Part shown: positions 1 to 24,980 of the stretch, piece after piece
Layout: every line of letters starts with the position of its first letter
Numbering within the stretch: position 1 is the stretch's first letter
Source: Desulfobacterales bacterium
Lineage (GTDB): Bacteria; Desulfobacterota; Desulfobacteria; Desulfobacterales; UBA5852
DNA: 24,980 nt
Direction of reading: 5' to 3'
NCBI GenBank assembly: GCA_030066135.1
Contig: JASJCD010000018.1
Span: forward strand, 1 to 24,980
The notes under the pieces: model-generated
What the model was told of the DNA's origin: nothing
Database searches by the model: none
What the model saw: only the letters and a program-made list of their open reading frames with translations
Program-made: the position numbers and the translations under genes

Positions 1-1
1 C

Positions 2-586
2 AGCCTGGGCTTCCGCAAAAGCTGCGCCCACGGGGTGTGCGGATCGGATGCCATGCGCATCAACGGCAAGGACGGCCTGGCCTGCAAGACCCTGGTCAAG
101 GACGTGGCCGACGCCGACGGCGATACCATCACCGTGGAGCCCCTGCGCCACCTCCCGGTCCAGCGGGACCTGATCGTGGACCAGAGTGAATTTTTCAGCA
201 AGTACCGCCTGGTCAAGCCCTACCTGATCAACGATGATCCGGTGGAGGCCGGAGAGCGCATTCAGTCCCAGGAAGAGCGCATGGTGTTCGATGACACCAC
301 CAACTGCATCCTGTGCGCCTCGTGCTACTCGGCCTGCCCGGTGCTGGTGGAGAATACGGCCTTTCTGGGGCCGGCCGCCATCAGCCAGGCCTACCGCTTC
401 CTGGCCGACACCCGCGACCAGGGGTTTGCTGCCAGGCAGCCGGCCCTGGACGACCCCAACGGCGTCTGGCCCTGCCAGAACCATTTTAAATGCACACAGG
501 CCTGTCCGCGCGCGATCTTGATCACCAAGCGCATCAACCAGGTCAAACGGATGCTCGACAAGGCGCGTGAAGCCGAAGAAGAGTGA
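2..586 (+). CDS. sdhB: Succinate dehydrogenase / fumarate reductase iron-sulfur subunit, C-terminal part (5' end lies outside the window)
   Basis: Reading frame is open from the window edge: SLGFRKSCAHGVCGSDAMRINGK (2Fe-2S ligand region), then CILCASCYSACP and CTQACPR cluster motifs typical of the SdhB/FrdB 4Fe-4S and 3Fe-4S ligands. Stop codon at 584-586. SdhB and FrdB cannot be distinguished from this fragment. Confidence 0.85.
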   Translation, partial: SLGFRKSCAHGVCGSDAMRINGKDGLACKTLVKDVADADGDTITVEPLRHLPVQRDLIVDQSEFFSKYRLVKPYLINDDPVEAGERIQSQEERMVFDDTTNCILCASCYSACPVLVENTAFLGPAAISQAYRFLADTRDQGFAARQPALDDPNGVWPCQNHFKCTQACPRAILITKRINQVKRMLDKAREAEEE

Positions 587-613
587 AGCGCAGTAGAGAG
601 CGGGGCACGGGCG

Positions 614-664
614 CTTTCTTTTGGTTACTTTTCTTGGGCGACCAAGAAAAGTAATAAAAAAAAG
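614..664. repeat. AU-rich extended hairpin, about 24 bp with GCGA loop (CTTTCTTTTGGTTACTTTTCTTGG-GCGA-CCAAGAAAAGTAATAAAAAAAAG); partial copy of repeat family A
   Basis: Folded by eye. The flanking GGGCACGGGCGCTTTCTTTTGG is near-identical to the GGGACACGGGCGGTTTCTTTTGG segment of the copies at 18030 and 21690. The stem is maintained by compensatory substitutions relative to those copies. Sits between the convergent sdhB and MFS genes. Confidence 0.5.
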
Positions 665-835
665 ATGGATCGGTCGAAGGGCTTTAAGTCCTCTACCAGA
701 TATAAGGAACTTTGATAAAAACCAATCGGCAGCCACTCCCCGCGAAGCGACGAGTATTTCGCGTCAGGTGAAACGGAAGGAAGACGAGGCCCGGGACGAA
801 CATCTCCCCCGAACCATCCGGGCCGGCGCGGCGGC

Positions 836-2182
836 TCAGGCTTCCGGCAGCATGCTGCTCAGGGCCGCGCCCGCCAGCCCCAGAAACATCAGGATGCCGA
901 TCAGCCAGGGCAGCCCGATGAGCCCGGCTACGAAGCCCAGCGCGCCGAAGGCCAGGGCCACCAGACCGATGGACGAATTGGCAAAGGCCACAAACGTGGC
1001 CCGTCGCTCCGGATCGGCCCGGTCGATCAGGTAGGTCTTGCGCCCCAGCAGTACCCCTGCCTCTGCAAACCCCAGCAGCATGAAGATCGCAGCCGCCAGG
1101 TAAGGACTGCGCCAGGCGGGCGGCAGGAACCCGATGGCCAGCGCGCCCGCGCCGGTCAAGACGGCCATGATACCGCTCAGCACGAGCACCTTGCGACTGG
1201 ACAGGTCGGCAAAGCGCCCCCAGAAAGGGCTGCTCAGGGCGGCCGCCAGGCCGGCGGCGATGACGATGATGCCCAGGGTCTTGGACTGCCCGGGGAGCAG
1301 TTGCTTGATATAAAGCACGTAAAAAGGGGCGGCCAGCTCGACGGAAAGCAATGCCGCCCGCACGGCCAGAAAACGACGAAACCACGATTCCCGCCGCACG
1401 AACTGCAGGCCCGCCCGGACCTCACGGTAGGCATCGCGGCCGCCGGCCACCGCTCCCGGTGATTCCTTCATTCCTGCGAAGGCCAGGCCGGCAATCAGCC
1501 AGAGCACGGCACCCCCGAAAAGCAGCACCAGCGCGGGGTGCGTTTTCACGGTGTCGCTGAACGCGGCCCTGATCGCCAGGCCCACGCCGATGGTCAGCAA
1601 ACCACCGAGCATCCCGCGGACGGCCAGCAGCTTGCCCCGTCGTCCCTTGGGAATGGTCTTGCCGGTCACATCCTGGAAGGCCACCGATCCCACGCCACGA
1701 CAGACGCTGAAGACGAGCAGGGCGATGACAATGACCAGACCTGCGGCCGAGGGTGGCAGCAAAACGGCCGCCGCCACCATGGCCAGGAGCATCACCACCT
1801 GCACCATGGCCGCAACCACCCAGAACCACTTGCGAACGGGATAGCGGCGGATGCGCCCGGCCACGGCCAGCTGCGGCAGCAGGCTTCCGGTCTGCCGCAG
1901 GGGCAGCAGCAGGCCCACGAAAACCGGTGGCGCGCCCAGGGCGCCCAGCAGCCAGGGAAGGACAAGTTTCGCGCTGGCCACCTGTTCGGCCAGTTTGGAT
2001 GCGGCCCCGTTCAGGACATTGAGGACGAAATTGTGGGGCAGATTGGTGCACTCCTCCGGCGGAATATCCGTGCAGGCCCGCTCGGAGGTGTCCTCACCGC
2101 TCAAGCGCGCATAGATCGCTTCCACCCGACTGCGGCGGGCTTCGGCCTCGGGCAGGGGCGGCTTGTCCTGGATCGTGGTCAT
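836..2182 (-). CDS. MFS-type transporter (multi-pass membrane protein)
   Basis: 449-aa ORF, highly hydrophobic with about 12 predicted helices and a typical MFS-like composition. Start chosen at MTTIQDK, preceded by a perfect AGGAGG RBS (reverse complement of 2188-2193). The longer ORF start at 2233 was rejected. Confidence 0.8.
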   Translation of the reverse strand: MTTIQDKPPLPEAEARRSRVEAIYARLSGEDTSERACTDIPPEECTNLPHNFVLNVLNGAASKLAEQVASAKLVLPWLLGALGAPPVFVGLLLPLRQTGSLLPQLAVAGRIRRYPVRKWFWVVAAMVQVVMLLAMVAAAVLLPPSAAGLVIVIALLVFSVCRGVGSVAFQDVTGKTIPKGRRGKLLAVRGMLGGLLTIGVGLAIRAAFSDTVKTHPALVLLFGGAVLWLIAGLAFAGMKESPGAVAGGRDAYREVRAGLQFVRRESWFRRFLAVRAALLSVELAAPFYVLYIKQLLPGQSKTLGIIVIAAGLAAALSSPFWGRFADLSSRKVLVLSGIMAVLTGAGALAIGFLPPAWRSPYLAAAIFMLLGFAEAGVLLGRKTYLIDRADPERRATFVAFANSSIGLVALAFGALGFVAGLIGLPWLIGILMFLGLAGAALSSMLPEA

Positions 2183-2486
2183 GGCATCCTCCTGGTAAGG
2201 GGGCCGGTGGGCGACCAGCCGATGCGGGTTCAATCAGAAGCGCCGTTAACAGGTCAGGGCCGATTCACAAAGGCCCCGGGATCGGCGCCGGACAGGCCGT
2301 CGGTGTCCGGCCGCGGTCCGGATGGCCAAGTTCCGAAAGAGTTTTATTATCGTACAAGGATCTGCTATTCTGTTATTTTGTTAAACTGGCGGTTTGGGGC
2401 TGCTCCAGGCCTCGAAGACGTCAGCGGAGAAACGAAAACGCTTCGGTGCTACGGCGGTCTTGGCCGCCCAAAGAAAGCGAGTGAAT

Positions 2487-4661
2487 ATGCAAGCCGGTCA
2501 TCATAACCTGTGGACGACAGACTGGGAGGCCTACTGGACCGATGCGGCCCAGCGTGCCGTCCTGTTCACCGACATTTTACGCAAACGCGGCAATGTCTAT
2601 CTGGAACACCTGCTCAGCGACCAACCCCCCGTGCTGGTCTTCGATTACGAAACCATCCTGGACGGCCGCGATTTCGATCCGCCGGTCAACTATGCCCTGG
2701 TGCGAATCATCGATCGGCGGCGCGAAGGGCGGCCCGTACCTGGGGGCGCTGCCGCAGAAAGGCGGCACCAGGCATCGGTTGCCGTCGAGGCCCCCGAGGC
2801 GACGCGCCGTCCGATCGTCATTTTCGATCCGCGCGCCGGGCACGGTCCGGGCATCGGCGGCTCCAAGAAGGATTCCCAGATCGGCATGGCCCTGGATGCC
2901 GGCCACCCGGTCTATTTCCTGATCTTCTTCACCCGACCCGCGCCTGACCAGACCCTGTCCGATGTGCGCAATGCCCAGATCAAATTTGTCGAGGCGGTGC
3001 GCCAACGCCACCCCAACGCTCCCCGCCCGGCCATCATCGGCAACTGCCAGGGTGGGTGGGCCGCGGCCCTCGTGGGCGCCGAGCGACCCGATCTGGTAGG
3101 TCCGATGGTGTTTAACGGCTCCCCGCTTTCCTACTGGGGGGGCGTGGAAGGGGTCAACCCCATGCGCTACCTGGGCGGCCTGATTGGCGGTGTCTGGCTC
3201 AATTCCTTGCTCAGCGATCTGGGCCACGGCTACTTCGACGGGGCCAACCTGGTGGCCAATTTCGAAAACCTCAATCCGGCCAACACGCTCTGGACCAAGC
3301 TCTACCACGTTTACGCCAATGTGGATACGGAAGAAAAACGCTTCCTGGATTTCGAGAAGTGGTGGGGCGGTTTTTTTCTCATGACCGACCGGGAGATCCA
3401 CCAGATCGTCGACGGCCTTTTCGTGGGCAACAAACTCGAGCGGGGTGAATTCGAACTCGAGGCCGGCCGCCGGGTCGATCTGAAGAACAACGACAACCCG
3501 GTGGTCGTCTTTGCTTCCTTCGGGGACAACATAACCCCGCCCCAGCAGGCCTACAACTGGATCGTCAAGACCTACGGCACGGTCGAGGAGATCAAACGCC
3601 GCGGACAGGTGATCGTGGGCATCGGGCATTCGAAAATCGGCCACCTGGGCATCTTCGTTTCCGCCAAGATCGCCCGCAAGGAGCACAAGGAGATCATCGC
3701 CAGCTTCGATATGCTCCATTACCTGCCCCCCGGTCTCTACGAAATGCAGATCGAAGAGGAACCGGATGCGCCCGGTGAATATGCCGTGCGCTACGTCGAG
3801 AAATCCATGGACGATATCCTGGCCCTCGACGACGGACTGGAGGACGAGAAGGCCTTCCTGGCCGTGCGCCAGACCTCGGAGGTCAACGACCGCCTCTACC
3901 GCAGCCTCGTATCCCCCTGGATGCGCCTGGCGGTTCCCACGGGTATGGCTGAAACCATACGCCAGCTCCACCCCCTGCGCGTCCAGCGCTACATGCTCTC
4001 CGATCTGAACCCCTGGATGATTCCCATCAGGGCCTGGGCCGACGTTATTAAAAATAACGACCGCCGCCAGCCGGTGGGCGAGGACAACATCTATCGCATC
4101 TGGGAAAAGCGCATGTCCGACACGATCGTGGACGGGCTCAACCTCTACCGCGATATGCGCGACGCGGCCTGCGAGCTGATGTTTCAGACCATCTACGAAA
4201 GCCCCTGGATGAAGATGCTCTCGGACTTCGTGGGCCCCGTAGCCCCCCGCAACGACCAAGAACTCGAGGAGATGCGCCGGCGTGATGCCGAGCGCTGGCG
4301 CCGCCACATGACCACGGGCGAGTTCGAAGACGCCGTGGTGCGGATTTTCCTGGCCATCGGCTTTTCCGACCAGGTGGTGCGCCGCAAGGGTTACAAGGTC
4401 ATCGGCCGGCTGTTTGCCGATAACCCGCGGATGAGGGCCCTGGATCTCGATGACCTGCAGCAGATTGTGCGCGAGCAGTCCCGGATCGTGCAGACCGACG
4501 TGGATCAGGCCATCGAGCATCTGCCCCGGCTGCTGCCCCGGGGAAAAGATCGTCGGGAAGCCCTGGCCATGATCGCCGAGGCCGAACGCACGATCGGACG
4601 GCCCCTGGCCCCCCAGGAAGATGCCATGATCGAGCGGGTCCGAGGCGTCCTGGCCGCGTAA
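2487..4661 (+). CDS. DUF3141-family alpha/beta-hydrolase-fold protein (PHA-synthase-like large protein)
   Basis: 724 aa. Segments characteristic of DUF3141: NCQGGWAAALVGAERPDLVGPMVFNGSPLSYWGG and WTDAAQRAVLFTDILRKRGNVYLEH near the N-terminus. Start taken at MQAGHH (2487), not the upstream ATG at 2394. Confidence 0.7.
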   Translation: MQAGHHNLWTTDWEAYWTDAAQRAVLFTDILRKRGNVYLEHLLSDQPPVLVFDYETILDGRDFDPPVNYALVRIIDRRREGRPVPGGAAAERRHQASVAVEAPEATRRPIVIFDPRAGHGPGIGGSKKDSQIGMALDAGHPVYFLIFFTRPAPDQTLSDVRNAQIKFVEAVRQRHPNAPRPAIIGNCQGGWAAALVGAERPDLVGPMVFNGSPLSYWGGVEGVNPMRYLGGLIGGVWLNSLLSDLGHGYFDGANLVANFENLNPANTLWTKLYHVYANVDTEEKRFLDFEKWWGGFFLMTDREIHQIVDGLFVGNKLERGEFELEAGRRVDLKNNDNPVVVFASFGDNITPPQQAYNWIVKTYGTVEEIKRRGQVIVGIGHSKIGHLGIFVSAKIARKEHKEIIASFDMLHYLPPGLYEMQIEEEPDAPGEYAVRYVEKSMDDILALDDGLEDEKAFLAVRQTSEVNDRLYRSLVSPWMRLAVPTGMAETIRQLHPLRVQRYMLSDLNPWMIPIRAWADVIKNNDRRQPVGEDNIYRIWEKRMSDTIVDGLNLYRDMRDAACELMFQTIYESPWMKMLSDFVGPVAPRNDQELEEMRRRDAERWRRHMTTGEFEDAVVRIFLAIGFSDQVVRRKGYKVIGRLFADNPRMRALDLDDLQQIVREQSRIVQTDVDQAIEHLPRLLPRGKDRREALAMIAEAERTIGRPLAPQEDAMIERVRGVLAA

Positions 4662-4685
4662 GCGGCCGCCCTGCGGCCTCCGGCG

Positions 4686-4714
4686 GCCGGCGGTCCGGGT
4701 TCAGCCGGCTTTTT
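4686..4714 (+). terminator. Candidate rho-independent terminator after the DUF3141 gene
   Basis: GC-rich stem GCCGG...CCGGC (5 bp, 13-nt loop) immediately followed by TTTTT (4710-4714). A longer 8-bp stem CGGCCGCC/GGCGGCCG lies just upstream (4663-4689). The DUF3141 and L,D-transpeptidase genes are convergent here. Confidence 0.35.
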
Positions 4715-4869
4715 CCATGGCGCCCGATCATCGCGGGGGCGGAGATTTCAGAGGGCCTGAAAAGGCCCGCAGGCTCACCTGGGCGCTCAGCCCTAAATCA
4801 CCTGTATTGTTCGGAGAGCGCTTCAAAACAAATCAGGGCGGAAAGCACACCGTCAGGTTTGGGGATGTA

Positions 4870-6630
4870 CTACAGGCGGCGGTCTTGCGCGTAGGATCCG
4901 GCATAGGCCGGCAGGCGCAGGGCCGTGCGGCATGCCGTCCGGGCGGCGGCACGCCGGACCAGGGTGTTGGCCAGCATGCGGTCATGCCCGTAGATGTCTT
5001 CCCGGAAGTGGTTCGTCCCGTCGGGCGCCACCCAGGCGGTCCAATAGACCAGGTAAACGGGCACGGGTTCGTCCAGAACGATCACCTGCCGCTGGTTGGA
5101 GGCCACCGCCTGGGCCAGCCGCTCCGGGTCCCAGTCCTCTCGGTCAAGCAGGATGGACACCAGCGCCAGAGGTTCTTCCACCCGCACGCAGCCGGAAGAG
5201 AATGAACGCGAAGACTTTTTGAAAAGACGCTTGGCGGGCGTATCGTGGAGGTAGACGCTCATCTCGTTGGGGAATATGAATTTGACCCGCCCCAGGGCAT
5301 TGCGGCCGGCAGGCTCCTGGCGCAGCCGATAGGGGAAGTTGCGGGCACTCACGGCCGACCAGTCAATGCTGGCAGGATTCAATTCACGGGCGCCCGGTGC
5401 CCAGCCCTCGAAGACGCGGAAATCCTGGCGGACGAGAAAATCGGGATTGGCCTGGATTTTGGGAAGTAAATCCTCGCGGGCGATCTTGTGCGGCACATAC
5501 CAGTAGGGGTTGATCTCGAGATAGGTGATCTTGCTGGCCAGAACCGGGGTGGGCCGGCCTTTGCGCCCCACGATGGTGCGCATGGTCCTGACCACCCGCC
5601 CGTTCGTGACCACCTCCATCTGGAAGCCGGGGATGTTGACCAGCAGGTAACGCGCTCCCATATGGGTCGGCATCCAGCGCCAGCGCTCCAGGCTCATCTG
5701 GATTTGAAGGATGCGGGTTTCCACGGGCACGTTCAAGGCCGCCAGGGTGCGCGCACCGGCCACGCCGTCGGCGATCAGGCCGAGGCGCCGCTGAAACCGG
5801 GCCACCGCGGCCGCGAGCGCCGCATCGTAGCAGTGGCGTCCGGATTCCAAACGGCGGCGGTAGTCGCCCGTTACGGCCAGACGCTGCTGCAACTGTTCGA
5901 CCCGCGGCCCGCAGTTCCCCGGCTTGAGCTTCGGGCCCGCCGGGATGGTGGGCCAGCCGCCTTTTCGTTGGATCATCCGGTAGCGTGGCAGGCTCTGCTG
6001 CAGGGCGCGATAGCCTTCATGCCGGGGCCCCAGTCCGACCAGGTAATCTTCCAGACGACCGCGATCCAGTGCTTCCGCCAGCCCCACGGCCAGCCGATCG
6101 ATCACGGGCCTGACCAACGGCAGGCCGAAATTGGCCATGGCCAGGTCCGTGCGCCCCGACGTGCAGTGCCAGGCGTAGCGCAACACCATTTCGGTCACGG
6201 CCAGTTCGAGCTGGATCTGCTGGCCGTCAAACGCGGCTCCCAGCGCCACCGGCCTCGAGACCCTGCCGCCCATCACTTCTTCCAGCCAGGGATTGCGGTA
6301 GTCGGCGACGTGCAGCCCCTGGTCGGCGGCCTGGTAGACCACCGCCAGGGCCATGGCCCCCTCCGGACGCAACCCGTAGCGATCCACCCAGGCCGGCTTG
6401 AAGGCGCGCACCTGGTAGAACCGCACCATGGCCGTGTCGAGCTCGATACGCGGTGCATCGCAGCGGGCCGCATCGCCGGTAACAATGGTCTGCAGTCGCT
6501 GCCGCAGTTCGTGCGCCGCTTGCACCGGCCAGTCGTCGGCTCGGGCGCCCACGCCCGGGACGGCTGAAATGACAAGCAGGACAGCCAGTGCAACGGTTGC
6601 TTTTCTCACCATCGGTTTCAATTCAGTCAT
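4870..6630 (-). CDS. L,D-transpeptidase, YcbB/LdtD-like (peptidoglycan-binding domain plus YkuD catalytic domain)
   Basis: 586 aa. N-terminal signal peptide (VALAVLLVISAVPGVGARA). Catalytic-domain motif YLHDTP...SSGCVRV near the C-terminus. Overall length and architecture fit the YcbB family. Confidence 0.85.
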   Translation of the reverse strand: MTELKPMVRKATVALAVLLVISAVPGVGARADDWPVQAAHELRQRLQTIVTGDAARCDAPRIELDTAMVRFYQVRAFKPAWVDRYGLRPEGAMALAVVYQAADQGLHVADYRNPWLEEVMGGRVSRPVALGAAFDGQQIQLELAVTEMVLRYAWHCTSGRTDLAMANFGLPLVRPVIDRLAVGLAEALDRGRLEDYLVGLGPRHEGYRALQQSLPRYRMIQRKGGWPTIPAGPKLKPGNCGPRVEQLQQRLAVTGDYRRRLESGRHCYDAALAAAVARFQRRLGLIADGVAGARTLAALNVPVETRILQIQMSLERWRWMPTHMGARYLLVNIPGFQMEVVTNGRVVRTMRTIVGRKGRPTPVLASKITYLEINPYWYVPHKIAREDLLPKIQANPDFLVRQDFRVFEGWAPGARELNPASIDWSAVSARNFPYRLRQEPAGRNALGRVKFIFPNEMSVYLHDTPAKRLFKKSSRSFSSGCVRVEEPLALVSILLDREDWDPERLAQAVASNQRQVIVLDEPVPVYLVYWTAWVAPDGTNHFREDIYGHDRMLANTLVRRAAARTACRTALRLPAYAGSYAQDRRL

Positions 6631-7206
6631 TCCATCCTCGGCACCGTTCGTCGAATCGCAAGGCGCTGTACGTTACGGGACGCACCTCACCTTTCATAAA
6701 GGCCATATCAAAAACCAGGCCAATCCCAGGATGGCCGCAACGAATTTTTATCCAGCTGAATTTATTTACTTTTGCTGCTGTTTACGCTTAAGGCGCCCGG
6801 CGGGTATGGTTCACACTGGGTCATGCATTACCCAGCTGCTGGGAAAAAAAAGAGCAAATGCAACCCGCTTGATAGCCGGATGCATCGGAATCAGGAAATG
6901 GCGAATCGTCTCTCGATCCCGTCCGGACGTCCTGTCCTCAACACGGGTGGGGTCGGCCGTAAGGGCCTCGAATATCGAGCGCACCGCCTGATTTTCAGAC
7001 CCCAGAGACACAGACCCGGTGTGACAGGGGGTTTCGGGGGTTATTGACGTGCGCTGCGTTCTCATGTGCGATTGCGGGTGCGTTGACTGAACGCCGCTCA
7101 GCTTTCAAGCGCCTGGTGGGGGACAGGTTCAATCCGGTTCCATGCGCAGGATTCACCAAGCTTGTGTTTGTGGATGAATCTGATAACATGCGGCCTTGGC
7201 GGGGCA

Positions 7207-7262
7207 GCAGACCTGTCTTTATGCCGTGCTCTGGCTTTATGTCGTGCTCTGGCTTTATGGCA
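7207..7262. repeat. Short tandem repeat, 3 units of about 18 bp (CTTTATGNCGTGCTCTGG)
   Basis: Seen directly: ctttatgccgtgctctgg / ctttatgtcgtgctctgg / ctttatggcatgctttatgg. About 100 nt upstream of the 7366 start, inside a 735-bp ORF-less intergenic region. Confidence 0.6.
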
Positions 7263-7365
7263 TGCTTTATGGCTTTTGGGCGTGCAACGCCGCTGTCGGC
7301 TTCAATGACGCCCAAGGCCGCGGCCGGATTTATGGCGCAACCATCCCAGGCTGGAAAGGATCACC

Positions 7366-7824
7366 ATGCAGGACGAGTTCAAGCAATCGAATTTCAGAAG
7401 AAAGATCGCGGAAGATGATTTCAAGTATTCAATGAAAAAGGTGGCCGCGGCCGGTGTGCTCACCTTTGCCCTGCTCTTTCTGATGAACTTGGTCCCGGTC
7501 ATGGCCTATATCACCTACCCGGTGGCAATTTTGACCAGCGGCACCAACGAATTGGTCGCCAATCTGTCCATCCTGGCCTATCTGCTGATTCTGTCCTACC
7601 TCCTGTTGTGGTTTTTCGTTTTCCGCAGACAACCGGTCCCCCGCATATCGCACCTGCCCTGCCCTCACTGCGCCTCGGGCGTTGATATGTTCAGGGACTG
7701 GGAATGCGAGAAATGCGGGAAATCCCAAGGCTTCAAGAAATACATCACCGAGGGCTGCCGCCAATGCGGAAAAATGTCCGACACCTATTCCTGCGAGCAC
7801 TGCAACCAGCCGTTCGCTCTTTAA
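7366..7824 (+). CDS. Small membrane protein with C-terminal double zinc-ribbon (CPHC...CEKC and CRQC...CEHC)
   Basis: 152 aa. RBS AAAGGA 7 nt upstream of the ATG. Two hydrophobic helices followed by four CxxC pairs. Function unknown. Confidence 0.6.
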   Translation: MQDEFKQSNFRRKIAEDDFKYSMKKVAAAGVLTFALLFLMNLVPVMAYITYPVAILTSGTNELVANLSILAYLLILSYLLLWFFVFRRQPVPRISHLPCPHCASGVDMFRDWECEKCGKSQGFKKYITEGCRQCGKMSDTYSCEHCNQPFAL

Positions 7825-8252
7825 ACCACGCAAGGGCGCCGGGCGGCATGGGCGCCACCCTAAGACGCCGGGGACATTCGTCCCGGCGTTTGACTTTGGC
7901 GCGGTTTGCCGTATCTATATGGTACCGATCTGTAATCAATCGATTCAATGCGACTGATCACTCAGACCCGGCTGTCCTCCTCGCGGAAAATTGCACCCTT
8001 CCACTTTCTGAAGCGATTTAATCGGCACCCCTTCATCTGTCCCTGGCAGAGGCGTCGCTTCGACATCCGCTGACCGGCAGCATCCATCTACCGCGAACCG
8101 CACACCCCACGACCAGAAGACAGGCCGCCACCCATTTGACACCGGCGACGAGGGCCTTTCCATCAATTGTATTTCGGTCGGATGCGTAACAAACACCTTA
8201 ATGGGTCTGTTTTTCGAAACCCTCATCGTTAGAGCGTGAAAAGGAGGGAGCG

Positions 8253-8606
8253 ATGACCGTCAAAATCCTGCTTGAGCGGAAGTTCAAGGAAGAGCCCACC
8301 CTGGAGGAAATCAAAACCATCAACGAACTGCGAATGACGGCCATGGGAAAGAAAGGCTATGTCAGCGGCGAAACCCTGGTGGACATGGACGACCACCGCC
8401 GCATCGTGGTGATATCGGTCTGGGCCCAGAAGGCCGACTGGGAGGCCTGGGTCAATTCGGACGAACGGCGCTGGATCGCCGCCGGGCTGGACAACAATCT
8501 CCGGCAGCCGCCGATCATCCGGTCCTTCATGCTGGGGGCAGACTATCTGAGCGATGTTTTCGAAGACGTCGTGCACGCGTCGGAGATCGCCCCGACGCCC
8601 GCGTGA
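8253..8606 (+). CDS. ABM (antibiotic biosynthesis monooxygenase / Dabb)-like small protein
   Basis: 117 aa. Strong RBS GAAAAGGAGGGAGCG before the ATG. Sequence pattern (ILLERKFKEE...VVISVWAQKADWEAWVNSDERR) is typical of stress-responsive ABM-fold proteins. Confidence 0.6.
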   Translation: MTVKILLERKFKEEPTLEEIKTINELRMTAMGKKGYVSGETLVDMDDHRRIVVISVWAQKADWEAWVNSDERRWIAAGLDNNLRQPPIIRSFMLGADYLSDVFEDVVHASEIAPTPA

Positions 8607-8658
8607 TAAAGGCATCCAGGCCGACGGAGGTCGCGAATCGTTGCGATTGGCACCCCAT

Positions 8659-17302: not shown

Positions 17303-17618
17303 GACCTGGCCCCACGGCAGCGGATGCACCGCCGGTCGTATCCGCTGCCATTTACGGAAACCACAACCCCGGCGGCTTTCAGCAGGCCACCTGCCGGAAG
17401 CCGCCGCTAAAAACGAGAAGCATTTTTAAGGTTGATTATCTTTCTCTGCTCTGATATCGACCCGAACAAATTTATCCGTAAGCAAAACAAGGTTCGCGTT
17501 ATGAAACCAGGATTTGAACATACATACCAGTTGGATAGAAACCGCGGCGGGAACGGCAGTGGTCTATATTCCCGCAGGCATGGCGATGGATAGCGCGAAC
17601 ACCACATAGAATTTGGTT

Positions 17619-17650
17619 GGGGCTATCGCATCGATAGCCCCTTTTGTTTT
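17619..17650 (+). terminator. Rho-independent terminator (GGGGCTATCG-CAT-CGATAGCCCC then TTTTGTTTT)
   Basis: Perfect 10-bp GC-rich stem with 3-nt loop and a U-run, seen directly. Confidence 0.7.
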
Positions 17651-17669
17651 CAGCAATCGCAGACGACAA

Positions 17670-17708
17670 AGCCGGAAGGGGTACAACGCCCCTCCGGCTT
17701 TTTGTTTA
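17670..17708 (+). terminator. Second tandem rho-independent terminator (AGCCGGAAGGGG-tacaacg-CCCCTCCGGCT then TTTTTGTTT)
   Basis: 11-12-bp stem with one bulge, followed by a T-run. Together with the terminator at 17619-17650 it closes the rtcB-SPFH transcription unit. Confidence 0.6.
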
Positions 17709-17852
17709 TGAAGTCCGCATCCGAAAAAGACTGAGACGACCCTCAGCGCCGTATGAAATGAAATGCAACAGGCATTATCGTGCGCGGTTGGATGCACCGA
17801 CTTCACTGGCGTCGCAGCTTTAACAAGAGGGTCTGGGGGATATGGTGGCCTG

Positions 17853-18176
17853 GGGGGGCTAATACAGATTTTAAGGCCTCAGGTAGCTTCCCGTATGCTT
17901 GGTCGATCTGTTGGGGTTTGCTTTTTCCCCTTTGTAGGCACCGAGGCATTGAACGGAGCAGGCCCGCGGACTGTCTGAGCGCAGCGAGTTTCCGCGGGAC
18001 CCGTTCAATGCATTGACGCGCAGGATTAAGCGGGACACGGGCGGTTTCTTTTGGTTCGTTTTCTTTAACGCTAAAGAAAATGAACTAATCAAACCCTGAA
18101 GCCATGCTACGGACCGGTAGAACCTCTTCGAAGTCTCGACCAGAGGTGCAGGGTTTGGATCAAAACAAGCCTGACT
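17853..18176 (+). repeat. Repeat family A, full copy (about 320 bp), unclassified structured element
   Basis: About 85% identical to 21521-21832. Shared blocks: GCTTGGTC-ATCTGTTG, TTTTTCCCCTTTG, GACTGTCTGAGCGNAGCGAGTTTCCGCG, GGATTAAGCGGGACACGGGCGGTTTCTTTTGGTTCGTTTTCTTT, AAAGAAAATGAAC, ACCAGAG-TG-AGGGTTT-GATCA. Contains an AU-rich extended hairpin (GGTTTCTTTTGGTTCGTTTTCTTTA-ACGC-TAAAGAAAATGAACTAATCAAACC). Overlaps the 5' end of the ORF at 18104. Confidence 0.7.
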
Positions 18177-18499
18177 ATGTTTTAAATCGATTTGATGGAA
18201 CCTGCAACTTTTCTGCAGTTGAAATGTCGAAACTTGCCACCTCATCCACGGAGGCTAATTTTTGGATTAGACGTCACTTTAACTTCAAACCTATTTTTAA
18301 GTCGGGCAGGGGGTCGGTCTTGGCGGGAAGGTTCGGTAAATACGGCGATCTCAAGCGCCGCCGGGCGCTGCAGCGGGGCCGCCGGGCAAAGGCCCGGCTG
18401 GCCGGAGCATCCACCGCGGCCCGACAAAACCGCCGGCAAGTCCTTTCCGCCGCGCACACCCCTTTGCAATCCGCTGCCCGGAAGACGCACAAGACCGCG

Positions 18500-19015
18500 G
18501 TGGTCATCATTCCCCCCGATGACCTCTGGGCCCCCATCCAGGCCCTGCGCCAGGCGTACGACCGCAATTCCCGGCGTTGGATGCCGCATATCACGCTCCT
18601 CTACCCTTTTCGGCCACGGTCCGCGTTTGGGCAGGTCGCCCCTGCACTGGCGCAGACCTGTCGTCTGATAAAGCCGTTTGAGGTGCGTCTGCAACGCTTC
18701 GATTTTTTCGTGCACGGCTCCCGCAGCGCCACCTTCTACCTGGCCCCCGAACCGGCCAGTGCGCTCAGAGCGCTGCAGCGGGGCCTGCTGGAAAAGGTGC
18801 CCGACTGCAGCGACACGGGCCGGTTTGACGGCGGGTTCATCCCCCACCTCAGCCTGGGTCAGGCGCGCAGCCGGGAGGTCGAAGCCTTGTGCCGCCGATG
18901 GCAGGCCACCTGGCGTCCCCTGGCCTTCACCCTGGAAAAGGTCCACCTGATCTGGCGCAACGATCCGCCGGACGACATCTTTCGACACGGGCCGGTGCTG
19001 CCGCTGGGTCCATAA
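18500..19015 (+). CDS. 2H phosphoesterase superfamily protein (LigT/ThpR-like RNA 2',3'-cyclic phosphodiesterase / 2'-5' RNA ligase family)
   Basis: Two H-x-T/S-x motifs (PHITLLYPF and PHLSLGQ) with LigT-like spacing. The ORF is open from 18104, but its N-terminal 130 aa are Arg-rich low-complexity sequence overlapping repeat A. The start is placed at GTG 18500 to give a LigT-sized 171-aa product. An alternative TTG at 18320 is preceded by AGGGGG. Start is uncertain. Confidence 0.6.
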   Translation: MVIIPPDDLWAPIQALRQAYDRNSRRWMPHITLLYPFRPRSAFGQVAPALAQTCRLIKPFEVRLQRFDFFVHGSRSATFYLAPEPASALRALQRGLLEKVPDCSDTGRFDGGFIPHLSLGQARSREVEALCRRWQATWRPLAFTLEKVHLIWRNDPPDDIFRHGPVLPLGP

Positions 19016-19020
19016 AAACC

Positions 19021-19271
19021 AGCTGATGTTCTCACGCCAAGCCGCTCAGCGCGACAGAAAACCTTATACCTCACGCAAAGTCGCTAAGCTCGCAAAGGAC
19101 AGCACGTTTATTTATCTTGGCCTCCGGTCAATGCAAACCATTTCAATTTCTGGATTTAATCAAATCAGAAATTGAAATATCTGTTCTTGAGTAGTGCTTT
19201 GCGCCTTTGCGCCTCCGCGTGAGATATGCTTTTTACAGTTTCCATGCGATACTTGGCGTCTTGGCGTGGGG
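19021..19271 (+). repeat. Repeat family B, copy 1 (about 250 bp structured palindromic element)
   Basis: 5' arm has two TCACGC(C)AAG-CGC-AAGC-type subrepeats. Small hairpin TTGGCC-TCC-GGTCAA (19117-19131). Long hairpin ATTTCAATTTCTGGATT-taatca-AATCAGAAATTGAAAT (19140-19179). 3' arm CTTTGCGCCTTTGCGCCTCCGCGTGAG plus CTTGGCGTCTTGGCGTGGGG is the imperfect reverse complement of the 5' arm. Starts 6 nt after the stop of the 2H gene and ends about 120 nt before the 19393 start. Confidence 0.7.
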
Positions 19272-19392
19272 CTATGCCGTTTTAAGTACCACGTGTCAGG
19301 TCGGACAAGCTTCAACCGACAAACTGTCAATGCACCGTTTAACGCATCAGCTCGCGCGAGCCTGAGCAGAATTTTGAAGGGAGTTTAGAGAG

Positions 19393-19890
19393 ATGAGAAT
19401 ACTAACCGCCATCATCGTATTGGCGTTTTGCGCCAGCGCCTATGGCAGCCAGACCGCACAGAATCCCGAGGAGGTCGGCAACGTCAACTGGGGGCGGGAT
19501 TTCGATGCGGCCCTCCAGATGAGCGCTGCCTCCGGCAAGCCCGTGCTGGTCCTGTTTCAGGAAGTTCCGGGCTGACCGGGGGTACGCGCGTTCGGCCGTG
19601 AAGTGCTGACCAACCCCCAGCTGGTAAAGGCCATCGAGGAAGAATTCATCCCGATGCTCGTCTACAACAACCGCAGCGGCGGCATGGACCGTGAACTGCT
19701 GGAGCGCTATGGCGAGCCCACCTGGAACTTTCAGGTGATCCGCTTTCTGGATGCCGAAGGAGAGGACATCATTCCCCGCAAGGACCGCGTCTGGACCACG
19801 AGCGGCGTGGCCCGGCGCATGGTCAAGACCCTCAGGGTCGTCAAACGCCCGGTGCCGGATTACCTGGAAAACCTCGCCGGAAACGAATGA
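19393..19890 (+). CDS. Periplasmic thioredoxin-fold protein (Thioredoxin_7 / DsbD-gamma-like) with in-frame TGA at 19573-19575: candidate selenoprotein, otherwise a nonsense-disrupted pseudogene
   Basis: Two track ORFs (19393-19575 and 19603-19890) are in the same frame, separated only by the TGA. The joined product is signal peptide (MRILTAIIVLAFCASAYG) + GKPVLVLFQEVPG-U-PGVRAF... + ...ELLERYGEPTWNFQVIRFLDAEGED. This aligns by eye to DsbD-gamma GKPVMLDLYADWCVACKEF...[22 protein letters not shown], with the TGA falling at the first Cys of the CxxC. RBS GAAGGGAG upstream. Confidence 0.55.
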
Positions 19891-20224
19891 CAACCCCTTC
19901 CCGAATCCGGATAGGTGCTAGAGCATATCGTCATCGGCGTCTCTTGTTTCCCCAGCGGGACGTCTACATGCACCCCCTTCCGACCGATGCTTCTGGTTCG
20001 CCTAAAAGGGTTCAAAATGATCGTAGAAGTCGGGCGTGCAAGGGGCCGGGGCATCGTCCCTGACAGGCGCGCATCGAGACCACCAGCGGTTAGGCTCAAC
20101 GAACAACCCAAAACCGTGGCAAACGCCCGGTTCCGGCTGACCTGCAAATCCTCGCAGGAATCCATTGACGGCATCCGTCAGATCAACACCGAGACCAAGG
20201 TGCCTATCAGGGACTGGTCTCTGC

Positions 20225-20431
20225 CTATTCCAGTTTAAAGGAGACTTTCAATTTGGTGCGATAGCCGACGATGCGGTTGTCCTCCAGGCGCATGTCCATT
20301 TGAACCACTTCCGCCACGCGGATGTCGCGAATGGAGCGGTCGACCGCACGCACGGCCGCCTTGGCTGCATCTTCCCAGGACTTTTCGGAAAACCCCACGA
20401 CTTCGATAACTTTGTAGACAGCATCATCCAT
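20225..20431 (-). CDS. Dodecin (small flavin-binding protein), 68 aa
   Basis: MDDAVYKVIEVVGFSEKSWEDAAKAAVRAVDRSIRDIRVAEVVQMDMRLEDNRIVGYRTKLKVSFKLE fits the dodecin family pattern (YKVIExVGxSxxSWEDA...LRDLRVAEV...YR.KLKVSF.LE). RBS GGAAAGGAG before the ATG. The track ORF 20225-21217 is an artefactual upstream extension. Confidence 0.8.
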   Translation of the reverse strand: MDDAVYKVIEVVGFSEKSWEDAAKAAVRAVDRSIRDIRVAEVVQMDMRLEDNRIVGYRTKLKVSFKLE

Positions 20432-20615
20432 GACAATCTCCTTTCCAAGTCGGATAAAGTTAATAGGAACCTGCTCTGCTTTTAAATGCTTTAAAAGGTT
20501 TGATCTGTTTTTGTGGTGAGACGAGCGACGTCGAAGAATCAATATGCGCTTTACTATAGTTAGGATCGCAAATCCCGAAATCAACATCCATGCATTCAAA
20601 TAGATAGAACGGACC

Positions 20616-21308
20616 TCAGGGACATGCAAACCTGTCGCGACCGTTGCGACGCAGCTGCGAGAAAAGCTCTCCGGCGGTAACGATCCGGGTGGCAACGGGC
20701 GTGCCGGTGGCGGCGATGGCCCTCGCCGCCCAGGTGTTGCAGGTGTTGAAGAGGTGAAAGGAACCTTGGGCGCGGTAAAAGCGGCTGGTGCCGTAGAGGC
20801 CCGGCCCCAGGGGGATGACCTCACCTTCCGGTCCGCGCGCGAAACTATCCCGGATGAAATCCAGCAGGCGCCCATAGGCGGATTGGCTGACGCATATATT
20901 AACGACCTCGCTGGCCGCAAAATAACGCGCCGGGTCCCCGGAAAAGCCCACGACGTGCATGACGCTGGCCGTGGGCCACAGGGCCGCCCGCAGGGCAAGG
21001 CCCGTTGAGGGCTCATCCGCCTGGTAGAAACGCGCATCCCCCCAGCCGATCTCGAGGTGCGCGGCACCGGAAAAATCCGCGCCAAGCAGGGGCAACCAGG
21101 ATGCCATTTCATTCTGGCCGACCACGATGCCCACGTGCCAGCCGTGCTTGACGACCTGAAATACTTTGCGTCGTTCTTCTTCGGGAGCGGTGCGCGGGGA
21201 GACCTCAGGGGCTGCACAGCCCGATGTGATGGCGATCAGCAGCGCCAGGCCGTAAAGGATACGCTTGAAATACCCCAGGCATCCGCGCTTGGTCATCTTG
21301 GTGTGCAT
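20616..21308 (-). CDS. DUF2459-like lipoprotein (TIGR02117-type conserved hypothetical)
   Basis: 230 aa. Lipoprotein signal LALLIAITSG-C. Conserved-looking blocks WHVGIVV, HLEIGWGD, and C-terminal NTCNTWAARAI. Family call is from memory, moderate confidence. Confidence 0.6.
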   Translation of the reverse strand: MHTKMTKRGCLGYFKRILYGLALLIAITSGCAAPEVSPRTAPEEERRKVFQVVKHGWHVGIVVGQNEMASWLPLLGADFSGAAHLEIGWGDARFYQADEPSTGLALRAALWPTASVMHVVGFSGDPARYFAASEVVNICVSQSAYGRLLDFIRDSFARGPEGEVIPLGPGLYGTSRFYRAQGSFHLFNTCNTWAARAIAATGTPVATRIVTAGELFSQLRRNGRDRFACP

Positions 21309-21520
21309 AGCAGCATAGTCGTCCCCGCAACCAATCTCAAAAATAATCCAAGTGCCCCTATATGCGTTATGATCCTACTCTTGGCAAAACCGTAGGGTCC
21401 CTGCCCTGCGAACCTGCATACATGTTAAATGCATGCTCCGCTTTCTCGTCGTCTCACGCCTTGCCAGGAACCCTAAGCTTAAATATGAGATAGGTTCTCT
21501 GTAAGGCTTCTTACGCAGAG

Positions 21521-21832
21521 CGGGGGGCCCCAGCTAGCCGCCCACAGGGGGCTTGGTCAATCTGTTGAGGTATAGGTTTTTCCCCTTTGTCCCGCGCCGA
21601 GCATCGACACGGCGGGCGGAATCAGCGCGCGGACTTGTCTGAGCGAAGCGAGTTTCCGCGCGCGCCGCTCGTTGGGGCGACGCACAGGATTAAGCGGGAC
21701 ACGGGCGGTTTCTTTTGGTTCGTTTTCTTTGCCGGGAAAGAAAATGAACAAACATAACAATAAAATCAGATCACGGATCGGTCCAAACTCGCTGGGTCCT
21801 CCACCAGAGATGGAGGGTTTAGATCACGACTA
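21521..21832 (+). repeat. Repeat family A, full copy 2 (about 310 bp)
   Basis: See 17853-18176. Hairpin loop differs (GCCGGG versus ACGC) with stems preserved. A distal hairpin CCTCCA-ccagaga-TGGAGG replaces CCTCT-tcgaagtctcgacc-AGAGG, keeping ACCAGAG in the loop. Lies between the DUF2459 and PEBP genes. Confidence 0.7.
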
Positions 21833-21864
21833 AACATGGGCGTCCTGTTGATGCGGCCCGGCGG

Positions 21865-22341
21865 CTACTGCCCCTTGGCATAGGTTCCCACCAGCTCCGC
21901 CCGTGCAAGAATGTGTCCCTGCATGGCCGCCTCCACCTGGGCCTTGGTGGGATTGCCCAGGCCCTCCAGGCGCGTGTCCAGGGCATAGAGCTTGTGGAAA
22001 TACCGATGGCGCCCGATCGGCGGGCAGGGCCCCCCGTAGCCGGTCCGCTGCCAGTCGTTCAATCCTTCCCCGGTGCCGGCCGGCAGATCGCGGTCCGCCA
22101 CGTCCTGCGCCAGGCCAGCATCCCCGGCCGGCAGGTTGAAGAGCACCCAGTGAACCCATGTCATCTTGGGCGCTTTGGGGTCCGGTGCGTCGGGATCGTC
22201 GACGATCAGCACCAGGCTGCGGGCATCGGCGGGCACTCCCGACCATGCCAGGGGCGGGGACACGTCCTGCCCCTCGCAGGTATACTGCTTCGGGATGGCG
22301 TCGCCGTCTTTGAAGGCCTCCGACTCGATTTTCATTGCCAT
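21865..22341 (-). CDS. YbhB/YbcL-family phosphatidylethanolamine-binding (PEBP / Raf-kinase-inhibitor-like) protein
   Basis: 158 aa from MAMKIES with RBS AAAGGAGAGG. Family blocks PPLAWSGVP, LVLIVDDPDAPDP, WVHWVLFNLPA, GYGGPCPPIGRHRYFHKLYALD. Confidence 0.85.
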   Translation of the reverse strand: MAMKIESEAFKDGDAIPKQYTCEGQDVSPPLAWSGVPADARSLVLIVDDPDAPDPKAPKMTWVHWVLFNLPAGDAGLAQDVADRDLPAGTGEGLNDWQRTGYGGPCPPIGRHRYFHKLYALDTRLEGLGNPTKAQVEAAMQGHILARAELVGTYAKGQ

Positions 22342-22908
22342 GTCGCCTCTCCTTTCGATCACGGGCCGCCCGGCAGGATCAGGCCGCCGGCCACCGCCGG
22401 GATCATGATGCTGAATTAAAGCAATATAATCATGATGACCACGCCCGGTGTATTGGCAGCCCCGACATCGACGGATGCGTCTGTCGATGGTATTCTGCGA
22501 CCTGGCCCGTCATGCATTGCCTTATCGTATCGATAATCAAAACTTTGCCCCAGATTCATTCCCGCCGCTGTTTTCCAGCTGGACAAAACGTGTCACTCCA
22601 CCTGACATATCATGTCCAGCCGTCCGCGAACCGGTCACGCCTAAAAATCCTTACCGCCTGATATCAATGTACAATCTGGACATCCACCAATACGGCACAG
22701 GATTTGCTTCAGATATAAGCGGATAAAATGAGTTAAGTCGATGATATGCACCCAACAAATCAACATGATGCATGGATATTGAAACCATATCGATATGGGG
22801 GCCACCGTGAGAAGTGCATTCGATTTTTTTGATATCGTGTCGGTCGTCATCGTTCTAACGGCCGTTCTTCGACTGAGCACCGTCAATTAGCGCAAACCAC
22901 AATCAGGG

Positions 22909-23106
22909 ATCACGCCAGACCGCAAAGCGCGACAGAAAACTTTATATTGGACGCCAAGCCGCGAAGCTCGCAAAGAAAATCAAAAGTTTTTATTTGGCCT
23001 CCGGCCAATGCAAACGGTTACCTTTTCTGGAATCGGAAGATTCAGAAAAGGTAACAATCCGTTCTTAAGCAGTTCTTTGCGCCTTTGCGACTCCGCGTGA
23101 GGAATG
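22909..23106 (+). repeat. Repeat family B, copy 2 (about 200 bp)
   Basis: TCACGCCAGACCGCAAAGCGCGACAG + GGACGCCAAGCCGCGAAGCTCGCAAAG arm. Small hairpin TTGGCC-TCC-GGCCAA (22994-23008). Long hairpin GTTACCTTTTCTGGAATC-ggaa-GATTCAGAAAAGGTAAC (23027-23055). 3' arm CTTTGCGCCTTTGCGACTCCGCGTGAGG. About 190 nt upstream of the 23295 gene. Confidence 0.7.
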
Positions 23107-23294
23107 CAGTTACCCGGCCCCGGGCCGGAGCCCCCGCCATTTCCCGGACCTTGAACCAGGATCATCATAGAGCCGCAGCCCCCGTTTTCCGGAATAAACC
23201 TGACTTGTTGACTTGACAGGTTTTTCGTCCTACACACGATATGTCTCCACGTGATGGCAACGATTGCTTATAGACCCTTTTTCTGTCAGCCGGC

Positions 23295-23675
23295 ATGAGT
23301 ATCGTATATTCCTTTGAAGACGATTATGTCCTCGTGACCCCCATTGGTTTCAATACCTTTGAAGACGTCTCCACGGCTTTCGAGATGATCGCGGCCGCCC
23401 CGGCTTCCAATCGACCCGCCAGGGTGCTTTTCGACGGGCGCCAGACCAACTACGGCCCGCCGGGTGAAGAGCTTGAAATGCTGGCCGAGTTTCTGGGAAG
23501 ACACGATGCTTACCGCGGCAGCCGTTGGGCCATCATCGCGATCCCGGATACCCTGGTGTTCGCACTCAGCCGCATGTATACCGCTCTGGCCGAAGACCAT
23601 GGCATGTACGCCGAAACCTTTACCGATTTCGAGGCCGGCCGCGCATGGCTCATGCAGCCCCAGGCCGCCCATTGA
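23295..23675 (+). CDS. Hypothetical protein, 126 aa (possible STAS/SpoIIAA-like fold; tentative)
   Basis: Clean ORF with sensible composition. No family recognised with confidence. Flanked by family B copies 2 and 3. Confidence 0.5.
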   Translation: MSIVYSFEDDYVLVTPIGFNTFEDVSTAFEMIAAAPASNRPARVLFDGRQTNYGPPGEELEMLAEFLGRHDAYRGSRWAIIAIPDTLVFALSRMYTALAEDHGMYAETFTDFEAGRAWLMQPQAAH

Positions 23676-23717
23676 GTCGATCCGTCCCCTCGCCTCCATG
23701 AGGCCGCCAAGCCTGAA

Positions 23718-24022
23718 AAGAAAGACAACTCCAAAGCTCACGCCAAGCCGCAAAGCTCGCAATGGAAAGCTATTGGTTTTAGTTCCTCGGTCGCAGACCG
23801 ATGCAAGCCGTTACCTTTTCTGGAATCCAAAGGATTCAGAAAAGGTAACTATCTGTTCTTAGGCAGTTCTTTGCGCCTTTGCGTCTTTGCGTGAGGCATG
23901 CTGTTAGCAGTTTCAACTTGGTCCCTGGAGCATTAGCGTCTGTCGTCTCCGCGTGAGATATGCTTCTCGCAGTTACTATGCAGTTCGCGGTGTATTCGCG
24001 TGAGGTAAGGGAAGGTAAAGGC
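23718..24022 (+). repeat. Repeat family B, copy 3 (about 300 bp)
   Basis: GAAAGACAACTCCAAAGCTCACGCCAAGCCGCAAAGCTCGCAA arm. Small hairpin TCGGTC-GCA-GACCGA (23787-23801), a different sequence giving the same structure. Long hairpin GTTACCTTTTCTGGAATCC-aaa-GGATTCAGAAAAGGTAAC (23810-23849). 3' arm has three GCGTGAG subrepeats and ends GTGAGGTAAGGGAAGG. Starts 43 nt after the 23675 stop and ends at the stop of the convergent 24043 gene. Confidence 0.7.
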
Positions 24023-24042
24023 AGCGCCGGACCTCGCTGGCA

Positions 24043-24474
24043 TCATCCGCCGGGCTTGCCGGCCATGATAGCATCCTTGATCATGGCATCGAGCCTGTCC
24101 ATCATTTTGTGTTTGAAGCCCAGCCGCTTGGCATCGGCGAGATAGGCCCCCGCCTTGTCGGGGTCGTTTCGAAAGCGCATATGCACCACGGCCAGATCCC
24201 AGTAGGGCGCGGCAAGGTAGGGGTCGAGAGCAATGGCTTCCTCGAAAAGCGCGCACATCGTATCGATCTGCTCCGGTGATGGCGCAATGCCGGCCTGGTC
24301 GCAAGCCGTCATGATGGCCTCCCCTTTGCCTCCACGCGCCCTGGCGGCCCGCAGCTTCAAGTCAGGATTGTCGGGATCCTTCTCCCGGAACCGGTCCACA
24401 TAGGCAATCGCATCGTCCTGGCGCCCGGCCTTGAGCATTTCCGCATATTCAAGCTTATCGAATTCTTCGCCCAT
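24043..24474 (-). CDS. Hypothetical protein, 143 aa (helical, possibly TPR-like)
   Basis: ORF with RBS GGAAAGGTAAGT before the ATG. Lys/Asp-rich helical composition. No family recognised. Confidence 0.5.
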   Translation of the reverse strand: MGEEFDKLEYAEMLKAGRQDDAIAYVDRFREKDPDNPDLKLRAARARGGKGEAIMTACDQAGIAPSPEQIDTMCALFEEAIALDPYLAAPYWDLAVVHMRFRNDPDKAGAYLADAKRLGFKHKMMDRLDAMIKDAIMAGKPGG

Positions 24475-24513
24475 ACTTACCTTTCCATATCTTCGATTAA
24501 CTGACAGCTAACA

Positions 24514-24835
24514 GAGAAAGACAACTTCAGGTTTCACGCCAAGCCGCAAAGCACGCCAGAAAAGCAACAACATTTCTCACGCAAAGCCGCCAAGCCCGCA
24601 AAAAAAACCAATATGTTATCTTTCGGCCTTCGGCCGAAGCATCCCGTTACCTTTTCTGGAATCCAACGGATTCAGAAAAGGTAACAATCTGTTCGCAGCC
24701 GTTCTTTGCGCCTTAGCGTCTTTGCGTGACAAATATGGCCGTTAATGCTTTATCTGCGTTCATCTGTGTCAATCTGCGGCCAACTAATCTGTTCTTGTGC
24801 CTCAGCATCATGGCGTGAGGCAAGGGAAAAAAAAG
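24514..24835 (+). repeat. Repeat family B, copy 4 (about 320 bp)
   Basis: AGAGAAAGACAACTTCAGGTTTCACGCCAAGCCGCAAAGCACGCC + TCACGCAAAGCCGCCAAGCCCGCAAAAAAAA arm. Small hairpin TTCGGCC-TTC-GGCCGAA (24622-24638). Long hairpin GTTACCTTTTCTGGAATCC-aac-GGATTCAGAAAAGGTAAC (24646-24685). 3' arm CTTTGCGCCTTAGCGTCTTTGCGTGAC ... CATGGCGTGAGGCAAGGGAAAAAAAAGGGG. About 40 nt upstream of the divergent start of the 24474 gene. Confidence 0.7.
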
Positions 24836-24980
24836 GGGATTGAAATGGAAACCTGAGCGCGTCCGCTTGCCCAGGGCAGCCCATCCCCTCATCTCTTAGG
24901 CCGAATTCCGGCTGGCATTGATATTACCATACAGCGACCGCTGGACGATTTTTTCGTAAAGCGGTTGATGTTTCGTGCCC

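Follow-up and report, generated by a model that had tools for sequence, protein, structure and literature searches.

Structured dispersed repeats and gene-content variation in a low-coding-density stretch of a Desulfobacterales chromosome

The final 7 kb of a contig from a Desulfobacterales MAG (17800-24980) alternates small genes with repeats and ORF-less sequence, raising the question of whether it is an acquired island, a set of co-regulated genes or a native stretch of chromosome reshaped by its repeats. A first-pass annotation had favoured an accessory island or a regulon, a reading that proved right only in part. The window analysed here is the entire 24,980-bp contig, and gene identities in the region were assigned by Pfam search. 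The features discussed below are as follows.

584-720, + strand: A0, partial A copy (module M2 hairpin and tail)
17866-18180, + strand: A1, modular structured repeat, ~315 nt
18104-19015, + strand: ORF of a 2H phosphoesterase (2'-5' RNA ligase superfamily; Pfam 2_5_RNA_ligase2)
19032-19270, + strand: B1, core 19069-19225
19393-19890, + strand: SecTrx, secreted thioredoxin-fold protein (Pfam Thioredoxin_7)
19891-20224, no strand given: deletion scar
20225-20431, - strand: dodecin (Pfam)
20616-21308, - strand: DUF2459 lipoprotein (Pfam)
21318-21520, no strand given: C, third dispersed repeat
21518-21850, + strand: A2, A element
21865-22341, - strand: PEBP, YbhB/YbcL-type (Pfam)
22400-22915, no strand given: AT-rich patch without ORF, 47% GC
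22910-23150, + strand: B2, core 22947-23103
23295-23675, + strand: orphan126, 126-aa protein
23699-24010, + strand: B3, core 23736-23897
24043-24474, - strand: TPR143, TPR-like 143-aa protein
24503-24800, + strand: B4, core 24575-24732

Genes and repeat families of the region

Coding density across 17800-24980 was 45%, with spacers of 40-58% GC. The genes are seven in number, all small, and the repeats comprise two A copies of ~300 nt and four B copies of ~240-300 nt. The small size of the genes and their low density were as first described, but the count of eight was not: the eighth candidate (ORF 19915-20238) was rejected because it falls inside a deletion scar. Within this scar, 14 aa of the MscS C-terminus survive (19947-19988) and the 3' end of SecTrx recurs (20120-20169); at its position relatives have ~2.2 kb (p131, p125, MscS). 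The Pfam domain of the 2H phosphoesterase covers residues 137-287 (~18512-18964) of its ORF, whose long N-terminal extension starts within A1 and is probably not translated. SecTrx has an in-frame TGA at 19573-19575 (motif ...EVPG-U-PGV...); both the TGA and the reading frame are kept in eight relatives. In relatives TPR143 is ~88% identical at the amino-acid level, with 88.5% for TPR142 of L148. Orphan126, flanked by B2 and B3, had no match in a Pfam search and is lineage-restricted, with only eight clusters among 5.8 billion proteins.

The six A and B copies total 1738 of 7181 nt (24%), matching the quarter estimated at first pass. Both families far exceed chance expectation: the 26-nt B arm pattern matched four times in the window compared with none in 100 shuffles, and the A core three times compared with none. 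All A and B copies of the window lie on the + strand, whatever the gene orientation. While both families proved real, the repeats extend further than was first noted, as A0 lies outside the region, after an Fe-S protein gene, and C, also found in L135, L141, L162 and L163, is a third repeat. The long spacers of the region hold at least three families (A, B and C) of non-coding, strongly structured, dispersed repeats.

A1 is composed of a two-tier hairpin M1 (conserved loop TGTnTGAGCGnAGCnAG), a hairpin M2 (GGTTCGTTTTCTTT...AAAGAAAATGAAC) and a 3' tail. Compensatory changes were present in 9 of 23 M1 pairs among just four copies, and A modules vary between strains whose flanking genes are 98-99.6% identical.

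B is an extragenic element of 160-300 nt with three helices: P1, a ~24-bp stem whose inverted arms each consist of three tandem 8-9-mers (TCACGCAAAG-nCGCAAAG-nnCGCAAAG on one side, the complement on the other); P2, a GGCC-loop-GGCC hairpin; and P3, an AU-rich 17-bp hairpin with one bulged G. B3 carries extra right-arm repeats, and B4 ends with a tail module, TTATCTGCGTTCATCTGTGTCAATCTGCGG (24752-24781), that trails many B copies elsewhere. Folding z-scores were -4.5 and -5.1. There are at least 43 copies overall, at ~25-27 sites, the covariance model giving 43 strong ones. Counted on an alignment fitted to the covariance model itself, 94.6% of cells were paired, 15 pairs had changes on both sides and 8 of the 17 P3 pairs covaried; none of 500 shuffles reached any observed value. 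The bulged G of P3 was present in all 43 copies. On every contig with at least two B copies, all lie on the same strand, and in L162 they form a tandem array. B usually begins shortly past a co-oriented gene; in nine cases its left end is 5-64 nt beyond that gene's stop codon. The copies are not spread uniformly without regard to accessory genes; they cluster in gene-poor variable stretches.

B arms and GxxExxY genes

Exact copies of the B arms, (CGCAAAGN)x3 inverted, were found in at least 120 loci spanning at least 10 phyla, and the motif is depleted within ORFs. Only GxxExxY (PDDEXK_3) recurs as a gene family beside it, although such a gene is present in only 9 of the 120 listed arm loci, and among the matches listed across bacteria ~55% of arm motifs stand alone. 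The present lineage has five GxxExxY genes, each arranged B-gene-B, co-oriented and with fixed junctions. Plasmid-borne GxxExxY genes from six phyla were flanked by short repeats in 8 of 8 cases (clear tandem 7-9-mers in six, inverted in four). Arm order varies, being left arm-gene-right arm in some lineages and right arm-gene-left arm here. Neither a GxxExxY gene nor a remnant was found in the window; the family lacks a known activity and a solved structure. Judged by sequence, the ends of B are common to repeats that bracket a small, selfish GxxExxY nuclease gene in many phyla. The reading that fits best is that B derives from the inverted-repeat units around these genes, as a MITE/REP/Correia-like element with no gene of its own.

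Several known systems offer parallels. Like REP/BIME elements and the REPINs mobilised by RAYT (Y1 HUH) transposases (PMC3116915, PMC3337134), B is extragenic, hairpin-forming, multi-copy and vertically persistent, is homogenised within a genome, often lies just past gene ends, breaks assemblies and serves as a recombination substrate. Its length and three helices set it apart from the 20-40-nt REP palindrome, however, and the conserved 5' GTAG motif was not observed in B. No B-flanked RAYT gene was found, the B-associated gene being a PD-(D/E)XK family member; the sole Y1_Tnp gene encountered, in L147, is bounded by terminal inverted repeats of its own, 37 nt in length.

In 23S rRNA intervening sequences a small ORF (S23p four-helix-bundle family) lies between inverted repeats (PMC4990558). 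GxxExxY units likewise consist of a small selfish ORF within ~24-28 bp terminal inverted repeats with a bulge or mismatch, and share the sporadic, HGT-like distribution and the tolerance inside transcription units. They differ in lying between protein genes rather than in rRNA and in their cargo, a GxxExxY nuclease or, in B, none, while RNase III excision is only putative here. P1 resembles the RNase III stem of the rRNA sequences and could be processed by that enzyme.

Neisseria Correia elements are ~100-155 bp long with terminal inverted repeats, are co-transcribed and have a stem that is cleaved by RNase III. As with MITEs and Correia elements, B is a small, non-coding intergenic element whose terminal inverted repeats can form a long RNA stem, and it is dispersed, strain-polymorphic and able to separate or rewire adjoining genes. 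In contrast to them, B yielded neither a target-site duplication nor a parent transposase, its arms are tandem 8-9-mers common to different phyla, and its orientation is uniform per contig.

Structural variation among relatives

Relatives at ~80% nucleotide identity share the backbone TPR143...PEBP-DUF2459-dodecin...SecTrx in syntenic order, as TPR142-B-OYE-PEBP-DUF2459-dodecin-...-SecTrx, and GC3 is native (0.68-0.83 for genes of the region vs 0.75-0.88 upstream); both results argue against a foreign or accessory island. The locus is nevertheless not invariant, and relatives do carry the repeats. These comparisons use metagenomic contigs, among which there may be strain chimeras.

As the first-pass annotation had suspected, the repeats coincide with structural variation. 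L131 is without exactly 777 nt, corresponding to the B2 core and orphan126, and has a hybrid B in which the left part of B2 is joined to B3, the junction falling within homologous arm sequence. A B2xB3 crossover removes orphan126 in this relative; here and for each other indel, we infer the direction of the event. Two B copies flank orphan126 here and in L144; in L162-164 its neighbours are LysR and a globin gene, and no B lies close by. Depending on the relative, the PEBP-TPR143 slot is occupied by an OYE gene, an ABC/MacB/LysR block or B-orphan126-B. The AT-rich patch is kept at 98% in L131, 82% in L144 and 72% in L139, and more distant relatives have the OYE gene or ABC/LysR block at its position. 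At the B1 site there are relatives with an aldehyde dehydrogenase gene in place of 2H, making this site a synteny breakpoint.

A2 sits between PEBP and DUF2459, antisense to both, and is missing in L131, L144 and L148-152. DUF2459 directly follows PEBP in relatives as a tight gene pair, so the claim that none of these genes forms an operon is not strictly true; A2 splits this ancestral pair.

A B copy is present at the position of B3 in all relatives examined. For L131 and L144, which are close relatives, the orthologue is 84-86% identical to B3. Its paralogues in the window are 70-79% identical to it, more than the positional orthologues of the more distant L148 (62%) and L147 (65%) and similar to that of L162 (78%). 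Gene conversion or turnover probably keeps B copies similar within a genome. Neither a target-site duplication nor a clean empty site was found for the repeats, so transposition is not demonstrated; recombination alone can explain all variation seen.

Competing explanations and a proposed mechanism

One alternative, which we consider unlikely, is that A and B are host-beneficial RNA elements (stabilisers of mRNA 3' ends, sites of RNase III/E processing or operon insulators, roles suggested for REP/BIME) spread by selection and not as selfish DNA. B closely follows co-oriented stop codons, adjoining genes are mostly co-oriented with B, forward-strand G-U pairs exceed A-C pairs (67 vs 29), structure is maintained while sequence drifts, and a B copy persists at the B3 position. 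However, B lacks a terminator-like U tract, some copies are antisense to or upstream of adjoining genes, others form tandem arrays, the arms are common to horizontally transferred GxxExxY units, and the splitting of a gene pair by A2 looks disruptive.

It is quite improbable that the region is a horizontally acquired island or integron-like array, in which a site-specific recombinase, its gene elsewhere, would act at B and the small genes would be mobile cassettes. CALIN are clusters of attC sites lacking an integrase. As in integron arrays and CALIN, same-strand imperfect palindromes lie between small accessory genes (B neighbours elsewhere include toxin-antitoxin, Abi, Fic and GxxExxY genes), the invariant G of P3 resembles attC extrahelical bases, a unit of one B and orphan126 is present or absent between relatives, and orphan126 changes position among them. 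Yet the attC signature RYYYAAC...GTTRRRY had 0 matches, and P3 reads 5'-GTT...AAC-3', the reverse of attC. Checks including a Pfam search confirmed that no integrase or transposase is present anywhere in the window, and no integrase was found in ~170 kb of related contigs. Genes between B copies lie in both orientations, including one for a 677-aa histidine kinase; GC3 and synteny are those of native sequence; and the L131 junction is what homologous, not site-specific, recombination would give.

That A and B are cis-regulatory leader RNAs (riboswitches or sRNA-binding leaders) co-regulating redox, RNA-end and stress genes is very improbable. Both families show strong structure and covariation, and SecTrx and orphan126 are preceded at 170-190 nt by B1 and B2, respectively. 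But B starts 17-24 nt past upstream stop codons (17 nt past that of 2H for B1), B3 separates the convergent genes orphan126 and TPR143, and B4 and A2 are antisense to adjoining genes. Moreover, unrelated genes adjoin B elsewhere (toxin-antitoxin modules, group II intron RT, histidine kinase, aldo-keto reductase), A2 is missing in relatives with the same genes, and neither A nor B has an Rfam match.

Least credible is a chimeric MAG contig created by the repeats, with an unreal gene-repeat-gene layout: near-identical short-read contigs do break in the region (L121-123 at 17512-17688, L124 at ~20101 and ~21647), but independent assemblies reproduce the adjacencies (Band7-A1-2H-B1 in L138, 2H-B1-SecTrx in L133, SecTrx-dodecin-DUF2459-PEBP-B-orphan126-B-TPR143-B in L144 and the TPR143-B-AT patch-PEBP section in L131).

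We favour, as the likely explanation, a native, low-coding-density, rearrangement-prone stretch of chromosome, in which structured repeats are gene-less derivatives of GxxExxY units and homologous recombination has reshaped the locus. B copies just downstream of co-oriented genes would probably be co-transcribed with them, and B may be mobilised in trans by GxxExxY or another enzyme. As direct repeats, B copies are substrates for unequal homologous recombination, through which small genes would be deleted, inserted and reordered.

Genes and repeats of a variable native locus

ORF listing, Pfam searches and repeat finding identified seven small genes between 17800 and 24980, encoding a 2H phosphoesterase, a thioredoxin-fold protein with an in-frame TGA (SecTrx), a dodecin, DUF2459 and PEBP proteins, a 126-residue orphan (orphan126) and a TPR-like protein of 143 residues (TPR143). 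The first-pass annotation had described repeats and eight small genes here; repeats and genes were both confirmed, with the count corrected to seven because the putative eighth ORF (19915-20238) lies inside a deletion scar. The coding share is only 45%, and six copies of two non-coding repeat families, A and B, make up 24% of the region. Diagnostic 25-26-nt patterns gave four matches for B and three for A, compared with none in 100 shuffles, and every A and B copy of the window lies on the forward strand, irrespective of the orientation of the neighbouring genes.

Dispersed repeats of the contig
17866-18180 (+), repeat A, copy A1
21518-21850 (+), repeat A, copy A2
584-720, partial copy of A, outside the region
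19032-19270 (+), repeat B, copy B1
22910-23150 (+), repeat B, copy B2
23699-24010 (+), repeat B, copy B3
24503-24800 (+), repeat B, copy B4
21318-21520, repeat C, a third dispersed family

The proposal that this stretch is an accessory island did not hold. The GC3 of the seven genes (0.68-0.83) is like that of nine upstream genes (0.75-0.88), such that the suggested composition check yielded no foreign signature. The entire window lacks integrase and transposase genes, as had been observed previously, and none of the tRNA or att boundaries of an island was found, the only tRNA-like gene (14404-14476) lying some 3.4 kb outside the region on its upstream side. Related metagenomic contigs (L131, L144, L147-152 and L162) keep the backbone in synteny, and block absence was not seen in related genomes. 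Taken together, the native GC3, the syntenic backbone and the lack of mobility genes and of att or attC signatures indicate that 17800-24980 is not foreign, yet it is a genuinely variable, decaying stretch.

Comparison with relatives, based on metagenomic contigs, showed that variation is limited to individual units. In L148-152 (about 80% nucleotide identity) the order is TPR866, an orphan126-like remnant, B, the TPR-like gene TPR142, B and OYE, continuing with PEBP, followed directly by DUF2459, dodecin, p131, p125, MscS, SecTrx and aldehyde dehydrogenase. Relative to this order the window has lost OYE, of which the AT-rich patch holds no remnants, as well as p131, p125 and MscS; C and A2 have been added between PEBP and DUF2459, and Band7-A1-2H-B1 stands at the position of the aldehyde dehydrogenase gene. 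A scar at 19891-20224 preserves 14 residues from the C-terminus of MscS (19947-19988) together with a second copy, 82% identical, of the final 50 nt of SecTrx. L144 lacks 19891-20120, a clean deletion between the two copies of this direct repeat (D10). L131 lacks exactly 22943-23720, comprising the B2 core and orphan126, and carries a hybrid B in which the left arm of B2 is fused to B3, which fits unequal crossover between direct repeats. L162, another Desulfobacterales relative, contains a 6-kb ABC/MacB/LysR block and a tandem array of four whole B elements (5895-6801) between PEBP and TPR143, with orphan126 located between LysR and a globin gene in B-free surroundings. The window is itself a whole 24,980-bp contig of a Desulfobacterales MAG. 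Three contigs 99% identical to it stop at 17512-17688, and a fourth ends at about 20101, next to a D10 repeat, and at about 21647, at A2; these ends are compatible with assembly graphs breaking at repeats or where strains differ. Gene content is altered by recombination between B copies. The earlier view of a mosaic assembled by repeats stands insofar as breakpoints coincide with repeats and B-B recombination changes the gene complement, and fails in its site-specific and island components.

Several individual features were also observed. Exact-protein look-ups returned no record for TPR143, orphan126 or DUF2459; the orphan126 family is tiny (eight clusters among 5.8 billion proteins), and BLASTP detected no similarity between orphan126 and the SpoIIAA-like neighbour of a B copy in L134. 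Eight relatives, 81-94% identical in nucleotide sequence, keep the SecTrx TGA (19573-19575, EVPG-U-PGV) and its reading frame, supporting the interpretation of this TGA as a selenocysteine codon; Rfam gave no SECIS match for this gene. The long ORF of the 2H phosphoesterase (in part 18104-18500) begins within A1, and because its first ~130 residues are domain-free the true start is probably much later. This protein may be a functional partner of the RNA-repair genes RtcR and RtcB, which lie upstream of the region with the tRNA-like gene and a slipin/Band7 gene. Located between the divergent RtcR and RtcB, the tRNA-like gene (14404-14476, +) has a non-canonical anticodon loop (CGAUUAA, G at position 33, anticodon AUU), and is a possible decoy or sensor RNA of the Rtc system. 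The AT-rich, ORF-less stretch 22400-22915 is conserved in three relatives (98%, 82% and 72%) and may contain a small gene missed by annotation, an sRNA or upstream regulatory sequence of PEBP. A promoter and terminator scan gave counts no higher than chance, with B not terminator-like. The idea of a regulon with shared A or B leaders does not survive.

Structure and dispersal of the repeats

The four B copies of the window can be aligned across about 160 nt and fold into three helices within a 158-nt core (folding z-scores -4.5 and -5.1). P1 is a 24-bp stem with regular bulges formed by inverted arms (TCACGCAAAG... paired with ...CTTTGCGTGA), P2 is a GGCC-loop-GGCC hairpin, and P3 is a 17-bp AU-rich hairpin (GTTACCTTTTCTG(G)AATCC...GGATTCAGAAAAGGTAAC). 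A tandem short repeat, TTATCTGCGTTCATCTGTGTCAATCTGCGG, forms a regular 3' module of B (24752-24781 in the window, many copies in L125-L146), and a like motif, CAGATGAACGCAGATGAAC, occurs at a Stigonema locus (L100). Rfam returned no gathering-score match in the window; as that run also missed the tRNA-like gene, which reached 43.9 bits against the tRNA model in an E-value-threshold run, the result for the region rests on the latter, where at E<=1 only chance miRNA matches on P3 appeared.

With a covariance model trained on the four window copies, at least 43 strong B copies were detected in related metagenome contigs, spread over about 27 site clusters. Forward-strand scores were 70-173 bits compared with 30-48 bits for the reverse strand, and all contigs carrying at least two copies had them on a single strand. 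Across 43 copies, in an alignment fitted to the covariance model and thus biased towards structure, 94.6% of cells were paired, 15 of 47 pairs showed changes on both sides, and G-U pairs outnumbered A-C (67 versus 29), modestly favouring folding of the forward strand. None of 500 shuffles matched any observed measure, and shifting partners by 1-3 columns reduced pairing to 31-46%. The bulged G of P3 was present in all 43 copies. An exact-match metagenome scan with the P3 hairpin found 22 contigs only, all within a single group of assemblies, indicating that complete B is lineage-restricted.

In nine cases a co-oriented gene has its stop codon 5-64 nt ahead of the left end of B. Other neighbours include AbiEii, MNT/HepT, Fic, ParA, a group II intron reverse transcriptase and a protein that we read from its sequence as HigA-like (no Pfam match), as well as ordinary genes (a histidine kinase and an aldo-keto reductase, for example). 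The intron reverse transcriptase/maturase gene (L132, 539-1960) directly adjoins its B copy.

Orthologues of B3 are 84-86% identical in the close relatives L131 and L144. Identity is 78% for L162, where third positions give 0.80, and falls to 62% for L148 and 65% for L147, more distant relatives, in both cases below the third-codon-position identity of the adjacent TPR143 (0.82 and 0.75, respectively). B1, B2 and B4 are 70-79% identical to B3, exceeding the values for the L148 and L147 orthologues. Taken together, these identities point to concerted evolution or turnover of the copies.

A1 and A2 share 76% identity across about 280 nt, with folding z-scores of -4.0 and -3.5. They comprise M1, a two-tier hairpin whose 18-nt loop is conserved (compensatory changes in 9 of 23 pairs, from four copies only), M2, a perfect AU-rich hairpin, and a 3' tail. 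Between strains 98-99.6% identical in RtcB and Band7, the spacer separating these genes is wholly replaced: it holds M1 in L122 (1393-1649), M2 and the tail in L138 (845-968), and only a tail remnant in the window (16077-16181). Neither this spacer nor A2 has recognisable target-site duplications, the spacers being simply replaced, and searches with A1 against plasmids (blastn, distant mode) and with the A core against viral contigs found no matches. Further copies of C occur in L135, L141, L162 (two) and L163; the sole sigma-70-like match preceding DUF2459, a weak one at 21340-21312 on the minus strand, falls within C. In sum, A and B are extragenic repeats that are structured, dispersed and consistent in strand.

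The arm motif and GxxExxY genes

An exact-match scan of GTDB genomes located the 26-nt right arm of P1, CTTTGCGnCTTwGCGnCTyyGCGTGA, at 120 or more places; the metagenome scans likewise accepted exact matches only. Among the matches listed are Cyanobacteria, Acidobacteriota, Verrucomicrobiota, Planctomycetota, Bacteroidota, Desulfobacterota, Chloroflexota, Gemmatimonadota, Proteobacteria and Spirochaetota. The arm is all that B has in common with these pan-bacterial loci, P2 and P3 not being shared. An inverted partner lies 16-172 nt upstream in 39% of occurrences among the matches listed, and the motif is rarer inside ORFs and commoner just past stop codons. At a Dolichospermum locus (L036, 5510-5940) six copies stand in tandem with an 81-nt period. 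We found no paper describing the arm motif, and a search for STRR returned nothing relevant.

Among the matches listed, a single family recurs in motif-adjacent ORFs, the putative PD-(D/E)XK nuclease GxxExxY (PDDEXK_3), at nine loci. Short repeats flank all eight plasmid or chromid GxxExxY genes, from six phyla, which are wedged among co-oriented housekeeping genes (e.g. fabD, fabG). In Gemmatirosa, Bernardetia and Bacteroides these flanks consist of tandem 8-9-mers arranged as inverted arms; Treponema has one inverted repeat, Persicobacter and Prevotella have direct tandem short motifs, and a Fusobacteria plasmid has ~50-nt direct repeats; in Sphingomonas the upstream arm TTCACGCGAAGGCGCGAGGACGCGAAG lies immediately 5' of the ATG. 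In this Desulfobacterales lineage five GxxExxY genes were each flanked by B on both sides, co-oriented and with fixed junction sequences. The arms of B are shared with GxxExxY units; no GxxExxY remnants were found in the window. A table entry lists PDDEXK_3 as of unknown function with multiple transfers (PMC3424549), and our literature search on GxxExxY/PF13366 found nothing beyond it. GxxExxY had no relative of solved structure in the PDB and only a faint Cas4-like similarity in PADLOC.

Known repeat systems and possible mechanisms

B resembles a MITE in being short and non-coding with terminal inverted repeats (the 24-bp P1 stem, no ORF), multi-copy and dispersed. GxxExxY genes, which share its arms, are candidates for the parent element, and A2 and orphan126 with B are present or absent between relatives. 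The junctions lack duplications and fit recombination; with no target-site duplication or clean empty site found, transposition is unproven, and the literature we searched reports no transposase activity for PDDEXK_3. B also has, without the ORF, the stem of the GxxExxY units of Bacteroides, Bernardetia, Nostoc (L022) and others, in which, as in selfish units of the intervening-sequence type, a small ORF is flanked by terminal inverted repeats that form a stem of ~25 bp. P1 may likewise be compared with the RNase III-type stem of rRNA intervening sequences (PMC4990558). An integron-like arrangement of co-oriented single-small-ORF cassettes is seen in L125, L128, L142 and L143, whereas the window has genes in both orientations, and some genes lying between B copies are large. 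The polarity of attC is opposite to that of P3, and an attC pattern (R'' RYYYAAC ... R' GTTRRRY, an imperfect palindrome of 55-140 nt) had no matches in the window against a shuffle mean of 2.9, on which the integron reading is rejected. Site-specific recombination, as originally suggested, is not supported, there being neither an attC signature nor a recombinase in the window. REP/REPIN-RAYT elements are dismissed, as REPs are 20-40-nt palindromic singlets or inverted doublets, unlike the three-helix, 158-nt core of B, and the only Y1_Tnp gene detected (L147, 4672-5695) lies more than 1.3 kb from the nearest B and is bounded by terminal inverted repeats of its own. That gene, frameshifted and with a DnaA_C-like HTH, belongs to an IS-like unit (4613-5706) with 37-nt terminal inverted repeats, located in that relative's counterpart of the present neighbourhood.

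B is probably a gene-less derivative of GxxExxY units, MITE- or Correia-like. It would be co-transcribed with the upstream gene, P1 would serve as an RNase III-type stem, and GxxExxY or another enzyme may maintain or move the copies. A broader reading, which we consider rather improbable, is that B and GxxExxY together make up a single class of mobile units associated with a nuclease, pan-bacterial and undescribed, in which the tandem-nonamer inverted arms would be the nuclease's recognition sites, gene-less B would be mobilised or homogenised in trans, and genes between B copies would be exchangeable cassettes.

The repeats account for the gene poverty of the region, the fragmentation of short-read assemblies and the differences between near-identical strains. 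They provide a concrete case in which small structured repeats split a gene pair, delete or move genes and mark synteny breakpoints in a bacterial locus. Recognition of the arm motif would also improve annotation, because many spurious "hypothetical protein" ORFs arise from it. Looking further, a lineage-specific repeat is tied to an arm motif conserved letter-for-letter in at least ten phyla and to GxxExxY, a widespread PD-(D/E)XK family of unknown function, and this link suggests the hypothesis that GxxExxY acts on tandem-nonamer arms. If the broader reading were true, this Desulfobacterales lineage would possess an integrase-free, integron-like shuffling system.

Follow-up and report, generated by a model that had tools for sequence, protein, structure and literature searches.

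Two intergenic regions of a 24,980-nt stretch of DNA from a Desulfobacterales bacterium (GenBank assembly GCA_030066135.1, contig JASJCD010000018.1; the whole of this stretch is here called the window) carry related, structured sequences with no ORF in common, raising the question of what kind of genetic element they represent. The initial annotation could assign them to no known RNA or mobile-element family, and proposed a novel small RNA family or 5′ leader, a non-autonomous mobile element or a recombination site.

The two annotated copies, A1 and A2 of what we term family A, are recovered on the same strand by repeat search, by an nhmmer profile built from ten full-length relatives and by a covariance model. 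A third copy and the remnant of a fourth are absent from the annotation, and the window therefore holds one intact, one damaged and one truncated copy and one vestige, all on the + strand:

584-724, + strand: copy A3, 3′ half only (profile positions 181-335; covariance-model match)
16078-16105, + strand: 28-nt vestige of a fourth copy, GATGCGGAGAAATTTGAAACC, equivalent to the 3′ end of module D (comparison with the syntenic contig L187)
17873-18167/18168, + strand: copy A1, slightly damaged (nhmmer positions 26-334)
21499/21500-21833/21834, + strand: copy A2, full-length (nhmmer profile positions 2-336, score 342)

Beyond A1, A2 and A3, the window has no convincing match to a covariance model of the core. 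The model matches the A2 core at 21581-21755 with 171.8 bits, and the 3′ junction of A2 is set by comparison with an empty site in contig L186. A2 lies in the gene order dodecin, DUF2459, A2, PEBP; an exact-sequence lookup of the DUF2459 protein returned no record. A1 lacks the first ~25 nt of the element, has a damaged D hairpin and carries a mutated P1 5′ strand (TGTAGGCA in place of TGTCCCGC), and its covariance-model match (17918-18091, 128.6 bits) leaves P1 positions unpaired. It follows rtcR, a tRNA-like gene, rtcB and an SPFH gene and precedes a 2H phosphoesterase gene, and has orthologues in L187 and L190. The vestige sits between rtcB and the SPFH gene, where L187 retains a mini copy of ~122 nt. 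A3 comprises the P1 3′ strand, U-tract, hairpin C and module D, and begins where an Fe-S protein gene (35-586) has its stop codon. The window also contains a second repeat family, B, which is REPIN-like.

These comparisons adjust several details of the annotation. It had placed copy 1 at 17853-18176, of which 17873-18168 is indeed the element, whereas the first ~20 nt are not homologous to A2. The identity of A1 and A2, put at about 85%, is 78% when 292 aligned positions are compared and 74% when gaps are included. A1 is near the 2H gene, as described, but ends at ~18168 and does not run exactly into the gene start: the ATG of the longest 2H ORF (18104) overlaps A1, and homologues imply a start at ~18209 or ~18317.

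Family A extends far beyond the window. A 25-nt core pattern has 62 exact matches at 61 loci in about 18 species-level assemblies, with up to about 10 per assembly, and its carriers, a clade related to sulfate reducers, are almost exclusively MAGs of Desulfobacterales or Desulfobacteraceae. At the opposite core end, an independent 20-nt motif identifies at least 120 further metagenome loci, and a profile search of all collected DNA gives 204 merged hits. The family numbers at least 200 copies, spread over about 18 Desulfobacterales MAGs and a large set of metagenome contigs; 5-10 or more per genome are common. Flanks of the copies are unrelated, except at orthologous loci of related genomes. 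In viral contigs the core pattern has no match and a rod motif has two, both chance occurrences within GC-rich coding sequence; family A is also unmatched in plasmid and phage collections. Rfam 15, searched at the gathering threshold with the whole window and 18 related loci, does not match the element, and a permissive regional search returns just chance microRNA hairpin matches on hairpin C, in agreement with the annotation's failure to find a known RNA family. Literature searches for an earlier description, and for replication-polar repeats, retrieved nothing relevant beyond papers on IS200/IS605 and REP elements. Family A is a lineage-restricted, previously undescribed repeat family.

The full element is ~335-360 nt long and runs from (C)AGTGAGGCTCCTCCCGCAGAGCGGGAGGCC... 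to ...CCTCCACCAGAGGTGGAGGGTTTAGATCnnnACTAA. Its conserved core of ~175-190 nt consists of a long rod helix followed by a U-tract and an AT-rich hairpin, and is flanked by optional 5′ and 3′ modules. These parts are arranged in A2 as follows:

21499-21581, + strand: module A, with hairpins CTTACGC-AGA-GCGGGGGG-like and GCCGCCC..GGGGGC (seed alignment)
21582-21705, + strand: rod B (folds and covariation counts)
21709-21749, + strand: U-tract TTTCTTTTGG and 13-bp AT-rich hairpin C, GTTCGTTTTCTTT-GCCGGG-AAAGAAAATGAAC (covariation)
21750-21834, + strand: A-rich linker and module D, with hairpin CCTCCACC-AGA-GATGGAGG and terminus GATCACGACTAA(A)

Module A (~85 nt, two hairpins) is present in about half of copies. 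Rod B is irregular and ~60 bp long; its helix P1 (CCC/GGG plus UGUCCCGC/GCGGGACA) encloses the conserved internal loops GCCGAGCAUCG and CGACGCGCAGGAUnAA, and these surround a long, variable, covarying helix, GCGCGCGGA/UCCGCGCGC, and an apex formed either by a GCGAAGC-type mini-hairpin (GCGAAGC in A2) or by a longer CCCGCC-tetraloop-GGCGGG hairpin. Some copies have an extra conserved rod branch of ~140 nt, and others are reduced to P1 closed by a short loop, plus C. Module C joins the U-tract (…UCUUUUGG) to the 13-bp hairpin, and TCTTTTG is kept in copies found through a separate motif. The annotation rightly described a variable loop on the AAAGAAAATGAAC hairpin. A triple helix in which U-tract TTTCTTTT would run parallel to hairpin C strand AAAGAAAA is at most a speculation: the 13-bp extended hairpin that covariation favours leaves a linker of only 2 nt, and variation occurs at the first positions of the U-tract. 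The module D hairpin, CCTCCACC-AGA-GGTGGAGG, is a direct repeat of CCTCCCGC-AGA-GCGGGAGG in module A; it is damaged in A1, where the annotated CCTCT...AGAGG hairpin is out of register.

Among 77 non-redundant copies with an intact core, 25 carry both A and D and 36 carry neither (39 by a narrower count), the remaining 16 having only one of the two or a rarer 5′-module variant. Copies without A and D have unique flanks with no trace of A, and core identity to the consensus is 89.6% in these copies and 91.7% in long forms. Because the cores of module-less copies are as conserved as those of long forms, the core is the propagated or selected unit.

Pairing in the core is supported by covariation in two sets of copies. 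In a first set of 50, aligned with MAFFT and scored against a consensus of single-sequence folds, 88.7% of cells are paired and 153 are compensatory, compared with 54 in shuffles (0/500 as high) and at most 71 in slid controls. An independent set of 77 metagenome copies was aligned to the covariance model, a procedure that favours the structure; here 91.2% of cells are paired and 358 are compensatory, against 107 in shuffles (again 0/500 as high) and at most 72 in slid controls, with double changes in 36 of 63 pairs. The outcome in this set is nevertheless consistent with that of the MAFFT alignment, with the slid controls and with exchanges that can be seen by eye (P1, U-A to C-G to A-U; GCGCGCGGA to GCGUGUCGG to GUCUCGCGGA). 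In hairpin C, 10 of 14 pairs covary (for example, CG..UG to AC..GU). Compensated stems, as reported in the annotation, do exist between A1 and A2 (CATTGAACGG/CCGTTCAATG versus CGGCGGGCGG/CCGCTCG..., and GCCCGCGGA/TCCGCGGG versus GCGCGCGGA/TCCGCGCGC), and covariation and the many dispersed copies uphold its view of a novel element, more than a local duplication, with selection on single-strand structure.

The core contains 199 G-U but only 62 A-C pairs, indicating that the + strand is the one that folds. The + strand is expected to be dominated by G-to-A change and neutral decay would produce an excess of A-C, so the G-U excess reflects selection. Modules A and D have 264 G-U and 333 A-C pairs, with few compensatory changes. 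As judged from these substitution patterns, selection is for folding of the + strand, as RNA or single-stranded DNA. Predicted folding as single-stranded DNA is -43.2 kcal/mol for the + strand (z -2.6) versus -36.4 kcal/mol for the - strand (z -1.1).

Copies are intergenic, as called with a codon-usage gene caller, and lie between tandem (111), convergent (32) or divergent (13) genes; tandem copies are antisense to their neighbours in 62 cases and sense in 49. Clustering of ORFs and called genes within 2.5-3.5 kb of ~190 loci reveals no recurrent adjacent protein, yielding just large paralogous families at inconsistent positions, and an adjacent transposase, reverse transcriptase or nuclease was rejected as a partner since no such family is consistently placed near copies. 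The three window copies show no sigma-70-type promoter or intrinsic terminator consensus, either internally or at their ends. The annotation's suggestion of a 5′ leader for the 2H phosphoesterase does not hold, given the mixed orientation of neighbours and the unrelated neighbours of other copies, and no window copy is a regulator specific to its adjoining gene.

Two presence/absence cases were found, neither with a clean junction. Filled locus L149 and empty locus L085 have flanks that are 90-93% identical, and window positions 21327-21834, which comprise A2 and a 173-nt segment with a family-B-like unit, are replaced by 9 nt in the syntenic L186 and L189 (80-86% identical to the window). A third case, the vestige at 16078-16105 compared with L187, is a deletion and not an insertion. 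No target-site duplication is seen in the L149/L085 or A2/L186 comparisons, and 80 5′ and 71 3′ junctions show no recurrent duplication or target motif; the A that follows ...ACTA in ~75% of copies is probably the element's own. As annotated, terminal inverted repeats are absent: no inverted repeat pair brackets A1 or A2, and the element starts with (C)AGTGAGG... and ends with ...AAAACTAA. Since target-site duplication, target motif and inverted termini are all missing, nothing implicates a known transposition chemistry. Truncations occur at both ends, without the excess at the 5′ end that would be a signature of reverse transcription.

Orthologous copies are no better conserved than their flanks (96% versus 93-98%, 85% versus 89% and 75% versus 71-75% identity), which argues against selection at each locus, as far as these three informative pairs go, and P1 or the greater part of the rod is missing from several orthologous copies. 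The presence/absence differences and decaying orthologues point to a non-autonomous mobile repeat, which, together with the unrelated intergenic sites, makes this the best fitting of the identities originally put forward.

Some copies are themselves split by large insertions, of the IS110 family (L023 and L060) or IS5/IS1182-like (L113), inserted into hairpin C; the IS110 elements run antisense to the copy. We considered these insertions as coding parts of family A and rejected them as such. A Y1_Tnp+DnaA_C-like gene occurs in contig L184, syntenic with the PEBP region, near family B and not A; in L113, a distant homologue is located at a distance of 6 kb from a copy. No Y1 transposase or TnpB gene is found beside ~200 copies or in the window.

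Copies are strongly oriented relative to replication, as judged from GC skew. Orientations are mixed in one locus, versus 44 loci with at least two profile hits in a single orientation, some of which hold one element split into several hits. On the strand that carries the element, the flanks of 100 of 134 loci have negative GC skew (p = 1e-8). Genes are anti-oriented to the element in 57% of cases, and coding-strand GC3 skew is -0.166 for co-oriented but -0.078 for anti-oriented genes (p ~1e-32), a difference showing that the polarity is not an artefact of gene orientation. Corrected for gene orientation, skew is negative in 106 of 125 loci (p = 8e-16), and the share reaches 93-97% among loci for which more data exist; the window's own value, -0.037, fits this polarity. 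The bias is seen in long (32/33), short, core-only (21/21) and 5′-truncated (13/13) copies, and in both data sources (46/48 and 38/42). Multi-copy contigs below ~1.4 Mb are uniform in strand, and two multi-Mb contigs carry both strands. In total, the folded strand is on the C-rich strand in ~95% of copies.

The leading strand is generally G-rich and carries most genes. By this usual rule, applied to skew and not to mapped origins, the folded strand is lagging-strand sequence. Endonuclease-less group II introns have the polarity of IS200/IS605 elements. Strong replication-strand polarity is characteristic of IS200/IS605, whose active top strand lies on the lagging-strand template, the G-rich strand (PMC5027513). 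The polarity of family A mirrors that of IS200/IS605 if the folded strand is the active strand.

The explanation that we favour, with about even confidence, is that family A consists of lineage-restricted, non-coding, non-autonomous interspersed repeats that have a selected core fold, are mobilised in trans and are oriented by the replication fork. The heritable unit would be the core of ~175-190 nt, with the terminal modules and their directly repeated AGA-loop hairpins being optional (about half of copies). The structure of the core on the + strand would be kept by family-level selection, as required for propagation or persistence of the element, while single copies would drift and shed pieces. 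We infer that an enzyme encoded elsewhere copies or moves the element in trans, or formerly did so, through an intermediate of single-stranded DNA or RNA; uptake of this putative intermediate at replication forks would fix the orientation. The core may be an RNA, or + sense single-stranded DNA; another possibility is that the - strand is the active DNA strand of a Y1-type system and the + strand core a selected RNA. Counting against this explanation, a mobilising enzyme was not found beside the copies, and core conservation in module-less copies could instead stem from locus-by-locus selection for a host function.

A stronger version, which we regard as possible but somewhat unlikely, is that family A represents a new class of replication-fork-coupled non-autonomous element, in which a ~180-nt rod-plus-hairpin single strand of RNA or DNA is the unit of propagation and enters the chromosome by copying, its folded strand always as lagging-strand sequence, mirroring both IS200/IS605 and endonuclease-less group II introns. 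If true, this would call for a mobilisation route not yet described, and for a trans-acting enzyme yet to be discovered. The nascent leading strand might, for example, switch template onto an RNA or single-stranded DNA copy, or a + sense single strand might be incorporated as lagging-strand DNA.

Host function is the substance of an alternative that we judge unlikely but that retains appreciable weight, in which the copies are paralogous small RNA genes or UTR-embedded RNA elements, the ~180-nt RNA binding a protein or other RNAs and copy number reflecting dosage or regulatory diversification, not selfish spread. The RNA-like excess of G-U over A-C on one strand agrees with this, as do the GNRA-type apical loops of many copies, the very strong sequence conservation of the unpaired internal loops and the ~90% identity of cores even without flanking modules; some copies, such as A3, are placed after a stop codon and before a terminator, where co-transcription would be expected. 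Against it, no sigma-70-type promoter or intrinsic terminator consensus was found in the three window copies, and neighbour orientation is mixed (62 antisense-tandem versus 49 sense-tandem). Transcription head-on to replication, which would apply to ~95% of copies, is also unusual for RNA genes, and the rod or P1 has been lost from orthologous copies in some lineages, with P1 broken in A1 itself.

We consider it distinctly improbable that family A is an IS200/IS605-type (HUH Y1) non-autonomous element resembling PATEs, with the A and D hairpins as its left and right ends, recognised in single-stranded DNA, and the window - strand active on the lagging-strand template. Near-absolute replication polarity is typical of that family (PMC5027513), as is the absence of inverted termini and target duplication, and like subterminal hairpins occur as direct repeats, with CCTCCCGC-AGA-GCGGGAGG close to the 5′ terminus and CCTCCACC-AGA-GGTGGAGG ~17 nt from the 3′ terminus. 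These hairpins are slightly richer on the + strand in A-C (333) than in G-U (264), and L184, a related contig, carries a Y1_Tnp gene. That gene is, however, near family B, and Y1 or TnpB adjoins no copy of family A. Neither end has a conserved tetra- or pentanucleotide target beside it, about half of copies lack A and D yet keep the core and the polarity (21/21), and the covariation and strand asymmetry reside in the core, on the opposite strand.

It is hardly probable that the copies are polar chromosomal DNA elements for replication, recombination or chromosome organisation, with a logic like that of Chi, KOPS or fork-associated structured sequences, whose orientation is set by selection and not by the mechanism of insertion. 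Such a role would account for ~95% polarity in all size classes; the + strand is predicted to fold better than the - strand as single-stranded DNA, and the apical GCGAAGC/GCGCAGC matches what we take to be the very stable DNA mini-hairpin d(GCGNAGC). The folding strand is, however, the leading-strand template, which is least exposed as a single-stranded template; close relatives freely lose or truncate copies, we found no short polar word, and a covarying structure of 180 nt far exceeds the needs of known polar motifs. Finally, a segmental duplication confined to the window, or a cis-regulatory leader of the 2H phosphoesterase gene, as two same-orientation copies 3.6 kb apart with one just upstream of that gene might suggest, is excluded by the hundreds of copies at unrelated loci in many genomes, the unduplicated flanks and the unrelated neighbours of other copies.

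The favoured reading, that of a trans-mobilised interspersed repeat, can be set against the known kinds of mobile and repetitive element. Like REP/REPIN sequences, family A is non-coding, intergenic, multi-copy and lineage-restricted, shows mostly vertical inheritance, depends on a folded single strand, persists and decays in place without coding capacity, and is a target for IS110-family insertion (L023, L060). REPINs are, however, inverted doublets of 20-40-nt palindromes, ~70-150 nt in total, that flank a RAYT (Y1 HUH) gene, whereas family A is asymmetric, 180-340 nt long, has a long covarying rod and lacks inverted-doublet symmetry; on this asymmetry, and with no RAYT beside any copy, we rejected a REPIN/RAYT identity.

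With IS200/IS605 elements and PATEs the family shares the absence of inverted termini and target duplications, strong polarity and, in its long forms, direct-orientation subterminal hairpins, and with PATEs also a structured internal segment, which in PATEs is an omega-RNA scaffold. It differs from PATEs in having no conserved 4-5-nt target or cleavage motif 5′ of the left end. It differs from IS200/IS605 in a folded-strand polarity opposite to that of the top strand, which fits only if the - strand is active, in the core-only copies without end hairpins, and in having no TnpA or TnpB beside any of the ~200 copies. The subterminal direct hairpins of long forms show few compensatory changes and are absent from about half of copies.

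BOX, ERIC and similar repeats of Gram-positive bacteria and enterobacteria are likewise intergenic and modular with variable modules, have predicted stable structure, an unknown mobiliser and possible co-transcription. They have no sequence relationship to family A, whose helix is much longer, covaries and shows RNA-like strand asymmetry, and whose near-absolute polarity has no counterpart reported for BOX or ERIC in our literature searches. HEARO/IscB omega-RNA and other OMEGA guide RNAs resemble the family in their RNA-like structure of a few hundred nucleotides, many copies and frequent lack of a nearby coding partner, but there is no Rfam HEARO match, and IscB, TnpB and IS110 are never consistently adjacent. 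We take the 3′ ...CTAA, which fits CTRR, the GC-rich hairpin ~17 nt upstream and the lack of terminal inverted repeats and target-site duplication to be a weak resemblance to Helitron/IS91 elements. This identity was rejected: the 5′ end is (C)AGTGAGG and not TC, the A|T or GTTC/CTTG insertion context is absent, and no Rep/Hel or Y2 gene was found near copies. Also rejected were a MITE derived from a cut-and-paste DDE element (no terminal inverted repeats, no target-site duplication), and a retron, group II intron or other reverse-transcriptase-linked RNA (no recurrent adjacent ORF, no Rfam intron or retron match, no excess of 5′ truncation). In kind, then, family A is a structured non-autonomous bacterial interspersed repeat whose lifestyle resembles that of REPIN, PATE and BOX-type repeats. 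The polarity, if left unexplained by these known kinds, could make it more than such a repeat.

To our knowledge, the biology of only a few bacterial interspersed repeats has been worked out (REP/REPIN, BOX, ERIC, Correia and PATE). For most such repeats the mobiliser or function was found long after their description. Family A joins three features, namely very strong structural covariation with an RNA-like strand signature, a modular build whose core can persist alone, and a nearly complete orientation relative to the replication strand, of opposite polarity to the known single-strand transposons. In practical terms, it marks strand and replichore in fragmented Desulfobacterales MAGs, and at least one IS110-family element uses it as a programmed landing site. 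If its polarity arises from the mechanism of insertion, family A would reveal a hitherto unrecognised route by which DNA is written at the replication fork; if the polarity instead reflects function, it would be a new polar chromosomal element or a family of RNAs transcribed head-on to replication.

The RtcR-regulated RNA-repair cluster (rtcB, SPFH and 2H phosphoesterase), two neighbouring small ORFs and a second repeat family, family B, account for the following features of the window:

12429-14039, minus strand: rtcR
14403-14480, plus strand: tRNA-like gene, called by ARAGORN as tRNA-Asn(att)
14739-16076, plus strand: rtcB
19032-19273, 22910-23145, 23699-24001 and 24503-24822: family B
19842-19891 and 20120-20169: 50-nt direct repeat, 82% identical
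within 21429-21498: B-like unit

The tRNA-like gene lies between rtcR and rtcB, in the cluster leader, and has an unusual AUU anticodon. It scores 43.9 bits against the Rfam tRNA model in a regional search, yet the Rfam results for the window at the gathering threshold are empty. The copies of the 50-nt direct repeat are located at the 3' ends of the small ORFs 19603-19890 and 19915-20238, suggesting that these are tandem paralogues; neither ORF has a match in Pfam.

Family B is built from a central palindrome, GTTACCTTTTCTGGAATC..GATTCAGAAAAGGTAAC, between inverted units of the CACGCAAAG / CTTTGCGTGA type, a layout similar to that of a REPIN (inverted units plus a central palindrome). It is retained at orthologous sites of the related contigs L186, L187 and L189. 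A Y1_Tnp (PF01797) plus DnaA_C-like gene is found near B-like repeats in the syntenic contig L184.

Two copies of family A, the non-coding structured repeat, can occur at a single locus. Only one locus, on a 561-kb contig (L085), has such a pair in opposite orientation, 1 kb apart:

585-880, minus strand: family A copy
1885-2157, plus strand: family A copy

These opposed copies could signal an origin, a terminus or a local inversion. Another locus with two copies, L010, also holds a c-di-GMP-I riboswitch (85-181, minus strand; 57.2 bits) that is probably unrelated to family A.

Family A can also be interrupted or extended internally. In L023, L028, L047, L048, L059 and L001, rod B, the long helix of the family A core, is extended by an optional but conserved segment some 140 nt long. 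A separate stem, CAACCGGTCGATGAAGC...GCTTCAACGnCCGGTTG, closes this segment, which forms an additional branch on the 3' side of rod B and has no match in Rfam. Some copies carry IS elements:

L023 1541-2873, and L060 at the orthologous site, antisense to the repeat: IS110-family element
L113 about 1827-3733: IS5/IS1182-like DDE element

The IS110-family element encodes 376 aa with DEDD_Tnp_IS110 and Transposase_20 domains, and interrupts the loop of hairpin C, the AT-rich hairpin 3' of rod B. The DDE element occupies the same position within family A. The family A repeat appears to be an insertion target for IS elements.

Follow-up and report, generated by a model that had tools for sequence, protein, structure and literature searches.

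Four composite elements with a shared layout

The window, by which we mean the whole analysed stretch of 24,980 nucleotides, contains four composite palindromes, here termed c1 to c4. As the first-pass annotation had described, all four lie on the + strand and share one layout: from 5′ to 3′, arrays of CGCNAAG subrepeats (F arm), a 6–7-bp hairpin, an 18-bp hairpin with a bulged G, arrays of CTTNGCG subrepeats (R arm) and a GCGTGAG end. The elements are about 190–320 bp in size, and none of the four contains a credible ORF. An F arm and an R arm are present in every complete copy as terminal inverted repeats, and in 4/4 copies the arms consist of at least two CGCNAAG/CTTNGCG units ending in CACGC/GCGTG. 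The shared 3′-arm pattern CTTTGCGCCTTNGCGNCTNNGCGTGA occurs four times in the window, against 0.00 expected from 100 shuffles, and the folding of each copy beats that of all its own shuffles (z of −3.2 to −5.4).

Copy c1 (19032–19271, +) begins with F-arm units at 19032–19053 and 19070–19098, followed by the short hairpin (19117–19131), a long bulged-G hairpin of a variant type (19139–19179), the R arm (19197–19223), a recurrent module e (19224–19247) and a second R arm (19252–19271). Its orthologous site also bears an element in the contigs L133, L141 and L136. Copy c2 (22910–23102, +) has F-arm units at 22910–22931 and 22949–22975, hairpins at 22994–23008 and 23017–23055, and an R arm at 23075–23102. 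In c3 (23700–24005, +), which has orthologous elements in L131 and L151, a degenerate distal F unit (23700–23720) precedes the F arm (23737–23765), the short and long hairpins (23787–23801 and 23810–23849), the R arm (23869–23896), module e (23897–23917) and two further GCGTGAG ends (23938–23958 and 23992–24005). Copy c4 (24533–24820, +) comprises F-arm units at 24533–24559 and 24576–24604, hairpins at 24622–24638 and 24646–24685, an R arm at 24704–24730, a module d (24751–24783) and a terminal R-like end (24801–24820). All of these parts are on the + strand. The two modules recur in the 3′ parts of elements; module e is ATGCTGTTAGCAGTTTCAATGC-like, while module d, GATCTGCGTTCATCTGTGTCAATCTGCGGC, is itself an array of ATCTGYG units.

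Single small genes lie between the last three copies. The interval between c2 and c3 holds a small-gene unit (23195–23700, +), made up of a promoter-like upstream region and a 126-aa ORF (23295–23675) without a Pfam or NCBIfam match, and the interval between c3 and c4 holds a gene for a TPR protein of 143 aa (24043–24474), on the − strand and thus opposite to the elements. The GCGTGAGG-AAGGGA end that had been assigned to every copy is present in c3 and c4 only, and, since no + strand gene follows these two ends, it is not a ribosome-binding site.

Covariation of the hairpins

We aligned 33 copies, comprising those of the window and of metagenome contigs. Both internal hairpins are 97% paired in this alignment, with changes on both sides at 2/6 pairs of the short hairpin and 6/18 pairs of the long one, and their covariation score was reached by 0/500 shuffles. 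Both hairpins are real, and the earlier observation that they differ between copies and still pair is borne out. The number of compensated pairs within the window is lower than the more than ten first claimed: we count about eight, of which about six are in the long hairpin and two in the short one. The long-hairpin sequence of c1 is one of two circulating hairpin types, both of which keep the extrahelical G. In L133, whose flanks are 92.6% identical, the orthologous site of c1 holds the other type, which indicates that the difference in c1 arose by module replacement and not by stepwise compensatory mutation.

No covariation is seen between the F and R arms: at the free N of CGCNAAG/CTTNGCG, complementary bases occur in 13/33, 12/31 and 17/33 copies, as often as in shuffles. 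Such behaviour is expected for arrays of recognition motifs, whereas the hairpins do covary. The proposal of structural selection is therefore partly supported: it holds for the two hairpins only and is weakened by the module swap at the orthologous site.

Arms of the same type bracket GxxExxY genes across phyla

The hairpin core is limited to one lineage, with about 44 copies in 36 metagenome contigs. The arms, inverted arrays of 8–9-nt subrepeats with the structure CTCACGC-(CGCNAAG)n ... (CTTNGCG)n-GCGTGAG, are far more widespread. A 22-base arm pattern matched at least 120 genome contigs from at least 10 phyla, with taxa including Cyanobacteria, Planctomycetota, Acidobacteriota, Verrucomicrobiota, Lentisphaerae, Chloroflexota, Bacteroidota, Alpha-, Gamma- and Zetaproteobacteria and Desulfobacterota, and also 37 viral contigs. 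The gaps between paired arms measure 5–225 nt, with a second cluster at 390–480 nt, and 7/9 of the pairs in this second cluster enclose a gene of about 125 aa belonging to the GxxExxY family (TIGR04256/PF13366; TIGR04256 E 6.5e-42). The arm-bracketed units are 430–650 bp long. No gene family other than GxxExxY recurs in close proximity to the arms (13 ORFs at 11 loci, with 11/13 ORFs at most 36 nt from an arm). In unrelated phyla, as well as in a phage genome, the arms directly adjoin the start and stop codons of the gene. Other small genes, with KGK and DUF2007 domains, are occasionally bracketed by arm pairs, which counts against a reading specific to GxxExxY.

When viral loci were picked by the protein alone, inverted arms of 46–77 nt and 72–98% complementarity bracketed the gene in 5/6 distinct loci, and inverted tandem-repeat arms likewise flank GxxExxY genes that are more distantly related. 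The arm sequence varies with the GxxExxY clade, the units being CGCNAAG, CACNAAG or AT-rich. The clade of the window type has CGCNAAG arms with CTCACGC ends, and its members are 54–64% identical to the first sequence across phyla. A second clade (L195) has CAC[ACG]AAG arms with ACCAC ends, with examples in a phage head-tail module (L218), Rhizomicrobium (L221) and Marinilabiliaceae (L223 and L226), while a third group (L196–L200) has AT-rich units with GCTTCGCTTGAAAT ends. The family as a whole comprises about 28,700 clusters at 50% identity.

The catalytic D...ExK residues of GxxExxY are invariant, and the AlphaFold model (pLDDT 92) finds its best fold matches in Cas4 and lambda-exonuclease-type nucleases. 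GxxExxY is assigned to the PD-(D/E)XK nucleases, with a Cas4-like fold. We know of no demonstrated transposase or homing activity for a PD-(D/E)XK protein of about 125 aa, which counts against a selfish-element reading.

The window-type elements are linked to the same family. Five metagenome contigs that share the window core (L121, L123, L137, L143 and L149) carry GxxExxY genes between co-oriented elements, and in seven cases an F arm lies directly 3′ of an intact or fossil GxxExxY 3′ end (...VVNGLE*). The 25-kb window itself contains neither a GxxExxY gene nor a fossil, so we assume the partner gene to be elsewhere in the genome. In view of their arms, the four elements appear to be relatives, lacking the gene, of a very small selfish element for which we found no published description.

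Gene context and a possible role in RNA

The elements are placed shortly 3′ of stop codons. Where an upstream gene could be called, it is co-oriented with the element in 28/37 cases (28 versus 9), a bias that would also fit a role at the RNA level. The element after the gene of the 2′-5′ RNA ligase superfamily (2H) is kept at the same site in contigs whose flanks are only 75–93% identical; such retention would suit a preserved feature, perhaps a useful one, no less than a parasite, and counts against the selfish reading. Together with the covarying hairpins and the folding of every copy well below its own shuffles, these features could indicate a transcript module useful to the host, co-transcribed with the upstream gene and serving as a 3′-end stabiliser, a processing site (for example an RNase III substrate) or an insulator.

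We consider such a module unlikely, and the leader/terminator version of it proposed in the first-pass annotation is not supported. The whole window has 0 Rfam matches at gathering score, the region 18900–24980 has only chance-level miRNA/sRNA matches at least 45 bits below thresholds, and relaxing the cut-off to E ≤ 10 brings up no Rfam family. T-tract terminators and promoters are not above background; four terminator-like sites compare with 6.9 expected, and none corresponds to the conserved hairpins. The orientation of c3 and c4 is unchanged although their flanking genes are convergent or divergent. The long arms lack covariation and are mismatched at the free position in about half of the copies, and an RNA module would not explain an arm sequence common to at least 10 phyla and tied to a nuclease gene.

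Structural variation with breakpoints in the elements

Related contigs differ in the tandem copy number of elements, and structural polymorphisms with breakpoints in elements were found in L131, L136, L144 and between L121 and L123. Relative to related contigs, L131 and L136 show element-gene-element versus one hybrid element. In L131, window positions 23113–23719, including the small-gene unit, are absent and a single hybrid element is found instead, with the crossover inside the homologous part of the two elements. In L144, the small gene of the c2–c3 interval is present in an element-free context, and the TPR protein gene is preceded by 3–4 tandem elements. Among the related contigs compared, we found no clean pair of sites, one filled and one empty, that differ by a single element. 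Adjacent elements on one contig have the same orientation in 27/27 pairs.

These differences match in part, descriptively, the gene-plus-structured-site cassette suggested in the first-pass annotation. In an integron-like or Xer-like reading, the bulged-G hairpin would be a site, folded from a single strand, for a site-specific recombinase that inserts and excises single-gene cassettes. The exchange of an element-gene-element arrangement for one hybrid element, the second context of the c2–c3 gene, the strict co-orientation, the extrahelical G of both hairpin types and the single small genes (126 and 143 aa) between elements would all suit it. Co-oriented structured sites alternating with single small genes, and strain-to-strain gain and loss, are likewise traits of integron attC/cassette arrays. 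We nevertheless judge this reading very unlikely. The 20 ORFs of the window that were scanned contain no integrase (IntI) or recombinase domain; in related contigs, part of the ORFs were scanned. The hairpin starts GTTACCT and ends AGGTAAC, and its GTTAC...GTAAC polarity is opposite to that of attC R″/R′ (RYYYAAC...GTTRRRY) and does not match RRR/YYY; an attC core and an R/L box consensus are lacking. The elements, at 190–310 nt (or 200–320 bp) versus 57–141 nt, are 3–5 times the length of attC and have tandem-subrepeat arms, and the genes between them lie on either strand. The position of the L131 crossover is what ordinary homologous recombination predicts, and such recombination between direct repeats of about 80% identity explains the cassette-like differences equally well.

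Comparison with known mobile and repetitive elements

Of the three readings first offered, a MITE family with long imperfect inverted arms comes closest. Like MITEs and their parent insertion sequences, the elements are small, non-coding, multi-copy and intergenic, and their terminal inverted repeats are identical to those around a protein-coding version; element ends are common to the GxxExxY-bearing units. Unlike MITEs, they have internally repetitive arms, are mosaic and often tandem, and lack target-site duplications. The four window copies show none, and in a set of 54 simple elements the mean length of the longest substring common to both flanks is 3.11 nt, equal to the 3.11 nt of shuffled pairs. 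The candidate parent is without a DDE or other known transposase, its protein being the PD-(D/E)XK nuclease.

The REP/REPIN-RAYT system is similar in that its short, intergenic, multi-copy palindromic repeats lack target-site duplications and form inverted doublets able to fold into hairpins, and in that a single small nuclease-type gene is flanked by repeats whose sequence is specific to the enzyme lineage. The differences are clear: the arms are tandem arrays of 8–9-nt CGCNAAG subrepeats with a CTCACGC head, not a single palindrome of 20–40 nt with a GTAG-type head; the flanked gene is GxxExxY/PF13366, a PD-(D/E)XK nuclease of Cas4 fold, whereas RAYT is an HUH/Y1 enzyme, and the window ORFs scanned contain no Y1 transposase domain; and one arm type extends over at least 10 phyla, whereas REPs are known as species- or genus-specific repeats.

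Free-standing homing endonuclease genes share with GxxExxY a very small nuclease gene between conserved genes, including a phage structural module (L218), and a patchy distribution that crosses phyla. PD-(D/E)XK homing endonucleases exist, for example I-Ssp6803I; to our knowledge, homing endonuclease genes do not come with clade-specific inverted tandem-repeat arms or abundant gene-less arm pairs. The 23S rRNA intervening sequences, in which GxxExxY genes may also occur, resemble the arm-bracketed unit as small selfish units with one ORF within inverted repeats able to pair. Such intervening sequences carry small ORFs for an S23p/four-helix-bundle protein (Coxiella IVS, PMC4990558). That ORF family differs from the one described here, and none of the 20 GxxExxY loci scanned has an rRNA context.

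Interpretation and implications

The four elements belong, as gene-less composites, to a very widespread class of repeats whose arms are tied elsewhere to GxxExxY. Somewhat more probably than otherwise, they are MITE- or REPIN-like non-autonomous repeats derived from a GxxExxY-associated selfish element and also serve as recombination substrates; here we infer both mobility and nuclease action. A GxxExxY nuclease whose gene lies elsewhere in the genome may recognise the subrepeat arrays in trans, and the elements could be propagated or homogenised through break-induced copying or gene conversion, probably via single-stranded hairpin forms. Copying of this kind would explain why the bulged G is conserved and the co-orientation strict. 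After settling, the elements would chiefly be substrates of recombination, through which small genes nearby are shuffled, deleted or captured.

It is improbable that the arms are binding-site arrays for a host nucleoid-associated or regulatory protein, with no mobility and a secondary GxxExxY link such as preferential landing: a fixed motif with one free base, the absence of arm-to-arm covariation and the clustered, site-stable elements would fit, but the arm type follows the clade of GxxExxY and lies directly against both ends of its reading frame in unrelated phyla and in a phage genome. A host factor would have to co-vary in step, and a conserved host protein of that kind is not evident.

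Extending the reading as derivatives of a GxxExxY-associated element, we tentatively propose, as a possibility short of an even chance, that GxxExxY genes and their clade-specific inverted arms form a previously unrecognised, cross-phylum class of minimal mobile elements. Its autonomous unit would be about 430–650 bp, with a Cas4-fold PD-(D/E)XK nuclease as sole gene; gene-less derivatives would be very abundant, with the four in the window as a lineage-specific elaborated form, and would be a driving force of small-gene shuffling in the genomes of bacteria and phages. If this is true, a family so far annotated only as 'GxxExxY protein' gains a biological context as a selfish nuclease that has a cognate repeat of its own, and the class of repeats strewn through the intergenic regions of at least 10 phyla is explained. 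The system would be a second, enzymatically unrelated case of a REPIN-RAYT-type relationship, and the clean correspondence between arm sequence and nuclease clade would provide a natural test set of paired protein and DNA specificities. In the present genome, the elements mark a region of small-gene gain, loss and movement between strains.

Many GxxExxY genes lie on very short contigs, which would fit such repeats breaking assemblies. CGCNAAG-type repeats presumably also yield spurious ORFs such as ...FAPLRE..., the translation of TTTGCGCCTTTGCGTGAG.

Architecture and setting of the elements

The first-pass annotation described a four-copy repeat at 19021-24835, and the analysis bears this out: a single composite element occurs four times on the plus strand, at window 19032-19271, 22910-23102, 23700-24005 and 24533-24820 (copies 1-4). 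Each copy opens with a 5' arm (F arm) of one or two blocks, built of CGCNAAG subrepeats with a (C/T)TCACGC head. This is followed by a short, GC-rich hairpin of 6-7 bp, a long, AT-rich hairpin of 18 bp with a bulged G in its 5' side, and a 3' arm (R arm) of CTTNGCG subrepeats that ends in GCGTGAG. Copies 1, 3 and 4 have additional 3' modules and another end of the GCGTGAG type. A 26-nt R-arm pattern occurs four times in the window versus 0.00 occurrences expected, and the fold of each copy is better than every one of its shuffles (z -3.2 to -5.4); the G+C content of the window is 60%.

The elements are intergenic and lie among ordinary genes, which encode a 2'-5' RNA ligase-superfamily (2H) protein, a thioredoxin-like protein, a DUF2459 protein, a PEBP-family protein, a 126-aa protein without annotation and a TPR protein. 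The 20 window ORFs scanned yielded no transposase, integrase or reverse transcriptase domain. A GC-rich palindrome (CCGGCCCCGGGCCGG) at 23110-23135, directly 3' of copy 2, is kept in the related contig L151 but not in L144.

Paired hairpins and motif-array arms

Both hairpins are 97% paired across an alignment of 33 copies, with two-sided changes at 2 of 6 pairs in the short hairpin and 6 of 18 in the long one, where only the outer pairs are informative because the search pattern fixed part of it. Their covariation score was equalled by none of 500 shuffles. The bulged G is present in both types of long hairpin. The related contig L133 carries the other type at the site orthologous to copy 1, and the difference there therefore arose by module replacement. 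The free base of mirrored arm units is complementary in 13/33, 12/31 and 17/33 copies, which is the level of the shuffles, and a small excess of complementarity beyond the arms (1.04 vs 0.43 nt) is attributed to partly conserved end bases. The arms behave as sequence-motif arrays and not as one long helix that is kept paired. The structural selection proposed earlier thus stands for the hairpins, but it is weakened by the module replacement at copy 1 and does not extend to the arms, which lack covariation.

Distribution of the arms and of the hairpin core

The repeat class crosses phyla. The R-arm pattern, with 22 specified bases and an estimated ~0.07 chance matches in a 596-Gb genome collection, matches at least 120 genome stretches there. 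The matches listed come from Cyanobacteria (Nostoc, Calothrix, Cylindrospermum, Anabaena, Nodularia), Planctomycetota, Acidobacteriota, Verrucomicrobiota, Lentisphaerae, Chloroflexota, Bacteroidota and Desulfobacterota, as well as Alphaproteobacteria (Sphingomonas group), Gammaproteobacteria and Zetaproteobacteria; 37 viral contigs also contain the pattern. The typical locus is a short palindrome, CTCACGC-(CGCNAAG)2-5, a centre of 5-225 nt, and (CTTNGCG)2-5-GCGTGAG. When the window was compared by BLAST with the 120 listed arm-bearing genome loci, the arms alone matched, which makes the two-hairpin core lineage-specific. Copy 3 had no BLAST match in a plasmid collection.

A scan of metagenome contigs for the long-hairpin core yielded ~44 copies in 36 contigs, nearly always flanked by an upstream F arm and a downstream R arm. 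These copies reveal the elements as module mosaics, in which F blocks, commonly repeated with a period of 42-45 nt, precede both hairpins and then the R arm. The 3' modules of this sub-family are of two recurrent kinds, "e" and "d"; the latter is an ATCTGYG-type array that resembles the units beside a GxxExxY gene at locus L194.

In other genomes, short tandem arrays of quite different sequence stand beside CGCNAAG arms, for example CTGCTAT/TTGTCAT, TTTCGAG, TTTTCGA and CCCTCCTT (loci L025:5640-5760, L013:4890-4990, L036:4700-4900, L041:2800-2900 and L100). It may be that tandem-subrepeat arms occur more broadly and in many sequence types.

Association with GxxExxY nuclease genes

The repeats are tightly associated, in a clade-specific manner, with a small nuclease gene. 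In the 120 listed genome loci, the spacing between F and R arms has a second cluster of values, 390-480 nt, and seven of the nine gaps in it are filled by a ~125-aa ORF of one family, TIGR04256 "GxxExxY protein" (PF13366, PDDEXK_3). ORF clustering of the same loci returned GxxExxY as the sole family recurring beside arms, with 13 ORFs at 11 loci, 11 of the 13 within 36 nt of an arm. An HMM scan detected the family at 12 of the 120 listed genome loci and, among the 36 metagenome loci, at 5; gene-less forms far outnumber gene-bearing ones. Intact GxxExxY genes lie between co-oriented elements in 5 of the 36 core-bearing metagenome contigs, and seven F arms directly follow the 3' end of a GxxExxY gene, intact or fossil (...VVNGLE*). 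The HMM scan of the window found neither gene nor fossil.

The catalytic D...ExK residues show no variation. The AlphaFold model (pLDDT 92) has Cas4 (SSO0001, Pcal_0546) and lambda-exonuclease-type nucleases as its closest folds, and a sequence search of the PDB returned no homologue. PADLOC and PHROGs gave weak Cas4-core similarity only and no known defence system. At 50% identity this very large family falls into 28,701 clusters, and among their representatives some of 275-295 aa (e.g. P0121, P0122, P0125) have two tandem GxxExxY domains. Curated family notes presumably tie GxxExxY genes to 23S rRNA intervening sequences, a link that is unsupported here, as none of 20 loci had rRNA context.

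An identical GxxExxY protein (P0084) is found in five Trichlorobacter contigs (L201-L205), in a toxin-antitoxin island (MNT/HEPN, Unstab_antitox, PIN). The contigs differ in downstream gene content and repeat-unit number, a sign that rearrangement took place recently at the arrays.

Arm type follows nuclease clade

GxxExxY relatives fetched by protein similarity alone, irrespective of arms, likewise lie between inverted short-tandem-repeat arrays, and the unit differs per clade. In five of six distinct viral loci the inverted arms are 46-77 nt long, 72-98% complementary and 417-609 nt apart. The units are CACAAAG/CACGAAG in the viral contig L195, and AT-rich with GCTTCGCTTGAAAT ends in the viral contigs L196-L200. 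A protein search with the L195 protein sampled this second clade, and four contexts were examined, from a phage head-tail module, Rhizomicrobium, a metagenome and Marinilabiliaceae. The four proteins are 58-87% identical to that of L195, and in every context CAC[ACG]AAG / CTT[TGC]GTG arms with ACCAC/GTGGT ends abut the GxxExxY start and stop codons. The clade of the window type, 54-64% identical to its first sequence (Chloroflexota, Nostoc, Verrucomicrobiota, Deltaproteobacteria), has CGCNAAG arms in all cases examined. This is the pattern that would be expected if each nuclease lineage recognised its own arms.

At L218:701-1090 (Logan SRR28211871), a CACNAAG-armed GxxExxY gene lies between an HK97-gp10-like and a phage connector-like gene, on the strand opposite to theirs; free-standing selfish nuclease genes of phages are typically placed in this way.

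Orientation and polymorphism among related contigs

The target-site duplications considered in the first-pass annotation were not found in the flanks. All 27 neighbouring element pairs that share a contig point the same way, although many of these contigs are orthologous. Element and upstream gene have the same orientation in 28 cases versus 9. Element orientation relative to GC skew was uninformative (-0.01), the loci not being independent.

The elements show recombination-type polymorphism. Synteny revealed three kinds, with breakpoints inside elements. L131 has a single hybrid element, its left side from copy 2 and its right side from copy 3, where the window has copy 2, the 126-aa gene and copy 3. 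In L136 two radical-SAM genes lie between a pair of elements at the place where the window has copy 1 alone. L144 and L121 carry tandem element runs where relatives carry one. The 126-aa gene unit (23195-23700) has a context without elements in L144, and the element 3' of the 2H gene is retained in contigs whose flank identity is as low as 75-93%. The strain variation anticipated earlier is present as polymorphism with element breakpoints. No clean filled and empty site for a single element was found among the related contigs, where the search turned up only the unrelated family A insertion and a 230-bp segment.

Family A, a second repeat family, comprises a ~510-bp segment at 21326-21835 and related copies at 584-703 and 17972-18162. 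As L131, L136, L144 and L151 lack the segment at 21326-21835 and are all collinear on both sides of it, it is a true presence/absence insertion; no clean target duplication was seen. A family A end interrupts a family-B element in L137. The ~230-bp segment (19892-20120) is framed by a 50-nt direct repeat (19842-19891 and 20120-20169, 82% identical), and L131, L136 and L151 lack it; this local duplication or insertion is small and has no relation to the four-copy family.

Proposed reading of the repeats and its alternatives

We hypothesize that the gene-less forms, including the four in the window, are non-autonomous derivatives on which the nuclease would act in trans, and that break-induced copying could spread or homogenise the elements, perhaps through single-stranded hairpins. 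The nearest functional analogy is REPIN-RAYT, although the elements have neither an HUH enzyme nor a GTAG head; the nearest structural one is MITE-IS, although they have neither target-site duplication nor transposase. Because the defining features of both fail, we regard the elements as working like these systems and as members of neither.

An RNA module is possible, at lower weight. Five G-U wobbles on the plus strand versus two on the minus strand give no clear strand preference, and the hairpins are therefore compatible with RNA, single-stranded DNA and a dyad protein site alike. Rfam gave no relevant match at gathering score, nor at E<=10 over the element region; the tRNA/tmRNA scan gave results unrelated to the elements, and promoter and terminator signals were at background level. 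Integron-like and host-factor readings are likewise possible and carry less weight than the nuclease-linked one. CRISPR is ruled out by the irregular 800-3900-nt spacing and the 200-300-nt units, and an assembly artefact by the same architecture in many independent assemblies and isolate genomes.

In the full-text literature within reach, which excludes most subscription journals, we found no account of the repeats or of the gene-repeat association and only passing mention of the GxxExxY family; an earlier description is possible.

Other features of the window

At 14403-14480 (plus strand) ARAGORN predicts a tRNA-Asn whose anticodon, ATT, is unusual; it adjoins, in divergent orientation, an RtcR-type sigma-54 activator gene (12429-14039, minus strand). 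It may not be a decoding tRNA but a tRNA-like RNA belonging to an Rtc RNA-repair locus. The secreted thioredoxin-like ORF at 19393-19890 (plus strand) contains an in-frame TGA at 19573-19575, within the motif ...FQEVPG-TGA-PGVRAFG.... This codon and the coding sequence flanking it are kept in L154, L136, L151 and L131, and the product is probably a selenoprotein.

Follow-up and report, generated by a model that had tools for sequence, protein, structure and literature searches.

A TGA codon that interrupts a small gene of the DNA studied here very probably encodes selenocysteine (Sec), and the gene itself appears to be a single intact one whose predicted product is a small exported protein of the thioredoxin fold. 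This reading rests on comparative sequence analysis. In the window, i.e., the whole stretch of 24,980 nt that was analysed, translation shows positions 19393–19890 of the plus strand to form one frame of 165 codons plus a terminal TGA, and the sole internal stop is the TGA at 19573–19575, which lies within the motif LFQEVPG*PGVRAFGRE. The ORFs listed on either side of it, 19393–19575 (60 aa) and 19603–19890 (95 aa), have this frame in common, as stated in an earlier note that described the two as one frame broken only by the TGA. A hydrophobic N-terminus is present in all homologues, with variable sequence, and residues 15–23 of the structural model of a close Cys homologue (P0001, see below) have low pLDDT. 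The features of the gene and the loci used for comparison are compiled in Table 1.

Table 1. Features of the candidate selenoprotein gene and loci of related genes (L numbers)
Feature	Position or loci	Strand	Comment
Shine-Dalgarno-like GAAGGGAG	19376–19383	+	9 nt before ATG; read from the sequence, function presumed
Complete candidate selenoprotein CDS	19393–19890	+	165 codons; Sec would be codon 61; terminal TGA 19888–19890
Predicted Sec-type signal peptide MRILTAIIVLAFCASAYG	19393–19446	+	Cleavage probably before SQTAQ (predicted)
UGA, putatively read as selenocysteine	19573–19575	+	N-terminal nucleophile position of CxxC-type motif, here U-P-G-V
SECIS-like hairpin	19578–19618	+	Lower stem 19578–19583/19613–19618; upper stem 19586–19593/19600–19606
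TGA at the same codon	L001, L002, L004, L050, L057, L059, L069, L070, L077, L079, L094, L103, L114, L152, L163, L178, L186
Fused full-length members and nearby msrA	L050, L059, L069, L070, L077, L079 (about 3000–4000); L007 2277–2903; L080 3025–3669; L063 3733–4398

Both halves of the gene are carried in GenBank as "hypothetical protein" entries of a Desulfobacterales MAG (MDJ0808943.1, 60 aa; MDJ0808944.1, 95 aa); thus, the selenoprotein is currently unannotated, and the deltaproteobacterial origin assumed in the earlier note is borne out. A second Desulfobacterales MAG has both of these proteins as well (MDJ0885566.1 and MDJ0885565.1), and gene callers split the relatives at loci L081 and L082 in the same way. 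Taken literally, this annotation describes two separate small genes, one for a 60-aa secreted peptide and the other for a 95-aa protein translated from GTG 19603. That reading, for which the matching gene-caller output in the window source, L081 and L082 speaks, is exceedingly improbable in our opinion: neither half makes a complete fold, whereas joined they yield one thioredoxin domain co-linear with homologues of 165 aa; the nine codons that lead from the TGA to the GTG (PGVRAFGRE) are conserved as protein; and no ribosome-binding site precedes 19603. An antisense ORF of 163 aa (19402–19893) was rejected as a shadow of the conserved sense gene; its recurrence in relatives is due only to its overlap with that gene.

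The first line of evidence for a single Sec-containing gene is the pairing of the TGA with cysteine. A search of 5.8 billion proteins returned 348 matches, the best 120 of which were aligned. Nearly all of these 120 are 160–190 residues long; they cover the whole query, with 63–82% identity, and every one of them (120/120) has Cys at the site aligned with the TGA, within the motif QE[IV]PGC[SA]G[VC]. Altogether, more than 190 homologues have Cys at exactly that codon. P0001, a Cys homologue of 165 aa, is 82% identical to the window protein over the full length. A sequence profile, furthermore, aligns the TGA site with the first Cys of GCVNC in PDB entry 3f9u. Together with the 120 aligned homologues, this upholds the placement of the UGA at the redox-active Cys position, which the earlier note had made from the sequence of the window. 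The note had also proposed a search for homologues with Cys or Sec codons at the aligned position: of 80 related genome loci, 70 have a Cys codon there (40 TGT, 30 TGC), and the other 10 have TGA. The U-P-G-V motif was likewise read correctly, and its Val is real, being shared with Cys-containing sister sequences (CSGV).

The second line of evidence is the conservation of the TGA and of the frame that follows it. Of the 10 genome loci with TGA, seven belong to MAGs labelled as Verrucomicrobiota or Akkermansia; the other three are L001, from a Desulfobacterales MAG, L002, from the Delta 4 endosymbiont of Olavius algarvensis, and L004. Scanning metagenomes for the pattern FQE[VI]PG-TGA revealed at least seven further family members with TGA, from several lineages. 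Five independent metagenome contigs likewise encode exactly the 60-aa N-terminal half and continue with the TGA and the downstream frame seen here; these contigs are strain variants of 87–98% nucleotide identity, some of them with a different upstream gene context. In comparisons with five TGA-bearing orthologues, dN/dS over codons 62–165 is 0.15–0.32 at dS of 0.10–0.83; therefore, the part of the gene after the TGA is translated in this frame. A neighbour-joining tree places the window sequence in a monophyletic Desulfobacterales clade of U-x-G-V forms, which is sister to the C-S-G-V forms. The same tree shows Sec forms interspersed with Cys forms in Verrucomicrobia, and this apparent alternation is the usual pattern of repeated Sec/Cys exchange.

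These observations bear directly on the proposal that a point change turned TGC or TGT into TGA, or that the assembly is in error at this base, and that the downstream half is untranslated. We consider such a pseudogene or error highly improbable. It is true that one base separates TGA from the Cys codons, that GenBank holds two separate hypothetical proteins, and that the hairpin described below is not statistically stabler than shuffled sequences. But at least nine distinct sequences within one clade carry the TGA, at dS values reaching 0.8, and the TGA recurs both in independent assemblies and in strain variants; the low downstream dN/dS is accompanied by neither frameshifts nor further stops; and the same codon is TGA again in Verrucomicrobia. 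Sec read-through rather than decay, for which the earlier note had argued, is thus favoured by the Cys/Sec pairing, by conservation of the TGA with purifying selection downstream, and by a hairpin that conforms to the bacterial SECIS (bSECIS) consensus.

Of the 17 genes recognisable in the window, 9 end with TGA, the selenoprotein gene among them. TGA is therefore an ordinary stop codon under no global reassignment, and a local signal is needed for its decoding as Sec. Neither sel genes nor tRNA-Sec were found in the 24,980-nt contig, to which this search extended, in agreement with the observation of the earlier note that the window holds no sel genes. Nor did a screen of other TGA-interrupted genes across the window reveal a convincing second selenoprotein. 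Here the possibility has to be weighed that the UGA is read through without selenocysteine, by a Trp or Cys tRNA that is near-cognate or through some other recoding signal, as would apply if the genome had no Sec machinery. This explanation gains from the outcome of the search within the contig and from the fact that conservation of the frame reflects translation only and not the identity of the inserted residue. We nevertheless deem it very unlikely, because the site is that of an invariant nucleophilic Cys, the classical position of Sec/Cys exchange; because the downstream hairpin agrees with the bSECIS consensus in the register of fdhF; because NCBI curates the family as a selenoprotein family; and because TGA serves so commonly as a terminator in the window. 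In addition, a close orthologue occurs in the Delta 4 symbiont of Olavius algarvensis, whose selenoproteome is documented and is counted as 20 genes from known selenoprotein families and three from new ones (PMC1976440).

The candidate for the local signal that decoding of the UGA as Sec would call for is a hairpin directly downstream of it. The earlier note had held that no SECIS-like hairpin could be confidently folded by eye in the 50 nt after the UGA; this claim did not stand, since such a hairpin folds at 19578–19618. Its upper stem has a bulged G19590, and its apical loop is GGCCGU (19594–19599), or GCCG if G19594 and U19599 pair. When the U of UGA is taken as nt 1, nt 6–11 (GGGGGU) pair with nt 41–46 (ACCCCC), and nt 14–21 pair with nt 28–34, leaving G18 bulged; the loop comprises nt 22–27 and becomes GCCG if G22–U27 closes. 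The minimum free energy (MFE) of nt 1–50 is −17.3 kcal/mol. The published bSECIS consensus specifies an apical loop of 3–9 nt with G in one of its first two positions, an upper stem of 4–16 bp, a distance of 16–37 nt from the UGA, and an MFE of −7.5 kcal/mol or lower (PMC13188914). On all these points the window hairpin agrees: the loop begins with G and starts 18–19 nt after the UGA, and the upper stem has 7–8 bp with one bulge.

Each of the eight Sec forms from Desulfobacterales (8/8) keeps an upper hairpin at this position, and one pair of the lower stem shows a double change in L002, from G9–C43 to U9–A43. In the Sec forms from Verrucomicrobia the stem is unambiguous, with 8 bp closed by the loop GGUC (nt 22–25); among them, compensatory changes from CAG...ACU to CGU...GAC preserve the pairing while the encoded residues change from Q/T to R/D. 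The mean MFE of nt 10–38 is −8.0 kcal/mol in Sec forms versus −4.6 kcal/mol in Cys forms (Mann-Whitney p = 9e-7, shared ancestry being ignored), and the motif UUCGGYC is present at nt 19–25 in 16 of 18 distinct Sec sequences versus 17 of 70 distinct Cys sequences (Fisher p = 7e-7, shared ancestry again being ignored). These two comparisons support selection on the hairpin.

Relative to dinucleotide shuffles of this GC-rich stretch, the hairpin has no extra stability (z = +0.44 and −0.24, the latter for nt 1–50); therefore, thermodynamics alone cannot carry the SECIS claim. A search of the whole window against Rfam at gathering thresholds gave no SECIS match, and a search of 19540–19680 at E ≤ 10 gave only a meaningless lncRNA match, from which we conclude that Rfam holds no fitting SECIS model. 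For the eight Desulfobacterales Sec forms, RNAalifold prefers a pairing within nt 4–27, which violates the spacing rule, the apical region being too near the UGA; this alternative was not adopted, though it is conceivable. The UUC...GAA part of the hairpin derives from the conserved F-G-R-E codons and forms in some Cys homologues too. Synonymous diversity over the SECIS codons, compared between Sec and Cys forms, shows no specific reduction.

With U replaced by C, the product matches Pfam PF13899 (Thioredoxin_7) at 30.9 bits, above the gathering threshold of 27. The AlphaFold model of P0001 (pLDDT 84.5) has thioredoxin topology, with a β-α-β-α-β-β-α core and the Cys directly before helix 62–70, and Foldseek searches with this model return 3f9u, DsbH, DsbD-γ, and AGR2/3. 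The Pfam score and the Foldseek matches of the 82%-identical homologue (3f9u, DsbH, DsbD-γ) substantiate the complete Thioredoxin_7/DsbD-γ-like domain that had been recognised in the window sequence. The mature window protein has no other Cys.

The family of this domain is already known. Against NCBIfam NF041383 ("VPGUxxT family thioredoxin-like (seleno)protein, type 2"), the product scores 201.5 bits (E = 2e-59) and does not reach the curated cutoff of 275, because only positions 1–136 of the 287 in the model are covered. The V-P-G-U motif of this family is present (QEVPGUPGV); the Thr implied by the U-x-x-T of its name is absent and is Val in the window protein, and the Sec-containing full-length members examined have Cys at that fourth position. 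The full architecture, in which the thioredoxin-like domain is followed by a C-terminal MsrA-fold domain, was not found in the window either, since the gene ends at 19890. By the NCBI cutoff, then, the window protein lies outside NF041383; its domain is nonetheless clearly homologous, and, judged by sequence, the predicted protein is a free-standing N-terminal thioredoxin module of the NF041383/OS_HP5 family. Both NF041383 and NF041382 (type 1 of the same family name) belong to the curated "exception" models for selenoproteins, and this family has been listed as the hypothetical protein OS_HP5 of Olavius symbionts (PMC13188914; PMC9312934). An N-terminal fragment of the Delta 4 symbiont orthologue was found in the AASZ01 Olavius metagenome, and for this reason OS_HP5 may be identical with the short form described here. 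When 1.84 billion representatives were searched with a profile, 1,434 clusters matched at E ≤ 0.001, most of them of 280–390 residues with the domain placed N-terminally. The protein family has already been predicted to be a selenoprotein family, and the window gene is a new, mis-annotated short-form member of it.

The long forms suggest a possible physiological context. Full-length NF041383 members score 297–381 bits and have weak matches to Pfam PMSR, which fall in the C-terminal half (AFAMFCFWTGE...). At the Verrucomicrobial Sec loci, read-through gives products of about 320 residues; that of L059, at 365 bits, is a true NF041383 member. A model of a long form (pLDDT 93) has MsrA structures as its first matches. 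Moreover, a separate canonical msrA gene (GCFWC motif) is found near the thioredoxin-like gene in 13 of 81 loci and is directly adjacent to it in most of these; the msrA genes read through carry a signal peptide. One example is L007, which encodes a short C-S-G-V form and is a close relative of the window clade. Of the window ORFs that were scanned, none is an msrA, and the link to MsrA is therefore one of family association only. The neighbours in the window are genes for a LigT-like 2',5' RNA ligase, a dodecin, a DUF2459 protein, and a PEBP; the gene appears monocistronic, since neighbourhoods differ between orthologues (L001, L081).

Because the long forms fuse an MsrA-fold domain and many relatives adjoin a secreted msrA, we tentatively suggest that the protein might act as a periplasmic single-selenol reductant or partner in the repair of methionine sulfoxide or of similar oxidative damage; this is a plausible proposal to which we give somewhat less than even credence. 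A direct peroxidase- or reductase-like role, as put forward in the earlier note, is possible as well, although the fusions and gene neighbours point towards methionine sulfoxide reductase rather than a thiol-peroxidase. More speculative, and in our estimate rather unlikely to hold in full, is the idea that the short U-x-G-V proteins of Desulfobacterales constitute a functionally distinct subclass, missed by curated models and annotated as two hypothetical ORFs, whose members would be either dedicated redox partners of secreted MsrA-type enzymes or direct reductants of sulfoxides or peroxides via a selenenic acid, to be recycled by a periplasmic thiol donor.

By analogy with fdhF, decoding would proceed as follows. 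When the ribosome reaches the UGA at 19573, the hairpin at 19578–19618 would recruit SelB with Sec-tRNA(Sec); selenocysteine would be inserted instead of termination, and translation would run on to the stop at 19888. By position, the selenol would stand at the N-terminus of helix α-1, in the place of the attacking Cys of thioredoxin-like proteins, and its chemistry is what we infer from that place. The resolving Cys is replaced by Val and the mature protein has no further Cys, which together point to a single-selenol redox centre; such a centre would presumably form a selenenylsulfide with a partner.

Several other features of the window deserve mention. A MITE-like or REP-like repeat of about 200–240 nt is present in four copies (19032–19267, 22910–23145, 23699–23939, and 24503–24734), one of which lies directly upstream of the selenoprotein gene. 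Its ends are inverted (TCACGCnAAG...CGCAAAG and CTTTGCGCCTTTGCGnCTCCGCGTGAG), and palindromes lie within it (TTGGCCTCCGGCCAA and GTTACCTTTTCTGGAATCC...GGATTCAGAAAAGGTAAC); the copy at 19025–19275 folds at −82.9 kcal/mol (z = −4.6 versus shuffles). At two loci of strain variants (L081 621–2671 and L082 2–1596), two radical-SAM genes are located between the 2',5' RNA ligase gene and the repeat with the selenoprotein gene. Since the window has no radical-SAM genes there, the difference resembles the outcome of an insertion or deletion at the repeat.

The 334-nt spacer after the selenoprotein gene (19891–20224) consists of gene relics. Positions 19945–19975 encode FPQRDVYMHP, the C-terminus of an MscS-like channel, the gene for which is intact at the same place in L001 (3584–4681). 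Positions 20120–20169 are an 82% copy of the 3' end of the selenoprotein gene (19842–19891), with a stop at the same position; the same 3'-end relic adjoins the dodecin gene in L001. The ORFs 19887–20063 and 19915–20238, which have no family matches and are made of such relics, were rejected as genes. Further upstream, a tRNA-like element (14403–14480, plus strand) lies between divergent rtcR (12429–14039, minus strand) and rtcB (14739–16076, plus strand). ARAGORN identifies it as tRNA-Asn with an odd anticodon, ATT, and it matches the Rfam tRNA model at 43.9 bits; rather than a working tRNA, it may represent a tRNA-mimic or Y-RNA-like module belonging to an Rtc RNA-repair operon. Finally, a direct repeat of 191 nt (77% identity) occupies 17972–18162, where it covers the start of the 2',5' RNA ligase-like ORF (18104–19015) and the region upstream of it, and 21636–21826, just downstream of the PEBP gene (21865–22509, minus strand).

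The value of identifying the selenoprotein gene is mostly practical: a real, intact gene is carried in GenBank as two hypothetical proteins, and the curated selenoprotein model misses it because a short single-domain form is measured against a full-length cutoff. The same mis-annotation extends across the whole Desulfobacterales U-x-G-V clade, where it inflates counts of small orphan ORFs and deflates counts of selenoproteomes. The gene would add one more exported single-selenol thioredoxin-fold protein to the selenoproteome of the relatives of marine sulfate reducers. The data on fusions and neighbourhoods provide, in addition, a testable link between the uncharacterised OS_HP5 family and periplasmic methionine sulfoxide repair. 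What is known of Sec decoding itself is left unchanged by this gene.

Among known systems, the NF041383/NF041382 proteins are the nearest. The N-terminal domains are homologous over model positions 1–136 (E = 2e-59), and they share the E-V-P-G-U motif, the placement of Sec at the thioredoxin nucleophile position, the interchange of Sec with Cys, and the same taxa (Desulfobacterota, Verrucomicrobiota, Planctomycetota). Unlike these proteins, the window protein has no C-terminal MsrA-fold domain of about 150 residues, and its fourth position is Val instead of Thr or Cys. The long forms of the family, in turn, resemble Neisseria PilB (Trx-MsrA-MsrB) and secreted MsrA systems in that a thioredoxin-like domain is fused to an MsrA fold, and msrA genes lie near 13 loci of the family; the window domain, in contrast, stands alone, and the long forms have a divergent MsrA-like domain (FCFWTGE, weak PMSR).

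The best matches among solved structures, by both structure and sequence, are the thioredoxin_7 domains of DsbD-γ, DsbH, and the "cytochrome c biogenesis-related" protein 3f9u of Bacteroides. These domains, too, are exported thioredoxin folds in which the nucleophile stands where helix α-1 starts; however, they are CxxC dithiol proteins of 16–20% identity, none of which has Sec or a single nucleophile. A single attacking residue that is not accompanied by a resolving Cys is found in AGR2/AGR3, which are among the Foldseek matches, and in other CxxS monothiol proteins of the thioredoxin fold. AGR2 and AGR3 are eukaryotic ER proteins that use Cys rather than Sec, and, as identity is only 16–19%, any relationship is remote at most.

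The hairpin, finally, can be compared with the SECIS of E. coli fdhF, the upper stem-loop of which spans nt 15–31 and has a bulged base and G23/U24 in its loop (PMC8659212). Both hairpins lie directly 3' of the UGA and comprise two stems (lower and upper), a 5' arm with a single bulged base, and a loop at nt 22–25 that includes G23. They differ in that the window loop is GGCC(GU) instead of GGUC, i.e., it has C24 rather than U24, and in that the bulged base is G18 rather than U17.
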